In this document: positions 1 through 33,510 of the stretch, piece by piece
How positions within the stretch are numbered: the first letter of the stretch is position 1
Layout of the letters: every line of letters starts with the position of its first letter
IMG/VR virus record: IMGVR_UViG_2703718823_000008
Strand: one strand, 5' to 3'
DNA from: a virus
Lineage: Duplodnaviria; Heunggongvirae; Uroviricota; Caudoviricetes
Length of the DNA: 33,510 nucleotides
Made by a program: the position numbers and the translations under genes
Notes under the pieces: model-generated
The model's input: the letters and a program-made list of their open reading frames with translations, nothing else
Told to the model about the DNA's origin: nothing
Database searches by the model: none

Positions 1-201
1 ACTGGCGATTCTTTATTAGTGAGCCGGGAATTATTTCAGTTGAGGATTTACCTCCCGGCTGGGGATTACTTCACGTTGTTAACGGAAGAGTACGGAAAGT
101 ACATGGATGGCCCAGGGGTAATTGCTGTTGGGGTAATCCTGACGATAAGCCATTTACTGGAAATAAGCAGGTTGAATGCGATTACATGTTATCTGCATTA
201 A
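1..201 (+). CDS. Possible 3' end of an ORF that begins upstream of the window; product unknown
   Basis: Frame 1 is open from base 1 to the TAA at 199-201; no recognisable motif. Confidence 0.25.
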   Translation, partial: TGDSLLVSRELFQLRIYLPAGDYFTLLTEEYGKYMDGPGVIAVGVILTISHLLEISRLNAITCYLH

Positions 202-352
202 GGCGCATGGAGTTGAGAGGGCACCTTAATGAAATATATGACGGTGTAATTGTTAATAAGAAAGAAGGAAACGCGGCATGACCACTATTACCAAAGATTG
301 ACTGCTGACAATCCAGCATTGGCGCGAAACATACGGACCGGGTAGCAACGTT

Positions 353-865
353 GTGCTTCCAGCAGAAGAAGCGGAAGAGCTGGCACGGATTGCGCTGGCA
401 TCACTGGCAGCAGTATCGGATGAACGAGCAGCCTATGAATTATTTATGGAGAAGCGTTTCGGAGAATCTGTAGATCGCCGCAGAGCAAAAAATGGCGATA
501 GAGAATACATGGCATGGGATATGGCGCTTGGCTGGATTATCTGGTGTCACCGCGCCGCCATGCTTCAGGCTGGAAACTTTCGGGAAAATAAGGGGTCGTC
601 AACCAATAATTTTCGGGAAATCTCGGAAACGTCAACCAACTATCCGGTAACTCCGGATGGTTGGATAAGCTGTAGTGAGCGAATGCCGGATGATGGTCAG
701 CACGTAATTATTTTATGTGATGGCGCATTCGTTCTTTATGCGCAATATCGAGACGGTGAGTTTTTTGATGTAGTCCGTAATGGTGATGAATTTTTCGAAA
801 CACAGAGCCGCAATGTAACCGGCTGGATGCCGCTACCAGAACCGCCGCAGGAGGTGCGCCAATGA
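353..865 (+). CDS. DUF551-family phage protein; possibly interrupted at the N-terminus (strong RBS and ATG at 278, in-frame TGA at 299-301)
   Basis: 170-aa ORF with C-terminal W-x-P-L-P-E-P motif typical of DUF551 as recalled; start at GTG 353 lacks a clear SD, while ATG 278 has AAGGAA 8 nt upstream. Confidence 0.6.
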   Translation: MLPAEEAEELARIALASLAAVSDERAAYELFMEKRFGESVDRRRAKNGDREYMAWDMALGWIIWCHRAAMLQAGNFRENKGSSTNNFREISETSTNYPVTPDGWISCSERMPDDGQHVIILCDGAFVLYAQYRDGEFFDVVRNGDEFFETQSRNVTGWMPLPEPPQEVRQ

Positions 866-945
866 ACTGGCCTGAAGCATTTGCAATTACAGGCGTTGCT
901 ATGGTTATCGCTTTTTTAATATATGTTATTTGTCGGTGGGGGTAA
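862..945 (+). CDS. Small hydrophobic peptide, 27 aa (MNWPEAFAITGVAMVIAFLIYVICRWG)
   Basis: ATG overlaps the upstream stop as ATGA; AGGAGG SD 7 nt upstream; single predicted TM helix; below the ORF-track length cut-off. Confidence 0.35.
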   Translation: MNWPEAFAITGVAMVIAFLIYVICRWG

Positions 946-980
946 AAACGTTCGCCGGGATTCACACCAAAGGAGGGAAT

Positions 981-1085
981 ATGTCGGATGATATCTCACT
1001 GGCAATGGAAGGCGCTCTGGCCGTTATTGTTGTTGTGGGTGTTTACTGCCTGGTCGTGCTTTTGATGGATCGTCTGGGGAGCTGA
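981..1085 (+). CDS. Small hydrophobic peptide, 34 aa (MSDDISLAMEGALAVIVVVGVYCLVVLLMDRLGS)
   Basis: AAAGGAGGG SD 6 nt upstream of ATG; one TM helix; below the ORF-track length cut-off. Confidence 0.4.
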   Translation: MSDDISLAMEGALAVIVVVGVYCLVVLLMDRLGS

Positions 1086-1176
1086 ATTCATTACGATATG
1101 GGAATTTCCATATCGGGTAAAAAGGGGGAGTAAAACGAGAGTCAAGTAGATGTATCGGTCGAAAATTGAGCAGTAA

Positions 1177-1199
1177 AAGGGGCGATATTAATCGCCCTT
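1177..1199 (-). terminator. Intrinsic terminator-like hairpin downstream of the minus-strand ibrAB-like operon
   Basis: GC-rich hairpin AAGGGGCGAT / ATCGCCCTT between convergent genes; short T-run on the minus strand. Confidence 0.4.
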
Positions 1200-1250
1200 G
1201 AGTTGTATTAGTTATCATTTTGTTGCCTTGCCGGGAGTAAGTCGAGCTTG

Positions 1251-1895
1251 CTATTTAACTGTCCATGCCGGGCTGAAATCCACTTCCTGAAATAACTCAG
1301 TTAGCCCGCTAATTTGTTTAAGTCTCAGTACTTCATCCTGATCCATACCCAACTCAGTGCCAATGCGTTCATCTGCCCATCCCAAGCGTGAAAGATCTCT
1401 TACAATATCAGACACTGAGTCTATCTGGTGTTTCCCCCTAGCCCGGTTATGTCGAATGGTTGCGGCAATGCGTGCGGCTTGCCCTTTTCTCTCTGGATTA
1501 ATACAGGCTACAGGCAGCCAGCCCCTCAGACGTTTTCCTGTAACTGATTCTCTGCCCAATAACTGACGATGAAAACCATCCACCACCAGATAATGATTCT
1601 TCTCCTCTGACACCACCACCGGTTGTGTGAAACCATCTTTTTCCAGTGACTGCTTCAGCAGTTTCTTCTCACTTGGTGCCATGACATTGGGGTTATAATC
1701 GTTGGCTACCACCTCATCCGCTTTCACCCACAGCACACAGTCTACAGGCTCCTGTGCAAAAGGACTGACTTCATGCAGTACCCTGCGCAGATGGTTAAGG
1801 GCTCGTATGGACTCTTCTTCGGGCTGTTCCCGACTGAAGTACTGACGAATCATGTTGCTTAGTACATCCATCTCAGGCGTCACAGAATCCCCCAT
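1251..1895 (-). CDS. ibrB: ParB-like nuclease domain protein (IbrB family)
   Basis: 214-aa ORF overlapping the upstream PAPS-reductase-like gene by 16 nt (operon); ParB/Srx-like N-terminal region; pairing with an IbrA-like gene. Confidence 0.8.
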   Translation of the reverse strand: MGDSVTPEMDVLSNMIRQYFSREQPEEESIRALNHLRRVLHEVSPFAQEPVDCVLWVKADEVVANDYNPNVMAPSEKKLLKQSLEKDGFTQPVVVSEEKNHYLVVDGFHRQLLGRESVTGKRLRGWLPVACINPERKGQAARIAATIRHNRARGKHQIDSVSDIVRDLSRLGWADERIGTELGMDQDEVLRLKQISGLTELFQEVDFSPAWTVK

Positions 1896-3106
1896 TCTTT
1901 CCTCCTTTCCTTCATTCGTTGCAGATAACGCTCATAGTGCCGGGGTTTGTTCGGACTGAAGGAGAGGGTCCGGCACCAGAAGTCATTCTTTATGAGCGTC
2001 TTACAGATACGTCGCCAGGACGGGATATCCCGGCTCCCCAGGTCATTCTCCTGTTCATCCGGGATATCATCCGGGAAGCCCCGCGTCTGATACCAGCGCA
2101 GGTAGACTGCAATTTTGTTACGGTAATGTTCTGCTGTTCTTTCTGGCATAACATCCAGCATGAACATTGCGTAGCTGCGCCAGGTATGATGAGCCGGTTT
2201 TGTGATTCGTTTACGCAGAGCAAAATAGGCACCGCTTTCATTGGCATAAAGAGCGCCACTGGCAGCCCCTGACACTCGCTCACACATCCTGGCCCAGGTT
2301 TCCGGCTCCAGAACATGGTAAAGCCACAGCCCCTTACGCTGTTCCGGGCCAAAGGGCTCACAAACACGCATGTTGCGTAACGACACTCCGGCACGGTACA
2401 TTAGGTCGTACAGGGGATTGTAGATGGCGCGGGTTCTTGAGTTATACGTCCATATATCATTTGTTTTCCAGTCATACAATGGATACATGGTGTAGTAAAA
2501 ACCATCGGGTGAAGCGGTGGTCCAGGGTTTATCATCTGCATATCTCAGTTTGCGCTGAGACACCAGTCCCATAAAGCGATTGAGCGATTCATCAGCACGA
2601 ACACCAGTTAGTATTCCCACTCCACATCGGTTACCGGCAAACCAGGAAGAAAATGCCGGAACAAATTCTTCAAACGTCATGGCATACCGATAAAATGGGA
2701 AATACGACATATCTGTAATAGCGTCATCTGGTGGCTGACGAACCCATTCTACACCTGGCTCCCAACATATCCATTCTGGCTGAAACTGAGAGACGCCATT
2801 TACCGTAGTCAGAGGAAGCGCTACCCAGTAAAAATTGTCTGTCACATGCCGGTACATTTCCCTCATCTTTTGGATATGATTAATCGTGCACTGATATTGG
2901 GCTTCCCAGTCAATGAATAAAACCGAAAAACGACGTTTTTTTCTACTGGCGACTTCTGCCACAAGATGGAAAAGCACAGTAGAGTCTTTGCCACCAGAAA
3001 AAGACAAGCAGACCTCATTAAACGTTTCGAACAACCATTCAATGCGATGGATTGCTGCTGACAGAACATTTTCCCCTGTGCTGATTTTTGTTATGGTTCC
3101 TGACAT
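1880..3106 (-). CDS. ibrA: PAPS reductase-like PP-loop protein (IbrA family)
   Basis: 408-aa ORF with PP-loop motif SGGKDS near the N-terminus (FSGGKDSTVLFHL); low-GC flanks; AT-rich promoter-like region at 3107-3260. Confidence 0.85.
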   Translation of the reverse strand: MSGTITKISTGENVLSAAIHRIEWLFETFNEVCLSFSGGKDSTVLFHLVAEVASRKKRRFSVLFIDWEAQYQCTINHIQKMREMYRHVTDNFYWVALPLTTVNGVSQFQPEWICWEPGVEWVRQPPDDAITDMSYFPFYRYAMTFEEFVPAFSSWFAGNRCGVGILTGVRADESLNRFMGLVSQRKLRYADDKPWTTASPDGFYYTMYPLYDWKTNDIWTYNSRTRAIYNPLYDLMYRAGVSLRNMRVCEPFGPEQRKGLWLYHVLEPETWARMCERVSGAASGALYANESGAYFALRKRITKPAHHTWRSYAMFMLDVMPERTAEHYRNKIAVYLRWYQTRGFPDDIPDEQENDLGSRDIPSWRRICKTLIKNDFWCRTLSFSPNKPRHYERYLQRMKERRKEWGIL

Positions 3107-3278
3107 ACAATCTTCTAATGATAAAACGGTAAAACCTATACTTATTAAGTAATATTATGTAACAATCATTTTGCATGAATGCAATATGTGATGGTCTTAT
3201 ACACTTTTTATCGCATTCTGGTTAAAATCATCCAGCCAGCCTGAACAACTGGCACCTGCTGTGTCACCGGAGAACCCG

Positions 3279-3551
3279 ATGGCGCAACATATAAAATCCC
3301 ACAATTCTGAAGCCGTCCCGGCCATTAAGCGGGGGCGGCATTCGCACGTATTTAAAACCCACTGGTACCAGCATCCTCCATGCACTGAAGAACAGGCCGA
3401 ATGGCTGATTCAGTGTTACCGCAGGCGCGGATACGAGGTTAAGAAAGCCCTCAGCCTCAATTATCGTCACTGGATAATCTCTGTCAGGCTCCCTTATTCC
3501 GAACGTCCACCGCGTCCGTCCCGCACATTCCAGCAACGTATCTGGAGGTAA
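3279..3551 (+). CDS. Hypothetical phage protein (about 90 aa)
   Basis: ORF with GGAG 9 nt upstream of ATG 3279; sits immediately before the DUF968 gene; no recognised motif. Confidence 0.4.
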   Translation: MAQHIKSHNSEAVPAIKRGRHSHVFKTHWYQHPPCTEEQAEWLIQCYRRRGYEVKKALSLNYRHWIISVRLPYSERPPRPSRTFQQRIWR

Positions 3552-3552
3552 C

Positions 3553-4602
3553 GTGCGGGTATTACTTCGACCTGTTCTGGTGCCGGAACTTGGCCTGGTG
3601 GTCCTTAAGCCCGGACGCGAATCACTGCCTGTTTTTCATTGCGGCAGGGTGCTGGTGGAGCCGGAACCGAAAAGCATGCGTGCTCTGCCGTCCGGGTTTG
3701 TACCTGCCGTTCGCCAGCCGCTGGCGGAAGATAAATCATTACTGCCATTTTTCAGCGATGAGCGGGTGATCCGTGCTGCGGGTGGCGCTGGTGTACTGTC
3801 TGACTGGTTATTACGTCACGTGAAATCCTGCCAGTGGCCACACGGCGATTATCATCACAGCGAAACCGTCATTCACCGTTACAGTACCGGCGCGATGGTG
3901 TTGTGCTGGCACTGCGACAACCACCTGCGGGAGCAGACATCTGATTCACTGGAGCTACTTGCTCAACAGAATCTGGCCGCCTGGATGATTGACGTCATCC
4001 GTCACGTAATGAATGGCGCACAGGAGCGTGAATTATCGCTGGCTGAATTATCCTGGTGGGCGGTCTGCAATCAGGTGGCTGATGCGCTTCCGGAATCTGT
4101 ATTGCGTCGTTCGCTGGGATTACCGGTGGAAAAAATTCGCTCCGTATACAGTGAGAGCGACATCATACCGGGAGAGCAGACCGCCACCAGCATCCTGAAG
4201 CAGCGGACAAAAAACATAGCGCCACCGCTTCACGCCCACCAGCCACAAACCACGCCACAGGAAAAGACGGTAGTAAGCATCGCCGTTGATCCGGAGTCCC
4301 CGGAATCTTTCATGAAACGGCCTAAACGTCGTCGCTGGGTTAATGAAAAGTTCACGCGCTGGGTTAAGACGCAGCCGTGTGCATGCTGTGGAAAGCCAGC
4401 TGATGATCCGCATCACTTGATTGGCCATGGGCAGGGCGGTATGGGGACAAAATCCCACGATATTTTCACACTACCGTTGTGCCGGGAGCACCACAACGAA
4501 CTTCATGCTGACCCGCTGGAGTTTGAGAAAAAGTACGGGTCCCAGGTTGAGTTAATTTTTCATTTTCTTGATCACGCCTTTGCGACTGGCGTGCTCGGGT
4601 AA
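3553..4602 (+). CDS. DUF968-family nin-region protein (YdfU-like) with C-terminal Cys/His HNH-like motif
   Basis: 349-aa ORF; GTG start with GGAGG SD; C-terminal CACCGKPADDPHH...CREHHNELH motif; position upstream of rusA as in lambdoid prophages. Confidence 0.8.
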   Translation: MRVLLRPVLVPELGLVVLKPGRESLPVFHCGRVLVEPEPKSMRALPSGFVPAVRQPLAEDKSLLPFFSDERVIRAAGGAGVLSDWLLRHVKSCQWPHGDYHHSETVIHRYSTGAMVLCWHCDNHLREQTSDSLELLAQQNLAAWMIDVIRHVMNGAQERELSLAELSWWAVCNQVADALPESVLRRSLGLPVEKIRSVYSESDIIPGEQTATSILKQRTKNIAPPLHAHQPQTTPQEKTVVSIAVDPESPESFMKRPKRRRWVNEKFTRWVKTQPCACCGKPADDPHHLIGHGQGGMGTKSHDIFTLPLCREHHNELHADPLEFEKKYGSQVELIFHFLDHAFATGVLG

Positions 4603-4614
4603 AAGAGGTGACTG

Positions 4615-4974
4615 ATGCTCATAGATTTGGTTTTACCTTACCCGCCAACGGTGAACACCTACTGGCGTCGTCGTGGCAGCACATATTTTATCTCGGAGGA
4701 GGGAAAGCGCTATCGCCGTGCTGTGGCGCTTATTGTTAACCAGCAGCGGCTGAAATTAAGCCTGTCCGGAAGGCTGGTAATCAGGATTATTGCAGAGCCA
4801 CCGGATAAGCGCCGCCGTGACCTGGACAATATTCTGAAAGCGCCGCTGGATGCGCTTACGCATGCGGGGTTGTTAATGGACGATGAGCAGTTTGATGAAA
4901 TCAATATTGTGCGTGGCCTGCCTGTTCCTGGCGGGCGGCTGGGGATAAAAATCACAGAACTGGAGTGCGCATGA
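4615..4974 (+). CDS. rusA: Holliday junction resolvase RusA
   Basis: 119-aa ORF; N-terminal LPYPPTVNTYWR and central DxDN region characteristic of RusA; GAGG SD. Confidence 0.9.
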   Translation: MLIDLVLPYPPTVNTYWRRRGSTYFISEEGKRYRRAVALIVNQQRLKLSLSGRLVIRIIAEPPDKRRRDLDNILKAPLDALTHAGLLMDDEQFDEINIVRGLPVPGGRLGIKITELECA

Positions 4975-5654
4975 ATAACCAGTATTTACAGTTTGTTCGT
5001 GAGCAACTCATGATTGCCACTGCGGATCTCAGTGGGGCGACAAAAGGCCAGCTGGAAGCCTGGCAGGAGAATGCCCTGTTCGATACAGGGCGTTACAGAC
5101 GCAAAAAAATTCGTTATCGCGATGAGGTAACCGGAAAAATGATCACGCGGGATAATCAACCGATCCCGGGTAAACAATCACTGGCGAAAGGCTCATCAAT
5201 TGCGCTGGTCAGTCCGGTTGAGTTTGCAACATCATCGTGGCGGCGTGCCGTTCTGGAACTGGAAGAACATCAGAAGGCGTGGTTACTGTGGTGCTACAGT
5301 GGAAATGTTTGCTGGGAAGATCAGGTCACTATAACACAATGGGTATGGGGTGAGTTTAAAGCTCAGGCTGGTACCAGAAAAATTGCAGGGAAAACGCTGG
5401 ATCGTCTGAAGAAACTGATTTGGCTGGCGGCACAGGATGTGAAGAGTGAGCTGGCAGGGCGTGAGACCTATGAACATCAGGAGTTAGCGGTGTTCATAGG
5501 AGTTGCTAAATCTACATGGACAAAAACACACAGGCCTCACTGGTTGGCTATGCGGGGTAGTGCAGAGATGCTGGACAGGGATGCTCTTATTTCAGTAATG
5601 CGGGTACGTTCACGGCAAAAGTCGATTAATTTAGAACCATATCTTGCAAAATAG
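4971..5654 (+). CDS. Late-gene antiterminator Q-like protein
   Basis: Start overlaps the rusA stop (ATGA); position immediately after rusA and before stacked terminators and the late genes; family assignment is by position and loose recall, not a verified motif. Confidence 0.65.
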   Translation: MNNQYLQFVREQLMIATADLSGATKGQLEAWQENALFDTGRYRRKKIRYRDEVTGKMITRDNQPIPGKQSLAKGSSIALVSPVEFATSSWRRAVLELEEHQKAWLLWCYSGNVCWEDQVTITQWVWGEFKAQAGTRKIAGKTLDRLKKLIWLAAQDVKSELAGRETYEHQELAVFIGVAKSTWTKTHRPHWLAMRGSAEMLDRDALISVMRVRSRQKSINLEPYLAK

Positions 5655-5725
5655 AACTGAAGAGCATATATTCCGTGTAAATCTGATATTTTGCAGATTT
5701 TGTTCGCGATGGCAAAGTAAGCAAA

Positions 5726-5748
5726 CCCCGCCGCCGAGCGGGTTTTTT
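5726..5748 (+). terminator. Intrinsic terminator-like hairpin with T6 tail downstream of the Q-like gene
   Basis: CCCCGCCGCCGAGCGGG followed by TTTTTT. Confidence 0.45.
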
Positions 5749-5912
5749 GTTGGCTTAACAGGTTATAATGTACAGTGCGAAACTGCCTGTTCAGCAGAAT
5801 CATAGAGTGTTGACTGATACTGTCGCTGTACCCTGATGGGACTTGTGAGACTTCCGAACTGGAAGCCAGGAGTAGCAATAAGGTGATGACAAGCCTGCTG
5901 CCCTGTGTAAAA

Positions 5913-5941
5913 GGCACCTTAATGGTGCCTTTGTCGTTTTT
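5913..5941 (+). terminator. Intrinsic terminator (GGCACC-TTAA-GGTGCC followed by a T-rich tail)
   Basis: Perfect 6-bp stem with 4-nt loop, followed by TTTGTCGTTTTT. Confidence 0.55.
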
Positions 5942-5952
5942 ATCAAAAGATC

Positions 5953-5976
5953 CCCGCCACTGGCGGGTTTTTTTTT
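5953..5976 (+). terminator. Strong intrinsic terminator, candidate tR' of the late operon
   Basis: CCCGCC-ACT-GGCGGG stem-loop followed by T9; the NN at 5978-5979 lies just 3' of it. Confidence 0.6.
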
Positions 5977-5983
5977 CNNAGAC

Positions 5984-6181
5984 ATGCTGAAACAGCAGGA
6001 TATGACAGAAACCGCCAGAGTGGTGTTTAATGAATTAAGCGTCACCGAACCGGCGACAGTCGGGGAGATAGCGCAGAATACTTACCTTTCACGCGAACGC
6101 TGCCAGTTAATACTGACCCAGCTGGTTATGGCGGGTCTGGCAGACTATCAGTTCGGTTGTTACAGACGCCTTCCGCAGTGA
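5984..6181 (+). CDS. Small hypothetical protein (65 aa), possibly a helix-turn-helix protein
   Basis: ORF immediately after the tR'-like terminator, followed by its own terminator; no confident motif. Confidence 0.4.
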   Translation: MLKQQDMTETARVVFNELSVTEPATVGEIAQNTYLSRERCQLILTQLVMAGLADYQFGCYRRLPQ

Positions 6182-6191
6182 AGGCTTTTTT
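6168..6191 (+). terminator. Intrinsic terminator after the small ORF
   Basis: GCCTTC-CGCAGT-GAAGGC hairpin followed by T6; the stop codon lies within the hairpin. Confidence 0.5.
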
Positions 6192-6331
6192 ATTTGTGGT
6201 AAATGGGCGGCTGGTGGGTGTTAGGGGCACCCCCCAGCCATCTGCTCATGCGTTGGGTTCACAAGCAAACCTCAGGCCCACTGCTTTGCGCAAAAGCAGA
6301 ATGAGCCTATCAGAGACAGGCTTAATGATCC

Positions 6332-7390
6332 ATGCTTAATACTGTAAAAATATCCAGTTGTGAGTTAATCAACGCCGACTGCCTTGAATTTATCCGGTCG
6401 TTACCCGAAAATTCTGTTGACCTGATAGTCACGGACCCGCCGTACTTTAAAGTGAAGCCTGAGGGCTGGGATAACCAGTGGAAGGGCGACGATGATTACC
6501 TGAAGTGGCTGGACCAGTGTCTTGCGCAGTTCTGGCGGGTGCTGAAACCTGCCGGAAGTCTTTACCTGTTCTGTGGCCATCGCCTGGCATCTGATATCGA
6601 AATCATGATGCGTGAACACTTCAGTGTGCTGAACCATATTATCTGGGCAAAGCCGTCCGGACGCTGGAACGGGTGCAACAAGGAAAGCCTGAGGGCGTAT
6701 TTCCCCGCCACAGAGCGCATTCTGTTCGCGGAACATTATCAGGGGCCGTATCGCCCGAAAGATGCCGGGTATGAGGCGAAGGGCAGGGCACTGAAACAGC
6801 ATGTGATGGCCCCGCTGATTTCTTACTTTCGTGATGCGCGTGCTGCCCTGGGGATAACGGCAAAACAGATAGTGGATGCCACAGGAAAGAAAAATATGGT
6901 GTCGCACTGGTTCAGTGCCAGCCAGTGGCAGTTACCGGACGAAAGCGATTATCTGAAATTACAGGCGCTGTTTGCCCGGGTGGCAGAAGAGAAGCATCAG
7001 CGCGGAGAACTGGAAAAGCCACATCACCAACTGGTCAGCACATACAGTGAACTGAACCGGCAGTATACGGAACTGCAGAGTGAATATAAGCATCTGCGGC
7101 GGTATTTCGGTGTGACGGTGCGGGTGCCGTACACCGATGTGTGGACGCATAAACCGGTGCAGTACTATCCCGGGAAACATCCGTGCGAAAAACCGGCAGA
7201 AATGCTGCAGCAGATAATCAGTGCGAGCAGTCGTCCGGGTGACCTGGTTGCAGATTTCTTCATGGGGTCGGGTTCGACAGTCAAAGCAGCGATGGTGTTG
7301 GGGCGTCGTGCTACAGGCGTTGAGCTGGAGACTGAACGTTTTGAGCAGACGGTCAGGGAAGTTCAGGATTTAGCCAGCCAGAACGGATGA
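6332..7390 (+). CDS. Orphan DNA methyltransferase (N6-adenine or N4-cytosine, beta class)
   Basis: DPPY motif near the N-terminus (LIVTDPPYF) and FxGxG S-adenosylmethionine-binding motif (FFMGSGST) near the C-terminus; no adjacent restriction endonuclease gene. Confidence 0.9.
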   Translation: MLNTVKISSCELINADCLEFIRSLPENSVDLIVTDPPYFKVKPEGWDNQWKGDDDYLKWLDQCLAQFWRVLKPAGSLYLFCGHRLASDIEIMMREHFSVLNHIIWAKPSGRWNGCNKESLRAYFPATERILFAEHYQGPYRPKDAGYEAKGRALKQHVMAPLISYFRDARAALGITAKQIVDATGKKNMVSHWFSASQWQLPDESDYLKLQALFARVAEEKHQRGELEKPHHQLVSTYSELNRQYTELQSEYKHLRRYFGVTVRVPYTDVWTHKPVQYYPGKHPCEKPAEMLQQIISASSRPGDLVADFFMGSGSTVKAAMVLGRRATGVELETERFEQTVREVQDLASQNG

Positions 7391-7430
7391 TATTGCAGGA
7401 TTAGTTACGTACCGTTATTATCCTGCGCCC

Positions 7431-7506
7431 GGCCCTTTAGCTCAGTGGTGAGAGCGAGCGACTCATAATCGCCAGGTCGCTGGTTCAAATCCAGCAAGGG
7501 CCACCA
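7431..7506 (+). tRNA. tRNA with CAT anticodon, Ile2 (lysidine) type, resembling the host ileX/ileY tRNA and the ileZ of Stx phages
   Basis: Manual cloverleaf fold: acceptor GGCCCTT/AAGGGCC, D-loop with GG, anticodon loop CTCATAA, T-loop TTCAAAT, 3' CCA encoded. Confidence 0.85.
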
Positions 7507-7515
7507 TATCACATA

Positions 7516-7592
7516 CCGCCATTAGCTCATCGGGATAGAGCGCCAGCCTTCGGAGCTGGCTGCGCGGGGTTCGAGTCCTCGATGGCGGTCCA
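7516..7592 (+). tRNA. tRNA-Arg with TCG anticodon
   Basis: Manual cloverleaf fold: acceptor CCGCCAT/ATGGCGG, anticodon stem CCAGC/GCTGG with loop CTTCGGA (G at position 37), T-loop TTCGAGT, 3' CCA encoded. Confidence 0.75.
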
Positions 7593-7870
7593 TTATCTGC
7601 ATCATGCGTTGTTAGCTCTGATGAGTGAATCATTGTCTTTTGAGCAACAGGCTATCATATAAGATAGTCTCAGATTTCCTTGTTTATTCTCGCCGGATGC
7701 TTCGTAGATATTTGCAGGCATCTGTATGCAGGGGTATTATTGCGGCATATATCATCCGGAAAAATAAAAACTACATGCTGATCCGGAGATGATAGTTACA
7801 AGTCCTCCCGGATCCCGCATATTTACTATATTTTATAGATAATTGTTCTTGTTAATATGGAGATGGATAA

Positions 7871-8299
7871 ATGTATTGCCGTGCTGTACCGGTTCTTGTT
7901 TTGATATTAGCCAGTCTGACAACTGGCTGCACAAAAGATGTATCGACAAATAATTATGATGCTTCGCTGCATCACTCAGATAAATTAATAAAGTCGCAAA
8001 ATTTGAGCTTATCGGAACGTACCCCTGATGCCAGTGAAGAAATCCGGCAGTATGCCATTCAGGTCAGGGAAGCCATAGAAGAACAGTTAAAGGATGCGGG
8101 TAAGTATTCAGGAAAAGAGTGTTCACTGAGAATGTATATGGCCCCGAATGGTCTTCTGCTACAGGTTAAAAGAGAAAGCGGTGATCCCGATTTATGTCGT
8201 GAAGCGATGAATGCAGTAAAGAATGCTGATATACCATCACCACCGTCTTCAGGAGTATATAAAGCATTTAGAAATGGCGTGCTGGATTTTAAACTCTGA
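7871..8299 (+). CDS. Lipoprotein carrying a stand-alone TolA C-terminal (domain III)-like domain
   Basis: 142-aa ORF; signal peptide with lipobox-like LTTGC (Thr at +2); C-terminal 80 aa aligns by eye to E. coli TolA domain III (GKxC-LR---APnG-LL, GDP-LC, IP-PPS, VY--F-N--LDFK); GGAG SD; low-GC gene. Confidence 0.8.
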   Translation: MYCRAVPVLVLILASLTTGCTKDVSTNNYDASLHHSDKLIKSQNLSLSERTPDASEEIRQYAIQVREAIEEQLKDAGKYSGKECSLRMYMAPNGLLLQVKRESGDPDLCREAMNAVKNADIPSPPSSGVYKAFRNGVLDFKL

Positions 8300-8321
8300 C
8301 TGGGGGAGAAGATTTTCTCCT

Positions 8322-8612
8322 GTCCAGATGATTTTGGGGTGCTGGAAAGATATTGTGCTGTGAAGTGTTAAATTCCTCACAATTCAGTAAGTTGACAGTT
8401 GCCTGTCAGACTGGGCATTTGTTAAAAAAATTTCGCATGGTGAATCCCCCTGTGCGGAGGGGCGACTGGTGAACGGTATGATCTCTTTGATGATCGTAAG
8501 CGAGAATACGCGGGTTTAGTGTCACCGGGCTGAACTCACCGGGAGGCACCCGGCACCATGCTCATGGTGATACAGAAATGCGGCTTCAGCCCCTCTCTGG
8601 AGGGGCTTTCTT
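8322..8612 (+). repeat. Structured noncoding repeat unit A (about 270-290 bp) ending in an intrinsic terminator; candidate sRNA or 3'-UTR element
   Basis: Shares conserved blocks with units B and C (GTTAAAT-CCTCACA-TTCAG; TGAATCCCCCTG-GCGGAGGGGC; ACCGGGAGGCACCCGGCAC-ATG); terminator GCCCCTC-TCTG-GAGGGGC plus T-tail at 8589-8612. Confidence 0.6.
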
Positions 8613-8618
8613 ATGGAC

Positions 8619-8646
8619 AAAAAAGCCCGCGCTGGGAGACGCGGGC
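8619..8646 (-). terminator. Minus-strand intrinsic terminator capping repeat element D1 (about 8619-8745)
   Basis: GCCCGCG/CGCGGGC stem preceded on + by A6 (T6 on the minus strand); flank GGCAAGGAATAAA-CAATAAAACGTGAAGTAAT conserved with D2. Confidence 0.5.
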
Positions 8647-8765
8647 GGCAAGGAATAAACAATAAAACGTGAAGTAATATTTCAGCTGGCGAATAATACC
8701 CCATAGTAATCACTCTGCGCAACTGCGCGGCCTTTTTCGAATTGCGGGCTGTAGTCTCCCTTCTG

Positions 8766-8930
8766 CCGGGTGGCCTGGTTGCAGATTTCTTCATGGGGTA
8801 GGGTTCGGCAGTTAAAGCAGCGATGGCGCTGGGGCGTCGTGCTATAGGCGTTGAGCTGGATACCGGGCGTTTTGAACAGACTGCGCAGGCAATCAGGGAT
8901 ATATTTATCGGTAGCTGTTTGCAGAAGTAA
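8766..8930 (+). pseudogene. 3' fragment of a second, diverged DNA methyltransferase gene (homologous to 7232-7390) with an in-frame TAG
   Basis: Nucleotide homology to the 3' end of the intact methyltransferase; translation gives LVADFFMG*GSAVKAAMALGRRAIGVELDTGRFEQT; no upstream part of the gene. Confidence 0.7.
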
Positions 8931-9004
8931 TCTCCCAAAATTCCATTTTTGGAATGCAGTGGTTGTTGCTGTAGTGTGGGCAAGTTCTGGAACTGGCTTC
9001 GTCC

Positions 9005-9281
9005 ATTGCAGATGATTGTTAGCTGGATATCAGTTACCTCATGGAAATGTTAAATGACTCACAATTCGGTTGATGGACTATTGTCTGATTGATGGAAGTC
9101 TTGTAAAAACGAGCCAGCATAGTGAATCCCCCTGTGCGGAGGGGCGTCTGACATGGTCTCCATAGCGATGGTCACAATACGCAGATTCAGTAGTCAGGCT
9201 GAATCTACCGGGAGGCACCCGGCACTATGCTGCTTATGGTGTATACACAGCGATCGGCCCCTCTCCTGAGGGGCTTTTTTT
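9005..9281 (+). repeat. Structured noncoding repeat unit B ending in an intrinsic terminator
   Basis: Same conserved blocks as unit A; terminator GCCCCTC-TCCT-GAGGGGC plus T7 at 9257-9281. Confidence 0.6.
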
Positions 9282-9289
9282 GTGCGGGA

Positions 9290-9543
9290 AAAGGCTGTGT
9301 TGTTAAATGTTAAATCCCTCACAGTTCAGATGGTTGATGCTTGCCTGTCTGACGGGGAGTTGTTAAAAAAGTTCTGCATGGTGAATCCCCCTGAGCGGAG
9401 GGGCATATCAGCGCAGGTGTTTCTACTCTATCCTTTCTGTGCGGGTTCAGGTGCTGATACTGAACTCACCGGGAGGCACCCGGCACCATGTAGTATACAG
9501 AGATTAGGCATACATCCAGGCTCCTCATTGCAGGAGCCTTTTT
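9290..9543 (+). repeat. Structured noncoding repeat unit C ending in an intrinsic terminator
   Basis: Same conserved blocks as units A and B; terminator AGGCTCCT-CATTGC-AGGAGCCT plus T4 at 9518-9543 (different stem sequence, same structure). Confidence 0.6.
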
Positions 9544-9549
9544 ACATGC

Positions 9550-9577
9550 AAAAAAACCGCTCCAGGGAAGAGCGGTT
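9550..9577 (-). terminator. Minus-strand intrinsic terminator capping repeat element D2 (about 9550-9668)
   Basis: CCGCTC/GAGCGG stem preceded on + by A7; flanks conserved with D1 while the stem sequence differs and pairing is preserved. Confidence 0.5.
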
Positions 9578-9767
9578 GGCAAGGAATAAATAACAAAACG
9601 TGAAGTAATTTATTCAGCGCCCTAATAATACCTTACAGTAATCACATTGCGCAACTGTATGTAAGGGCGTATTTCTTTTTTGCGGGCTGTTTTGTGTGAC
9701 TTTTGTGTTTCCGGAGGTCAGCCCGAGCCTTCTCTGACTCAGAACATTATTCCGGCCGGGAGGATTC

Positions 9768-11756
9768 ATGGCATTTAAACACTACGATGTGGTCAGGGCG
9801 GCATCGCCGTCAGACCTTGCTGAACGACTGACACAAAAACTGAAGGAGGGGTGGCAGCCATTTGGCAGCCCTGTCGCCATCACGCCTTATACCCTGATGC
9901 AGGCTATTGCGGCGGAAGGTGATGTCACCACGCCGGTGCTGGTTAAACCATCGGGTGACGGGGAGACGGCTATCAGCAAGACCGGTGAGCCTGAATATTA
10001 TTATGTTGTCGCGCTGGCGGGTCAGTCAAATGGTATGTCTTTTGGAGAGGGAGTACCGTTACCTGATTCTTATGATCGCCCTGATCCGAGAATTAAGCAG
10101 CTTGCCCGTCGACGTACCGTTACGCCGCGAGGCGTTCCCTGCACCTATAACGATGTTATTCCGGCAGATCATTGTCTTCATGATGTGATGGATATGAGTG
10201 AAAAAAATCACCCCCGGGCAGACCTCAATAAAGGTCAGTATGGTTGTGTGGGTCAGGGACTGCATATTGCCAAAAAACTGTTACCGTTTATACCGGCGAA
10301 TGCGGGCATTCTTCTGGTTCCATGCTGTCGTGGAGGCTCGGGAGTGACTACAGGTAATGAGGGAACATTTAACGCCTCTTCCGGGGCAAGCCCTGATTCT
10401 GCATTGTGGGGAGCTGATAAGCCGCTGTACCAGGATCTGTTAAGTCGCACGAAAGTCGCGCTGGCTAAAAATCCCGGAAATATCCTGCTGGCGGTAATCT
10501 GGATGCAGGGGGAGAGTGATCTGGCTTCAGGAAGCCAGAGTCATAATGCTCTTTTTACTGGCATGGTACAGAAATTCCGTGCTGACATCGCTGATATGTC
10601 AGGGCAGTGCGTGGGGGGCTCGGCACTGAGCGTTCCGTGGGTTTGTGGCGATACGACGCATTACTGGAAAGAAAAATATGCTGCGTCTTATGAAACTGTA
10701 TACGGTGGATATAAAAATAAGGCAGCGCAGAATATTCACTTTGTCCCTTTCATGGTTGATGGAAGCGGGGTAAATGTGCAGACCAATAATCCGGCAGAAG
10801 ATCCTGATATTGAAGGTATTGGCTACTCCGGTTCGAAGTGGCGAGACAGTTCTGTCAGCTGGACGTCAGGTGACAGGGCAAGCCATTTCGGTTCATGGGC
10901 GCGGCGTGGAATTATTTCAGATCGTCTTGCAACCGCAATTCTGACCCACGCAGGCAAATACCCGGCGTTTATCACCGGGCGGTCAGAAACGGTAGTTGCA
11001 GGAGATGAACGGGAAAACGTTACATCCGGAAATTTCCCGTCACCTGTGGAGGATGCTGCGTTATCACAGGATGCACCTCAGAGAAGAACGGTTGTTGAGT
11101 ATAATTCAGCTGTTGAGAAAGACAGCCTCGGTGGTAACTGGGCAGCCCAGCACTGGAATGCCCGGGACGGTGTCGCCGAGTTTGTTAATGATGAAAGCAG
11201 ACAGGTGCTGAAGATTAAGCAGCATGAGGGCAAACAGGGACCGTGGATGCTGTCAGCAGGAGTATCAGCTGAAGATGCCCGTGCTCTGTATGAAAATGGC
11301 GGTGAAATAAAACTTGAATTCAGGTTGCCGGATGGTACCCAGGTTGCAGATGACAAATACCTCTTTGGTGTTTACCTGCCAGTTTCCGGGTGGACTCAGG
11401 AAGGCAACGGCAGCAATATGATGGCCTCCTTTTTCACTCAGACAAAAGCCAGTAACCTGGATGTCATGTATCACGGTAAAACACAGCCTAATACAAAAAT
11501 TGAGTCATTCGGTGCGGTTAATAACAACTGGCACACGCTTGTCTTTAAATATAAAGGAGGCGGCAATCACCAGGTTATTCCGGTACTTGACGGAGAAGAG
11601 AAAACAGGTTTTGCACTGAAAGAAGGTCCGGTCACTTCTGCCTTTACGGTGGATAACATCACAGTGACAGGTATCAGCGCAAATCAGGGAAAATCTTATC
11701 CTGTCATGTTCCGCAGTATCATGGTAAGCATTAACCAGGCAACCTCTTCATCATAA
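9768..11756 (+). CDS. NanS-p-like sialate O-acetylesterase (DUF1737-like N-terminus plus SGNH-hydrolase-like domain)
   Basis: 662-aa ORF; N-terminus MAFKHYDVVRA...GWQPFGSPV resembles the DUF1737 domain of prophage NanS-p/YjhS-type esterases as recalled; GGGAGG SD; position between the stx-equivalent slot and the lysis cassette. Confidence 0.8.
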   Translation: MAFKHYDVVRAASPSDLAERLTQKLKEGWQPFGSPVAITPYTLMQAIAAEGDVTTPVLVKPSGDGETAISKTGEPEYYYVVALAGQSNGMSFGEGVPLPDSYDRPDPRIKQLARRRTVTPRGVPCTYNDVIPADHCLHDVMDMSEKNHPRADLNKGQYGCVGQGLHIAKKLLPFIPANAGILLVPCCRGGSGVTTGNEGTFNASSGASPDSALWGADKPLYQDLLSRTKVALAKNPGNILLAVIWMQGESDLASGSQSHNALFTGMVQKFRADIADMSGQCVGGSALSVPWVCGDTTHYWKEKYAASYETVYGGYKNKAAQNIHFVPFMVDGSGVNVQTNNPAEDPDIEGIGYSGSKWRDSSVSWTSGDRASHFGSWARRGIISDRLATAILTHAGKYPAFITGRSETVVAGDERENVTSGNFPSPVEDAALSQDAPQRRTVVEYNSAVEKDSLGGNWAAQHWNARDGVAEFVNDESRQVLKIKQHEGKQGPWMLSAGVSAEDARALYENGGEIKLEFRLPDGTQVADDKYLFGVYLPVSGWTQEGNGSNMMASFFTQTKASNLDVMYHGKTQPNTKIESFGAVNNNWHTLVFKYKGGGNHQVIPVLDGEEKTGFALKEGPVTSAFTVDNITVTGISANQGKSYPVMFRSIMVSINQATSSS

Positions 11757-11902
11757 AACAAAAAAACGCCAGCGCAGAGGAGAACGGGAGGATAAGTCTG
11801 ACGCTGGCGGAGGAGTATCCTCATGGAGAACGATATGTAACACATATCGCCTTTCTTTTATTGAAAAGTCATCGCCATTGTCAACCATAACGGTAAGAAA
11901 CT

Positions 11903-12085
11903 ATGACATTTGTTCATCAACTGATGCTGTACTTCTGTACGGTGGTATGCGTGCTGTATCTTCTTTCGGGTGGGTACAGAGTCGTGCGCGATTTCTGGCG
12001 CAGGCAGATTGATAAAAGGGCCGCTGAGAAAATCAGCGCCAGTCAGTCAGCCGGAAGCAAACCCGAAGATCCGCTCATTCCGTAG
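11903..12085 (+). CDS. Small putative membrane protein (60 aa)
   Basis: N-terminal hydrophobic helix; weak SD. Confidence 0.3.
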   Translation: MTFVHQLMLYFCTVVCVLYLLSGGYRVVRDFWRRQIDKRAAEKISASQSAGSKPEDPLIP

Positions 12086-12122
12086 TCACTTTCTTGACAA
12101 CACCTTTCAACGAGAAAATCCT

Positions 12123-12392
12123 ATGTCAGAAATAAAATCGCTGGTAACTGCTGAGGCAGTGAAGGAAGTCCTGCGCTCTGAAGAAGTCCTGAGCGCACTG
12201 AAACAAAAACTCCGCCAGAATCTTGAGGCGCGTCTTGATGCAGAAGTGGATGCCATTCTGGATGAACTGCTGGGCGCACCGACTGTTCCGGAGCCGGAAG
12301 GCATTGCGGATGACAGTGCTGTTTCAGATGGCGTCGGGTCTCAGCCTGACGGTAGTGAAGAGCCTCAGCCTGACGGCGAAATGATGATGTAA
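12123..12392 (+). CDS. Small acidic hypothetical protein (89 aa)
   Basis: Internal ATG of the 140-aa track ORF chosen as start (MSEIKSLVTAEAV...); acidic C-terminus. Confidence 0.5.
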   Translation: MSEIKSLVTAEAVKEVLRSEEVLSALKQKLRQNLEARLDAEVDAILDELLGAPTVPEPEGIADDSAVSDGVGSQPDGSEEPQPDGEMMM

Positions 12393-12466
12393 CCATGCGC
12401 AGGGGTGTCGGTGTGAGCTGATGCCCCACTTGTTGTTGTGAGCTTCCGGATTGCGGGAGACGGGGT

Positions 12467-12682
12467 ATGTACCAGATGGAAAAAATCACAACAGGTTTGT
12501 CATACACCACGTCAGCGGTGGGAACGGGCTACTGGTTCCTGCAGTTGCTGGACAGGGTTTCCCCGTCTCAGTGGGCGGCAATAGGCGTGCTGGGGAGTCT
12601 GCTGTTTGGGCTGCTGACATATCTGACGAACCTGTATTTCAAAATTAAAGAAGACCGGCGTAAGGCGGCGCGGGGAGAGTAA
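12467..12682 (+). CDS. S: Holin, phage 21 S-type pinholin with dual start (Met1 and Met4)
   Basis: 71-aa ORF closely matching the phage 21 S pinholin ([22 protein letters not shown]...[22 protein letters not shown]) as recalled. Confidence 0.85.
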
Positions 12683-12686
12683 GCTG

Positions 12687-13220
12687 ATGAGCAGGAAACT
12701 CCGCTATGGTTTATCGGCTGCCGTTCTGGCGCTGATTGGTGCAGGGGCGTCTGCGCCTGAAATCCTCGACCAGTTTCTGGATGAAAAAGAAGGCAACCAC
12801 ACCACGGCATACCGTGATGGCGCGGGTATCTGGACCATCTGCCGTGGAGCCACCCGGGTGGATGGTAAGCCTGTTATTCCTGGCATGAAGTTGACGAAGG
12901 AAAAATGCGACCAGGTTAACGCCATTGAACGTGATAAGGCGCTGGCATGGGTGGAGAAAAACATCAAAGTGCCACTGACCGAACCCCAGAAAGCGGGTAT
13001 TGCGTCATTCTGCCCGTATAACATTGGCCCAGGTAAGTGTTTCCCGTCGACGTTTTATAAACGAATTAATGCAGGCGATCGCAGGGGAGCGTGTGAGGCG
13101 ATTCGCTGGTGGATTAAGGACGGTGGCAGAGACTGCCGTATTCGCTCAAATAATTGCTACGGTCAGATATCCCGTCGTGACCAGGAGAGCGCGCTGGCGT
13201 GCTGGGGAATCGACAGATAA
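12687..13220 (+). CDS. R: SAR endolysin (lysozyme-like with N-terminal signal-anchor-release helix)
   Basis: 177-aa ORF; N-terminal hydrophobic SAR-like segment LSAAVLALIGAGA; lysozyme-like core; directly follows the holin. Confidence 0.9.
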   Translation: MSRKLRYGLSAAVLALIGAGASAPEILDQFLDEKEGNHTTAYRDGAGIWTICRGATRVDGKPVIPGMKLTKEKCDQVNAIERDKALAWVEKNIKVPLTEPQKAGIASFCPYNIGPGKCFPSTFYKRINAGDRRGACEAIRWWIKDGGRDCRIRSNNCYGQISRRDQESALACWGIDR

Positions 13221-13313
13221 GCAGAATATTTTGCTGAAAAATGACGTTGACCAACGCGGACGGATAACACGAAATCCTGCGAACTGGCAAAACCTAGTGA
13301 ATAAAAGTAAAAA

Positions 13314-13346
13314 CCCCGTTTGTTGGCAGCAAGCGGGGTTTTGTGT
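13314..13346 (+). terminator. Strong intrinsic terminator-like hairpin between the endolysin and Rz
   Basis: 9-bp stem CCCCGTTTG/CAAGCGGGG with 7-nt loop, followed by TTTTGTGTTT; A-run on the 5' side makes it potentially bidirectional. Confidence 0.5.
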
Positions 13347-13417
13347 TTCCTGACTCCGGAAAAGTCAAAGGAGAAAGTGTGTTTAATTTTAGCAAACTGA
13401 TTCGGGAGATTCGAGTG

Positions 13418-13516
13418 ATGGCTGAAAAATTATCCACCTGGAAGTTCATCCTTATCTGGCTGGTGTTTGTGATTATGGCCTCCGGTTATTTCATCGGTCA
13501 GATACGCTGGTGGTGA
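13418..13516 (+). CDS. Small single-TM peptide (32 aa; [32 protein letters not shown])
   Basis: GGAG about 10 nt upstream; stop overlaps the Rz start region; below the ORF-track length cut-off. Confidence 0.3.
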
Positions 13517-13517
13517 A

Positions 13518-14012
13518 ATGAACCGCGTTCTGTGTGTGGTCATTATTGCCTTGCTGGTGGCCTGTGGTGCGCTTAGTCTGGGGCTGAATCATTACCGTGA
13601 TAACGCCATCACCTACAAAGCGCAGCGCGATAAAAAAGCCAGAGAGCTGGAGCTGGCAAACGCAACCATTACTGACATGCAGCAGCGCCAGCGTGATGTT
13701 GCTGCGCTTGATGCCAGATACTCAAGGGAATTAGCCGATGCGAGAGCTGAAAATGAAACTCTGCGTGCTGATGTTGCCGCTGGTCGTAAGCGCCTGCGGC
13801 TCAACGCCACCTGCCCCGGTACCGTGCGTGAAGCCACCGGCACCTCCGGCGTGGATAATGCAACCGGCCCCCGACTGGCAGACACCGCTGAACGGGATTA
13901 TTTCAACCTCAGAGAACGGTTGATGACAATGCAGAAGCAGCTGGAAGGGGCGCAGGAATATATACGCACTCAGTGCACTAAGCTGGCTTTTTATTATCCG
14001 GAGGATACATGA
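13518..14012 (+). CDS. Rz: Spanin, inner-membrane subunit Rz
   Basis: 164-aa ORF strongly resembling lambda Rz ([16 protein letters not shown]...[15 protein letters not shown]...[20 protein letters not shown]). Confidence 0.9.
13738..13923 (+). CDS. Rz1: Spanin, outer-membrane lipoprotein subunit Rz1 (embedded in the +1 frame of Rz)
   Basis: 61-aa ORF with lipobox LVVSAC and proline-rich [27 protein letters not shown] matching lambda Rz1. Confidence 0.8.
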
Positions 14013-14233
14013 AGAAATTACGGGTAACCGTAGAACCTTTTCAGGGAACAATTCCGTTCCGTATTTTGCAGCGTGGTCGTGTTCTTGTTGAAGGTTCGTT
14101 CAGTGGTAAATGTACGCAATTACACTCCCGGACCTTTCAGGTGAATGCCACGAATGAAGAGCTAACCGTTGAGTGTACGATGAATGCCGCTAAATGCCGC
14201 ATGGTATCCGCTGCATTACAGCCAGTGTGTTGA
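14009..14233 (+). CDS. Hypothetical small protein (74 aa, four Cys)
   Basis: Strong GGAGG SD 5 nt upstream; start overlaps the Rz stop. Confidence 0.45.
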
Positions 14234-14572
14234 GCGACCTTATTATCCATGGCGCGGTATTGTCGCCGTATTCCCGTATTAACAGAGACCGCAGCCCGAC
14301 AGGGAGACTCCTCTGCGCGAGTGTGCGGGGATAATCAAAAACGATACACACCGGGGTTTACCGCGTTAACGGAGCGCGGCGTTGTCCCCTCATGGTCGCT
14401 GGTCCGGTGCGATGGTGGAAGAAACCGGACGATGTGTTACCTCGCAAGCTCTGTTATGTCATGTGTCTGATTTGTGATTTAAGTCGGATAATTGTCGTTG
14501 CCATTAAGCAGAGGATTGATGACCGACAGGGTGGCATTGTTAGAATAAGACTTATTCTTATCTGTGCCGGGA

Positions 14573-14905
14573 ATGAAAATGAAAAGAAATCTTCCGTTAA
14601 TTATTTTGTTGTCTTCTCTGGTTATGGGCTGTACGCAACATAAAACAGATATGCCCCGACAGTTGGTTAAGGCATTACCACAATATCCGGCCTATGCAGC
14701 GGCAAATTATATAAAGGGACGGGTTGATGTGAAGTTTGATATTGGTGCTGATGGTACTGTCACCCGAATTGAGTTTATCCGTTCAGAGCCGCACCATCTG
14801 TTTGATGAGCAGGTTGTAAAAGCGATGGCAAAATGGCGATTTGAGAAGGACAGGCCGCGTAAAGGCGTGAAGAAAACGTTTATCTTTAGTCCTTCTGCAC
14901 CCTGA
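14573..14905 (+). CDS. Lipoprotein carrying a stand-alone TonB C-terminal domain
   Basis: Signal peptide with lipobox LVMGC (Thr at +2); C-terminal region aligns by eye to E. coli TonB C-terminus (PQYPA-A----I-G-V-VKFD---DG-V...S-P---F......AM--WR-E); promoter-like TTGATG and TAGAAT plus palindrome AGAATAAG-A-CTTATTCT at 14542-14558 upstream. Confidence 0.8.
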   Translation: MKMKRNLPLIILLSSLVMGCTQHKTDMPRQLVKALPQYPAYAAANYIKGRVDVKFDIGADGTVTRIEFIRSEPHHLFDEQVVKAMAKWRFEKDRPRKGVKKTFIFSPSAP

Positions 14906-15036
14906 TTATTTCATCAGAAATTAATTATCACTCTGTTGTTATTCTGTACATCCCGGCAGGGTAAGTCTTGTTCCGTCGGATATGAAGATGAAATATTGTT
15001 GGAGGACAGTGGGTACCTGCTCCTGTAACCGAACGT

Positions 15037-15237
15037 TCATTTCTCGTTATTTGTCATGCTGGCCGGGCGCAGATGCGTTGCATCTGTTGCCAGCCTTCTC
15101 CTGCAGGCTTCAATAACCCACGCTGAAAAGTTACCGGACCCTTTATGCTCAAGGGCGATGTTGATCTGTTCAATCATGTGATTGGGGAAACGGATATTGC
15201 GGGTTGTGGTTCTGCGGGTCCGGTTTTTCGATGACAT
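15037..15237 (-). CDS. Small ribbon-helix-helix-like DNA-binding protein (YlcI/DUF3950-like)
   Basis: Internal ATG with AAGGA SD chosen as start; IRFPNHMIEQINIALEHKGSGNFSAWVIEACRRRL resembles RHH/Arc-type proteins; divergent from the HNH gene. Confidence 0.55.
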   Translation of the reverse strand: MSSKNRTRRTTTRNIRFPNHMIEQINIALEHKGSGNFSAWVIEACRRRLATDATHLRPASMTNNEK

Positions 15238-15278
15238 ATTTATTTCCTTTACTGATTGCCATATGACGGGGATTTTAC

Positions 15279-33510: not shown

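What the first reader, a model, noticed from the sequence alone, without database searches (positions are those of the whole stretch)
1251..3260. IbrAB-like ParB-nuclease plus PAPS-reductase-like operon as a low-GC moron in the early (nin) region
A two-gene minus-strand operon with overlapping reading frames is embedded among plus-strand nin-region genes. It encodes a ParB/Srx-fold protein and a PP-loop (SGGKDS) PAPS-reductase-like protein and is flanked by an AT-rich promoter region and a terminator. The same domain pairing is found in DNA phosphorothioation (DndB/DndC-like) logic. IbrAB-type pairs have, to my knowledge, only been linked to regulation of immunoglobulin-binding genes, so their biochemical activity in a phage context is unresolved. 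Possibilities are DNA or nucleotide modification, anti-defence, or defence.
Basis: partly seen in the sequence, partly recalled or inferred. Interest (0 to 1): 0.6.

Follow-up and report, generated by a model that had tools for sequence, protein, structure and literature searches.

The report
IbrAB regulator-enzyme pair in a prophage
This is a prophage copy of the known but biochemically unsolved IbrA/IbrB gene pair (an ATP-using PP-loop enzyme plus a ParB-like DNA-binding protein), carried as swappable cargo in a lambda-like E. coli prophage that also carries an immunoglobulin-binding eib gene of the kind IbrAB is reported to switch on.

Summary
Two minus-strand genes overlap by 16 nt among plus-strand early genes of a lambdoid prophage. 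The first, at 1880-3106, encodes a 408-aa protein with a PAPS_reduct domain, a DUF3440 domain and an SGGKDS PP-loop. The second, at 1251-1895, encodes a 214-aa ParB/Srx-like protein.

The pair belongs to the named IbrA/IbrB family. It is 83% identical in DNA to a phage record annotated IbrA/IbrB, and RefSeq calls the small protein "IbrB-like". It is exchangeable cargo: related O157:H7 prophages have hokD in the same slot. "Low-GC" is overstated, since the genes are 48-49% GC against 53% for the window.

The Dnd/phosphorothioation analogy holds only at domain level. The DndC, CysH and BrxP models are missed by far, no Dnd partner genes are nearby, and the defining cysteine sets are absent.

New clues:
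- The PP-loop-then-ParB gene order is kept in 87-89 of 95 loci across many phyla.
- 26 distant relatives add an upstream SNF2 helicase, which points to action on DNA.
- The same prophage carries an EibD-like gene.
- Other E. coli copies sit beside adhesin and fimbrial loci.

Best reading: a DNA-directed activator module for silenced surface genes. Its chemistry remains unknown.

The parts
1151..3204 (.). Extent of the exchangeable ibrAB cassette (the cargo slot between the DUF551 block and the nin genes).
   Evidence: blastn against the EDL933 prophage (L107). Homology (96%) ends at window 1150 and resumes (88%) at 3205. EDL933 holds 424 bp with hokD in between.
1880..3106 (-). ibrA-like gene, 408 aa. 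N-terminal PP-loop (SGGKDS) domain of the PAPS-reductase/CysD/FMN-adenylyltransferase fold, plus a basic helical C-terminal DUF3440 domain.
1251..1895 (-). ibrB-like gene, 214 aa. ParB/Srx-fold N-domain with invariant NxYNPN, DGFHR and TIRHNRARGxH motifs, followed by an HTH-like C-terminal segment.
   Evidence: phrog_2159 at 4.5e-83. The profile matches Noc 7ol9 at 1.6e-6 and ParB 4umk at 2.6e-6. Invariant motifs are seen in 81 and in 38 diverse homologues.
1880..1907 (-). Translational-coupling junction. The SD AAGGAGG (1907-1901), the ibrB ATG (1895-1893) and the ibrA stop TGA (1882-1880) give a 16-nt overlap.
   Evidence: Sequence read directly. The same 16-nt overlap recurs in homologues down to 53% identity. 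Short overlaps or gaps of about 30 nt or less are seen in most other loci.
3107..3204 (-). AT-rich upstream part of the cassette. Presumed promoter and leader of the operon (inferred).
   Evidence: 36.6% GC over 3107-3278. The simple scan gave no consensus sigma-70 hit. Upstream DNA is not conserved between ibrAB alleles: blastn matches stop at the coding ends.
1178..1199 (.). Terminator-like GC-rich hairpin, readable on both strands, 52 nt downstream of the ibrB stop and inside the cassette.
   Evidence: Scan hit on both strands. The RNA fold shows the 7-bp stem GGGCGAU/AUCGCCC followed by CUUUU. The whole-region z-score is only -1.3.

Best explanation
The pair is a member of the IbrA/IbrB family. 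It is a translationally coupled two-protein module carried as exchangeable cargo in a lambdoid prophage integrated beside ompW in Shiga-toxigenic E. coli.

IbrB is a ParB/Srx-fold protein. Its nucleotide-binding pocket is remodelled (DGFHR in place of GERR) and it has a C-terminal HTH-like segment. It most likely binds DNA in an NTP-dependent way.

IbrA is a PP-loop ATP pyrophosphatase or adenylyl-transferase of the CysD/FMN-adenylyltransferase/PAPS-reductase fold. Its extra C-terminal domain is basic and helical.

I propose that the two work as one DNA-directed complex. It would be expressed from its own promoter, against the direction of the phage early transcripts, and so probably in the lysogen. 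It would switch on otherwise silent, horizontally acquired surface-protein genes. The first candidate target is the EibD-like gene about 38 kb away at the right end of the same prophage.

Shown here:
- the genes, their domains and conserved motifs;
- the obligate pairing of the two genes;
- the cargo status of the cassette;
- the eib gene in cis.

Taken from the 2002 report, recalled from memory because the paper is not held in the library:
- IbrA and IbrB together activate eib expression.

Inferred:
- the two proteins form a complex;
- the target is DNA or chromatin;
- ATP is cleaved to AMP and PPi to adenylylate a DNA-associated substrate or to drive counter-silencing.
For: Family identity. 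The DNA is 83.1% identical to Escherichia phage PhiR5_2 genes annotated IbrA/IbrB. RefSeq names the small protein 'IbrB-like domain-containing protein' at 100% identity. UniRef names close homologues 'Co-activator of prophage gene expression'.

Coupling. The genes overlap by 16 nt with an internal SD. The IbrB-like gene lies directly downstream on the same strand in 87 of 95 loci from many bacterial phyla and an Asgard MAG, or 89 counting two ORF-start artefacts.

Enzyme-like conservation. In IbrA, SGGKDS, D66, E68, R170, E173, S174 and R177 are invariant or nearly so down to about 27% identity. In IbrB, NxYNPN, DGFHR and RHNRARG are invariant at 34-60% overall identity.

DNA link. In 26 of 80 genome loci a complete SWI2/SNF2 helicase (phrog_62 at 2e-97; ZorD- and DpdE-like) sits immediately upstream, often overlapping by 4 nt.

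Regulatory link. The same prophage encodes a YadA-like protein that matches the EibD structure 2xqh at 2.4e-72. Its 5' end is 37% GC.

Context of other E. coli copies. They lie beside:
- a YadA adhesin;
- HyxB and SPATE autotransporters with K88 fimbriae;
- Pix-like fimbriae with an exopolysaccharide cluster;
- a PerC-family regulator with the Cah autotransporter;
- Pef fimbriae.

K-12 paralogue. The chromosomal ybdNM operon sits next to ybdO. YbdO represses ybdNM, and ybdO itself is silenced by H-NS (PMC9068703; PMC9141747).

Cargo status. hokD occupies the slot in O157:H7 prophages.
Against: No experiment on this allele exists.

The 2002 activation result could not be re-read, because the paper is not held.

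The adhesin-neighbourhood pattern rests on 13 hand-sampled contexts, not on a statistical test. Virulence islands are rich in such genes anyway.

No promoter was detected, so expression in the lysogen is assumed.

A purely regulatory role does not explain three things: why a PP-loop enzyme is always needed, why the pair is spread across phyla that lack eib, or why SNF2 helicases join it.

The IbrB structure model failed (pLDDT 46), so the HTH and the pocket geometry are read from sequence only.

Two cysteines are common in IbrA: C378 in 90% and C249 in 72% of 93 loci. Thiol chemistry is therefore not excluded.
Confidence: 0.45

Rival explanations
1. Non-sulfur covalent DNA modification system. 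IbrB loads on DNA, as DpdB does for DpdA or DndB does with DndC. IbrA adenylylates a base carbonyl or a backbone or terminal phosphate, and the AMP is kept or displaced by a nucleophile. The mark would protect phage DNA from restriction (anti-defence), or act epigenetically. In the second case this merges with the best explanation as its mechanism.
For: PP-loop enzymes activate oxygens by adenylylation. This is established for TilS, ThiI, QueC and GuaA, while CysD and FMNAT transfer AMP to sulfate or phosphate. These are the closest folds. DNA-modifying enzymes recur in pairs with ParB-superfamily proteins: DpdA/DpdB, DndC/DndB and ParB-methylase fusions. An SNF2 helicase is fused into the operon in 26 loci and a GNAT in 6. 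The motifs of both proteins are conserved at enzyme grade. In environmental viral contigs the pair is co-oriented with replication-block genes.
Against: No restriction-type nuclease or other discriminating effector is linked in E. coli contexts. Here the operon runs against the early transcripts, which is a poor arrangement for modifying replicating phage DNA. Many copies sit in non-phage islands and plasmids. No modification has been reported for E. coli K-12, which carries ybdNM (own knowledge; not tested).
Confidence: 0.2
2. Anti-phage defence or superinfection exclusion expressed by the lysogen. IbrB would act as a ParB/Srx-type NTP-regulated nuclease or nucleotidase against incoming DNA, with IbrA as sensor or co-effector.
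For: ParB/Srx domains act as non-specific nickases or NTPases in Osa, GmrS and ParB-methylases (review text). The slot holds other lysogen-expressed cargo (hokD) in sister prophages. The orientation is opposite to the lytic genes. The SNF2 neighbours resemble the ZorD, DpdE and DrmD defence helicases.
Against: No PADLOC system model matches. The only hits are an 80-residue PP-loop hit to BrxP (4.5e-8) and weak DndC hits. No toxin or effector partner is present. The sampled contexts are virulence islands rather than defence islands. The pair is present in 39% of complete E. coli genomes, yet I know of no defence screen that recovered it (own knowledge).
Confidence: 0.12
3. Dnd/Ssp-like DNA phosphorothioation. 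IbrA would be a DndC/SspD-type sulfur-inserting ATP pyrophosphatase and IbrB a DndB-type regulator.
For: The superfamilies are the same: DndC and SspD are PAPS-reductase-like and DndB is ParB-like. There are weak DndC hits (PADLOC 6e-5; TIGR03183 at 0.0037). IbrB's DGFHR resembles the DGQHR signature I recall for DndB (own knowledge; not compared here).
Against: TIGR03183 scores 16.2 bits against a cut-off of 290.4. No cysteine desulfurase, DndD or DndE occurs in any of 95 neighbourhoods. No cysteine is invariant, and the DndC dyad and Fe-S ligand sets are missing. The best sequence and fold matches are CysD and FMN adenylyltransferase, not thiolation enzymes.
Confidence: 0.04
4. Small-molecule or nucleotide metabolism rather than DNA. 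IbrB would be a Srx/SerK/SbnI-like ATP-dependent phosphotransferase and IbrA an adenylyl-transferase, acting in sequence on a metabolite or signalling nucleotide. Effects on gene expression would then be indirect.
For: The IbrB profile also touches the ParB/Srx-fold kinases SbnI (0.01) and SerK (0.2). The pocket motif is DGFHR, not the CTP-clamp GERR. IbrA's closest relatives (CysD, FMNAT) act on small molecules. ybdNM rises together with the cys regulon in a ybdO mutant.
Against: The SNF2 helicase linkage, the basic C-terminal domain of IbrA and the HTH-like tail of IbrB all point to nucleic acid. No transporter or pathway genes co-occur consistently.
Confidence: 0.1

Closest known systems
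IbrA/IbrB of E. coli ECOR-9 (immunoglobulin-binding regulator; Sandt, Hopper & Hill 2002, J Bacteriol 184:3640, cited in PMC8065619)
   Same: Overlapping gene pair. Same two domain architectures. About 83-87% DNA identity to alleles annotated IbrA/IbrB or IbrB-like. Phage-associated. An eib-family gene is present in the same strain, and here in the same prophage.
   Different: The ECOR-9 pair was described on a separate island beside antirepressor-like genes (own recollection; the same arrangement is seen in PhiR5_2). This allele sits in the nin-region cargo slot of the eib-bearing prophage itself, a placement found in only 11 of 5426 genomes. I could not compare directly with the ECOR-9 sequence.
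YbdN/YbdM of E. coli K-12 (b0602/b0601), repressed by the LysR regulator YbdO/CitR
   Same: Same PAPS-reductase/DUF3440 plus ParB-like pair and the same gene order. IbrA is about 57% identical to the copy at the chromosomal ybdO-ybdN-ybdM-type locus (L038). The function is also unknown.
   Different: The chromosomal copy is conserved in Enterobacteriaceae with a dedicated LysR repressor. The overlap is 28 nt instead of 16. It is not phage-borne.
DndB/DndC (and SspD, BrxP) of DNA phosphorothioation systems
   Same: A PAPS-reductase-superfamily PP-loop ATPase is paired with a ParB-superfamily protein, and the pair acts on DNA.
   Different: IbrAB has no DndA/D/E or Ssp/BREX partners. The HMMs are far below cut-off. 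The cysteine dyad and Fe-S ligands are absent. The DUF3440 domain is specific to the IbrA family.
DpdA/DpdB of the 7-deazaguanine DNA modification system
   Same: A DNA-modifying enzyme depends on a ParB-like NTPase partner, and SNF2-type helicases (DpdE, DpdJ) lie in the same cluster. The SNF2 neighbour of distant IbrAB pairs hits DpdE models.
   Different: The enzyme there is a tRNA-guanine transglycosylase homologue, not a PP-loop protein. No Dpd genes occur near IbrAB.
VirB of Shigella (ParB-family CTP-dependent counter-silencer of H-NS; own knowledge, not tested here)
   Same: A ParB-fold protein co-opted as a transcriptional activator of horizontally acquired, AT-rich virulence and surface genes.
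   Different: VirB keeps a ParB-like CTP pocket and needs no enzymatic partner. IbrB has DGFHR in place of GERR and is always encoded with IbrA.

Membership tests
IbrA/IbrB family | Large subunit with a PAPS_reduct (PP-loop) domain followed by DUF3440. | tested here: met
   PF01507 at 2.3e-16 and PF11922 at 2.7e-33. SGGKDS at residues 37-42.
IbrA/IbrB family | ParB/Srx-like small subunit encoded immediately downstream, with overlapping reading frames. | tested here: met
   16-nt overlap. The same arrangement is found in 87-89 of 95 homologous loci.
IbrA/IbrB family | Sequence similarity to proteins named IbrA and IbrB. | tested here: met
   83.1% DNA identity over both genes to PhiR5_2 IbrA/IbrB. 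RefSeq gives the product name 'IbrB-like domain-containing protein' at 100% identity.
IbrA/IbrB family | Both genes together activate expression of prophage eib genes. | not testable with these tools
   Only circumstantial evidence: an EibD-like gene (2xqh, 2.4e-72) lies in the same prophage.
DndBCDE phosphorothioation | DndC equivalog (TIGR03183) above its cut-off. | tested here: not met
   16.2 bits against a cut-off of 290.4. PADLOC DndC at 6e-5 over a partial region.
DndBCDE phosphorothioation | Conserved DndC cysteines (dyad and Fe-S ligands) for sulfur transfer. | tested here: not met
   No invariant Cys. C249 is kept in 72% and C378 in 90% of 93 loci. Each is replaced by A/S/D/G/M/L in members that keep the PP-loop and the ParB partner.
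DndBCDE phosphorothioation | Linked DndA/IscS-type desulfurase, DndD ATPase and DndE. | tested here: not met
   Absent from the window context and from the recurrent neighbours in 95 loci.
CysH PAPS/APS reductase | CysH models above cut-off, and a C-terminal catalytic Cys (ECGLH motif). | tested here: not met
   TIGR02057 scores 33.5 against 254.2 and TIGR00434 scores 32.1 against 165.1. The protein continues into DUF3440 and ends ...KEWGIL, with no ECGLH.
ParB partition CTPase (ParABS) | ParB_N above its cut-off, with the GERRxR CTP motif and a ParA partner. | tested here: not met
   ParB_N scores 20 bits, below 26.3. DGFHR aligns to GERR. No ParA gene is nearby.
BREX type 4 (BrxP) | Full-length BrxP together with the BREX core genes (BrxA/B/C, PglZ). 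| tested here: not met
   The BrxP hit covers residues 17-96 only (4.5e-8). No BREX genes are in the region.
Any defence system catalogued in PADLOC v2 | Match to a system's component models. | tested here: not met
   Only the partial BrxP and DndC hits and a 13.6-bit PglX hit.

The most novel reading that the evidence does not exclude
IbrAB would be the two-gene core of a widespread, undescribed ATP-dependent DNA-marking system. Ancestrally the system would consist of an SNF2 translocase, a PP-loop adenylylating enzyme and a ParB/Srx loader, sometimes with a GNAT. In enterobacterial prophages, islands and plasmids this core would have been reduced and co-opted as an epigenetic switch. The switch would turn on silenced adhesin and surface genes such as eib.
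Probability: 0.2. Interest if true: 0.8.

Novelty: new member of a known kind. Interest (0 to 1): 0.45.

Why it matters
IbrAB-like pairs are found in 2094 of 5426 complete E. coli genomes, including ST131 and O157:H7. E. coli K-12 carries a chromosomal paralogue (ybdNM), and homologues occur across bacterial phyla and in phages. Even so, the literature I could search shows no biochemical activity for either protein.

If the module controls adhesins, autotransporters or Eib proteins, it is a mobile virulence regulator. If it marks DNA, it would be a new modification chemistry.

This prophage is a convenient test bed. The activator pair and a likely target (eib) sit in one inducible element, and natural 'empty-slot' relatives carry hokD instead.

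Tried and rejected
1. AF2 model of IbrB from 36 close homologues. It reached pLDDT 46 and pTM 0.27 and was unusable, so no fold search was run on it. A profile-versus-PDB sequence search was used instead.

2. Apparent long 'fusion' homologues of IbrA (P0242, P0286, P0301 and others). They carry no extra Pfam domains and are probably gene-calling artefacts.

3. My first claim, 'no conserved cysteine, hence no sulfur chemistry'. A better-sampled alignment weakened it, with C378 at 90% and C249 at 72%. I now claim only that the CysH and DndC cysteine signatures are absent.

4. Promoter search. The consensus scan gave nothing in 3107-3278. Alleles share no upstream DNA, so no phylogenetic footprint is possible.

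5. Literature. Ten searches found only annotation-level mentions of IbrA/IbrB. Neither Sandt 2002 (PMC135156) nor Maindola 2014 (PMC4241021) is held. The Aravind-group Dnd, BREX and polyvalent-protein papers do not mention IbrAB.

6. The c17 protein (377-460 aa) upstream of the SNF2 gene in 6 loci. It had no Pfam, NCBIfam or PADLOC hit and matched only phrog_16123, which has unknown function.

7. Sulfur-assimilation auxiliary metabolic gene reading. Rejected, because the CysH and CysD models are far below cut-off.
Full report
**What is there**

The window matches a lambdoid prophage at 100% identity. The prophage is integrated next to ompW in Shiga-toxigenic E. coli such as STEC2018-607, NZ_CP075697.

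Between the replication/ead/DUF551 block and the nin-type genes (DUF968, RusA, Q) lie two minus-strand ORFs, while every neighbour is on the plus strand:
- 1880..3106, 408 aa
- 1251..1895, 214 aa

The two ORFs overlap by 16 nt. A strong Shine-Dalgarno sequence (AAGGAGG, 1907-1901) lies 5 nt before the downstream ATG, inside the upstream gene. This is classical translational coupling.

A GC-rich hairpin followed by CTTTT lies 52 nt after the second stop, at 1178-1199.

The 172-nt stretch upstream of the first gene is 36.6% GC. The consensus scan found no sigma-70 promoter there.

**Domains**

The large protein has:
- PAPS_reduct (2.3e-16)
- DUF3440 (2.7e-33)
- a canonical PP-loop, SGGKDS

Its AF2 model has pLDDT 84.6. 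Its N-terminal approximately 170 residues superpose on several folds:
- more distantly TilS and TtuA

The best sequence-profile match in the PDB is CysD, at 6e-10. The helical C-terminal domain (about 240-408) has no solved counterpart and is basic, with pI 9.7.

The small protein falls below Pfam's ParB_N threshold, at 20 bits against 26.3. It matches phrog_2159 'ParB-like' at 4.5e-83.

A profile of 38 diverse homologues aligns to the N-domains of Noc (1.6e-6) and ParB (2.6e-6). In that alignment NDYNPN lies on ParB's N.fQPR and DGFHR lies on GERR.

**Family identity**

- The DNA is 83% identical to genes annotated IbrA/IbrB in Escherichia phage PhiR5_2.
- RefSeq names the small protein 'IbrB-like domain-containing protein'.
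- UniRef names close homologues 'Co-activator of prophage gene expression'.
- An ibrAB-like pair at 80-90% DNA identity occurs in 2094 of 5426 complete E. coli genomes.
- The K-12 paralogue is ybdNM, at about 57% protein identity for the large subunit (L038). It is repressed by the LysR regulator YbdO, whose own gene is silenced by H-NS.

**Moron status**

Sister prophages of O157:H7, including EDL933, share 96%-identical left flanks and 88%-identical right flanks. Between them they carry a 424-bp hokD segment instead. The ibrAB cassette therefore spans about 1151-3204. Only 11 of 5426 genomes have ibrAB in this slot.

The compositional signal is weak. The genes are 48-49% GC and the cassette is 46.9%, against 52.9% for the window. 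'Low-GC' is overstated, but 'exchangeable, oppositely oriented cargo with its own terminator' is correct.

**Test of the Dnd analogy**

DndB is a ParB-superfamily protein and DndC is PAPS-reductase-like, so the domain pairing is real. The defining features fail:
- The DndC model scores 16 bits against a cut-off of 290. The CysH and CysD models are likewise far below cut-off.
- The BrxP hit covers only the 80-residue PP-loop region.
- No desulfurase, DndD or DndE occurs in this or any of 95 related neighbourhoods.
- No cysteine is invariant.

I first concluded that there was no sulfur chemistry at all. A better-sampled alignment showed C378 in 90% and C249 in 72% of 93 loci. Each is replaced in members that keep the PP-loop and the partner gene. 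Thiol chemistry is therefore not excluded, but the CysH and DndC signatures are absent.

**New evidence from relatives**

The family is moderate in size: 1817 clusters at 50% identity with E<=1e-3, and 310 with E<=1e-30.

I examined 95 loci: 79 from genomes of many bacterial phyla and one Asgard MAG, plus 16 viral contigs. The ParB-like gene directly follows the PP-loop gene on the same strand in 87 of them, or 89 counting two ORF-start artefacts. Three of the remaining loci are contig ends.

Both proteins carry invariant, enzyme-grade motifs despite 27-60% overall identity:
- IbrA: SGGKDS, D66, E68, R170, E173, S174, R177
- IbrB: NxYNPN, DGFHR, TIRHNRARGxH, and the HTH-like GMDxDEvLRLKQ

In 26 distant loci a complete SWI2/SNF2 helicase sits immediately upstream, often overlapping by 4 nt. 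It matches phrog_62 at 2e-97 and resembles ZorD and DpdE. These loci come from Alphaproteobacteria, Bacteroidia, Clostridia, Opitutia, Azoarcus and Prevotella. Six loci add a GNAT.

This argues that the ancestral substrate is double-stranded DNA or something bound to it.

**Regulatory context**

About 38 kb to the right in the same prophage, roughly 6.5 kb beyond the window, lies a YadA-like gene. It matches the EibD crystal structure at 2.4e-72, and its 5' end is 37% GC.

IbrA and IbrB were named because together they activate prophage eib genes (Sandt et al. 2002, cited). The details are from my own memory, because the paper is not held.

Thirteen other E. coli contexts that I sampled are islands or plasmids bounded by IS remnants. 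The pair lies next to:
- a YadA adhesin
- HyxB and SPATE autotransporters with K88 fimbriae
- Pix-like fimbriae with an exopolysaccharide cluster
- a TonB receptor with a yaiO/yaiP-type cluster at an asn-tRNA island (ST131)
- a PerC-family regulator directly downstream, with Cah (O157:H7, O39, ST167)
- Pef fimbriae
- iro/fec genes

This is suggestive but not a statistical test.

**Mechanism**

The best-supported reading, at confidence about 0.45, is a heteromeric, DNA-directed module. IbrB would bind DNA with a remodelled ParB/Srx nucleotide pocket. IbrA would spend ATP through its PP-loop. The outcome would be activation of silenced, horizontally acquired surface genes, with eib the candidate here.

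Whether the activation works by ParB-like counter-silencing or through a covalent, non-sulfur DNA mark is open. I give the modification route about 0.2.

The other rivals and my estimates are:
- defence or superinfection exclusion, 0.12
- small-molecule metabolism, 0.10
- true phosphorothioation, 0.04

**Novelty and verdict**

This is a new member of a known, named family, in an unusual slot of an eib-bearing prophage. The family's biochemistry is still unsolved, as far as ten literature searches could show.

Interest is moderate. A specialist would not be surprised to see IbrAB in a prophage. The cis arrangement with eib, the hokD 'empty-slot' relatives and the SNF2 linkage do make the open question experimentally tractable.

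Noticed in passing
L099:24766-26232 (NZ_CP075697.1 4838765-4840231), about 6.5 kb beyond the right end of the window: The same prophage carries a 488-aa YadA-like trimeric autotransporter after the tail-fibre genes. It matches the EibD structure 2xqh at 2.4e-72, and its 5' end is 37% GC.
   Followed up: partly
L075:4697-7817; also L057, L061, L087, L088 and 21 further loci: In distant relatives (32-46% identity) from several phyla the pair is preceded by a complete SWI2/SNF2 helicase gene. This gives a three-gene cassette. Sometimes an unknown 377-460-aa protein (phrog_16123) lies upstream and a GNAT lies between or beside the two core genes.
   Followed up: partly
L107:2302-2725 (E. coli O157:H7 EDL933 prophage), equivalent to window 1151-3204: Sister prophages carry the type I toxin gene hokD in exactly the slot occupied here by ibrAB. 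The slot is therefore a cargo hotspot between the DUF551 block and the nin genes.
   Followed up: yes
L104:7647-7916 and L111:6647-6916 (O157:H7 TR01; O39:NM): In O157:H7-type islands a PerC-family transcriptional regulator gene lies 78 nt downstream of ibrB on the same strand. The Cah autotransporter gene is a few kb away.
   Followed up: no
window 29581-30675 (+): A 364-aa ORF sits inside the tail-gene block. RefSeq annotates it as porin OmpC, so it is a second cargo gene of this prophage.
   Followed up: no
window 6332-7390 (+) and 7431-7592 (+): Downstream of Q lie a DNA methyltransferase gene and two tRNA genes. ARAGORN calls them tRNA-Met (CAT) and tRNA-Arg (TCG), while RefSeq calls the first tRNA-Ile.
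   Followed up: no
window 5978-5979, 22062-22063, 22224-22225: The window contains three two-base non-ACGT (N) positions. Downstream of about 5.7 kb its coordinates are also offset by 113 bp relative to NZ_CP075697. The window is therefore not base-for-base that record outside the region studied.
   Followed up: no
L006-L010 and L002 (PhiR5_2 57883-59696): The 92%-identical (protein) ibrAB alleles in other E. coli viral contigs sit in a different context: next to antirepressor-like genes and a giant 1500-2800-aa gene, not in the nin slot.
   Followed up: partly

Follow-up and report, generated by a model that had tools for sequence, protein, structure and literature searches.

The region is the usual switch for late-gene expression in a lambda-like prophage of a Shiga-toxin E. 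coli (STEC) strain, in which a phage-82-type Q antiterminator is joined to the methylase and tRNA block that normally precedes the Shiga toxin genes; here other cargo follows. The whole is best explained, with a probability of about 0.85, as a lambdoid late-control region recombined from a Q82 module, a moron scar and a Stx2-type leader module. The first part would be the phage-82-family Q module, with the late promoter PR' over the last Q codons, a sigma70-dependent promoter-proximal pause element and tR' (terminator 1, T1). The second would be a 204-bp scar of a PemK/MazF-like moron, the putative source of a TATAAT hexamer and of T2. The third would be the leader module common to Stx2 phages, comprising T3, a 65-aa ORF, T4, an orphan methyltransferase, tRNA-Ile2 and tRNA-Arg(UCG). 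The overall architecture is already known and nothing in it alters the understanding of antitermination; it provides a worked example of lambdoid late-region assembly, with unrelated Q/PR'/tR' cassettes swapped before one conserved methylase-tRNA leader.

The window, meaning the whole analysed stretch of 33,510 nucleotides, is 100% identical to the complete genome NZ_CP075697.1. Gene identities, the conservation of promoter, pause element and terminators, module boundaries and tRNA predictions were obtained by sequence comparison and prediction. The initial annotation had named a Q-like gene, three terminators, a methyltransferase and two tRNAs, and all of these were recovered at the same coordinates.

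The predicted late promoter overlaps the end of a phage-82-type Q gene

4615-4974, + strand: rusA, Holliday junction resolvase, final gene of the nin region (Pfam PF05866, E 2e-16; PGAP)
4971-5654, + strand: Q antiterminator of the phage-82 family, 227 aa, intact ORF (PF06323; PHROG 304)
5644-5672, + strand: late promoter PR', -35 TTGCAA (5644-5649), 17-bp spacer, -10 TATATT (5667-5672) (promoter scan; conservation)
5684-5692, + strand: predicted sigma70-dependent pause element, extended -10-like TGaTATTTT, +6 to +14 (conservation; published 82 pR' geometry)

The rusA stop codon overlaps the ATG of Q (ATGA). Q matched Pfam PF06323 (Phage_antiter_Q) over its full length with an E value of 1.2e-88, and also matched PHROG 304. 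It is 69.6% identical to the Q protein of phage 434, annotated as 'Q82-like', and 64% identical to AntQ of Gifsy-1, annotated as similar to REGQ_BP82. No solved structure showed sequence similarity to it. The arrangement resembles late control in phages 82, 434 and Gifsy-1, where a Q of the same Pfam family is likewise followed by a promoter over the Q end, an extended -10-like element at +6 to +14 and a terminator ∼50-70 nt downstream.

PR' overlaps the 3' end of Q, has a predicted start at A5679 and matches the -35 and -10 consensus at 9 of 12 positions. Both hexamers vary little or not at all among eight Q82-family phages from five genera, and are likewise kept at the Gifsy-1 isrJ locus. 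The unit of PR', pause element and tR' is conserved across phages of Escherichia, Salmonella, Klebsiella, Enterobacter and Cronobacter, and is present in 1,443 of 5,426 complete E. coli genomes; in 23 of the 24 E. coli rows listed, the gene that it overlaps carries the annotation antitermination protein Q. As judged from sequence, positions 5644-5672 are the late promoter of the prophage, an assignment made because the promoter scan match coincides with conservation across Q82-family phages and with the published numbering of 82 pR'.

The pause element, conserved as AAATCTGATAT in all relatives, is followed by GCA at +15 to +17 and then by a T-rich stretch, with a predicted pause near +25 (position 5703). 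For the 82 pR' promoter, the published features are an extended -10-like element, the triplet GCC at +15 to +17 and pausing at +25 (PMC5001585). Unlike phages 82, 434 and Gifsy-1, the window has a GCA discriminator (+17 = A) in place of the GCC found in relatives such as PPompW and L009, and the middle of its leader has diverged. In phage 82, single G/C-to-A changes in the discriminator halve the pause half-life (PMC5001585).

The predicted leader RNA resembles IsrJ

5676-5748, + strand: short PR' leader RNA, predicted ∼70 nt, diverged IsrJ-like (Rfam isrJ model, sub-threshold)

As for lambda 6S RNA, StxS of Stx phages and IsrJ of Salmonella Gifsy-1, a constitutive late promoter with a terminator shortly after it would be expected to give a small RNA ending in a hairpin and U-run. 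Short PR'-derived RNAs occur in lysogens (PMC7547250). In relatives, the PR' leader unit is, by sequence match, the Rfam sRNA IsrJ; true isrJ matches begin 16 nt past the Q stop codon in Enterobacter and Klebsiella phages. The window leader aligned end to end with the Rfam isrJ model (RF01393), scoring 21.5 bits in a search of 351 nt (E 0.079); replacement of its central hairpin leaves it under the gathering score of 37. It agrees with true IsrJ loci in position, promoter, first 15 nt and terminator, and would be at most a diverged IsrJ relative. Around one in four complete E. coli genomes has a homologue of the leader unit.

By analogy with StxS, we tentatively suggest, at well short of even odds, that the IsrJ family of 'island-encoded' Hfq-binding sRNAs may be merely the terminated late-promoter leader of Q82-type prophages. 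The leader at 5676-5748 would then be a constitutive trans-acting sRNA of the lysogen, with its variable central hairpin as an evolving seed region. Small-RNA studies and annotators can make use of the overlap of the Q82-type late promoter with the end of Q, and of the apparent identity of its leader with Rfam's IsrJ.

The stacked terminators come from separate modules

5727-5748, + strand: terminator 1 (T1), tR' of the Q82 module, stem CCCGC/GCGGG (5727-5742) and T6 (pattern scan, folding)
5749-5952, + strand: scar of a PemK/MazF-family toxin moron, 204 bp (comparison with E. coli records)
5910-5941, + strand: terminator 2 (T2), 9-bp stem (5910-5932) and T-rich tail, -16 kcal/mol (pattern scan, folding z = -5.2)
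5953-5976, + strand: terminator 3 (T3), tR'-equivalent travelling with the Stx2-type leader module, stem 5953-5967 and T-run (pattern scan, folding)
5978-5979, no strand: 'nn', assembly gap (comparison with the complete genome)
6168-6191, + strand: terminator 4 (T4), overlapping the stop codon of the 65-aa ORF, stem 6168-6185 and T6 (pattern scan, folding)

The pattern scan found 19 terminator-like sites in positions 4500-9500, compared with 4.6 ± 2.1 in shuffles; the hairpins have folding energies of -11 to -16 kcal/mol. It detected the three intrinsic terminators already proposed 3' of Q as well as an additional one, T4, which the initial annotation had missed. At the gap, NZ_CP075697.1 has 113 more bases, which include a further, weak hairpin and the next ORF's ribosome-binding region. 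The T-run after T3, which abuts the gap, is T9 in the window and T6 in the complete genome.

At the position equivalent to T1, phage 434 carries an annotated terminator and every relative has a hairpin and T-run; the stem sequences differ. In L009, T2 lies directly 3' of a PemK-like gene, and we infer that it was the 3' terminator of the lost moron. Homology to Stx2 phages starts at T3. In Stx2_EH2201 a hairpin matching T3, which the pattern scan did not flag, lies ∼85 nt past that phage's own Q with no other evident terminator before it, and a site equivalent to T4 is also present. These comparisons indicate that the terminator stack is a product of mosaicism: T1 from the Q82 module, T2 flanking the moron scar, and T3 and T4 from the Stx2-phage leader module.

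The stack had been read as consistent with tight Q-dependent control of everything downstream. The terminators are real by pattern scan, but a purpose-built triple lock is not supported, as T1, T2 and T3 belong to three separately inherited modules; 'everything' is probably too strong as well, since the tRNAs have a candidate promoter of their own and a tRNA promoter has been mapped in phage Sp5. It is also conceivable, if somewhat unlikely, that the four or five terminators represent a selected fail-safe that, beyond mere module shuffling, keeps the methylase, tRNAs and cargo (a toxin in relatives) silent in the lysogen. Hairpins and T-runs that are all intact, at a density ∼4 times the shuffle expectation, would fit such selection, as would the expected cost if read-through leaked into a promiscuous methylase or a MazF-like toxin. 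The T2-bearing spacer, the sole part compared for identity across genomes, is 100% identical in the eight genomes with the exact arrangement, but identity in a few closely related strains is little evidence of selection. Moreover, each terminator came with a different module, and relatives with other Q types have one or two terminators before the methylase. A fail-safe is compatible with the mosaic origin rather than exclusive of it.

A Stx2-type leader module carries the methyltransferase and tRNAs

5984-6181, + strand: 65-aa ORF (PHROG 331, E 1e-37; annotated in Stx2 phages)
6332-7390, + strand: orphan beta-class amino-DNA methyltransferase (PF01555, E 1e-42)
7393-7421, + strand: candidate tRNA promoter TTGCAG-17-TATTAT (read from sequence; ends 9 nt before tRNA-Ile2)
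7431-7506, + strand: tRNA-Ile2, anticodon CAU, ileZ/ileX type (ARAGORN; Rfam 72.5 bits; PGAP tRNA-Ile)
7516-7592, + strand: tRNA-Arg, anticodon UCG, argN type, reads CGA/CGG (ARAGORN; Rfam 53.2 bits, gathering score 29)
about 7606-7660, + strand: probable decayed 5' half of argO, tRNA-Arg UCU (alignment to Stx2 phages)

The gene order had been likened to that of Stx-converting phages. Consistent with this, the succession of Q, late leader, small ORF, methylase, tRNAs, cargo, nanS-p and lysis genes is the Stx2 phage order, and positions 5981-7618 (small ORF, methylase, ileZ, argN and a fragment only of argO) are 94-96% identical to many Stx2a/c/d phages. Terminator, 65-aa ORF, terminator, 352-aa methylase, ileZ and argN follow in the same order in Stx2a_1447, Stx2_EH2201 and phages of the Sp5/933W type, at 88-96% DNA identity; these also share the downstream nanS-p and lysis cassette and a STnc100 RNA after the cargo. 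In contrast to Stx2 phages, the window has an unrelated kind of Q/PR' module, a toxin-moron scar as an additional element between the two tR' terminators, no stxAB, a fragmentary argO and an A37G change in argN. It differs from phages 434 and 82 in that the Stx2-phage leader module comes next, not the 434 or 82 late genes.

The 65-aa ORF, conserved in Stx2 phages, gave sub-threshold matches to TrmB/MarR winged-helix families and possibly encodes a small winged-helix protein. The methyltransferase has a DPPY motif near its N-terminus (about 6437-6448) followed by FMGSG near its C-terminus (about 7261-7275), a motif order that bears out its earlier description as an orphan enzyme together with the PF01555 match and the neighbouring genes: the PGAP annotation lists no adjoining nuclease gene, the neighbours being the 65-aa ORF and the tRNAs. 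Its sequence relatives in the PDB are RsrI, CcrM and MboIIA, it scored below the cut-offs of the NCBIfam yhdJ/CcrM models, and it is probably an N6-adenine methyltransferase.

Two tRNAs, with the Arg species reading CGA/CGG, had been proposed, and ARAGORN called both (CAT and TCG anticodons), with Rfam tRNA model scores as listed. Phage phiP27 likewise has only tRNA-Ile and tRNA-Arg. The tRNA-Ile2 gene is identical to ileZ of Stx2 phages and 92.1% identical to a tRNA-Ile of K-12 lab strains; among the E. coli matches listed, all were annotated as tRNA-Ile by PGAP except the weakest (a partial tRNA-Asn), and none as tRNA-Met. A tRNA-Ile2 with anticodon CAU reads AUA after lysidine modification of C34 by TilS. 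The tRNA-Arg gene has G37 where Stx2 phages have A37, its single difference, and argN is likewise found in three Stx2-type loci. The candidate tRNA promoter matches the consensus at 8 of 12 positions; the promoter scan did not flag it, and the stretch is 100% identical in Stx2 phages. As a promoter driving the tRNAs has been mapped in Stx2 phage Sp5 (PMC7547250), the window tRNAs probably have their own promoter by analogy.

The third tRNA of related phages, argO(UCU), whose absence had also been reported, is left only as a decayed 5' remnant: 13 bases match the argO start exactly, weaker similarity extends through the anticodon arm, the 3' half is gone and ARAGORN makes no tRNA call there. 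This remnant is a probable breakpoint of cargo exchange.

The suggested codon-usage comparison gave an excess of CGA/CGG in the prophage. Taken together, CGA and CGG have twice the frequency in prophage genes that they have in a set of 29 host genes (p 7e-8), and CGG alone occurs at 16.2 versus 5.9 per 1,000. The CGG excess is equally strong in early and late prophage genes. AUA is not enriched in prophage genes overall (8.1 versus 6.9 per 1,000 in the host, p 0.41).

The cargo slot and the proposed working of the switch

The slot at 7593-9767 holds a lipoprotein with a TolA C-terminal domain (TolA_C) and three STnc100 RNAs, and is followed by nanS-p and lysis genes. Cargo other than stxAB had been predicted, and accordingly neither the Pfam matches nor the annotation of the slot revealed stxA-stxB between the tRNAs and nanS-p. 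The post-tRNA slot takes interchangeable cargo, namely Shiga toxin, a TolA-domain lipoprotein or a type I restriction-modification system. A swap with its breakpoint inside argO would have replaced stx or other earlier cargo with the present genes.

In the lysogen, PR' would be constitutive and yield only the ∼70-nt IsrJ-like leader RNA ending at T1. Upon induction, Q made from the early operon would load onto RNA polymerase paused near +25, and the modified polymerase would pass T1, T2, T3, T4 and the terminators of the STnc100 genes on into nanS-p, lysis and structural genes. The methylase may modify progeny DNA late in infection and the tRNAs may supplement CGG/CGA and AUA decoding. We infer promoter activity, pausing, Q-dependent read-through and methylase specificity from sequence.

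By annotation the prophage may be partly defective. In the complete genome, PGAP flags the replication ATPase, a DUF1627 gene, the portal and a tail fibre with an internal stop or frameshift. As the replication ATPase, the portal and a tail-fibre gene are marked as disrupted, phage may no longer be produced through the switch. These flags, together with the deletion scar, the truncated argO and a methylase fragment in the cargo region, would suit an inert, decaying remnant in which Q, PR' and the terminators go unused and only the tRNAs and sRNA genes, with promoters of their own, matter to the host. We consider this improbable. Full-length genes include Q, the 65-aa ORF, the methylase, nanS-p, holin, lysozyme and the majority of the structural genes; functional phages such as 434 have matching PR', pause and terminator elements, and the apparent frameshifts may be sequencing errors.

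The TATAAT hexamer lies in a probable toxin-moron scar

The initial annotation had suggested TATAAT at 5764-5769 as a possible -10 of the late promoter. This proposal did not hold: the conserved Q82-type PR' sits upstream of T1, and the TATAAT segment is confined to prophages that carry or have lost the PemK/MazF moron. The corresponding layout, with the late promoter between T1 and T2, T1 just ending the early (Q) transcript and T2 and T3 forming the tR' pair, is highly improbable. In its favour, the hexamer is perfect, and T2 and T3 lie ∼150-200 nt downstream, a distance comparable to the length of StxS, the 258-nt leader of Stx phages. Against it, no -35 that could serve lies at 16-18 bp, the promoter scan passed over the site, and a -10-like pause repeat does not come after it. 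The segment is missing from all other Q82-family phages examined and from the phage collection, and is found solely as sequence flanking a PemK-like toxin gene on the upstream side. A conserved promoter and pause element arranged as published for phage 82 already lie upstream of T1. Terminator counts or perfect TATAAT hexamers mislead in such regions unless module history is checked.

TATAAT lies inside the 204-bp scar and may be the promoter of the moron. The scar found no match in the phage collection, low stringency included. In 24 of the 37 E. coli records listed (one per genome), the same stretch is split by a 494-bp insert containing the toxin gene. The scar junction falls at 5803/5804 with CAT microhomology, and the event appears to have been a deletion rather than an insertion.

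Setting of the late control region

Positions 4600-10000 of the window were 100% identical to the chromosome of Escherichia coli STEC2018-607 (NZ_CP075697.1), an isolate from human stool. The surrounding lambdoid prophage has a dicB-type early region, nin-like genes, Q, lysis genes and HK97-type structural genes. The initial annotation, which described a late region resembling that of Stx phages but lacking stx, was correct and careful, and the region is of a known kind. Its three terminators, its lone TATAAT and its two tRNA genes instead of three are, judging from sequence comparison, explained by a mosaic history.

Features of the late control region (window positions)
4971-5654, antiterminator gene Q (PF06323, E 1.2e-88); its ATG overlaps the rusA stop codon
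5644-5672, predicted late promoter PR' (TTGCAA-17-TATATT, promoter scan), overlapping the last Q codons
5727-5748, T1, hairpin with T-run
5910-5941, T2, hairpin with T-run
5953-5976, T3, hairpin with T-run
6168-6191, T4, hairpin with T-run; a fourth terminator, absent from the initial list
6332-7390, methyltransferase gene (PF01555, E 1e-42)
7871-8299, predicted lipoprotein gene (PGAP: tolA), 142 aa, signal peptide ending LTTGC
8406-8618, 9088-9283 and 9348-9549, three full-length STnc100 genes (Rfam, 121-172 bits), between the cargo gene and nanS-p

The Q protein is 69.6% identical to Q of phage 434, which its record calls 'Q82-like', and 64% identical to AntQ of Gifsy-1, annotated as similar to phage 82 Q. 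Used as a query against PDB sequences, Q gave no match, so the Q82 family is without a structural anchor.

Predicted late promoter and leader RNA

The DNA following Q was aligned from eight Q82-family phages of Escherichia, Salmonella, Klebsiella, Enterobacter and Cronobacter. The -35 (TTGCAAAA), the -10 (CATATAtT) and the subsequent GTAAATCTGATAT were invariant or nearly so and their surroundings diverged; in each of the eight phages a GC-rich hairpin and T-run came next, with differing stem sequences. When the start is taken as A5679, TGaTATTTT occupies +6 to +14. Phage 82 pR' has an extended -10-like pause element, a GCC discriminator at +15 to +17 and a pause at +25 (PMC5001585). In a comparison made through published position numbers and relatives, the window has the sequence element in the matching position, with a pause predicted near +25, but differs in carrying GCA at +15 to +17, where the relatives have GCC followed by a T-rich stretch up to +25. 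Because the promoter and pause element are conserved, the geometry of phage 82 is matched and phage 434 has an annotated terminator where T1 sits, the predicted PR' is placed at 5644-5672, with T1 as its presumptive terminator tR'. TATAAT at 5764-5769 had been put forward as a possible late -10, with the promoter position left open. This hexamer is without a -35 partner and absent from the other Q82-family phages examined; homology points to PR' at the end of Q instead, and on that basis the question can be regarded as resolved. The 434 record annotates, on the other strand and coinciding exactly with the PR' -35 (L003 2166-2179), a CII-binding site together with the -35 of paQ, an antisense promoter; the equivalent window stretch, 5636-5649, holds one good TTGC half-site only.

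In Enterobacter phage ENT1 and Klebsiella phage ST512-KPC3phi13.1 the Rfam model isrJ (RF01393) matched 16 nt past the stop codon of Q, with 72.7 and 57.2 bits, respectively. The isrJ of Gifsy-1 (100 bits) is preceded by the same TTGCAA...TATATT promoter. The alignment of window positions 5676-5747 with the model runs end to end and scores 21.5 bits (E 0.079), short of the 37-bit gathering threshold; conservation covers the first 15 nt and the terminator, and other sequence takes the place of the middle of the leader. Homologues of the PR'-leader-T1 stretch occurred in 1,443 of 5,426 complete E. coli genomes, and among the matches listed 23 of 24 overlap a gene annotated as antitermination protein Q. 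In the records L012 and L013 the isrJ match (1206-1284) coincides with the PR'-tR' leader.

Gifsy-1 carries a c4/isrK-antirepressor module between Q and the PR'-type promoter, and because this module is an insertion there, the late leader of Gifsy-1 is predicted to be IsrJ, not IsrK. The inserted elements are a P1-like c4 antisense RNA/isrK and the antirepressor gene anrP; the Gifsy-1 stretches concerned, for this module and isrJ, are L005 3198-3396 and 4047-4121. Short terminated PR' RNAs are known from lambda, 21, phi80, 82, P22 and Stx phages, where the RNA is StxS (PMC7547250). A non-exhaustive literature search found no paper that assigns IsrJ to a late leader. That the late leader of a Q82-type prophage appears to be an IsrJ-family sRNA is only mildly new.

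Origin of the terminator stack

Positions 4500-9500 contained 19 terminator-like sites, compared with 4.6 ± 2.1 in shuffles, and the terminator hairpins fold at -9 to -16 kcal/mol. Homology to Stx2 phages begins inside T3 and reaches 7618 at 90-96% identity. The order within this Stx2-type block is a T3-like hairpin, about 110 nt, a 65-aa ORF, T4, the 352-aa methylase and the tRNAs. In Stx2_EH2201, Stx2a_1447 and, minus the tRNAs, phage Ayreon the same block stands behind unrelated Q genes, whose products have 126, 113 and 250 aa, respectively. Because the T3-equivalent of Stx2_EH2201, which the pattern scan did not flag, lies about 85 nt past its Q with no other evident terminator before it, this hairpin is the likely tR' of the Stx2-type module.

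A search of 50,697 phage records gave no match to the 204-bp spacer between T1 and T3 (5749-5952), also when the stringency was lowered; the spacer is present in 37 E. coli genomes. Of the 37 records listed, one for each genome, 24 have a 494-bp insert between its halves, with a gene for a toxin of the PemK/MazF family (PF02452, E 1e-12 to 6e-14); the corresponding junction in the window is 5803/5804, with CAT microhomology. From the position of the insert in these relatives, TATAAT therefore lies upstream of the toxin gene and T2 directly downstream of it. The simplest reading is that a moron has lost its coding part and that these two are its remaining promoter region and terminator; we infer deletion rather than insertion. 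The reading of the spacer as a remnant of an Stx-phage PR'/StxS leader was rejected, since none of these phage records matched it and it proved to be the flanks of the PemK-like moron. In the relatives the toxin has 114-133 aa, with no antitoxin annotated beside its gene; strain 2012EL-2448 (NZ_CP027586.1, L009 2556-3049) has such a solo gene just after tR'. In the window the gene would have been cleanly removed.

The three hairpins listed initially are all present, with their T-runs; their succession is explained by mosaic history, and the redundancy might also be useful. From the module origin of each terminator, the stack would thus be two juxtaposed tR' (T1 and T3), the moron terminator T2 and the small-ORF terminator T4. 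A weak Rfam isrK match on T2/T3 (19.8 bits) was discarded as no more than two terminator-like hairpins, true Gifsy-1 IsrK belonging to the c4/antirepressor insertion.

At the 'nn' of 5978-5979, NZ_CP075697.1 has 113 additional bases, which add a weak hairpin, and the T-run after T3 reads T6 then ATGCC there, as against T9C in the window. Two further 'nn' pairs (22062-22063 and 22224-22225) occupy matching positions in copies of a repeat (CCGCAGCCGGCGGACGG...GATGATnnGCGTCCG). Because the bases beside the first pair are not those of the complete genome and the remaining pairs fall in repeats, the pairs are more likely draft-assembly gaps or collapses than deliberate masking.

Methyltransferase, tRNAs and codon usage

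In the methyltransferase DPPY precedes FMGSG, the beta-class motif order, and its relatives with solved structures, by sequence, are RsrI, CcrM and MboIIA. No nuclease gene was found near it.

Both proposed tRNAs (anticodons CAT and TCG) were accepted by ARAGORN as well as by the Rfam tRNA model. The CAU tRNA aligned as identical to ileZ of Stx2 phages and was 92.1% identical to a tRNA-Ile of K-12 laboratory strains. It has a homologue in every complete E. coli genome; all listed matches are annotated tRNA-Ile except the weakest, a partial tRNA-Asn match, and none is tRNA-Met. The Arg tRNA is argN (UCG) of Stx2 phages with the single change A37G (window 7552), giving G36-G37. This is the context methylated by TrmD in other tRNAs. 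The third tRNA gene of Stx2 phages and strain 2012EL-2448, argO (UCU), retains its first 13 bases in the window (7606-7618); across the anticodon arm the resemblance becomes weaker, and nothing is left of the 3' half. This remnant probably marks a cargo-exchange breakpoint. Phage phiP27 likewise has only tRNA-Ile and tRNA-Arg annotated. A literature search on ileZ/argN/argO found nothing relevant.

Codon usage was compared, as the initial annotation had proposed, between prophage genes and 29 host genes. Prophage genes used CGA+CGG at about double the host frequency (p 7e-8; CGG by itself, 16.2 versus 5.9 per 1000), an excess equally strong in early genes, and AGA+AGG was enriched 2.9-fold in late genes despite the loss of argO. 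AUA showed no overall enrichment (8.1 versus 6.9 per 1000, p 0.41), and no general support for the Ile2 tRNA emerged; the methylase, with 5 such codons, and the TolA-like gene, with 4 among 142, use it often.

Cargo and dependence on Q

As the initial annotation stated, the cargo is not stxAB. No stx is present, and the stretch between the tRNA genes and nanS-p (the stx slot) holds the TolA-domain lipoprotein and three STnc100 genes, followed by nanS-p and the lysis genes. The C-terminal 90 residues of the lipoprotein are a TolA C-terminal domain (PF06519, E 3e-22; PHROG 5772), and this secreted copy of TolA domain III might serve as a decoy for colicins or filamentous-phage g3p. A 103-aa ORF (9282-9593) overlapping an STnc100 copy is probably spurious. 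Between the first and second STnc100 copies lies a methyltransferase 3' fragment (PGAP pseudogene, about 8768-8932). Stx2a_1447 has a single STnc100 copy, after stx2B (L001 6610-6825). In strain 2012EL-2448 a type I restriction-modification M subunit follows ileZ-argN-argO as the cargo (L009 5121 onward), so that in some relatives the slot is occupied by defence genes.

The earlier suggestion that everything downstream depends on Q is probably not entirely right. The tRNAs of Stx2 phage Sp5 are transcribed from a primary start site located between tR' and stx2 (PMC7547250). A candidate promoter in the window, TTGCAG-17-TATTAT, stops 9 nt short of tRNA-Ile2, and Stx2 phages have the identical stretch. 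STnc100-family RNAs have been described as stand-alone prophage sRNAs (bioRxiv 10.64898/2026.05.13.724894).

By analogy with established Q biology, PR' would be active in the lysogen and its transcripts would stop at T1 as an RNA of roughly 70 nt. On induction the early operon would supply Q, which would engage polymerase held at the sigma70-dependent pause and render it terminator-resistant. Such polymerase would pass T1-T4 and the STnc100 terminators and transcribe the methylase, cargo, nanS-p, lysis and morphogenesis genes. Because replication, portal and tail-fibre genes are flagged as disrupted in the complete genome annotation, induction may end in lysis or in expression of the cargo, with no viable phage produced.

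Elsewhere in the prophage, the nin region contains two genes in antisense orientation (window 1251-3106, minus strand), one IbrB-like with a ParB domain and one PAPS-reductase-like (IbrA-like), which are apparently another moron. An OmpC-family porin gene among the tail genes (L010 38438-39532, roughly window 29.5 kb) and a gene for a 108-aa TonB-family protein after the lysis cassette (L010 23436-23762) are further envelope-related morons.

Follow-up and report, generated by a model that had tools for sequence, protein, structure and literature searches.

The gene at positions 7871-8299 of the window (the whole 33,510-nt stretch of viral DNA that was analyzed) encodes a stand-alone TolA domain III (TolAIII) on a lipoprotein signal, and it lies where Stx2a phages carry their stx2A and stx2B genes. 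We tentatively favor the reading in which the product is tethered to the outer membrane as an unenergized imitation of TolAIII and rivals host TolA for its ligands, with protection of the lysogen and the infected cell from Tol-dependent invaders as its main benefit.

The lipoprotein and its TolA domain

The gene had been placed at 7601-8299 by a first-pass annotation made from the sequence. The open reading frame is real, but its start is at 7871 rather than 7601: GGAG is found at 7859-7862, 8 nt 5′ of the ATG at 7871, and 7601-7870 is a non-coding leader. The gene is divided as follows.

7871-8299, + strand: prolipoprotein with TolA domain III, CDS of 142 aa (translation, HMM and structure model)
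7871-7930, + strand: signal peptide with lipobox L-T-T-G-C, the Cys20 codon at 7928-7930 and Thr at +2 (sequence)
7931-8032, + strand: flexible linker, residues 21-54, about 34 residues (pLDDT and dN/dS)
8033-8296, + strand: TolA domain III, residues 55-142, with the Cys84/Cys109 pair and the C-terminal strand L138-D139-F140-K141 (PF06519, PDB and Foldseek)

The N-terminus of the lipoprotein reads MYCRAVPVLVLILASLTTGC-TKD and includes the LTTGC lipobox, which had been named earlier as a lipoprotein signal and is indeed found in the translation. In the PROSITE PS51257-type rule, the lipobox is [LIVMFWSTAG](2)-[LIVMFYSTAGCQ]-[AGS]-C, with the Cys at positions 15-35 and a basic n-region. The signal peptide of the 142-aa protein fits a pattern of this type, with R4 in the n-region, an uncharged h-region (AVPVLVLILAS) and L-T-T-G-C20. 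When the pattern is applied to 222 short homologs, a lipobox is found in 168, and none of these 168 has Asp at +2. Among 47 diverse family members aligned, the lipobox Cys20 and both disulfide cysteines are invariant. The invariance of these cysteines and the lack of Asp at +2 support a periplasmic location of the predicted lipoprotein. In the AF2 model, residues 1-51 are disordered (pLDDT <50), and residues 52-130 have pLDDT of 71-89.

[quoted passage not shown] HMMER reproduces the match: residues 55-141 align without gaps with E. coli TolA 334-420 at ~50% identity over 87 residues (E=7e-25), and PF06519 (TolA_C) matches with E=3.4e-22 and 78.9 bits against a cutoff of 25, over profile positions 8-96 of 96. 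PDB entries 1s62, 3qdp and 1tol match with E about 1e-24. The structure comparison agrees, as the AF2 model is superposed by Foldseek on 3qdr_A with TM 0.82 (rmsd 1.9 Å) and on 2x9a_B with TM 0.86; 3QDR and 2X9A show TolAIII bound to colicin A and to g3p.

Features that carry ligand binding in TolAIII are shared to different degrees. Cys84 and Cys109 align with the TolA disulfide C363/C388. The strand L138-D139-F140-K141 is identical to TolA L417-D418-F419-K420, and LDFK is invariant across the E. coli family. In TolA, D418P and K420P abolish binding of TolB, ColN and g3p and produce a full tol phenotype (PMC4339652), and this TolB/ColN/g3p-binding strand, with its surroundings, is the segment best conserved in the family. 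The colicin A site, compared here at the binding residues given in PMC3365938, is partly kept: L375, L376, K379 and K396 are the same, whereas K368, D377 and P380 are altered, and the change of K368 to Tyr removes one of the three cation-π lysines of this site. The domain is under purifying selection and the linker is relaxed relative to it, with dN/dS of 0.23-0.31 on the domain versus 0.36-0.83 on the linker among 85 genes (17 alleles), all of which are intact.

The stx slot, expression and distribution

The gene had been described as a low-GC gene downstream of a Q-like gene, a methyltransferase and tRNAs and upstream of a NanS-p-like gene, in the position of stxAB in Stx-converting phages, and as lying under the Q-dependent late promoter. 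The low GC and the gene order are borne out: GC is 0.38-0.43 in the cassette versus about 0.50-0.56 in the flanks, and the order is Q, DNA methylase, tRNA(CAT), tRNA-Arg, the lipoprotein gene, NanS-p-type esterase, holin, endolysin and Rz.

4965-5654, + strand: antiterminator Q (PF06323, E=1.2e-88)
5644-5742, + strand: pR′-like promoter (5644-5672) and tR′-like terminator (5727-5742), just 3′ of Q (consensus scan)
6332-7390, + strand: DNA methyltransferase, the left flank common to Stx2 phages (PF01555, E=1.1e-42)
7431-7592, + strand: tRNA(CAT; ileZ-type) at 7431-7506 and tRNA-Arg(TCG) at 7516-7592 (ARAGORN, Rfam and PGAP)
7619-8376, + strand: cargo cassette replacing tRNA-Arg(3), stx2A and stx2B of Stx2a phages (blastn and GC)
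7619-7870, + strand: AT-rich non-coding leader with a possible promoter of its own (weak 9/12 sigma-70 match)
8406-9549, + strand: three copies of the STnc100 sRNA, at 8406-8618, 9088-9283 and 9348-9549 (Rfam RF02076)
9768-11756, + strand: NanS-p-type SASA esterase, the right flank of the stx slot (PF03629, PF08410, PF20350 and PGAP)
12467-14012, + strand: lysis cassette of holin, endolysin and Rz (PF04971, PF00959 and PF03245)
14576-14905, + strand: lipoprotein (LVMGC) with a TonB C-terminal domain, a second mimic-type gene (PF03544, E=5.8e-15)

By blastn against the Stx2a phage Stx2_EH2201, homology covers 5980-7618, is interrupted, and is found again from 8377. Because homology stops at 7618 and restarts at 8377, the segment 7619-8376 stands, between the same flanks, for the third tRNA together with stx2A and stx2B. 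The methyltransferase on the left is 95-96% identical to those of Stx2a phages. On the right, the edge of the cassette adjoins the first STnc100 copy; the three copies score 172, 121 and 164 bits against a gathering score of 47 (RF02076), and repeat families D1, D3, D5 and D7 are present in this region. Insertion between flanks shared with Stx2a phages, together with deviant base composition, is a moron-like trait of the cassette. Of 84 loci that carry the lipoprotein gene, none has a stx gene within 6 kb. The cassette has the same flanks (methylase, ileZ/argN tRNAs, an STnc100 copy and nanS-p), orientation and low GC as stx2AB and other cargo between Q and the lysis genes. However, the stx2AB product hits a eukaryotic target, whereas the TolAIII lipoprotein is predicted to act on the bacterial envelope. 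In the stx slot, whole cassettes are cleanly exchanged beside repeated STnc100 modules, with predicted envelope-directed cargo taking the place of the toxin genes.

Judging from its position, the pR′/tR′-like element just 3′ of Q probably supplies the late transcripts that cross the cassette; the same tR′-like hairpin is also found after Q in locus L004. In all 80 IMG/VR loci listed, the gene is on the same strand as the late operon, and wherever the flanks are present it has Q on one side and the lysis genes on the other. The region 7601-7870 consists of ~18 nt homologous to Stx phages followed by roughly 250 nt of AT-rich leader, in which the sigma-70 match at 7711-7740 is weak (9/12, a consensus match alone). 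In the other subfamily, which is the major and commonest one, a 10/12 sigma-70 match, TTGAGC-18-TATAAT, ends 30 nt before the ATG, and a terminator is called by consensus downstream of the TolAIII gene pair. This promoter match and terminator have the layout of a classic moron unit, which suggests expression in the lysogen for the major subfamily. Comparison of the upstream leaders between the subfamilies gave no conserved promoter, and homology between the subfamilies begins near the lipobox codon and stops at the stop codon. Since the leaders are not alike, comparative support for a promoter in 7619-7870 is absent.

The TolAIII-lipoprotein family is found in 897 of 5,426 complete E. coli genomes (about 16%). 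A second TolAIII-lipoprotein paralog, very divergent with 22-25% identity, often adjoins the gene, and in non-Stx-type prophages the TolAIII gene pair is directly upstream of the holin. In Enterobacter and Gibbsiella, related TolAIII lipoproteins are also encoded at ordinary chromosomal sites. A Megablast search of 50,697 phage records with the cassette returned nothing, and mEp460_ev081 is the sole phage matched by tblastn against phage records; this near-absence indicates that it is essentially a prophage gene. Starting from divergent representatives, one related viral locus was found with P0039 and none with P0048, and Foldseek gave no match among the BFVD viral structures at E≤0.001. As cargo, the gene had been presented as a new function for the slot. 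This claim has to be moderated, since the sequence is neither rare nor new, being carried, with its relatives, by about one in six complete E. coli genomes and already assigned to PHROG 5772 (function ‘unknown’). No work on what a phage TolAIII lipoprotein does was found in the literature.

Proposed competition with host TolA

From the domain, the lipobox, the conserved binding strand, purifying selection and genome position, we infer the following localization, ligands, timing of expression and phenotype. Cleavage and lipidation of the prolipoprotein are predicted at Cys20. Because its +2 residue is Thr and not Asp, the Lol pathway should carry it to the outer membrane, where it would sit in the inner leaflet and the linker of ~34 residues would hold the folded TolAIII copy out into the periplasm. 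Having neither domain I nor domain II of TolA, it could not be energized by TolQR and would therefore be an uncoupled competitor of host TolA. The ligands competed for would be those that bind TolAIII by β-strand addition, namely the TolB N-terminus, the translocation domains of TolA-binding colicins (N and A, probably also E1 and K) and the N1 domain of filamentous-phage g3p. TolAIII binds colicins and g3p with affinities of about 1 µM, and TolB with about 40 µM (for TolB, PMC7391070; PMC4339652). Since colicins and g3p are bound more tightly than TolB, a modest dose could trap invaders, that is, group A colicins and Ff-type filamentous phages, at little cost. At the very high dose that Q-dependent late transcription should give, TolB would be titrated as well and the outer membrane loosened. 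Both roles suggested in the first-pass annotation, a decoy and perturbation of Tol-Pal, are mechanistically reasonable. Export of TolAIII with a signal sequence serves as a means of releasing periplasmic protein from E. coli (PMC6195910), and in the converse case, periplasmic g3p-N1 sequesters TolA and confers resistance to colicin A and phage (PMC10424213).

The chromosomal copies in Enterobacter and Gibbsiella argue for a cell-protective or envelope role over a purely lytic one, and the TonB_C lipoprotein in the same prophage fits the decoy theme. Several points weigh against a decoy. First, the promoter match in the leader is weak, leaving expression in the lysogen unproven here. Second, the codirectional position between Q and the lysis genes fits a late, lysis-linked role equally. 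Third, the Tyr in place of K368 costs the colicin A site a cation-π lysine. Fourth, a dominant-negative TolAIII should cost envelope integrity. In addition, none of the PADLOC defense models matches the lipoprotein. To our knowledge, the known Tol-dependent phages are filamentous only and need conjugative pili, and the benefit of phage exclusion may therefore be narrow.

A rather unlikely alternative is that the same uncoupled competitor was selected for its role in the lytic cycle. Abundant protein made by Q-dependent transcription would titrate the TolB N-terminus and block Pal mobilization, and the resulting transient tol phenotype, in which the outer membrane blebs, sheds vesicles and leaks, would hasten lysis or aid release of virions or cargo. 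The shared strand and the position between Q and holin/endolysin wherever flanks are present in the 80 loci listed, the gene pair immediately 5′ of the holin in non-Stx-type prophages, the pR′/tR′-like element upstream of the gene in the window and the full conservation of the TolB-binding strand are all consistent with such a role, and so are the leakiness of cells with free periplasmic TolAIII (PMC6195910) and the hypervesiculation of tol mutants (PMC7391070). Nevertheless, the phage already has a full holin-endolysin-Rz set, and the low TolA-TolB affinity, about 40 µM, means that a large excess would be needed. The homologous lipoproteins in non-prophage chromosomal loci, and the near-consensus promoter and terminator in the major subfamily, which suggest expression outside the late operon, also speak against it.

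It is unlikely that the TolAIII fold has been repurposed as a generic β-strand-addition domain for a non-classical partner (another periplasmic or outer membrane protein, the toxin of a competitor or a component that other tailed phages exploit), unrelated to Tol-dependent import. The identity to E. coli TolAIII is just 50%, and no closer full-length TolA turned up among 1.84 billion representatives, so that the capture is old; the colicin A site has changed at several of its surface positions, and the adjoining divergent paralog suggests diversification of specificity. However, conservation is strongest on the strand that binds TolB, ColN and g3p and around it, and the present data point to no other partner.

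That the gene encodes a genuine TolA, or is a decaying functionless fragment, is highly improbable and is effectively refuted by architecture and selection: the PGAP name and the TIGR02794 score (72.6 vs a cutoff of 59.45, although over positions 270-361 of 362 only) speak for TolA and a 3′-end frameshift in some family alleles for decay, but the protein has 142 aa versus 421, matches only the last ~90 model positions, stays below the NF007065 cutoff (99.8 bits vs 213, positions 298-386 of 387 only), carries a lipoprotein signal peptide in place of the N-terminal TM anchor (domain I), lacks the long helical domain II, is encoded between phage Q/methylase/tRNAs and nanS-p/lysis genes and not in the tol-pal operon, and is intact in 85 of 85 genes with the low dN/dS of the domain given above. 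The PGAP label ‘cell envelope integrity protein TolA’ is therefore wrong for the prophage lipoprotein, and hundreds of genomes carry an erroneous second ‘tolA’ annotation. A role in entry of the phage itself, as guessed for a prophage ‘TolA’ of Cronobacter (see below), was also rejected, since an incoming virion cannot make use of a lipoprotein that the lysogen has made, and these tailed phages have no known tie to Tol.

Related systems and the TonB-domain lipoprotein

The closest known relative is E. coli TolA domain III itself (1S62, 3QDP/3QDR, 1TOL and 2X9A), which has the same fold, disulfide pair and LDFK strand. E. coli TolA has TM domain I and helical domain II and is encoded in tol-pal, whereas the phage protein has a signal peptide and a short linker and is encoded in a prophage; it is predicted to sit on the outer membrane, opposite to the anchor of TolA, with no TolQR coupling possible. 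In 1993, free TolAIII in the periplasm was reportedly found by Levengood-Freyermuth, Click and Webster to confer colicin tolerance. For release by exported TolAIII, PMC6195910 cites Levengood-Freyermuth 1993 and Wan & Baneyx 1998. Recombinant periplasmic TolAIII is likewise a free exported domain that makes the outer membrane leaky, and is thus a laboratory analogue of the proposed mechanism. It is, however, artificial, soluble and identical to that of the host, whereas the protein of the prophage occurs in nature, has diverged, is maintained by selection and would carry a lipid anchor.

Llp of T5 and Cor of phi80, N15 and HK022 are small outer membrane lipoproteins encoded by accessory phage genes, and inactivate FhuA from the periplasmic side. 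The TolAIII lipoprotein is also small and phage-encoded, and the block of an import route is a likeness by our proposal only. Llp and Cor target a receptor, FhuA, while the TolAIII lipoprotein would mimic the ligand-binding domain of an energy transducer, and there is no sequence kinship between them. A ‘TolA’ gene in prophage 3 of Cronobacter sakazakii BAA-894, ESA_03048, was mentioned in passing in 2010, with a role in phage internalization as the authors' guess (PMC2833190). It is likewise a TolA-annotated gene of a lambdoid prophage, and is likened to the present gene by annotation, not by sequence.

If the preferred decoy reading is true, how sensitive E. coli is to group A colicins and filamentous phages depends on a common prophage gene, in strains that include Shiga-toxin-negative STEC relatives and many ExPEC and APEC. 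This would bear on gut competition, colicin-based control of STEC in cattle and engineered bacteriocins, and the Tol-Pal field would gain a natural, evolved dominant-negative inhibitor of TolA-TolB with ready sequence variants.

It is possible, and we put it forward with reserve, that lambdoid enterobacterial prophages routinely deploy outer membrane-tethered decoys, TolAIII in two paralogous lineages and TonB_C, against Tol- and Ton-dependent colicins and phages, and so copy the C-terminal, ligand-binding domain of each of the two force transducers of the envelope. Such decoys would make up a widespread class of immunity by host mimicry, acting at the point where invaders leave the outer membrane and hidden under ‘TolA’ and ‘TonB family’ labels in roughly 1 in 6 E. 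coli genomes. The TonB_C lipoprotein gene is found in 415 of the 5,426 E. coli genomes.

The TolA-like gene and its place in the stx slot

The sole convincing gene in 7601-8299 is a plus-strand coding sequence of 142 codons, preceded by GGAG 8 nt 5′ of its ATG. The first-pass annotation had described it as a lipoprotein carrying TolA domain III (TolAIII) and beginning at 7601, which is correct except for the start coordinate: coding runs from 7871, and the 270 nt before it are non-coding; the final few bases in common with Stx phages come first there, followed by an AT-rich leader. The product starts with MYCRAVPVLVLILASLTTGC, followed by TKD; in its signal a basic n-region precedes an uncharged h-region and a lipobox up to Cys20, and residue +2 is Thr. 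An ungapped alignment pairs residues 55-141 with E. coli TolA 334-420 (~50% identity, E=7e-25; phmmer, PDB), and Pfam TolA_C (PF06519) matches with 78.9 bits (E=3.4e-22) against a cutoff of 25 bits. In the AlphaFold2 model residues 1-51 are disordered and 52-142 folded; this folded segment can be superposed on the TolAIII structure of E. coli in the colicin A complex (3QDR; TM 0.82, rmsd 1.9 Å) and in the g3p complex (2X9A, TM 0.86; also 1TOL). Because of these matches and this superposition, the assignment as a TolAIII lipoprotein is confirmed, far beyond chance.

Features of the window around the TolA-like gene
4965-5654, antiterminator Q (PF06323)
5644-5742, pR′-like promoter and tR′-like hairpin just 3′ of Q (consensus scan only)
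6332-7390, DNA methylase
7431-7506 and 7516-7592, two tRNAs
7871-8299 (+), TolA-like gene
9768-11756, NanS-p-type SASA esterase, 3′ of the TolA-like gene
After the esterase, holin, endolysin and Rz
14576-14905 (+), small lipoprotein with a TonB C-terminal domain (PF03544, E=5.8e-15), downstream of Rz

The neighbourhood proposed earlier, with Q, methylase and tRNAs upstream and a NanS-p-like gene downstream, was located in that order, and PGAP gives the same gene order for an identical prophage of E. coli. The methylase and tRNAs of Stx2a phage Stx2_EH2201 are 96% identical to those of the window; homology to this phage covers 5980-7618, is interrupted there and starts again at 8377, so that 7619-8376 (758 bp) replaces the third tRNA, stx2A and stx2B (1,440 bp) in a clean cassette swap between common flanks. 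The gene thus does occupy the stx-equivalent slot, and the low GC reported for it was also borne out (0.38-0.43 in the cassette vs ~0.52 in the surroundings). No stx lies within 6 kb of the TolA-like gene in any of the 84 loci carrying it. Among 80 IMG/VR loci, the gene is always co-directional with the late operon, and is placed between Q and holin/endolysin wherever these flanks are present.

The family and its relatives

Near-identical cassette DNA is found in 126 of 5,426 complete E. coli genomes and the gene family in 897 (matches at ≥ ~79% nucleotide identity), almost always as a single, chromosomal copy. Its sequence as such is no novelty: the gene is common and mis-named. PHROGs places its product in phrog_5772, listed as of unknown function, and PADLOC models gave no match. 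A full-text literature search found no functional work on phage TolAIII lipoproteins, and a prophage 'TolA' turned up only once, in a single sentence about prophage 3 of Cronobacter sakazakii (PMC2833190).

E. coli prophages harbor three subfamilies with 63-70% protein identity; three cysteines (one in the lipobox, two forming the disulfide) and the C-terminal motif are kept in every subfamily. Homology between them begins near the lipobox codon and ends at the stop codon, and their leaders are unrelated. Inter-subfamily dN/dS is 0.23-0.31 in the domain, which is therefore under purifying selection, and 0.36-0.83 in the linker. In lambdoid prophages not of the Stx type (strain MS6198, phage mEp460_ev081), the gene is followed by that of another TolA_C lipoprotein, which is very divergent, with 22-25% identity to the window protein, a Pfam TolA_C match of E=1e-14 for the 124-aa form, and a 90%-identity cluster of 696 members. 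This pair stands directly upstream of holin; TTGAGC-18-TATAAT, the best sigma-70 match of the region, is found 30 nt before the ATG, and a terminator follows the pair, an arrangement that would correspond to the classic moron layout.

TolA_C genes in other loci (coordinates of each locus)
L004 7547-7921 and L003 7580-7975, second TolA_C lipoprotein of 124-131 aa, FVAGC lipobox
L088/L089 6001-6435 (Enterobacter) and L087 6001-6405 (Gibbsiella), stand-alone TolA_C of 134-144 aa

HMMER, run exhaustively over 1.84 billion representatives, yielded 292 clusters, and short proteins make up about half of the best 150 of them. A lipobox is present in 168 of the 222 short homologs collected, and Asp at +2 in none. 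No full-length TolA closer than ~50% identity was found among these representatives, which argues that capture of the domain was old. Genera represented among the named members are Escherichia, Shigella, Citrobacter, Klebsiella, Enterobacter, Serratia, Raoultella and Gibbsiella. The Enterobacter and Gibbsiella genes lie outside prophages among ordinary chromosomal genes, in conserved neighbourhoods of metabolic and regulator genes, and hence the stand-alone architecture is not limited to phages.

Binding sites and candidate roles

As set out in a review of Tol-Pal (PMC7391070), the TolB N-terminus and g3p-N1 bind TolAIII through beta-strand addition to strand beta-3; colicin N is bound at that site as well (PMC4339652). 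The single TolA substitutions D418P or K420P abolish TolB, ColN and g3p binding and give a full tol phenotype (PMC4339652). TolA L417-D418-F419-K420 corresponds to L138-D139-F140-K141 of the window protein (offset 279 residues), a segment identical to TolA and invariant across the E. coli family. Of the colicin A site, the window protein retains L375, L376, K379 and K396 and differs at K368, D377 and P380; single interface changes were tolerated in the paper describing this site. Free periplasmic TolAIII is a deliberate means of releasing periplasmic proteins from E. coli (PMC6195910, resting on 1993 and 1998 papers cited there), and in the mirror experiment periplasmic g3p-N1 sequesters TolA and protects from colicin A and phage (PMC10424213).

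Everything beyond the conservation of domain and strand, including competition, dose effects and role, is inferred. The phage protein would be a TolAIII tethered to the outer membrane, with no means of being energised, and would compete for the ligands of host TolA. Since TolAIII binds colicin and g3p ligands at ~1 µM and TolB at ~40 µM (PMC4339652), a low dose would favour trapping of invaders; a high dose, such as Q-dependent late transcription is expected to give, would in addition block TolB and make the outer membrane looser. The candidate roles put forward by the first-pass annotation are sensible, and now have specific conserved residues and laboratory precedent behind them.

Protection against Tol-dependent colicins and filamentous phages is ranked first, as a tentative reading. 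Late envelope weakening, ranked second, seems rather unlikely. That the domain is a repurposed binding module, ranked third, is improbable. A true TolA or a dead gene comes last and is scarcely credible. PGAP names the gene 'cell envelope integrity protein TolA' because the last 90 profile positions are enough by themselves to pass the TIGR02794 cutoff; the product fails the stricter NF007065 model (99.8 bits vs cutoff 213), and it cannot be TolA because transmembrane domain I and helical domain II are absent and the gene lies outside the tol-pal operon.

The TonB_C lipoprotein of the same prophage starts with MKMKRNLPLIILLSSLVMGC and has an LVMGC lipobox, its globular part being the TonB C-terminal domain. 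Of 5,426 complete E. coli genomes 415 carry it, as do Stx1a phages; the PHROGs label of its family, 'Rz-like spanin', is probably a positional mis-annotation owing to its site near Rz. A single prophage carries predicted lipid-anchored copies of the end that binds ligands in each of the two envelope force transducers, as a decoy strategy would predict; the TonB_C lipoprotein could serve as a decoy of TonB, in parallel with the TolA one. If the TolA-like protein is a decoy, host mimicry as stx-slot cargo would be a new function, within the known theme of phage-encoded outer-membrane lipoproteins blocking import routes.

Sequences around the cassette

Ambiguous bases (nn) stand at 5978-5979, after a long T run in the pR′/tR′ region, and the interval from Q to the next gene is longer by ~113 bases in the identical prophage (L001), so the window may come from a draft assembly collapsed here. 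In the early region, a divergently oriented pair at 1251-3106 (-) forms an accessory module, annotated by PGAP in the identical prophage as an IbrB-like domain protein and a phosphoadenosine phosphosulfate reductase. Downstream of the cassette, 8766-8881 is a 116-nt copy, 90% identical, of the methylase 3′ end (7235-7350), labelled by PGAP as a methyltransferase pseudogene fragment, which suggests a second, decayed slot scaffold in tandem. The space from the cargo gene to nanS-p is filled by three tandem copies of the STnc100 sRNA family (Rfam RF02076; 8406-8618, 9088-9283 and 9348-9549, plus strand, 121-172 bits), the first adjoining the right edge of the cassette (8377). An STnc100-like motif is also found upstream of the TolA-like gene in other prophages, and these repeats may be recombination anchors for cargo exchange.

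Follow-up and report, generated by a model that had tools for sequence, protein, structure and literature searches.

Genes for predicted TolA-C and TonB-C lipoproteins in the late region of an Escherichia coli lambdoid prophage

Two genes in the late region of an Escherichia coli lambdoid prophage each encode a lipobox signal and, behind it, an energy transducer's C-terminal, ligand-binding domain alone, that of TolA in one case and of TonB in the other. This parallel design, claimed in an earlier note on the same DNA, is borne out by both open reading frames, which are present at the coordinates given there (7871-8299 and 14573-14905). They are real, conserved genes and behave as independent morons in two well-known variable slots of the lambdoid late region. 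The two travel independently; in this lineage they are linked by descent and do not form an obligate pair. We see an even chance that their products are energy-uncoupled, outer-membrane-tethered decoys, a proposal in which localisation, ligand binding and phenotype are all predicted.

Late-region layout and cargo slots

The source of the window (the whole stretch of DNA analysed, 33,510 nucleotides) is an E. coli lambdoid prophage with a Stx-phage-like late region, in which the following features were located.

4965..5654, + strand: antiterminator Q (PF06323, 1.2e-88)
5727-5967: terminator-like hairpins, after Q
7431..7592, + strand: tRNA-Met and tRNA-Arg
7711..7740, + strand: weak promoter-like site upstream of the TolA-like gene (9/12 matches, not above chance)
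7871..8299, + strand: TolA-C lipoprotein gene, 142 aa (ORF list, Pfam, lipobox pattern)
9768..11756, + strand: NanS-p-like sialate O-acetylesterase (DUF1737-SASA-DUF6645)
12467..14012, + strand: lysis cassette
12467-12682, + strand: holin, part of the lysis cassette
12687-13220, + strand: lysozyme, part of the lysis cassette
13518-14012, + strand: Rz, with embedded Rz1 at 13738-13923
14519..14558, + strand: promoter-like site ATGACC-16-TAGAAT with TG extension, just 5' of the TonB-like gene
14542-14558: perfect 8-1-8 palindrome AGAATAAG-A-CTTATTCT, overlapping the promoter-like site and candidate -10 of the TonB-like gene
14579..14905, + strand: TonB-C lipoprotein gene, 108 aa (alternative starts GTG 14564 and ATG 14573)

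Q sets the late operon that contains both lipoprotein genes, which lie downstream of it and are co-oriented with the lysis genes; with Q at 4965-5654 and the lysis cassette at 12467-14012, the late-region placement given in the earlier note is correct. The tRNA-Met/tRNA-Arg pair is the usual upstream edge of the stx or cargo slot in Stx-type phages, and Stx2 and Stx1 phages align to both flanks of this post-tRNA slot. The TolA-like gene occupies it, behind Q and the tRNAs; the lysis cassette comes further downstream, beyond three sRNA copies and the NanS-p-like gene, a conserved late-region gene positioned between the two lipoprotein genes. The TonB-like gene occupies the bor slot, a few hundred bases past Rz/Rz1. 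It is found elsewhere beside bor or in its place, and its position next to the lysis genes is the same in phage 21 and a Klebsiella phage.

Both genes have the character of morons: they are inserted between conserved modules, their composition deviates (GC 0.42 for the TolA-like and 0.44 for the TonB-like gene, against 0.50-0.57 in neighbouring genes and 0.53 over the whole window) and the occupant of each position varies, with stx, tciAB, a porin, DUF1398, trkG, cspG/gnsB and bor as other occupants of these slots. Lambda bor and stx are similarly low-GC, variable cargo of the same two slots, but their proteins and functions are unrelated to those described here, and bor is transcribed opposite to the late genes whereas the TolA-like and TonB-like genes are co-oriented with the late operon. 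A porin moron is also present in the same prophage.

The search for a promoter belonging to either gene returned weak consensus matches that are not above chance and no commoner than in shuffled sequence, and the match of the TonB-like upstream site to a Fur box (13/19) is at chance level. The promoter-like site and palindrome 5' of the TonB-like gene are no more than a lead for independent regulation.

Domain architecture of the two predicted lipoproteins

The TolA-like gene has an SD-like GGAG about 10 nt 5' of its ATG and encodes a signal peptide with a lipobox running to Cys20 (codon 7928-7930; ...ASLTTG before C20, Thr at +2, fitting a PROSITE-type pattern), a disordered linker of about 32 residues (21-52) and TolA domain III (53-142). 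Pfam TolA C-terminal PF06519 is matched over residues 53-140 with E=3.4e-22. Alignment to E. coli TolA residues 334-420 gives about 51% identity with both cysteines kept; compared with domain III structures (PDB 1S62, 1TOL, 3QDP/3QDR), the disulfide cysteines and the C-terminal strand region are conserved, and the ligand-contact segments SLRMYMAPNGLLLQVK and VYKAFRNGVLDFK are well retained. The predicted model is modest, with pLDDT ~80 in the domain and a TM of only 0.3-0.45 to TolAIII. PGAP names this protein 'TolA' because it passes the TIGR02794 cut-off (72.6 vs 59.45); its NF007065 score, 99.8 bits, lies below the cut-off of 213. We rejected its identification as a full TolA: the 142 residues cover the full-length model only at 298-386 of 387 positions and hold neither the N-terminal, TolQR-coupling anchor (domain I) nor the long helical domain II, in place of which stand the lipoprotein signal and the short disordered linker. 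Nor does the gene belong to the tolQRA-tolB-pal operon; phage tRNAs and nanS-p flank it in the prophage late region.

The TonB-like open reading frame begins at GTG 14564, and ATG 14579 is its likely start since NCBI homologues are 108 aa long. Its lipobox (...SSLVMG before C18, again with Thr at +2 and fitting the PROSITE-type pattern) runs to Cys18 (codon 14630-14632) and is followed by a linker of about 8 residues and the TonB C-terminal domain (~26-106), which matches Pfam TonB_C PF03544 with E=5.8e-15 and scores 56.4 bits with TIGR01352 (cut-off 27.1). The protein aligns to E. coli TonB 151-231, YP motif included. Identity to the E. coli TonB C-terminal domain (PDB 2GSK_B, 2GRX_C, 1U07) is 37-39% with an rmsd of 1.1-2.1 Å, and on 2gsk_B, the TonB of the BtuB:TonB complex, the predicted model reaches TM 0.91 and rmsd 1.1 Å. 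The Ton-box-pairing strand is shared, and the ligand-contact parts, namely the PQYP motif and the last beta-strand, are well retained. At the position equivalent to TonB Q160 the protein carries Leu; Q160L of TonB is a classic Ton-box suppressor allele. Full TonB (NF008081-84) was likewise rejected, with 60-73 bits against cut-offs of 265-448, model positions of ~151-240 only, and the N-terminal anchor and proline-rich spacer missing from the 108 residues; the predicted lipid anchor takes their place. PHROGs labels the family 'Rz-like spanin' and files it under lysis. Spanins are recognised as an i-spanin (N-terminal TMD plus coiled coil) with a short proline-rich lipoprotein o-spanin, or as a lipoprotein with a C-terminal TMD; here the lipobox is followed by globular TonB_C, and the model shows no terminal membrane helix in 26-108. 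Given this architecture and the prophage's own spanins, Rz and Rz1, we judge the label to be a mis-annotation by neighbourhood.

Because Thr stands at +2 in both proteins, sorting to the inner leaflet of the outer membrane is predicted, and both are probable outer-membrane lipoproteins. The motor-coupling parts (N-terminal membrane anchor and spanning domain for TolQR/ExbBD) are absent from both, and without anchor and proline-rich spacer the TonB-like protein cannot be energised by ExbBD. The earlier note had called the two genes unrelated. They are not recent paralogues (hhalign probability 2.5%), but complete unrelatedness does not stand, as both match Pfam TonB_2 and TolAIII and the TonB C-terminal domain have a common fold (PMC7391070).

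Conservation and distribution

The view that these are not random gene fragments agrees with our data, both genes being intact and under purifying selection. The dN/dS of the TolA-like gene is ~0.35 overall and 0.23-0.30 within the domain, that of the TonB-like gene, compared with phage 21, is 0.115, and the lipobox cysteine is conserved in homologues of both despite diverging signal sequences. On these two grounds they are not decayed fragments. Neither protein matched a PADLOC defence profile, and our literature search found no publication characterising either gene.

Among 5426 complete E. coli genomes, the TolA-like gene was found in 126 and the TonB-like gene in 415. Both occur in 110 of the 126 TolA-like carriers, where 9.6 would be expected (hypergeometric log10 P about -110, the genomes not being independent samples), and the carriers of either gene are mostly STEC and other pathogenic strains. 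The predicted excess of co-occurrence is therefore present, but we attribute it to physical linkage in one inherited late-region module, as all inspected contexts share the same late-region order: the exact TolA-like allele stands in identical late-region gene order in 8/8 contexts, a 94% allele combines this late module with another early region, and every co-occurrence inspected is the one syntenic late module, in which ~6.3 kb separate the two genes. No TonB_C gene accompanies the TolA-like allele types M3, P0010 (9 contexts) and I3/mEp460 (12 contexts examined in all). Conversely, ~305 genomes have the TonB-like gene but no TolA-like gene, as do all 15 phage records in which the TonB-like gene is present, phage 21 included; it is then found by stx1 phages, with tciAB in JLK-2012 or with bor in phage 21, and its travelling partner is a YlcI-HNH-terminase module.

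Short TolA-C lipoproteins form a broad family found also on plasmids, next to relaxases, and one TolA-C paralogue occurs in 1269 complete E. coli genomes (23%). When TolA-C proteins are represented by 50%-identity clusters, the strict lipobox pattern is present in 48/74 short (100-170 aa) vs 3/61 long representatives; the lipoprotein architecture is the majority form among short TolA-C proteins of the global protein library.

Possible functions and their implications

In the decoy reading, each protein would compete from its outer-membrane tether, uncoupled from energy, with the native transducer. Held by a tether of ~8 residues at the periplasmic side of TonB-dependent transporters, the TonB-C domain would pair with Ton boxes by beta-strand augmentation and keep the real TonB out. 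The TolA-C domain, on its ~32-residue flexible linker, would capture what TolA domain III normally binds, namely the N-terminus of TolB, group A colicins by their translocation domains, and N1 of the filamentous-phage g3p. The likely outcome would be less import of colicins and of Tol- and TonB-dependent phages. As a trait of lysogenic conversion or exclusion, this would resemble that of T5 Llp or phi80 Cor.

Engineered dominant-negative fragments, likewise uncoupled C-terminal domains competing with the native transducer, offer a precedent. A periplasmic TolAIII fragment engineered by Levengood-Freyermuth et al. in 1993 is said to have been dominant-negative. Where PMC9841981 cites Howard et al. 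2001, an overproduced periplasmic TonB domain is described as inhibiting TonB-dependent import, mediated by FecA and FhuA, which makes a decoy effect plausible. TolAIII is the docking site of TolB, g3p N1 and colicin A (PMC7391070). Those fragments are soluble, overproduced laboratory constructs, whereas the TolA-like and TonB-like proteins are natural, encoded on a mobile element and, by prediction, lipid-tethered. Small phage proteins offer a further comparison: Llp of T5 is a lipoprotein that inactivates FhuA and blocks superinfection. Cor of phi80 and N15, a small envelope protein, inactivates the same TonB-dependent receptor with the same effect (PMC11436027). A sequence relationship of Llp or Cor to the present proteins was not found, though not specifically tested. 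Llp and Cor are each directed at a single receptor; a TonB-C decoy would instead engage the Ton box common to many transporters. Several considerations weigh against decoys. The genes lie in the late operon, neither with a convincing promoter to itself, and may therefore be made mainly in lytic growth, when exclusion matters little. A strong Tol/TonB decoy should also burden the lysogen with a leaky outer membrane, sensitivity to bile and starvation for iron and B12. The modest model of the TolA-like domain, the lack of any PADLOC match, the PHROGs spanin label and the C-terminal frameshifts of some TolA-like alleles count against it as well.

A rival reading is a role in the lytic cycle, in which the late-operon proteins would disable Tol-Pal and TonB late in infection. 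Weakened outer membranes or more vesiculation could then aid lysis and release or, as with T5 Llp, progeny could be spared loss on receptors of infected cells and debris. The position of both genes downstream of Q and co-stranded with the lysis genes, the lysis neighbours of the TonB-like gene in phage 21 and the Klebsiella phage, the chance-level promoter signals, the PHROGs lysis category and the blebbing and vesicle overproduction of tol-pal mutants (PMC7391070) all favour it. We nevertheless hold it to be rather unlikely, as the slots are the classic sites of lysogenic-conversion cargo (stx, bor), with changing occupants that lysis does not need, both genes are absent from most lambdoid phages sharing the lysis cassette, and the prophage already has a complete set of holin, endolysin and spanin. 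A benefit to the host unrelated to import blocking (envelope stabilisation, binding of peptidoglycan or outer-membrane proteins, serum resistance or virulence, as with Bor/Iss) is suggested by the Bor/Iss slot, where the TonB-like gene neighbours or replaces bor, by the mainly STEC and otherwise pathogenic carriers, and by the widespread, also plasmid-borne TolA-C lipoproteins near relaxases, which point to a general envelope role. It appears improbable, since what both proteins retain is exactly the part of each transducer that docks ligands, known contact segments included, and neither protein resembles Bor or other known conversion factors.

That selection maintains the pairing itself, as a co-selected two-part block of both import routes, was the central claim of the earlier note and now seems very improbable. 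The excess of co-occurrence, the persistence of the pair behind two different early regions and the porin moron, suggestive of an envelope-remodelling gene set, speak for it; the non-independence of the genomes, the single syntenic module, the three TolA-like allele types lacking a TonB_C partner, the solitary TonB-like genes and their association with the YlcI-HNH-terminase module instead contradict it. Non-functional tolA/tonB remnants of illegitimate recombination are scarcely credible and largely refuted: the plain PGAP name and C-terminal frameshifts in a few TolA-like alleles would fit, but dN/dS is well under 1, the slot position is conserved, and the lipobox signal, absent from TolA and TonB, is kept across alleles (46-65% identity) and genera. 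With only about 40-51% identity to host TolA/TonB, the genes are not recent captures from E. coli.

If decoys they are, mobile elements make natural use of dominant-negative transducer domains, and one small protein would blunt a whole import class (all Ton-box transporters, or all colicins and filamentous phages that depend on TolA), not just one receptor. More tentatively, and with the balance tilting against it, outer-membrane-tethered TolA/TonB C-terminal domains might be widespread, unrecognised import blockers encoded by mobile elements, with prophages countering colicins and TonB- or Tol-dependent phages and the plasmid paralogue by relaxase genes shielding pilus-bearing hosts from TolA-needing filamentous phages. 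The two genes and the TolA-C paralogue are common in complete E. coli genomes, and decoy activity, if true, would bear on how Shiga-toxin-producing E. coli (STEC) resist colicins and phages, on phage-therapy host range and siderophore-antibiotic ("Trojan horse") uptake, and on the cost-benefit balance of carrying prophages.

Domain architecture and selection

The TolA-like protein (142 aa) matches the Pfam TolA C-terminal family at residues 53-140 (E=3.4e-22); on the full-length TolA model its match is confined to the final 89 positions. Its alignment to E. coli TolA 334-420 shows ~51% identity, with both cysteines retained. In the AlphaFold model residues 1-52 are disordered and the folded domain has a pLDDT of ~80. 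The five best PDB matches found by Foldseek are all E. coli TolA domain III (TolAIII), yet they superpose poorly (TM 0.3-0.45); because the model is only moderate, the domain identity rests on sequence identity. The TonB-like protein matches TonB_C (E=5.8e-15) and aligns with residues 151-231 of E. coli TonB, with the PQYP motif inside the aligned stretch. Its model has a pLDDT of 84 and, when superposed on the TonB chain of the BtuB:TonB complex, gives an rmsd of 1.1 Å and a TM of 0.91. The PHROG label 'Rz-like spanin' given to this family was discarded because the architecture does not fit, and genes for Rz and Rz1 are present elsewhere in the phage.

The N-terminus of each protein conforms to the lipobox pattern (ASLTTG|C in the TolA-like, SSLVMG|C in the TonB-like protein) and has Thr at +2, from which sorting to the outer membrane is predicted. 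The lipobox cysteine is conserved among homologues despite diverged signal sequences: in the TonB-like family even a Klebsiella homologue with 46% identity retains it, and in the TolA-like family it is shared by two subfamilies whose signal peptides differ. The proposal of the earlier note that each gene encodes a lipoprotein signal followed by only a partner-binding C-terminal domain is thus borne out by the Pfam and model alignments, the lipobox and the conserved cysteine, and this architectural insight is sound.

The window alleles were compared with divergent alleles by the Nei-Gojobori method. Against the TolA-like alleles of mEp460, M3 and I3, dN/dS was 0.35-0.39 for the whole gene and 0.23-0.30 for the domain only; for the TonB-like gene against phage 21 it was 0.115. 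The two proteins share only ~40-51% identity with the host proteins, and host TolA and TonB have no lipobox, whereas it is conserved in the phage proteins. Together these values, the lipobox and the low host identity exclude recent decayed fragments of host genes, in agreement with the view that selection rather than random fragmentation explains the design. In alignment A1 (proteins P0019-P0028), a frameshift in a subset of TolA-like alleles replaces the domain's final ~20 residues (...PAPPRRKYIKYFKMGCWILNP...), so that some copies are probably inactivated.

The two genes had also been called unrelated. This stands as far as recent paralogy is concerned, which was ruled out (hhalign probability 2.5%), but not at a deeper level: the two domains belong to a common fold superfamily and both match Pfam TonB_2. 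The structural similarity of the TolA and TonB C-terminal domains is noted in a review (PMC7391070).

Genomic setting and spread of the design

The window is an E. coli lambdoid prophage whose late region has Stx-phage architecture, and 7593-15278 is 100% identical to E. coli strain S19-651 (CP075852).

Features from Q to the terminase (window coordinates)
4965-5654, antiterminator Q
5727-5967, terminator-like hairpins
6332-7390, DNA methylase
7431-7592, tRNA-Met and tRNA-Arg
7871-8299 (+), TolA-like gene
8300-9767, non-coding stretch of 1.47 kb
9768-11756, NanS-p-like esterase
11903-12085, DUF1378
12467-14012, holin, lysozyme and Rz/Rz1
14009-14233 (+), 74-aa ORF overlapping the end of Rz
14579-14905 (+), TonB-like gene
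15279-15644, HNH endonuclease
15934 onwards, terminase

The TonB-like gene had been placed at 14573-14905; the gene is confirmed, but its start is likely the ATG at 14579, which is the start used for NCBI homologues and gives a protein of 108 aa. Both genes are compositionally foreign, with a GC of 0.42 (TolA-like) and 0.44 (TonB-like) vs 0.50-0.57 in their neighbours.

Several other features of the prophage were recorded. Three copies (+) of the STnc100 sRNA (Rfam RF02076), at 8406-8618, 9088-9283 and 9348-9549 (172, 121 and 164 bits) and each ending in a terminator-like hairpin, fill the 1.47 kb that separates the TolA-like gene from nanS-p. A full-length gene for a general porin at 29581-30675 (+; Pfam Porin_1, 4e-143) is inserted between tail genes M and L on a low-GC island (0.44) and represents a third envelope-protein moron, or cargo insert, of this prophage; in FDAARGOS_1283 an ompC-like porin is found shortly upstream of the TolA-like gene, with a methylase remnant and two tRNAs between. 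The early region holds a divergently oriented pair at 1251-3106 (-), a PAPS-reductase/DUF3440 protein, weakly similar to BrxP and DndC in PADLOC, and a ParB_N-like protein, and this pair is kept in 8/8 related prophage contexts. The 74-aa ORF is conserved along with the late module; a Pfam search with it gave no match, and its match to phrog_2571 (unknown function) spans just a portion of that 291-position profile.

When 1.84 billion cluster representatives were scanned in full with HMMER, 292 proteins related to the TolA-like protein were recovered. Of the top 150, short proteins of 100-170 aa number 74; 48 of them satisfy a strict lipobox pattern and several others have near-canonical LTGC-type boxes. 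Only 3 of the 61 long ones satisfy the pattern. A second TolA-C lipoprotein paralogue, with an FVAGC lipobox and 25% identity to the window protein (loci L003:9501-9875, L001:6580-6975 and L025:3359-3790), forms a tandem with the TolA-like gene in both mEp460 and strain I3. This paralogue is present in 1269/5426 E. coli genomes and at 525 places on plasmids, adjoining a MobA/relaxase gene; its identification there as MbeD/MobD was dismissed, as it has no Pfam MbeD_MobD match. The TolA-C-only lipoprotein is a common architecture, annotated (phrog_5772 of PHROGs, unknown function) yet uncharacterised. Both window genes are likewise already annotated in public records; full-text literature searches found no paper characterising either gene, and neither protein matched the PADLOC defence profiles.

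Co-occurrence and separability of the two genes

Among 5426 complete E. coli genomes, the TolA-like gene is present in 126, the TonB-like gene in 415 and either gene in 431. Both are therefore found in 110 genomes vs 9.6 expected, a count derived from the union obtained with a concatenated-gene query and supplemented by context sampling. The genes do co-occur above expectation, but not as independent events, since the contexts inspected share one syntenic late module and the two genes are also found apart. All eight non-redundant contexts of the exact TolA-like protein share one block from DUF551 to the terminase, with TonB_C 6.3 kb downstream (8/8), and in FDAARGOS_1283, which has a 94%-identical TolA-like allele, the early region differs while the late module is the same.

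With other TolA-like alleles the post-lysis slot, after Rz, has other occupants: DUF1398 rather than TonB_C with the M3 allele, DUF1398 again in 9/9 contexts of the P0010 allele, trkG with the I3 allele and cspG/gnsB in phage mEp460. Conversely, all 15 phage records carrying the TonB-like gene lack the TolA-like gene. The TonB-like gene follows Rz and bor in phage 21 and lies between the lysis genes and the terminase in a Klebsiella phage. Stx1a phages also carry it; their alignment with the window starts only just beyond the TolA-like gene, which they therefore lack. The YlcI/HNH/terminase module is the consistent travelling partner of the TonB-like gene. Phage JLK-2012 has the TonB-like gene and packaging module in common with the window and holds tciA/tciB (L024:2978-3570) in the stx slot, after Q and the tRNAs, where the TolA-like gene resides here. 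Envelope or resistance cargo recurs in this slot. The annotations of tciA/tciB refer to tellurite resistance and to inhibition of cell division or colicin resistance.

We conclude that the TolA-like and TonB-like genes are separable morons, each in its own classic variable slot, and that they are linked here by descent; the two-part import-blocking system envisaged in the earlier note is not supported.

Proposed mode of action and timing

In work of Levengood-Freyermuth in 1993, periplasmic TolAIII reportedly caused colicin tolerance and a leaky outer membrane. The phage proteins keep the docking domains and lose all motor-coupling parts, which points to an energy-uncoupled, tethered competitor. 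Beta-strand augmentation is how TolAIII docks the TolB N-terminus, g3p N1 and colicin A, and how the TonB C-terminal domain docks Ton boxes (PMC7391070). The periplasmic TonB domain, when overproduced, inhibits import via TonB-dependent transporters (Howard 2001, as cited in PMC9841981). Competitors tethered to the outer membrane and uncoupled from energy are the best-supported explanation for both proteins. A short tether of ~8 residues would hold the TonB-C domain directly at the transporters' periplasmic face, and a 32-residue linker would give the TolA-C domain enough reach to contact TolB-Pal, or colicin and g3p segments on their way in.

As to the benefit, we favour exclusion or colicin tolerance in the lysogen, a judgement that is evenly balanced, and consider a role late in infection rather unlikely. 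Both genes lie within the Q-dependent operon, and a promoter scan found promoter-like sites equal in number to the shuffled expectation, a count that favours neither lysogenic nor late expression. The sole lead for separate control concerns the TonB-like gene, upstream of which a perfect 8-1-8 palindrome at 14542-14558, AGAATAAG-A-CTTATTCT, covers a candidate -10 (TAGAAT) and looks like an operator. A Fur-box scan upstream of both genes gave 13/19 as its best score; matches of this quality number about nine across the window, which is chance level. The hypothesis that both proteins act as decoys is worth testing, and in kind they would fall among phage and plasmid exclusion or conversion lipoproteins.

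Follow-up and report, generated by a model that had tools for sequence, protein, structure and literature searches.

A mosaic array of five probable small RNA genes in the cargo slot of an Escherichia coli lambdoid prophage

Genomic setting and features of the array

The window analysed here is a stretch of 33,510 nucleotides (IMG/VR record IMGVR_UViG_2703718823_000008) and represents the late region of an E. coli lambdoid prophage. RefSeq annotation of an identical region gives the gene order as RusA, antiterminator Q, a DNA methyltransferase, tRNA-Ile and tRNA-Arg, a "TolA" lipoprotein, a methyltransferase pseudogene fragment, a SASA (nanS-p type) esterase, DUF1378 and DUF826 genes, a holin and a lysozyme. 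The two tRNAs were located at 7431-7592 using ARAGORN. On the basis of this gene order and of the tRNAs, we identify the array as lying in the cargo slot that is occupied by stx in Shiga-toxin phages, the "moron" (stx) slot, with the tolA-like lipoprotein gene on one side and the nanS-p esterase gene on the other. A layout bounded by the esterase gene is also found in the Sakai prophages Sp5, Sp4 and Sp15. No RNA gene is annotated by RefSeq between the tolA-like gene and the esterase in the identical region. There are 1471 bases of the region that occur at 100% identity in four human isolates, and the full array in its present form is found in nine genomes.

Repeat finding identified three-copy families on the plus strand, including blocks of 31 nt that are identical in each plus-strand copy (repeat family labelled D4), and two-copy families that span the minus-strand units. 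A consensus scan for terminator-like sites found 12 between 7400 and 10000, among them the terminators of all five units, compared to 2.1 ± 1.1 in shuffled sequences. The features are listed in Table 1. The initial annotation, made from the sequence alone, had described three plus-strand units of about 270 bp and two minus-strand units whose terminators are back-to-back with those of A and C, and had suggested that they are small RNA (sRNA) genes in the stx slot. Both minus-strand units are present in this arrangement, the plus-strand repeats and their terminators are confirmed, and the terminator stem sequences had been quoted correctly; the size, however, was too large, and the likely transcripts are about 222-232 nt. 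The proposal that these are sRNA genes is upheld by the matches to the full STnc100 model and by the homology of the minus-strand units to the EcOnc08/21/42 probe loci, as described below.

The methyltransferase fragment is similar to the 3' end of the intact gene (6332-7390), and is also present in a related locus, L045. We take it to be a recombination scar within the array, outside any repeat unit.

Table 1. Features of the array and its boundaries (positions within the window).
Feature	Position	Strand	Description
tolA-like lipoprotein cargo gene	7871-8299	+	ORF, RefSeq product name; in the stx position, directly upstream of unit A
TGTTAAATT, possible extended -10 promoter element of unit A	8366-8374	+	Near-invariant in 65 distinct copies; start probably near 8381
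Unit A, STnc100 copy 1	8406-8618	+	Rfam RF02076, 172.3 bits; likely RNA about 8381-8612 (~232 nt); terminator 8588-8607
Unit D1, EcOnc08/21/42-family short sRNA	8619-8687	-	~69 nt predicted; terminator 8646-8625; G/U-rich stretch, seed CCUUGCC
D1 promoter (proposed)	8693-8722	-	TTGCGC (8722-8717), 18-nt spacer, TATTAT (8698-8693)
DNA methyltransferase gene 3' fragment (pseudogene)	8766-8930	+	RefSeq annotation of identical region
TGTTAAATG block, unit B	9048-9056	+	
Unit B, STnc100 copy 2	9088-9283	+	Rfam RF02076, 120.8 bits; likely RNA about 9061-9282; terminator 9256-9275
TGTTAAAT block, unit C	9308-9315	+	
Unit C, STnc100 copy 3	9348-9549	+	Rfam RF02076, 164.1 bits; likely RNA about 9321-9544; terminator 9518-9539
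Unit D2, second EcOnc08/21/42-type sRNA	9548-9619	-	D-type seed; terminator AACCGCUC...GAGCGGUU at 9577-9555
D2 promoter (proposed)	9625-9654	-	TTGCGC (9654-9649), 18-nt spacer, TATTAT (9630-9625)
nanS-p-type SASA carbohydrate esterase	9768-11756	+	ORF and RefSeq; conserved phage ORF bounding the sRNA site

The plus-strand STnc100 units

The Rfam covariance model for STnc100 (RF02076, gathering threshold 47 bits) matches each of units A, B and C over model positions 1-206 of 206, with E values from 2e-39 to 3e-26. We assign all three to the STnc100 family (EcOnc27/EcOnc05/sRNA103), whose members are relatives of PasD. Later papers equate STnc100 with EcOnc27 and with sRNA103 of EDL933, and its relationship to PasD is also described in the literature; STnc100 has in addition been detected in vesicles of STEC. 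The EcOnc27, EcOnc05 and EcOnc13 probes map within the STnc100 copies of Sp5, Sp4 and Sp15. In Sakai Sp5 (L003), STnc100 at 3923-4128 (+) is followed by AsxR at 4130-4182 (-), both between stx2B and the esterase gene.

The units in the window share with the known family the full model, the closing helix, two invariant hairpins and the terminator, as well as their location, with a cargo gene before them and the nanS-p esterase after. They differ in copy number, with three within 1.2 kb in place of one, each having its own central segment and 3' tail, and in the cargo gene, a tolA-like lipoprotein, whereas in Stx phages it is stx. The 3' module of unit C is common to the EcOnc27 copy of Sp5. [quoted passage not shown] The PasA probe sequence was not found in the window.

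A conserved block of approximately 40 nt is found upstream of each plus-strand unit (repeat families D1, D2 and D4 in the repeat finding, labels that are separate from the unit names), and the terminator of each unit is a hairpin followed by a T-run. The element TGTTAAATT and the CTCACAATTCAG that follows it are nearly invariant in 65 distinct STnc100 copies, with no conservation upstream of them. The near-invariant TGTTAAAT...CTCACAATTCAG block opens every copy, irrespective of the sequence that precedes it, and may possibly represent an extended -10 element together with the transcript start.

The structure was analysed using homologues. Among the window and 125 further loci (126 sequences) there are 176 STnc100 matches, and 65 distinct full-length copies were aligned. 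Of the sequences with any copy, 85 have one, 33 have two, five have three and two have five. STnc100 loci occur in 2697 E. coli genomes. The RNAalifold consensus consists of a long-range helix that closes a junction, three hairpins, of which two are almost invariant and one covaries, and the terminator. It has 34 pairs, and 99.6% of cells are paired across the 65 copies, compared to 39-54% in controls in which the register was slid. Double changes are found at eight of the 34 pairs, a number that was reached by none of 500 shuffles. Within the array itself, the closing helix of unit B carries a compensated G-C to A-U change (GCAUAGUG / CACUAUGC), and unit A folded alone adopts the family shape (-88.6 kcal/mol, z -3.2). 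We consider that the covariation across the 65 variants is real and supports the predicted fold. Compensatory stem changes had been put forward in the initial annotation as a sign of selection on RNA structure. This is correct for the STnc100 variants as a family, but the contrasts between D1 and D2, and between A/B and C, are better described as swapped modules (see below).

The minus-strand units and their promoter

The minus-strand repeats, at about 8619-8722 and 9548-9654, are 78-83% identical over approximately 109 nt (E about 5e-20 to 2e-19). The D1 terminator stands back-to-back with that of A, and the D2 terminator with that of C; unit B lacks a partner on the minus strand. Identity to the Sakai Sp4/Sp15 loci is 93% over 122 nt for D1, and about 80% (79-80%) over 106 nt for D2. 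The published EcOnc08/21/42 probe matches the D homologues in Sp4 and Sp15 exactly, and D1 with five mismatches. In both D1 and D2 the seed CCUUGCC is found directly 5' of the terminator, where it is complementary to GGCAAGG, the target motif derived for the EPEC D homologue (PMC8550237). The G/U-rich stretch and the convergent position are likewise retained, although each of the two units has a single G-to-A change from the common type in the G/U-rich stretch. The fold of D2 has a z score of -5.4. Of 5426 complete E. coli genomes, 1111 have the D family; it is also found in 58 phage records, chiefly from Stx2a phages. Within the family proper there is hardly any variation in the terminator, apart from a few uncompensated mismatches, which count against the sRNA reading. 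We assign D1 and D2 to the EcOnc08/21/42 family.

D2 differs from this pattern, because its terminator and upstream flank match another cassette lineage (L002 type). Its sequence is that of a rare chimera, with a D body and the terminator and flank of an L002-type lineage; the exact variant is found in only nine of the 5426 genomes. A stepwise compensatory change was considered for the terminator contrast between D1 and D2, and was rejected on the grounds that the D2 terminator and flank come from the other lineage.

AsxR and AgvB (RF02703, RF02702), together with EcOnc03, occupy the same locus in the same orientation and share with D the upstream flank, the promoter and a similarly short length. 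Their transcribed body, however, is unrelated, and D does not have the conserved 3' 42 nt (GUAUCUCAUGC..UUGCCCGAACCCA.UCGGGC). The AsxR/AgvB models did not match D1 or D2 even at E<=10, while the Sp5 control scored 88 bits. Other Rfam families searched at permissive thresholds gave only chance-level matches (OmrA-B, 21.8 bits, E 0.86).

An alignment of D1, D2, the Sakai copy, two variants and the AsxR locus has an invariant upstream flank, with TTGCGC, an 18-nt spacer and TATTAT/TAAAAT in one register. The D promoter motif also precedes AsxR in Sakai Sp5, in an identical register. RACE mapping had placed the AsxR start at a primary 5' end, and because the D promoter aligns with it, we infer starts near 8687 for D1 and 9619 for D2. 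The resulting RNAs would be 69-71 nt long, and in fold predictions their 5' part is mostly open and their terminator strong. Longer transcripts have been published: EcOnc08, EcOnc21 and EcOnc42 are Hfq peaks with a Northern band of ~271 nt (PMC4104026), and the EPEC D copy, for which homology to EcOnc08/21/42 was noted, is listed as E2348C_1409.E2348C_1408.IGR at 182 nt (Pearl Mizrahi et al., 2021, PMC8550237). The published probe falls on the proposed D promoter. Since a probe at this position detects ~271 nt, and the EPEC homologue is 182 nt, a longer D transcript from further upstream exists, while the short form is a prediction. The upstream context of D1 is replaced by the methyltransferase fragment, and so the long form of D1 may be absent.

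The promoter pattern matches twice in L046, a locus that is 100% identical to window 8040-9800. Across viral contigs, the promoter scan found at least five different bodies downstream of it: D, AsxR, an EcOnc03-like body, another anti-sRNA variant, and the L002-type body, which ends in CUUGCC followed by an A(A/G)CCGCUC terminator. We note that one promoter driving several unrelated sRNA bodies is a pattern not stated in the literature examined, and would be a modest new point.

Possible targets of the D units were analysed by pairing predictions. The D1 sequence CCUUGCCG is exactly complementary (8-9 bp) to CGGCAAGG, which lies around position -136 of the K-12 cfa leader, and the D G/U stretch is predicted to be able to pair with a C/A-rich element of the dppA leader. 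Duplex energies of the D seeds with the K-12 cfa and dppA leaders, however, did not surpass those obtained with shuffled seeds, either in unrestricted predictions or in local windows, where 19-57 of 60 shuffles reached the observed value. Computational support for targeting thus does not go beyond the exact seed match. For this reason we regard published RIL-seq as the evidence for targeting, and the computation as compatible with it. In that work, the EPEC D homologue formed chimeras with the cfa 5'UTR (767), the dppA 5'UTR (197), pcm (118), perA (30), tir (29) and espC (26) (PMC8550237). The sole outcome of a scan for exact complements was a 13-nt identity on the non-complementary strand, at 65-77, which we treated as chance.

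Origin and interpretation of the array

The backbone of L045 contains, in order, a methyltransferase, a tolA-like gene, STnc100 and D, a methyltransferase fragment, an AraC-like gene with a 92-aa ORF, then four head-to-tail STnc100 copies with no CDS between them, and the esterase. Window 7600-8963 matches L045 4178-5542 at 97%, and window 8954-9491 matches L045 6822-7369 at 90%. These two blocks imply that the window is without 1.28 kb of L045, a segment that holds the AraC-like gene. The array thus looks like a deletion derivative of the longer arrangement seen elsewhere. The alternative 3' modules (D1 versus D2, and A/B versus C) recur in other combinations elsewhere, and we therefore attribute the contrasting terminators to recombination rather than to paired substitution in one lineage.

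We propose, with considerable confidence, that the region comprises five prophage sRNA genes, three of them STnc100 genes and two convergent D genes, each with its own terminator, and that the array is a mosaic generated by recombination. It lies in the cargo slot downstream of the Q-dependent late promoter, with A, B and C on the late-operon strand, encoding structured RNAs of about 220-235 nt in which the long-range helix closes a multi-branch core. Each STnc100 RNA has the two invariant hairpins, a hypervariable central segment, a variable 3' tail and the intrinsic terminator. D1 and D2 would each be transcribed from their own sigma-70-type promoter, the same as that of AsxR in the Stx2 phage Sp5. 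In the lysogen, the five RNAs most likely start from their own promoters and stop at their own terminators, and would bind Hfq and pair in trans with mRNAs of host and virulence genes. The partners of the D family would be those published, namely the cfa and dppA 5'UTRs, pcm, tir and perA. On induction, Q-modified polymerase should pass the plus-strand terminators towards nanS-p and the lysis genes. The multi-copy layout arose via recombination and deletion among cargo cassettes that each have a 3' STnc100 gene.

The comparisons made here establish the family membership of the units, the conserved structure, the common promoter and the mosaic origin. Expression, Hfq dependence and targets have been demonstrated for homologues in other strains, and it is from sequence comparison with these that we infer the transcript ends, the targets and the roles of the individual copies in the window; any of the five copies at this locus could be silent. 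STnc100-family RNAs were crosslinked to Hfq, with Northern bands at 235 and 247 nt for EcOnc27 and ~222 nt for EcOnc05 (Tree et al., 2014, PMC4104026), and the 247-nt form of EcOnc27 is destabilised without Hfq (PMC4104026). Homologues of both families were shown to be discrete RNAs associated with Hfq (PMC4104026 Table S2; PMC8550237 Table S6). Convergent sRNA pairs, located between the cargo gene and a conserved phage ORF, were described in eight Sakai prophages (Tree et al., 2014, PMC4104026).

A different origin for the RNAs, which the initial annotation had also allowed, is that the units come from the upstream cargo mRNA or the late transcript, as 3'UTR or processing products, with the minus-strand RNAs as antisense by-products. 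The spacing would suit this: unit A starts ~70 nt past the tolA-like stop codon, much as STnc100 begins ~75 nt past stx2B in Stx2 phages. The two sizes of EcOnc27 could be explained in the same way, and PasA provides a precedent, having been reported as processed out of a longer transcript. We nevertheless consider this origin unlikely, because no coding gene precedes units B and C, the four head-to-tail copies in L045 are not separated by any CDS, and the invariant TGTTAAAT/CTCACAATTCAG block is present at the start of every copy in any upstream context. For the minus strand, the D promoter is aligned with that of AsxR, for which a primary 5' end has been mapped.

It is more improbable still that the units act mainly in cis, as bidirectional terminator or insulator modules that also provide homology for cargo exchange, with the RNA being incidental. 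Such a role would account for the back-to-back terminators and for the identical 31-nt blocks in each copy. Related loci have an STnc100 copy after each cargo gene, a clean deletion between copies separates the window from L045, and the 3' modules recombine freely, all of which would be expected of exchange modules. However, ~30 nt suffice for a terminator, which would have no need of a 230-nt RNA containing internal hairpins and a long-range helix that covaries; the homologues are abundant Hfq-bound RNAs with specific partners; and the D seed is kept between cassettes that have different terminators.

Finally, open frames of 31-103 aa overlap the units, the longest being a 103-aa ORF at 9282-9593 that spans unit C, and ten of the 65 distinct copies have one fully open frame, but we regard it as extremely improbable that the units encode small proteins: copy lengths fall into all three modulo-3 classes (31/20/14), indels are concentrated in the central segment, the longest stop-free run has a median of 51 codons, the 65 homologous copies have no reading frame in common, and conservation tracks base pairing. 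The view in the initial annotation that no ORF is conserved across copies thus extends to the homologues.

We return to the reading of the region as five sRNA genes. Both RNA families have been published before, as have their association with Hfq and their convergent arrangement at this site, and the array is a real feature but not a new kind of feature. What is particular to the window is the copy number, the rare chimeric D2, and the cassette pattern with a shared promoter. The RNAs belong to the toolkit that Shiga-toxin-type prophages use for rewiring host gene expression, and in this case a non-toxigenic relative has a denser set of sRNAs than a textbook Stx2 phage. The result also has value for annotation, given that the five genes are unannotated in RefSeq and that the D family has no Rfam model. 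The occurrence of the AsxR/AgvB promoter with several unrelated bodies bears on how accessory sRNAs diversify.

More speculatively, the site adjoining STnc100 may be a fixed "expression socket", with one promoter, one position and one orientation, into which seed/terminator cassettes are swapped, maybe with opposing effects on the same host circuit; the array would then be a multiplexed set of regulators. We offer this as a tentative suggestion that we think is probably not correct. The cassettes seen at the socket are D, AsxR, the EcOnc03-like body, the further anti-sRNA variant and the L002-type body. In other prophages the socket carries AgvB, which blocks GcvB and lifts the repression of dppA. 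D has a GcvB-like G/U-rich stretch and captures dppA mRNA in EPEC, which is the observation behind the idea of opposite directions. For the multiplexed set, the corresponding observation is that the array has two D variants with point changes in the G/U stretch, together with three STnc100 copies whose variable segments differ.

Shared motif and STnc100 copies in related loci

All STnc100 copies carry the hexamer CUCACA in their invariant 5' block, which in the window lies on the plus strand at 8375-8387, 9057-9069 and 9316-9329. The same hexamer is the published common target-site motif of PasD1 and PasD2, sRNAs that are related to STnc100.

Four STnc100 copies stand head-to-tail with no coding gene in between in two of the collected loci, L045 (6916-7939) and L055 (3337-4358). 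Upstream of each four-copy run are an AraC-like ORF of 241 aa and an ORF of 92 aa, both of which are absent from the window. In L126, which comes from a derivative of EPEC E2348/69, ISEc13 has inserted into an STnc100 copy and split it (3604-3775 and 5303-5392); the D-family gene beside it is intact.

Genes, gene remnants and signals in and beside the array

The methyltransferase fragment listed below is a second copy of the 3' end of the complete gene at 6332-7390; L045 carries this scar too. In Stx phages, the position held in the window by the TolA-like lipoprotein gene is occupied instead by the stx genes. The plus-strand hairpin overlaps the -35 element of the promoter of D1, a minus-strand sRNA unit, and is kept in the Sakai prophage Sp5 (L003 4211-4226).

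Features at and beside the sRNA array (window coordinates)
Feature	Position	Strand	Remark
TolA-like annotated lipoprotein gene, 142 aa	7871-8299	+	directly 3' of tRNA pair
Hairpin followed by T-run, CTGCGCAACTGCGCGG CCTTTTTCG	8715-8730	+	
DNA methyltransferase gene, 3'-end fragment	8766-8930	+	inside array
Candidate sRNA with terminator	11758-11853	-	convergent with end of esterase gene

Separately, 13 nt on the same-sense strand at 65-77 (+), ATTACTTCACGTT, are identical to part of the conserved D1/D2 core; approximately 0.03 such matches are expected by chance, and the match has no evident function.

Features outside the array and the sequence record

In other prophages, EcOnc52/PasA occupies the position that the candidate sRNA beyond the esterase gene has here. 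The PasA probe sequence is absent from the window, and the candidate's match to Esr41 is weak (31.8 bits versus a threshold of 102). ARAGORN identifies 7431-7506 (+) as tRNA Met (CAT), and the equivalent gene is annotated as tRNA-Ile (ileZ type) in RefSeq and in Sakai.

An ambiguous base at approximately 5977-5979 appears as X when ORF 5800-6045 is translated. Compared with record NZ_CP075852, which is otherwise identical, genes upstream of position 5984 in the window are offset by approximately 113 nt (region 5654-5984).

Follow-up and report, generated by a model that had tools for sequence, protein, structure and literature searches.

A methyltransferase pseudogene fragment at a recombination joint in the late region of a lambdoid prophage of E. 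coli

How did the 3′ end of a DNA methyltransferase gene come to lie among the STnc100 copies of a lambdoid late region that also holds an intact methyltransferase gene? The question is raised by positions 8766-8930 of the window, i.e., the whole 33,510-nucleotide stretch of DNA analyzed here, which represents a lambdoid prophage of E. coli and is 99.75% identical over 6 kb to a locus of strain S19-651 (L001). The other loci compared are those of strain RM10042 (L002), an Stx2d phage (L003), E. coli SMBL (L004), strain N51 (L005) and E. coli G1/2 (L006); the wider searches covered 5,426 complete E. coli genomes.

The late region and its stx cargo slot

The gene for the Q antiterminator is located at 4965..5654 on the plus strand (Pfam PF06323, E 1.2e-88; antitermination protein Q in the L001 annotation), which places everything downstream of it in the Q-dependent late operon. 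Q is followed by a 65-codon ORF (5984-6181, between Q and the methyltransferase gene), an intact methyltransferase gene, two tRNA genes, a TolA-like gene, STnc100 copy 1, D element copy 1 and the fragment; to the right of the fragment come STnc100 copies 2 and 3, D element copy 2, nanS-p and the lysis genes. Two ambiguous bases (nn, 5978-5979) immediately follow the T-run of a hairpin that resembles a terminator and lies 3′ of Q, in what is presumably the pR'/tR' region.

The intact gene, MTase_A (6332..7390, plus strand), encodes a beta-class DNA methyltransferase of 352 aa (PF01555, E 1.1e-42), with DPPY near its N-terminus and FMGSGS near its C-terminus; solved relatives of the beta class exist. 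MTase_A is 96% identical to the methyltransferase of phage 1720a-02, which has been described as very similar to M.EcoGII, a non-specific adenine methyltransferase (PMC5778455). Through this chain of resemblance, MTase_A likely belongs to the M.EcoGI/M.EcoGII-like prophage family. Both MTase_A and MTase_B, the 355-aa allele to which the fragment belongs (see below), are like M.EcoGI and M.EcoGII in being prophage-borne and in carrying DPPY, then the TRD, then FxGxG, and their lengths (352 and 355 aa) are about equal to that of the M.EcoGI/M.EcoGII-type enzymes (349 aa).

The two tRNA genes of this left-hand segment, hereafter module A, lie at 7431..7592 on the plus strand (ARAGORN, Rfam and PGAP) and have the anticodons CAT (tRNA-Ile in RefSeq) and TCG (Arg). 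The module-A cargo proper is a plus-strand gene at 7871..8299, which encodes a TolA-like protein of 142 aa with a TolA C-terminal domain (PF06519, E 3.4e-22) and, at its N-terminus (..ASLTTGC), a probable lipobox. Based on a comparison of layouts, stx2AB of the Stx2d phage fills the slot that the TolA-like gene holds in the window, with the methyltransferase gene and tRNAs on one side and STnc100, the D element and the esterase gene on the other, as in the window. Since stx2AB lies between these matching flanks, the locus is the stx cargo slot, as had been proposed earlier from the window alone. The right-hand anchor of the slot is nanS-p (9768..11756, plus strand), a SASA carbohydrate esterase gene (PF03629, PF08410 and PF20350; PGAP).

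The fragment was also correctly described as lying inside a repeat array. STnc100 copy 1 (8406..8618, plus strand; Rfam RF02076, 172 bits), which belongs to module A, lies on its left, while copy 2 (9088-9283, plus strand), which belongs to a second module, module B, and copy 3 (9348..9549, plus strand), with a crossover at 9490 inside its conserved core, lie on its right. The minus strand carries the two D elements: copy 1 at 8613..8735, with a promoter-like site, a body of ~70 nt and a minus-strand terminator, and copy 2 at 9544..9667, beyond the 9490 crossover and of a third allele. The D element resembles a small leftward gene, having promoter-like TTGCGC and TATTAT elements separated by 18 nt, a conserved body of ~70 nt and a Rho-independent terminator; the terminator stems of the two D copies differ through compensatory changes. 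At the D position in L006, we found an Rfam AsxR match whose 63 bits just equal the gathering score. The D copies of the window have the same promoter and position as that of L006 and a different transcribed body, for which no Rfam family was matched. A permissive Rfam scan of 8250-9800 gave STnc100 and sub-threshold noise only, with no AsxR or AgvB match.

The number of tandem STnc100 copies is three in the window (8406-9549), five in L002 (5716-8666), four in L005, two in L004, and one each in L003 and L006. According to a recent preprint, pasD/STnc100 lies directly upstream of a sialate esterase gene, and multi-copy Pas sRNA genes are distal from each other and not in tandem, reflecting separate acquisitions and no tandem duplication (bioRxiv 10.64898/2026.05.13.724894). 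The locus studied here is like the STnc100/PasD and AsxR loci (RF02076 and RF02703) in that STnc100 copies flank the fragment and the arrangement is esterase-adjacent; it is unlike them in that these RNA genes are neighbours of the fragment and not the fragment itself, and in that the copies are in tandem, as opposed to distal in the preprint.

The fragment and its source allele

Nucleotides 8766-8881 align without gaps with 7235..7350 of MTase_A, on the plus strand, at 89.7% identity over 116 nt (E 1.4e-40, blastn within the window); the longest exact run between the fragment and MTase_A is of 26 nt (8774-8799). The pairwise alignment that the earlier note had called for is thus significant, the fragment is not of low complexity, and the homology is directly observed. 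The note had taken the whole of 8766-8930 as a diverged copy of 7232-7390, which holds for these 116 nt and fails for the last ~49 nt (8882-8930): the latter cannot be aligned as DNA with 7351-7390, resemble it at the protein level only, and are the tail of a different allele.

Read in the frame from 8742, with stops as asterisks, the fragment gives ..PGGLVADFFMG*GSAVKAAMALGRRAIGVELDTGRFEQTAQAIRDIFIGSCLQK*, and the corresponding end of the intact gene is ..RPGDLVADFFMGSGSTVKAAMVLGRRATGVELETERFEQTVREVQDLASQNG*. The in-frame TAG, which had been noticed before, is located at 8799-8801, where intact genes have the TCG Ser codon of the FxGxG motif, so that FMGSGS becomes FMG*GS; the frame ends at a TAA at 8928-8930. 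When the stop is replaced by Ser, the peptide matches PF01555 (N6_N4_Mtase) with an E of 3.5e-10 and 40.7 bits (cut-off 26.7), and the match is confined to profile positions 181-219 of 221. What the fragment retains is the last 15% of the protein, i.e., the FxGxG region; unlike M.EcoGI and M.EcoGII, it has this region only, with the stop inside the motif, and both the catalytic DPPY (motif IV) half and a start codon at its 5′ end are missing. With the last 15% only and a stop within the motif, it cannot be an enzyme. The absence of the rest of the gene was likewise borne out: no methyltransferase sequence was found 5′ of 8766, where 8377-8767 consists of STnc100, the D element and the nanS-p leader, the same STnc100 and D-element sequence that lies downstream of stx2B in the Stx2d phage.

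In both L001 and L002, PGAP places a DNA methyltransferase pseudogene ("internal stop; incomplete; missing N-terminus") at the identical coordinates, positions 6077-6241 of L001 corresponding to 8766-8930 of the window; RefSeq/PGAP examples are JFY28_RS26575 (NZ_CP075852) and I3W_RS08595 (NZ_CP028122). The fragment is therefore an ordinary pseudogene stump at a recombination joint for which public annotation already exists, and what the present analysis adds to that annotation is its origin, its parents, the breakpoints and a later deletion.

The search for a full-length parental allele, also suggested by the earlier note, was successful. The fragment tail and the sequence downstream of it (8868-9035) were found in 89 of the 5,426 complete E. 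coli genomes, and a full-length allele with this tail in one of them, SMBL, where it is intact and encodes 355 aa. This allele, MTase_B, has the distinctive C-terminal tail of the fragment and the identical 25 nt after the stop, an intergenic stretch that corresponds to 8931..8955 of the window (plus strand; alignment with L004, L002 and L005). Accordingly, 8766..8930 comprises codons 302-355 of an MTase_B allele plus the stop codon, with the TAG inside. The module order in SMBL is MTase_B, an AraC-family HTH gene (241 aa, 63 bp 3′ of MTase_B), two STnc100 copies, a D element and nanS-p, without tRNAs. The module-B cargo is this 241-aa AraC-family regulator (PF12833/PF00165; L004 7127-7852), now gone from the window lineage; one source gives its name as "AraC family transcriptional activator of adiA", and an identical protein occurs on at least 999 contigs.

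At the amino acid level, the window fragment and the SMBL enzyme (residues 302-355) are 87% identical. As DNA, the form of the fragment found with the HTH gene in L002 and L005 (HTH-type), which is the commoner one, differs from SMBL at 6 of 198 nt, and an identity of 90.9% was obtained for the window copy. A large protein collection has precisely this SMBL protein on 60 contigs, so MTase_B is not a one-off allele. A megablast search of 8690-9000 against 50,697 phage records returned neither the joint nor the B tail; the matches were confined to the D element or to the 116 conserved nt.

The relation between the fragment and SMBL changes along the sequence. In the first ~50 nt past the joint, SMBL sides with the MTase_A alleles, against the fragments, at four positions; in the next 156 nt, SMBL and the HTH-type fragment are identical. 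Either the methyltransferase alleles would themselves be mosaic or SMBL would be a later recombinant, and the former is favoured because ~440 further genomes hold full-length alleles that are at least 95% identical to the middle of the fragment. The SMBL allele may thus be read as showing that the parental type exists and not as showing ancestry; the true ancestor may be another allele. We also considered SMBL as a recently "healed" derivative of a fragment carrier and found no support for it, the 5′ part of its methyltransferase gene being just 96.5% identical to that of L002.

The joint, its spread and later changes

The left joint is located at 8766..8767: the module-A nanS-p leader ends at 8767 and homology to MTase_B starts at 8766. 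The window is 100% identical to L003 over 8690-8767, the mismatch begins at 8768, and in L003 the sequence past the breakpoint continues for ~70 bp to the start of nanS-p. Similarly, L006 matches 7393-8767 of the window at 93.5%, and the match ends exactly at 8767. The breakpoint at 8767/8768 is therefore sharp and the same against two independent relatives of module A. The order in L006 is Q, the methyltransferase gene, tRNA-Ile, tRNA-Arg, the TolA-like gene, STnc100, the D element and nanS-p, with nothing of the fragment, and this parent-A layout was found in 36 genomes. Each side of the joint thus matches a different extant layout, that of L006 and L003 on the left up to 8767 and that of L004 on the right from 8766.

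These breakpoints and both parent layouts were directly observed, and they uphold the earlier proposal that the slot was built from two different modules, one type being extant in G1/2 (A) and the other in SMBL (B). The manner of recombination needs refinement. Since the two parents overlap at the joint by just 2 nt, CC, with merely patchy similarity around it in the alignment, the join is illegitimate and out of register, and not a homologous exchange.

At an identity of at least 94%, the joint is covered in 88 of the 5,426 complete genomes, in prophages that sit on several backbones. The TAG is present in all three loci that were aligned base by base (window, L002 and L005), and no genome perfectly matches a TCG version with the other base states of the fragment, the closest reaching 98.8%, with a single mismatch. 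The common joint and the shared TAG were directly observed, and together they point to one old event that would have been inherited ever since. The less-derived carriers L002 and L005 have a B-like right arm, which comprises the STnc100 array through nanS-p and shows 92-93% identity to L004, and their left arm matches the module-A segment of the window, represented by L006; an A-like left arm with a B-like right arm fits a single crossover.

Breakpoint mapping also located a second joint at 8954..8955, with a 2-nt microhomology (AT), by comparison with L004. The window has lost 1,289 bp that are present in L002, L004 and L005 (L004 7089-8377), consisting of the AraC-family HTH gene and ~525 bp. 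The deleted form is found in nine genomes, and the regulator gene is kept in about 79. To the right of this joint, 8956..9490 (plus strand) is the module-B STnc100 region, i.e., copy 2 and the 5′ part of copy 3, and is 98.1% identical to L005. Similarity to L005 and module B breaks off at 9490, within the conserved core of STnc100 copy 3, which indicates a further crossover in this copy; beyond it, D copy 2 and nanS-p share 75-80% identity with the loci examined and represent a third allele.

The upstream context of the fragment also varies. In L005 (4664-5724), Q is followed directly by tRNAs, without an intact methyltransferase gene, and the dead fragment is the sole methyltransferase sequence of the late region; L002 has an additional ORF after Q. 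These differing contexts indicate that the fragment has been carried through further mosaic exchange. The exchange at this locus had been called active, which does not apply to the joint itself, one old event seen in 88 genomes, and does apply to the flanks, with their deletion, crossover and differing contexts.

Beside the deletion joint, the window departs from the L005 copy by nine substitutions in the 100 nt of 8843-8942, where the local background is 2.9%; four of the nine (8908, 8912, 8916 and 8942) have T in the window in place of the G of L005. This cluster might be a signature of repair; the modest enrichment would also fit the drift of an unconstrained pseudogene.

Origin of the fragment and its meaning

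Taken together, the fragment is very probably the non-functional relic of a single recombination, illegitimate and out of register, between two lambdoid late regions of collinear layout. A module-A phage with Q, MTase_A, two tRNAs, the TolA-like cargo, STnc100 and a D element would have supplied the left arm, with its break in the nanS-p leader, ~70 bp short of the start of nanS-p. A module-B phage with Q, MTase_B, the AraC-family regulator, STnc100 copies, a D element and nanS-p would have supplied the right arm, with its break at codon ~302 of MTase_B, and the two broken ends would have been joined via the 2-nt microhomology. Such a product would keep the essential late genes in single copy and stack both cargo sets and both sRNA sets in tandem; the final 54 codons of MTase_B would be left stranded between the two cargo sets. 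The TAG in the AdoMet-binding motif may have been acquired after the join or already carried, and the fragment would have been drifting since. In the window lineage, a second deletion at microhomology, of 1,289 bp, would have removed the AraC-family gene, and a crossover in the conserved STnc100 core would have exchanged the right-hand D element and nanS-p for the third allele. We infer the direction of exchange and the occurrence of one event instead of several steps.

The arrangement of the region as direct repeats, with a methyltransferase 3′ end, STnc100 units and D elements in the same order twice, is also what would be expected if the window had duplicated its own segment from the 3′ end of the methyltransferase gene to the D element in tandem, the copy diverging afterwards. 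We consider such a duplication highly improbable, because the last 49 nt of the fragment and the 25 nt after its stop match SMBL and cannot be aligned with MTase_A of the window, and because the AraC-family gene, which is absent from module A, follows the fragment in ~79 carriers. Moreover, identity within the pairs of STnc100 and D copies is only 70-78%, against 93-98% between each copy and its counterparts from other genomes. As for the fragment itself, SMBL is the closer relative, with an identity of 91-97% (198 nt, tail included), as compared with 89.7% (116 nt) for the resident MTase_A. Two donors could also have contributed in two steps, if a longer stretch of module B, containing all of MTase_B or more of it than now remains, had been inserted 3′ of the D element and later trimmed by deletion. 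The resulting joint would look identical to that of a single step, and a microhomology deletion is known in the region itself, the one at 8954-8955. This sequence of events is nevertheless unlikely: no intermediate was found, all 88 carriers have one and the same joint, a full-length TAG-bearing or longer copy occurs in none of the 5,426 genomes, and a single step is more parsimonious. That the similarity is due to chance, low complexity or faulty assembly has a negligible probability, given an E of 1e-40 within the window, the Pfam E of 3.5e-10, a sequence that is not of low complexity, and an identical joint in 88 independently finished genomes.

The retention of the joint in these 88 genomes, on several backbones, raises the further question of whether the fragment is kept because it is useful, either as a patch of homology with the intact gene 1.5 kb upstream, through which cassettes might be exchanged or the cargo excised, or as a 35-codon ORF (8823-8930). 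The 116 nt at 90% identity are in direct orientation and include the 26-nt exact run, and PGAP predicts a 35-aa hypothetical protein (WP_021293244.1) over the fragment in L005. We regard usefulness as very unlikely, however. A full-length TAG-bearing chimera, the expected product of recombination between the fragment and an intact gene, was found in none of the 5,426 genomes, the best full-length match being SMBL at 96.5%. By manual count, the window-type and HTH-type copies differ by ~5 non-synonymous to 2 synonymous codon changes, and the substitutions of the fragment, 9 in 100 nt, are denser than the local background of 2.9%. No Shine-Dalgarno-like sequence was seen before the ATG of the 35-aa ORF, and no Pfam family scored above the cut-off for this ORF or for the other overlapping ones, a minus-strand ORF of 153 aa (8522-8983) and a plus-strand ORF of 54 aa (8851-9015); the minus-strand ORF gave a sub-threshold zf-SCNM1 match (E 0.029, 14.4 bits vs a cut-off of 27). 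The fold of 8726-9040 was no better than those of shuffled sequences (z = +0.77). Coding and RNA-structure signals were thus directly observed to be lacking here, and hitch-hiking beside the cargo explains the retention. Judging from its sequence, the fragment itself does nothing and bears no sign of selection; it is presumably transcribed passively within the Q-antiterminated late transcript.

As a relic of one out-of-register join, the fragment fits a known scheme. In the model of Hendrix and colleagues, lambdoid mosaics reportedly arise through "novel joints" made by non-homologous recombination, with the addition of moron-type cargo. The joint described here resembles such novel joints in its abrupt switch of parentage, which ignores gene boundaries and occurs at near-zero homology (2 nt), in the gene stump left behind, and in the net gain of cargo between conserved anchors of the late operon. 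There is no difference in kind; what distinguishes the present case is that both parent layouts are extant and that the joint lies in the stx slot. The analysis reveals no new mechanism, gene or element, and in this respect the fragment has little import beyond bookkeeping.

The fragment does explain part of the tandem STnc100 array, which by comparison of the loci appears to have arisen partly from the out-of-register join and partly from copy-number change within module B. A broader and rather doubtful suggestion is that out-of-register joins, together with crossovers in the STnc100 core, might constitute a general route by which cargo is stacked and sRNA genes of the STnc100/PasD and AsxR-like kinds are multiplied in tandem in the stx slot, the 116-nt homology allowing a reversible loss of the upstream cassette. 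If true, this would qualify the statement that multi-copy Pas-family sRNAs come from separate acquisitions and not from tandem duplication. At the level of the locus itself, the joint, which 88 of 5,426 complete genomes carry, represents a lineage marker that is useful when annotating and comparing STEC prophages, and the fragment provides a clean worked example of how the cargo slot of a lambdoid late region grows, with the parents extant and the breakpoints resolved to the base.

Follow-up and report, generated by a model that had tools for sequence, protein, structure and literature searches.

A GC-rich hairpin and a 45-codon gene, here called ORF45, were found in the 297 nt gap between the endolysin gene R and the i-spanin gene Rz of a phage-21-type lysis cassette. 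Together they form one conserved mobile cassette that occurs in late operons and in accessory islands and that, in lambdoid phages, has settled directly upstream of the spanin genes. The hairpin (13310-13342) is a conserved, selected structure, ORF45 is a genuine gene under purifying selection, and the view that these two conserved elements are functionally linked is supported by the comparisons below. In addition, a promoter motif on the opposite strand, located within the first codons of ORF45, is conserved beyond coding need. As a tentative best explanation, to which we would give a somewhat less than even chance, we propose that the DNA encodes an antisense-controlled, terminator-gated small membrane protein that resembles toxin-antitoxin (TA) systems of type I, would be expressed by Q-modified polymerase only, and would be translationally coupled to Rz. 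No description of ORF45 or of the antisense RNA was found in the literature.

Genomic Setting of the R-Rz Gap

The window, by which we mean the whole 33,510 nt stretch of DNA analyzed (IMG/VR record IMGVR_UViG_2703718823_000008), covers the late region of a lambdoid E. coli prophage that belongs to the Shiga-toxin-phage type, and its listed genes all lie on the plus strand. A methylase gene, two tRNAs, three STnc100 copies, and a sialate esterase gene are inserted 3' of Q. The features that bear on the gap are collected in Table 1. The homologous lysozyme and spanin genes of K-12 Qin, rrrQ and rzpQ, overlap, indicating that the R-Rz gap is extra DNA. The cassette thus separates genes that adjoin each other in related phages, and it occupies several late-operon sites. 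K-12 was rejected as a source of data: the cassette is absent, rrrQ and rzpQ being contiguous in Qin and rzpR being truncated in Rac. At least 80% of a 451 nt stretch around the gap was present in about 871 of 5426 complete E. coli genomes, and H-19B and many Stx1a, Stx2a, and Stx2c phages likewise carry at least 80% of it.

The noncoding block that follows the R stop codon is kept in E. coli and Salmonella, and partly in Edwardsiella, despite a dS of about 1.7 in the neighboring ORF. In VT2-Sakai and at locus L108, this block is followed by a different terminator-like hairpin and then by the antirepressor gene ant. The R-Rz slot of VT2-Sakai-type phages is occupied by a different small transmembrane (TM) ORF of 48 aa, for which no homology to ORF45 was detected. 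The hypervariable 13 nt patch of the block is often palindromic, and the block was also found after another endolysin type.

Table 1. Coordinates of the features described for the R-Rz gap and its surroundings (position 1 is the first nucleotide of the window).
Feature	Position	Strand	Description
Q antiterminator	4965-5654	+	PF06323; upstream of the lysis genes, same strand
Holin S, phage-21-type class II	12467..12682	+	PF04971, E = 1.5e-32
Endolysin R, phage lysozyme	12687..13220	+	PF00959, E = 3.8e-25; lysozyme / rrrQ in RefSeq
Conserved noncoding block directly 3' of the R stop	13221..13299	+	13 nt hypervariable patch at about 13244-13256; separable from the cassette
A-rich tract 5' of the stem	13300..13313		would template the U tail UUUUUACUUUUAUU of the predicted minus-strand RNA
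Predicted cis-antisense RNA, about 78 nt	13300..13380	-	5' end at about 13378-13380 (ORF45 start codon); would cover start codon, SD, and leader and end at hairpin plus U tail
GC-rich hairpin	13310..13342	both	read as a two-way intrinsic terminator: sense gate and 3' end of the predicted antisense RNA
Sense-terminator U-tract TTTTGTGTTTC	13339..13349	+	distal UUUCC also an anti-SD, pairing with the SD in minimum free energy folds
Second stem-loop, 7 nt loop	13346..13374	+	pairs UUUCCU with AGGAGA and UGAC (13351-13354) with GUCA (13364-13367); occludes the SD
ORF45	13379..13516	+	45 aa; charged amphipathic N-terminus, one C-terminal TM helix; stop 1 nt before the Rz ATG
Predicted antisense promoter	13386..13414	-	extended -10 TGCTAAAAT (13394 to 13386), 17 nt spacer, -35 TCGAAT (13414 to 13409)
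32 aa frame from internal Met14	13418..13516	+	GGGAG (13404-13408) 9 nt upstream
i-Spanin Rz	13518..14012	+	PF03245, E = 9.5e-50
o-Spanin Rz1, embedded in Rz	13738-13923	+	PF06085, E = 2.5e-21

ORF45 Encodes a Small Membrane Protein

An earlier, sequence-only reading of this DNA had placed a 32 aa membrane peptide between the endolysin and Rz. The frame from 13418 to 13516 does exist, but the gene encodes 45 aa from the GTG at 13379, and the ATG at 13418 is its Met14. The peptide was confirmed as the product of a single-TM protein gene, and ORF45 is under purifying selection, the dN/dS ratio being 0.06-0.14 in its frame versus 0.7-3.1 in the other two frames. The start codon lies 5 nt 3' of an AAGGAG Shine-Dalgarno (SD) sequence (GGAG at 13370-13373). 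In each of the 211 close homologous loci, which were drawn from viral, genome, and metagenome collections, the frame comprises 45 codons and begins with GTG or TTG; four distant relatives begin with ATG.

ORF45 matched phrog_6632 (PHROG 6632) over its full length (E = 1.5e-28; residues 1-45 aligned to positions 1-45 of the 45-position profile), a family that carries no functional assignment, and 40 representative clusters were related to it at E ≤ 0.001. No Pfam, NCBIfam, or PADLOC family matched ORF45, eight distant relatives likewise had no Pfam or NCBIfam match, and the PADLOC defense-system models gave no matches. One TM segment is predicted at residues about 21-40 and is conserved across the family, so that ORF45 has the size and hydrophobicity of a type I toxin, which is a hydrophobic membrane protein of <60 aa. 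The 138 nt coding sequence is already annotated in some RefSeq/GenBank records and is absent from most. In one RefSeq protein record, PGAP misnames the product 'HAD family hydrolase'.

Both Met14 and E10 (GAG) are invariant in ORF45. Because Met14 never changes and GGGAG lies 9 nt upstream of it, a second start yielding the 32 aa form is possible. By analogy with dual-start holins and SprG1, we speculate that 45 aa and 32 aa forms may both be made.

The Hairpin Has the Features of a Two-Way Terminator

The terminator-like hairpin with a T-rich tail noticed in the sequence-only reading proved to be real and to lie at 13310-13342. Its stem pairs AAAACCCCG (13310-13318) with CGGGGTTTT (13334-13342) in nine Watson-Crick pairs; on the plus strand it reaches 15 pairs when G.U pairs are counted and is closed by a 3 nt loop. 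AATAAAAGTAAAAA precedes the hairpin and TTTTGTGTTTCC comes after it. Covariation was assessed over 15 distinct variants from E. coli, Salmonella, Citrobacter, Edwardsiella, and metagenomes. Of all cells, 98.5% were paired, and 5 of the 13 pairs showed changes on both sides, among them the compensatory replacements CCCC/GGGG to CUCC/GGAG and A-U to G-C. The observed covariation score was reached by 0 of 500 shuffles. When the partners were slid against each other as a control, pairing was only 42-55%.

Among the eight terminator-like matches in 11500-15500 (shuffles: 4.0 ± 1.9), this hairpin was the strongest, and the 91 nt leader folded with -31.8 kcal/mol (z = -4.2). A GC-rich stem, a short loop, and an adjoining U-rich tract, which are the features of an intrinsic terminator, were found on both strands in all lineages. 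On the plus strand, the U-tract was retained, T40-T48 being invariant or nearly so across clades. Such constancy of an unpaired tract is what a terminator, and not a mere stability hairpin, would show. The A-rich tract that corresponds to a U-rich minus-strand tail was present in all 18 lineages tabulated, and A10-A12 were invariant in the alignment of hairpin variants. Over 19 variants, the mean stability of the hairpin was -19.8 kcal/mol on the plus strand and -17.6 kcal/mol on the minus strand, and the plus-strand hairpin was the more stable in 17 of the 19, indicating that selection clearly acts on the sense RNA as well. We read the hairpin as a putative intrinsic terminator in both directions.

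Hairpin and ORF45 Travel Together

The hairpin and ORF45 were always found together, in 211 close loci and in 9 distant ones. All 47 distinct upstream sequences of the close loci carry the hairpin, 32-37 nt before the start codon, and the distance from hairpin to start is 27-40 nt in every homologue, that is, in the close loci, Salmonella phage SEN34, one phage of Pseudomonas, and seven relatives from genomes or metagenomes. The gene upstream of the cassette varies and may encode an R21-type lysozyme, one of three other endolysin types, an antirepressor, or a TonB_C lipoprotein. Its lysis partners include different holins and endolysins from four unrelated families, so the cassette is not tied to a pinholin or to a signal-anchor-release endolysin. 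A downstream gene was called at 199 loci. It encodes an Rz-type i-spanin in 195 of them, with 1 nt between the ORF45 stop and the ATG; another i-spanin-like protein, also 1 nt from the ORF45 stop, in one (L125); and a 92 aa TM protein, 22 nt from the stop, in three (L146/L147 type).

The distant homologues have other neighbors. In SEN34, the hairpin-ORF pair lies between the baseplate spike and wedge genes, and in Pseudomonas phage YMC11/02/R656 it lies between minor tail genes. One distant relative is located 3' of a lambda-type tail K gene, another among ParE/RelB/HicAB modules next to the terminase gene, and others in further structural-gene contexts. In SEN34, YMC11/02/R656, and the other distant relatives, the hairpin again consists of an A-tract, a GC stem, and a U-tract and stands 27-40 nt before the ORF. 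Since homologues occur among tail/baseplate or toxin-antitoxin genes, the pair is a mobile cassette and probably not a spanin attenuator. The supposed specificity of the arrangement for the lysis region was therefore abandoned, and an obligatory spanin-specific function was dropped in view of SEN34, the Pseudomonas phage, and the other non-lysis contexts. ORF45 shows neither obligate linkage to lysis genes nor homology to a known regulator, as a dedicated lysis regulator would.

These observations bear on the mechanism first proposed for the gap, in which the hairpin attenuates Rz/Rz1 transcription and the peptide is a dedicated lysis-cassette regulator, either antiholin-like or spanin-directed. 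Such an arrangement would fit the spanin linkage, with an Rz-type i-spanin downstream at 195 of the 199 loci and a start 1 nt after the ORF45 stop at 196 of them, and it would have a precedent in LysA of P2, a membrane protein encoded between the endolysin and spanin equivalents. The different small TM ORF in the same slot of VT2-Sakai-type phages could be read in the same way. We nevertheless consider this explanation improbable, given that homologues with a like hairpin lie outside lysis cassettes, that four unrelated endolysin families and different holins accompany the cassette, and that Q-modified polymerase should ignore the terminator (PMC2629481). With Q encoded upstream on the same strand of the window, polymerase modified by Q should run through the hairpin, which therefore probably does not attenuate the spanin genes during lytic growth.

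A Minus-Strand Promoter Motif Is Conserved within ORF45

On the minus strand, the extended -10 element of the predicted antisense promoter is the complement of ORF45 codons 3-6, and the -35 element is weak (3/6). This motif, which the sequence-only reading did not mention, points to control by an antisense RNA. TGCTAnnAT was present in 211 of 211 close loci. The more general form TGnTAnnnT was present in 8 of 9 distant relatives, with the new versions TGCTAGAAT, TGATAAACT, TGATATAAT, and TGATAGGAT lying over different codons. Its last T falls at +4 to +7 of the ORF in 16 of 18 lineages and at +18 in L236; in L234, TGnTAnnnT is missing at the expected place. Altogether, seven sequence versions of the motif overlie D/N/Y/E, then F/I/L/S/Y, then S/I. 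The residue at codon 3 is D, N, Y, or E, and its D, N, and Y codons all end in AT; codon 4, for F, I, L, S, or Y, has a final T; and codon 5 is either AGC (Ser) or ATC (Ile).

Suppression of synonymous change is confined to codons 1-12. Among ten clade representatives, codons 1-7 contained one synonymous change (one CTA at Leu7) and codons 10-12 none, and ORF45 codons 22-43 vary freely at the synonymous level. Of the 17 lineages checked, 14 use CGA, a rare codon, for Arg12, and the complement of CGA, TCG, begins the weak -35 element. If synonymous codons were chosen at random, the motif would appear at this position with a probability of 0-23% per lineage, and the product of the per-lineage probabilities over nine well-diverged lineages is about 4e-8, assuming that the lineages are independent. 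Constraints on translation initiation can also suppress synonymous change near a start codon and could contribute to this pattern.

From the motif and the hairpin, we infer a short cis-antisense RNA (Table 1). It would be 74-83 nt long in 16 of the 17 motif-bearing lineages and 89 nt long in L236, and it is predicted to fold into a 5' stem-loop followed by the terminator, with z about -4 in the enterobacterial copies. The published Hfq-CRAC list for O157 Sakai, which covers Hfq-bound RNAs only, contains no peak in the Sp4 R-Rz gap, and none of the Sp15 Hfq-CRAC peaks falls in the R-Rz gap of that phage, the coordinates of which were estimated. A cis-antisense RNA need not bind Hfq. EcOnc10/11/12 are positioned downstream of Rz. 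None of the Pas, AgvB, and AsxR sRNAs lies in the R-Rz gap: PasA and PasC are located between the esterase and holin genes, PasD/STnc100 upstream of the esterase gene, and AgvB/AsxR elsewhere in the moron region downstream of pR'. A further minus-strand promoter match at 13501..13472 (9/12) was rejected, as its -10 element was lost, judged by eye, in the aligned Salmonella sequence.

These observations might instead be explained by an ordinary mosaic junction, an explanation that we consider rather unlikely. The hairpin would then be the terminator of the upstream gene (the R 3' end, ant, or a bor-like moron) and would mark the left edge of an ORF45-spanin module. ORF45 would be an ordinary late small membrane protein, for example, one for superinfection exclusion or a membrane accessory; no antisense RNA would be made; and the conservation of codons 1-12 would reflect initiation or mRNA-folding constraints. 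A module-boundary terminator would stay constant while its upstream neighbors vary, as the hairpin does, and in L108 the hairpin comes directly after ant. The greater stability of the plus-strand hairpin also fits, and the antisense transcript is a sequence prediction only. However, a mosaic junction leaves three things unexplained: the distance from hairpin to start, which is fixed at 27-40 nt even where unrelated phages carry the pair amid baseplate or tail genes; the retention of the A-tract that would template the minus-strand U tail; and the survival of TGnTAnnnT, in seven versions, through amino-acid replacements.

No convincing or conserved sigma-70 promoter in the sense direction was found in the block after R, the hairpin, or the spacer, and in L226 a second terminator lies directly upstream of the cassette. 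Whereas the gene of a classical type I toxin has its own transcription, no sense promoter was found for ORF45, so the cassette is not a classical autonomous type I system. At gathering scores, the Rfam models recovered from the window only STnc100 (three copies) and two tRNAs, all outside the gap. At E ≤ 10, known RNA families gave only sub-threshold, terminator-driven matches in the gap (rimP leader, ohsC, and others), which were rejected. With the IsrK model (RF01394), 13100-13620 gave no match, whether scored at the gathering threshold or at E ≤ 10; L007, L008, and L108 gave none either.

The IsrK result is relevant to the idea that the block at 13221-13299 and the hairpin constitute a small sense RNA. 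In this case, the read-through ORF45-Rz mRNA would be translationally inactive and would be activated in trans by the short RNA, as is known for isrK-orf45-anrP of Gifsy-1. The layout is similar, with a terminator, a 45-codon ORF whose SD lies in a hairpin, and a coupled downstream gene (PMC4825925). Upstream of the hairpin, the block has stayed conserved although synonymous sites nearby are saturated, and in VT2-Sakai and L108 it again precedes a terminator-like hairpin, followed by the antirepressor gene. Set against this are the unmatched isrK model in the window and the related loci, the lack of a convincing sigma-70 promoter for the block, and the conservation of the hairpin-ORF45 pair in many contexts without the block, which together make sense riboregulation of this kind very improbable.

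A Proposed Model for Terminator-Gated Expression of ORF45

On the sense strand, the leader can also form a second stem-loop, in which the UUUCC end of the U-tract supplies the outer pairs with GGAGA. A stem-loop with a 7 nt loop was found in 12 of 16 lineages, and the SD lies in or abuts its 3' arm in 11 of these 12. The inner stems differ by lineage: UGAC/GUCA in the present sequence, and CCUUG/CAAGG, CCUG/CAGG, CAUG/CAUG, CCUUCUG/CAGAAGG, and others elsewhere. The folding energies were no better than those of shuffled sequences, and the evidence for this stem-loop is therefore its recurring geometry, not its energy. The complement of the stem-loop is the 5' stem-loop of the predicted antisense RNA.

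By what is known of lambda, Q-modified polymerase should pass intrinsic terminators. In lambdoid phages, antitermination by Q turns the late operons on (PMC2629481, PMC7547250). In the antisense-controlled arrangement that we tentatively favor, ORF45 would be placed on the sense strand behind both an intrinsic terminator and an SD-pairing stem-loop, while the extended -10 element in codons 3-6 would drive, on the other strand, an RNA of about 78 nt that runs from the start codon to the shared hairpin. In the lysogen, polymerase without Q would halt at the hairpin, and any leaked mRNA would be blocked by the SD stem and the antisense RNA, leaving ORF45 silent. After induction, Q-modified polymerase would pass the hairpin, and late mRNA would come to exceed the antisense RNA, so that ORF45 could be translated. 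Ribosomes ending at the ORF45 stop could then reinitiate 1 nt further on at Rz, across TGAAATG.

The position of the predicted RNA over the start codon, SD, and leader is consistent with antisense repression of ORF45. The peptide probably acts on the inner membrane, where it would have an auxiliary or timing function in lysis or serve as a toxin; a role of ORF45 in lysis is possible. In the broadest form of this proposal, the cassette would belong to a widespread phage family of type I TA-like systems, in which one bidirectional terminator would let only antiterminated polymerase transcribe the sense strand and would also form the 3' end of the antitoxin RNA. The peptide, possibly in 45 aa and 32 aa forms, would act as a lysis timer or auxiliary holin or as an abortive-infection toxin, and it would be spanin-coupled in Shiga-toxin phages. 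We regard this broader proposal as possible but less likely than not.

The cassette is located in the lysis region of Stx1, Stx2a, and Stx2c phages, and about 1 in 6 complete E. coli genomes carry the stretch around the gap. If the antisense model is true, an RNA-controlled membrane protein would join the holin-endolysin-spanin scheme, with possible effects on lysis timing and, through it, on toxin and phage release. It would also define a new type I-like family with antitermination-dependent expression. More generally, searching for opposite-strand promoter motifs that persist under amino-acid change may help to find other hidden antisense genes.

Comparison with Known Systems

The hokW-sokW system of prophage Sp5 assists phage-mediated lysis (PMC8621323). 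Like systems of the hok-sok type, the present cassette is prophage-borne and comprises a gene for a small hydrophobic membrane protein, the translation-initiation region of which is masked by mRNA folding, together with a short, here predicted, cis-antisense RNA transcribed from a promoter within the 5' end of the ORF. In contrast to these systems, ORF45 is unrelated in sequence and has no Hok Pfam match, there is no mok-like overlapping frame, no sense promoter was found, and an upstream intrinsic terminator doubles as the terminator of the predicted antisense RNA.

The P22 immI region offers a parallel inside a late operon. Within the late operon of P22, ant is under the control of the antisense RNA sar (PMC2629481). 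The details of sar were reportedly worked out by Liao et al. 1987 and by Wu et al. 1987. The cassette resembles sar/ant in that a short antisense RNA, predicted in our case, would arise from a late-operon insertion and control translation of the gene that it overlaps. It differs in its target, which is a 45 aa membrane protein and not an antirepressor, as well as in having no Arc/Mnt repressors and no sequence similarity.

In Gifsy-1, isrK-orf45-anrP combines a terminator, a 45-codon ORF with its ribosome binding site (RBS) in a hairpin, and a coupled next gene (Hershko-Shalev et al. 2016; PMC4825925). The present cassette shares the terminator, the 45-codon ORF, the locked RBS, and the coupling, a likeness that is one of layout. 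Gifsy-1 uses a sense sRNA that acts in trans, whereas no Rfam isrK match was obtained here.

The cassette also invites comparison with morons. A canonical moron consists of a promoter, a gene, and a terminator, and the morons of lambdoid phages are said to be described by Hendrix et al. 2000. Like these, the cassette represents added DNA at a place where two genes adjoin in relatives, brings with it a factor-independent terminator, and occupies varied late-operon sites. In contrast to a moron, with its own promoter upstream and its terminator downstream, the cassette has its terminator upstream of the gene, the next gene begins 1-26 nt after the stop, and the sole promoter-like element found points the opposite way.

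In the par system (Fst/RNA II) of pAD1, a single bidirectional intrinsic terminator serves both the toxin mRNA and the antitoxin RNA, as would be the case for the sense and antisense transcripts predicted here. The two arrangements differ in its placement: the par terminator is located at the 3' ends of convergent transcripts, whereas that of the present cassette lies 5' of the toxin-like ORF.

Non-coding sequence and hairpins around the endolysin gene

The R stop codon is followed by a conserved non-coding block, in which GAATATTTTGCTGAAAAATG is succeeded by a 13-nt hypervariable patch, palindromic in many variants, and then by CGGACGGATAACACGAAATCCTG. An 8-codon mini-ORF (ATG...GGATAA) lies within the block in most variants, not all. 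The same post-R block was found in the compared locus L125, but behind another endolysin type; in VT2-Sakai and locus L108, it is followed by a different terminator-like hairpin and then by the antirepressor gene ant. A further terminator-like hairpin precedes the holin gene, and together with the hairpin in the R-Rz gap it provides two terminators flanking the holin and endolysin genes. The reported position of the PasA/PasC sRNAs coincides with this pre-holin hairpin (bioRxiv 10.64898/2026.05.13.724894).

Features of the window and the compared loci
Feature	Position	Strand	Remarks
Terminator-like hairpin	window 12402-12427		GGGGTGTCGG...GATGCCCC + ACTTGTTGTT; just upstream of holin gene
STnc100 sRNA in three tandem copies (PasD-related), plus two tRNA genes	window 8406-9549 and 7431-7589		between Q and esterase gene
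Sigma-70 promoter-like site	window 14706-14733	minus	near-consensus; TTCACA, 16 nt, TATAAT; 11/12 matches
Conserved non-coding block	window 13221-13299		begins immediately past R stop codon
48-aa TM ORF	VT2-Sakai (L008) 3839-3985; Sakai Sp10 (L224) 1625-1771		phrog_4906, ECs_1966; directly upstream of Rz
36-aa TM ORF	Salmonella phage FSL SP-016 (L007) 2392-2502		unannotated; overlaps endolysin stop codon (ATGA)
rimP leader sub-threshold match	window 13300-13375; L007 2513-2654; L108 1401-1497	minus	Rfam

Minus-strand signals and small RNAs

The matches to the Rfam rimP leader reached 24.6-30.4 bits, short of the gathering score of 47. The match spans the predicted antisense RNA in both the window and L108, and in L007 it reaches approximately 65 nt further upstream than in these two; it probably reflects a mere likeness of two hairpins and a terminator. 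The promoter-like site lies within the TonB_C ORF and is directed back toward Rz. EcOnc10, EcOnc11, and EcOnc12 are abundant Hfq-bound RNAs with near-identical peak areas (Tree et al. 2014), suggesting repeated copies. In Sakai Sp10, EcOnc11 is located outside the R-Rz gap, between Rz and a ynfO-like gene, just downstream of Rz and on the opposite strand.

Small membrane protein ORFs in lysis cassettes

The 45-aa ORF of locus L001 (2730-2867; RefSeq WP_192825475.1) was labeled "HAD family hydrolase" by PGAP, a name that clearly does not fit a peptide with a single TM segment. The 36-aa TM ORF of Salmonella phage FSL SP-016 matched phrog_14810 weakly. The Stx2-type cassettes of VT2-Sakai and Sakai Sp10 carry ant and a 48-aa TM ORF, which is unrelated to ORF45 and not preceded by a hairpin in either locus; its location indicates that a second small membrane protein family occupies the slot of ORF45.

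Follow-up and report, generated by a model that had tools for sequence, protein, structure and literature searches.

The window, a stretch of 33,510 nucleotides of prophage DNA, encodes between its lysis and packaging genes a protein of 108 amino acids in which a signal peptide with a lipobox is followed by a lone TonB C-terminal domain. The preliminary description of this DNA had proposed an ORF of this kind, and our analysis confirms it, with the stop codon ending at position 14905. The features of the locus are as follows.

13518 to 14012, plus strand: Rz, the i-spanin (Pfam Phage_lysis, 9.5e-50)
13738 to 13923, plus strand: Rz1, the o-spanin, embedded in Rz (ORF list)
14519 to 14546, plus strand: promoter-like site with -35 element ATGACC, 16-nt spacer and extended -10 element TGtTAGAAT (consensus scan, 9/12 matches, TG before the -10)
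14542 to 14558, no strand assigned: perfect 8-1-8 palindrome, AGAATAAG a CTTATTCT (exact), overlapping the -10 element and the expected start site
14568 to 14572, plus strand: Shine-Dalgarno-like GGGAA, 6-7 nt upstream of the ATG (by sequence inspection)
14579 to 14905, plus strand: CDS for the 108-aa TonB_C lipoprotein (RefSeq WP_000828070.1, 'TonB family protein')
14579 to 14632, plus strand: putative signal peptide with lipobox LVMG-C (pattern match; Cys18 at 14630-14632, Thr at +2, Gln at +3)
14654 to 14890, plus strand: TonB C-terminal domain, residues 26-104, corresponding to E. coli TonB 153-231 (profile, phmmer, AlphaFold, Foldseek)
15037 to 15237, minus strand: YlcI/YnfO-family gene (DUF3950), convergent, followed by HNH, terS and terL

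Gene context and upstream region

The start codon, the ATG at 14579, is conserved with phage 21; a GTG at 14564 and an ATG at 14573 are other possible starts. The phage 21 counterpart of the GGGAA sequence is AGGAA, which carries an RBS annotation. The gene is already present in the databases as TonB-related, under the labels 'Partial tonB-like membrane protein encoded within prophage CP-933N', 'TonB C-terminal domain protein', 'TonB family protein' and 'TonB fragment'. Literature searches returned no study of its function.

The placement between the lysis and packaging genes was borne out, with Rz/Rz1 upstream and ylcI/ynfO (minus strand), HNH, terS and terL downstream. Prophages of E. coli, Klebsiella and Serratia, like phage 21, carry the gene at one and the same position behind the lysis cassette, though the cassettes themselves differ. 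The GC content over the gene is 0.40-0.44, compared with 0.50-0.59 in the flanks, and the gene is a low-GC insert with the placement and composition of a moron. The position behind Rz serves in lambda as a general insertion site for morons, and phage 21 has bor there too, adjoining the TonB_C gene. Bor/Iss of the lambdoid phages are likewise outer-membrane lipoprotein morons located 3' of Rz/Rz1. Bor is, however, antisense to the late operon whereas the TonB_C gene is co-oriented with it, and there is no sequence or fold relationship between the two. The stretch from the stop codon to ylcI yielded no intrinsic terminator, and an Rfam search of 14200-15300 gave no match.

A gene lying directly 3' of Rz/Rz1 in late-gene orientation, as this one does in four diverged prophage lineages, could encode an accessory lysis or late protein of the lytic cycle, expressed from the late-operon transcript and acting on the outer membrane at lysis. 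The match to PHROG 1267 (E=1.9e-42), which is labelled 'Rz-like spanin', would agree with this, as would the Serratia L094 locus, where the next ORF overlaps the end of the gene in an operon-like arrangement. However, the prophage already encodes a complete Rz/Rz1 pair (13518-14012 and 13738-13923), the fold is that of a TonB C-terminal domain and not of a spanin, and the slot is one in which morons are generally found, bor of phage 21 among them. Additionally, the allele of strain LF82 is transcribed in the lysogenic state and there are chromosomal homologues with no lysis genes nearby (see below). A lysis role is very improbable in our estimation. Identity as a spanin was rejected on the separate Rz/Rz1 pair, the TonB fold and the chromosomal members, and the PHROG label appears to have been assigned from the neighbourhood.

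The preliminary description had also given the gene promoter-like elements of its own. A promoter-like site is indeed present at 14519-14546, and its extended -10 block, TGTYAGAATAAGAC, is common to this allele and the phage-21-type allele; the block ATTGTYAGAATAAGAC is retained in the upstream region of phage 21, which is diverged elsewhere. With 3 promoter-like sites, however, the region does not exceed shuffled controls (2.1 +/- 1.6). The palindrome at 14542-14558 is exact but absent from the phage 21 allele: its left arm is kept there along with the extended -10, and its right arm lies inside a 13-nt segment that is missing. The palindrome was rejected as a conserved operator because of the missing right arm; it is allele-specific and its significance is doubtful.

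A TonB C-terminal domain behind a predicted lipid anchor

The only Pfam matches in the protein are to TonB_C and TonB_2. TonB_C (PF03544) is matched with E=5.5e-15 and 56 bits against a cut-off of 24.6, and TIGR01352 with 56.5 bits against a cut-off of 27.1. In a phmmer comparison with the PDB (E ~3e-16), residues 26-104 align without gaps to residues 153-231 of E. coli TonB, which upholds the residue-for-residue correspondence noticed earlier by eye. The YP motif and the core residues F180, G186, F202, W213, E216 and F230 of TonB are all retained.

The AlphaFold model has a pLDDT of 96-98 over residues 31-100, and the top 11 Foldseek matches in the PDB (E < 0.001) are, without exception, C-terminal domains of TonB or FusB. 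The match to 1u07 has an E-value of 6e-8, and 2gsk_B superposes with an rmsd of 1.0 A over 79 aligned columns (TM 0.92). Superposition on TonB from the BtuB and FhuA complexes gives 1.0-1.2 A, the lower value being that for BtuB-bound TonB, so the proposed likeness to TonB extends to the predicted structure. Overall, the protein shares the alpha/beta fold of the TonB C-terminal domain, which has a three-stranded sheet (E. coli ~150-239; PDB 1U07, 1XX3, 2GSK, 2GRX), at an rmsd of 1.0-1.4 A, and it keeps the aromatic core and the YP motif as well as beta3 as an edge strand. A search of BFVD structures gave no significant match. The terminal strand retained here, beta3, is the one that in TonB pairs with TonB boxes, and in the model it is exposed because the protein terminates 5 residues past it.

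What the protein lacks is equally clear. The gap between Cys18 and the domain is 8 residues, which leaves no room for a membrane anchor or a proline-rich spacer; the earlier statement that both are missing was correct, since N-terminal of the domain there is only the cleavable signal and these 8 residues. The PRK10819 equivalogs of NCBIfam score 49-73 bits against cut-offs of 265-448 and cover only profile positions ~152-240, so that the N-terminal anchor, the proline-rich spacer and the full-length equivalog score of a TonB energy transducer are all absent. In comparison with TonB, the prophage protein is without the anchor, the spacer and the last 8 residues, and has instead a predicted lipid anchor to the outer membrane. 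It cannot transduce energy, and it belongs to a separate phylogenetic clade.

The lipobox with Thr at +2 was matched by a PROSITE-type pattern, as had been expected from the LVMGC motif. MKRNLPLIILLSSLVMG, followed by the cysteine, fits the PROSITE-like pattern [LVI][ASTVI][GAS]C and comes after a positively charged n-region and a hydrophobic h-region. A lipobox is found in 30 of the 52 short relatives, the rest being mostly truncated sequences. Across the family the +2 residue is S, T, A or V and never Asp, in agreement with the Lol avoidance rule of the Enterobacterales. Thr at +2 with Gln at +3 predicts Lol sorting to the outer membrane, and we infer from the sequence that the protein is lipidated and located there.

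Distribution, selection and expression

The gene is present in 1616 of 5426 complete E. coli genomes (~30%), and its carriers include phage 21, Stx1a-converting phages and Perceval, a prophage of the AIEC strain LF82. Database names like 'partial TonB' and 'TonB fragment' would suit a captured 3' end of tonB surviving as a functionless remnant, and frameshifted or truncated copies do occur in some genomes. Comparison with the phage 21 allele, however, gives a dN/dS of 0.115 at a pS of 0.66, where synonymous divergence is saturated; the gene is real and under purifying selection. A remnant is also hard to reconcile with a signal peptide and lipobox that have been gained and conserved, with a separate clade whose members are 33-50% identical across genera, and with transcription of the LF82 allele in the lysogen. 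The selection and conservation data effectively refute a pseudogene or fragment, which we regard as hardly credible.

Expression data are available for a homologous allele. LF82_160, the phage-21-type allele labelled 'TonB fragment' in the prophage Perceval, is transcribed 8-fold above the prophage background in the lysogen (PMC9928086, Table 1). The Perceval allele is 71% identical to the allele studied here and is listed among morons (PMC9928086). Lysogenic or regulated expression, for which the preliminary description had argued from the promoter-like elements and the palindrome, gains support from the homologous allele and from the shared extended -10 block; the palindrome is not conserved in phage 21.

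The stand-alone TonB_C lipoproteins form a clade apart from TonB, with conserved motifs of their own (SEPxHLFD and KPxxGM). Members are found in prophages of Escherichia, Klebsiella and Serratia and, outside prophages, on the chromosomes of Raoultella, Klebsiella, Serratia and Pantoea. In Raoultella and Klebsiella the chromosomal gene is bordered by yagU and, at its opposite end, by lacI together with a glycine-zipper lipoprotein; the Serratia grimesii homologue is near dsbB/nhaB/fadR and the Pantoea homologue near dinI. Since these chromosomal non-prophage members are stable, the role of the family need not be phage exclusion, and they fit a housekeeping role in the envelope as well as they fit defence.

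The protein could accordingly be a lipoprotein that serves the envelope in a housekeeping or fitness capacity and does not block import, for example as a tether between the outer membrane and peptidoglycan or as an envelope stabiliser, and in prophages as a conversion factor for serum or stress resistance like the neighbouring Bor/Iss. Besides the chromosomal members in Raoultella, Klebsiella, Serratia grimesii and Pantoea, this is suggested by the adjoining bor of phage 21, by the separate clade with motifs distinct from those of TonB and by reports that the C-terminal domain of TonB binds peptidoglycan. On the other hand, the TonB_C domains whose partners are known to us (TonB, HasB and FusB) bind TonB boxes, no peptidoglycan-binding motif was identified in the protein and nothing ties the gene to serum resistance. 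We consider an envelope role of this kind unlikely.

A candidate decoy for TonB boxes

The best-supported mechanism, which draws on analogy with known systems, is that of a moron lipoprotein that would compete with TonB for TonB boxes; we propose it tentatively, as having somewhat less than an even chance of being correct. The gene would be a moron, that is, accessory cargo of lambdoid prophages, and its product would hold a complete TonB C-terminal domain on an 8-residue tether near the periplasmic face of the TonB-dependent transporters. Because the domain is without a membrane anchor and spacer, it could not be energised by ExbB/ExbD. With the fold retained and the edge strand beta3 free, it would compete with the scarce TonB for occupancy of TonB boxes, and this occupancy would damp TonB-dependent uptake. 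Lysogens would better withstand agents whose action requires energised TonB (such as the phages T1, phi80, H8, group B colicins and several microcins), at the cost of part of their siderophore and B12 uptake. Both the binding to TonB boxes and any exclusion phenotype are suggested by sequence and by analogy.

TonB-dependent iron import is reportedly inhibited when a periplasmic TonB domain is overproduced (Howard, Herrmann, Stratilo & Braun, 2001, J Bacteriol 183:5885; as cited in PMC9841981). The engineered fragments resemble the prophage protein in being anchorless periplasmic C-terminal domains and by analogy are a direct experimental precedent for a dominant-negative effect. They are, however, artificial, soluble and overproduced and derive from E. 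coli's own TonB, whereas the prophage protein is natural, diverged, predicted to be lipid-anchored and apparently made at a modest level.

Llp of T5 and Cor of phi80, N15, HK022 and mEp167 are likewise small phage lipoproteins that reside in the outer membrane, in its inner leaflet, the location predicted here. They act from that leaflet on the periplasmic face of FhuA, and their acylation aids complex formation by restricting diffusion to the plane of the membrane (bioRxiv 10.64898/2026.03.26.714494). Llp and Cor are specific for FhuA, on which they act allosterically via the plug and loops, and block phages, colicin M and ferrichrome. The prophage protein is unrelated to them in sequence and fold, its Pfam matches being only TonB_C/TonB_2 and its significant fold matches all TonB-type. 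Unlike Llp and Cor, a mimic of the TonB domain would target the TonB box common to all such transporters and would affect TonB-dependent steps only.

Several observations weigh against competition for TonB boxes. Identity between the domain and enterobacterial TonB is only 37-42%, and Q160 and R166 of TonB are replaced by Leu and Tyr, respectively. Given these substitutions, the separate clade and its own motifs, the binding partner could differ from that of TonB. The 8-residue tether may be incompatible with the docking geometry of the TonB complexes. The transporters are far more numerous than TonB, so a modestly expressed decoy might inhibit only partially, and at the expense of iron uptake. 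No family among the PADLOC-DB defence models was matched at E <= 1.

The same fold argument would apply if the protein served the host as a regulator of TonB-dependent transporters and not in the exclusion of invaders, by parking on or protecting TonB boxes or by tuning iron/B12 uptake or TonB-dependent signalling. A Fur-box consensus match of 13/19 at 14544-14562, one of the nine highest-scoring among the window's 33,492 positions, overlaps the -10 element, and Perceval also encodes the sitABCD iron/manganese transporter (PMC9928086). The gene is carried by Stx1a-converting phages, and for Stx1 phages it is conceivable that reduced iron influx shifts the expression of Fur-controlled genes. 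The chromosomal homologues are compatible with a physiological role. However, the Fur-like site is weak and is not kept in the phage 21 allele, which makes it a weak lead only, and no transporter gene is linked to the family at the loci examined. A regulator of this kind seems to us rather improbable.

Exclusion at the phage's own receptor was also considered. The tail-tip protein J is lambda-like in both this prophage and phage 21, and phi80 and N15 are not among the best matches listed. Over its C-terminal 249 residues, J matches PhiR12-type phages at 94-96%, as against only ~42-44% for J of lambda or phage 21. The J comparison gives no support to self-exclusion at the receptor.

The same prophage encodes a second lipoprotein of related design at 7871-8299, with a lipobox LTTGC and Thr at +2, residues 55-141 of which align without gaps to TolA domain III (E ~1e-24). 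Like the TonB_C lipoprotein, it combines a lipobox with only the C-terminal domain of an outer-membrane energy transducer; unlike it, it belongs to another domain family and occupies a different slot, behind Q and the tRNAs. With 126 of 5426 genomes it is also the rarer of the two, and both genes form one contiguous module in only 9 genomes, so they are independent cargo. A systematic pairing was rejected on the same count as anecdotal.

It is possible, though doubtful, that lipid-anchored TonB and TolA C-terminal domains are widespread natural dominant-negative 'transducer mimics' that gate Tol- and TonB-dependent import in prophages and some chromosomes. If so, the tolerance conferred would be broad, covering entire classes of phages, colicins and microcins and not just the users of one receptor. 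Competition for TonB boxes, if it occurs, would make the TonB_C lipoprotein a generic exclusion or tolerance factor instead of a receptor-specific one. It could then change how many clinical strains respond to TonB-dependent phages, colicins, microcins and siderophore-antibiotic conjugates and how well they acquire iron and B12, and this would be of relevance to phage therapy, to bacteriocin competition in the gut and to 'Trojan horse' antibiotics.

A predicted lipoprotein with the fold of the TonB C-terminal domain

The gene under study is a single short open reading frame.

14579 (ATG) to 14905, + strand: TonB_C coding sequence, 108 aa (WP_000828070.1, 'TonB family protein')

Both the ATG and a ribosome-binding site 6-7 nt 5' of it (GGGAA/AGGAA) are kept in the phage 21 allele. 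The preliminary description had proposed a lipoprotein consisting of a stand-alone TonB C-terminal domain, and the analysis bears this out. The N-terminus (MKRNLPLIILLSSLVMG followed by CTQ) matches the lipobox pattern, with Thr at +2. The protein scores well over the cut-offs of Pfam TonB_C and TIGR01352, and a phmmer search of the PDB (E about 3e-16) pairs residues 26-104 with residues 153-231 of E. coli TonB without gaps, the residue-for-residue alignment that had been claimed. The domain is a true TonB_C family domain. The protein is not a TonB, however: only the C-terminal 80 positions of the full-length TonB equivalog models are matched, with scores far under the cut-offs, and there are only eight residues between the predicted lipidated Cys and the domain, which leaves no place for a membrane anchor or a proline-rich spacer.

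The AlphaFold model, made from a 20-sequence alignment, has a pLDDT of 96-98 over residues 31-100. Eleven PDB entries match its fold significantly (E < 0.001), and each is a TonB-type C-terminal domain. They include BtuB-bound TonB (2gsk_B; rmsd 1.0 Å over 79 aligned columns, TM 0.92) and FhuA-bound TonB (2grx_C; 1.2 Å); TolA domain III matched only at E 0.1-1. In the phmmer/PDB alignment the YP motif, F180, G186, F202, W213, E216 and F230 are kept from TonB, Q160 is changed to Leu, R158 to Lys, R166 to Tyr and Y215 to Phe, and TonB's final eight residues have no counterpart. Q160L and Q160K are classical tonB suppressors of TonB-box mutations. Beta3, which in TonB pairs with the TonB box, is the final structured element here and hence an exposed edge strand.

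PHROG 1267 labels the protein 'Rz-like spanin' (E 1.9e-42). We rejected this identity on the fold and on the presence of a separate Rz/Rz1 pair, and the label looks like an annotation error propagated via gene neighbourhood. A role as a late or lysis accessory protein is likewise improbable.

Prophage setting and transcription

The gene content of the window is that of a lambdoid, Stx-phage-like E. coli prophage, and several STEC and other human isolates match it at 100% over 801 tested bases. The genes run in the order Q antiterminator, two tRNAs, TolA-like gene, nanS-p esterase, holin, lysozyme, Rz with Rz1 embedded, a 74-aa ORF, the TonB_C gene, convergent ylcI/ynfO, HNH, terS, terL, and head and tail genes.

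7431-7503 and 7516-7589: the two tRNAs
7871-8299, + strand: TolA-like lipoprotein, 142 aa (Pfam TolA_C 3.4e-22; PDB 1s62, E 7e-25)
8406-8618, 9088-9283 and 9348-9549, + strand: three copies of the STnc100 sRNA family (Rfam RF02076, 121-172 bits)
14519-14546, + strand: sigma-70-like site with an extended -10 (TGtTAGAAT), from a consensus scan
14542-14558: perfect palindrome, overlapping the -10 and a Fur-consensus match (13/19)
14733-14706, - strand: near-consensus sigma-70-like site (TTCACA-16-TATAAT, 11/12), antisense within the TonB_C ORF
29581-30675, + strand: full-length OmpC/Lc-like porin gene (Pfam Porin_1 4e-143)

The STnc100 copies lie between the TolA-like gene and nanS-p. The porin gene is an insertion in the tail gene block, where it separates the tape-measure/M region from L, and is reminiscent of the lc porin of phage PA-2 and of the NmpC porin moron of Perceval, a prophage of AIEC LF82. 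A stretch of ~300 bp 5' of the TonB_C gene (window 14249-14470; 2200-2490 in the phage 21 locus L002) is ~70-80% conserved with phage 21 and holds a small ORF, hypothetical in that phage (CPT_21_72). This stretch may be part of the same mobile module, or regulatory sequence.

The gene had been described as having promoter-like elements and a perfect palindrome of its own. The palindrome is real, but its right arm lies within a 13-nt stretch absent from phage 21 and it is therefore not an established operator. Promoter-like sites in the region are not more numerous than in shuffled controls, but the extended -10 block ATTGTYAGAATAAGAC is kept in the otherwise diverged upstream region of phage 21. 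The antisense site is probably a chance match; judged by eye, its -10 is fixed by the NYI codons and its -35 is weaker in phage 21.

The suggestion of lysogenic expression is supported by an independent experiment on LF82. In LB cultures the 'TonB fragment' LF82_160 of Perceval, which is the same allele as our 71%-identical match, was transcribed 8-fold above the local prophage background (PMC9928086, Table 1; at least 5-fold for inclusion). It is tabled alongside the cI repressor, the NmpC porin and sitABCD and counted as a moron (PMC9928086). Additionally, the TonB_C gene points the same way as the late operon and no terminator was found between them, so lambdoid Q antitermination should also lead to its transcription late in lytic growth.

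The TolA-like lipoprotein has a lipobox (LTTGC, Thr at +2) followed only by a linker and TolA domain III, with residues 55-141 matching E. coli TolA 334-420 gaplessly (E about 1e-24). Its gene, named tolA in RefSeq, occupies the 'stx slot' after Q and the two tRNAs and is carried by 126 of 5426 E. coli genomes; there is a 64% homologue downstream of Q in phage mEp460_ev081. The protein is possibly a Tol-system counterpart of the TonB mimic. The likeness is striking, yet only anecdotal as a pairing, because the two genes form one contiguous module in just 9 genomes.

Distribution and divergence of the family

Either allele is present in 1616 of the 5426 complete E. coli genomes, in up to four copies per genome (window allele, about 414 genomes; phage-21-type allele, about 1200). 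Carriers are phage 21, Stx1a-converting phages, JLK-2012, ev017, Perceval and Lys8385Vzw, and a Klebsiella phage encodes a 40%-identical form. An exhaustive profile-free search retrieved 4933 TonB_C proteins. The closest relatives outside E. coli are short (107-133 aa) and single-domain, with a lipobox in nearly all. In a rough neighbour-joining tree the short lipoproteins group apart from genuine enterobacterial TonB C-terminal domains, and the motifs SEPxHLFD and KPxxGM are specific to their clade. The gene is therefore no recent scrap of host tonB but comes from an old family of lipoproteins with a lone TonB_C domain. Long proteins with 3-5 tandem TonB_C-like stretches (about 350-1300 aa; search matches P0034, P0036, P0043 and others) were also seen.

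The phage 21 allele has 71% protein identity to the window allele, and the homology extends into ~640 bp of flanking sequence, at 70%. Between the two alleles dN/dS is 0.115, or 0.10 for the domain alone, and synonymous divergence is close to saturated (pS 0.66). Databases already carry TonB-like-fragment labels for the gene (in the phage ev017 record, 'Partial tonB-like membrane protein encoded within prophage CP-933N'), but that it is a dead fragment is effectively refuted. The allele differences cluster in two segments: 5 of 13 positions differ around the equivalent of TonB Q160 and 7 of the C-terminal 19 around beta3, in comparison with 8 of 51 in the core. The counts are small, but in TonB it is these two segments that face the transporter. 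GC is 0.40-0.44 over the gene and 0.50-0.59 in the lysis and terminase genes, a dip typical of inserted cargo.

The prophage slot is constant (after the lysis cassette, before HNH or terminase, in late-gene orientation), even across lysis cassettes of different type: E. coli prophages, phage 21, a Serratia prophage and most of 40 viral contigs of Klebsiella type share it. In Raoultella and Klebsiella, non-prophage members follow lacZ, lacI and the gene for a glycine-zipper lipoprotein; those of Serratia grimesii and Pantoea lie near dsbB, nhaB and fadR and near dinI, respectively. These chromosomal members hint at a housekeeping role, and with it at an envelope or virulence-type lipoprotein like the neighbouring Bor, which is the foremost of the alternatives but an unlikely one.

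A gene for a DUF1440/YagU-like inner-membrane protein is repeatedly found near the TonB_C gene (compared loci L003, 277-903; L085, 7738-8301; and L103-L116). In many Klebsiella prophages it is ~3.7 kb upstream, and in two Raoultella species a yagU-like gene is directly 3' of the chromosomal TonB_C gene.

Possible occupancy of TonB boxes

TonB_C domains whose partners are known (TonB, HasB, FusB) act by strand pairing, in which their edge strand binds the TonB box of an outer-membrane transporter. The prophage protein keeps the fold and the edge strand but has lost all that energising requires, and the +2 rule predicts attachment to the outer membrane's inner leaflet, right next to the side of the transporters that faces the periplasm. 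As the likeliest mechanism, and the simplest, we tentatively propose that it competes for TonB boxes and occupies them unproductively.

Three precedents speak for this proposal. When a periplasmic TonB domain is overproduced in E. coli, iron import that depends on TonB is inhibited, and a TonB-box pentapeptide lowers colicin killing and phi80 infection (both as summarised in PMC9841981). Thirdly, Llp and Cor, which are phage lipoproteins of that same leaflet, inactivate FhuA, and their lipid anchors favour complex formation (bioRxiv 10.64898/2026.03.26.714494). The fold of Llp and Cor is unrelated to that of the TonB_C lipoprotein. Nothing similar to the protein was found in PADLOC or in the BFVD viral structure library, and full-text literature searching found no functional work on the gene.

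Our caution over TonB-box occupancy has several reasons: the clade is divergent and has replaced Q160 and R166 of TonB; the chromosomal members suggest that the role could be a housekeeping one; a decoy made at modest levels would meet very abundant transporters and cost iron uptake; and the eight-residue tether may restrict docking. That the protein tunes TonB-dependent transport or iron status for physiological ends is a doubtful alternative, which we place after the envelope role and before the lysis role. Because the carrier phages have J proteins of the lambda type, exclusion, if there is any, would target other phages and bacteriocins.

We would rate the protein among the phage outer-membrane lipoproteins that disable TonB-dependent transporters, in this case through mimicry of the transducer. 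It is worth attention because it is very common and easily tested.
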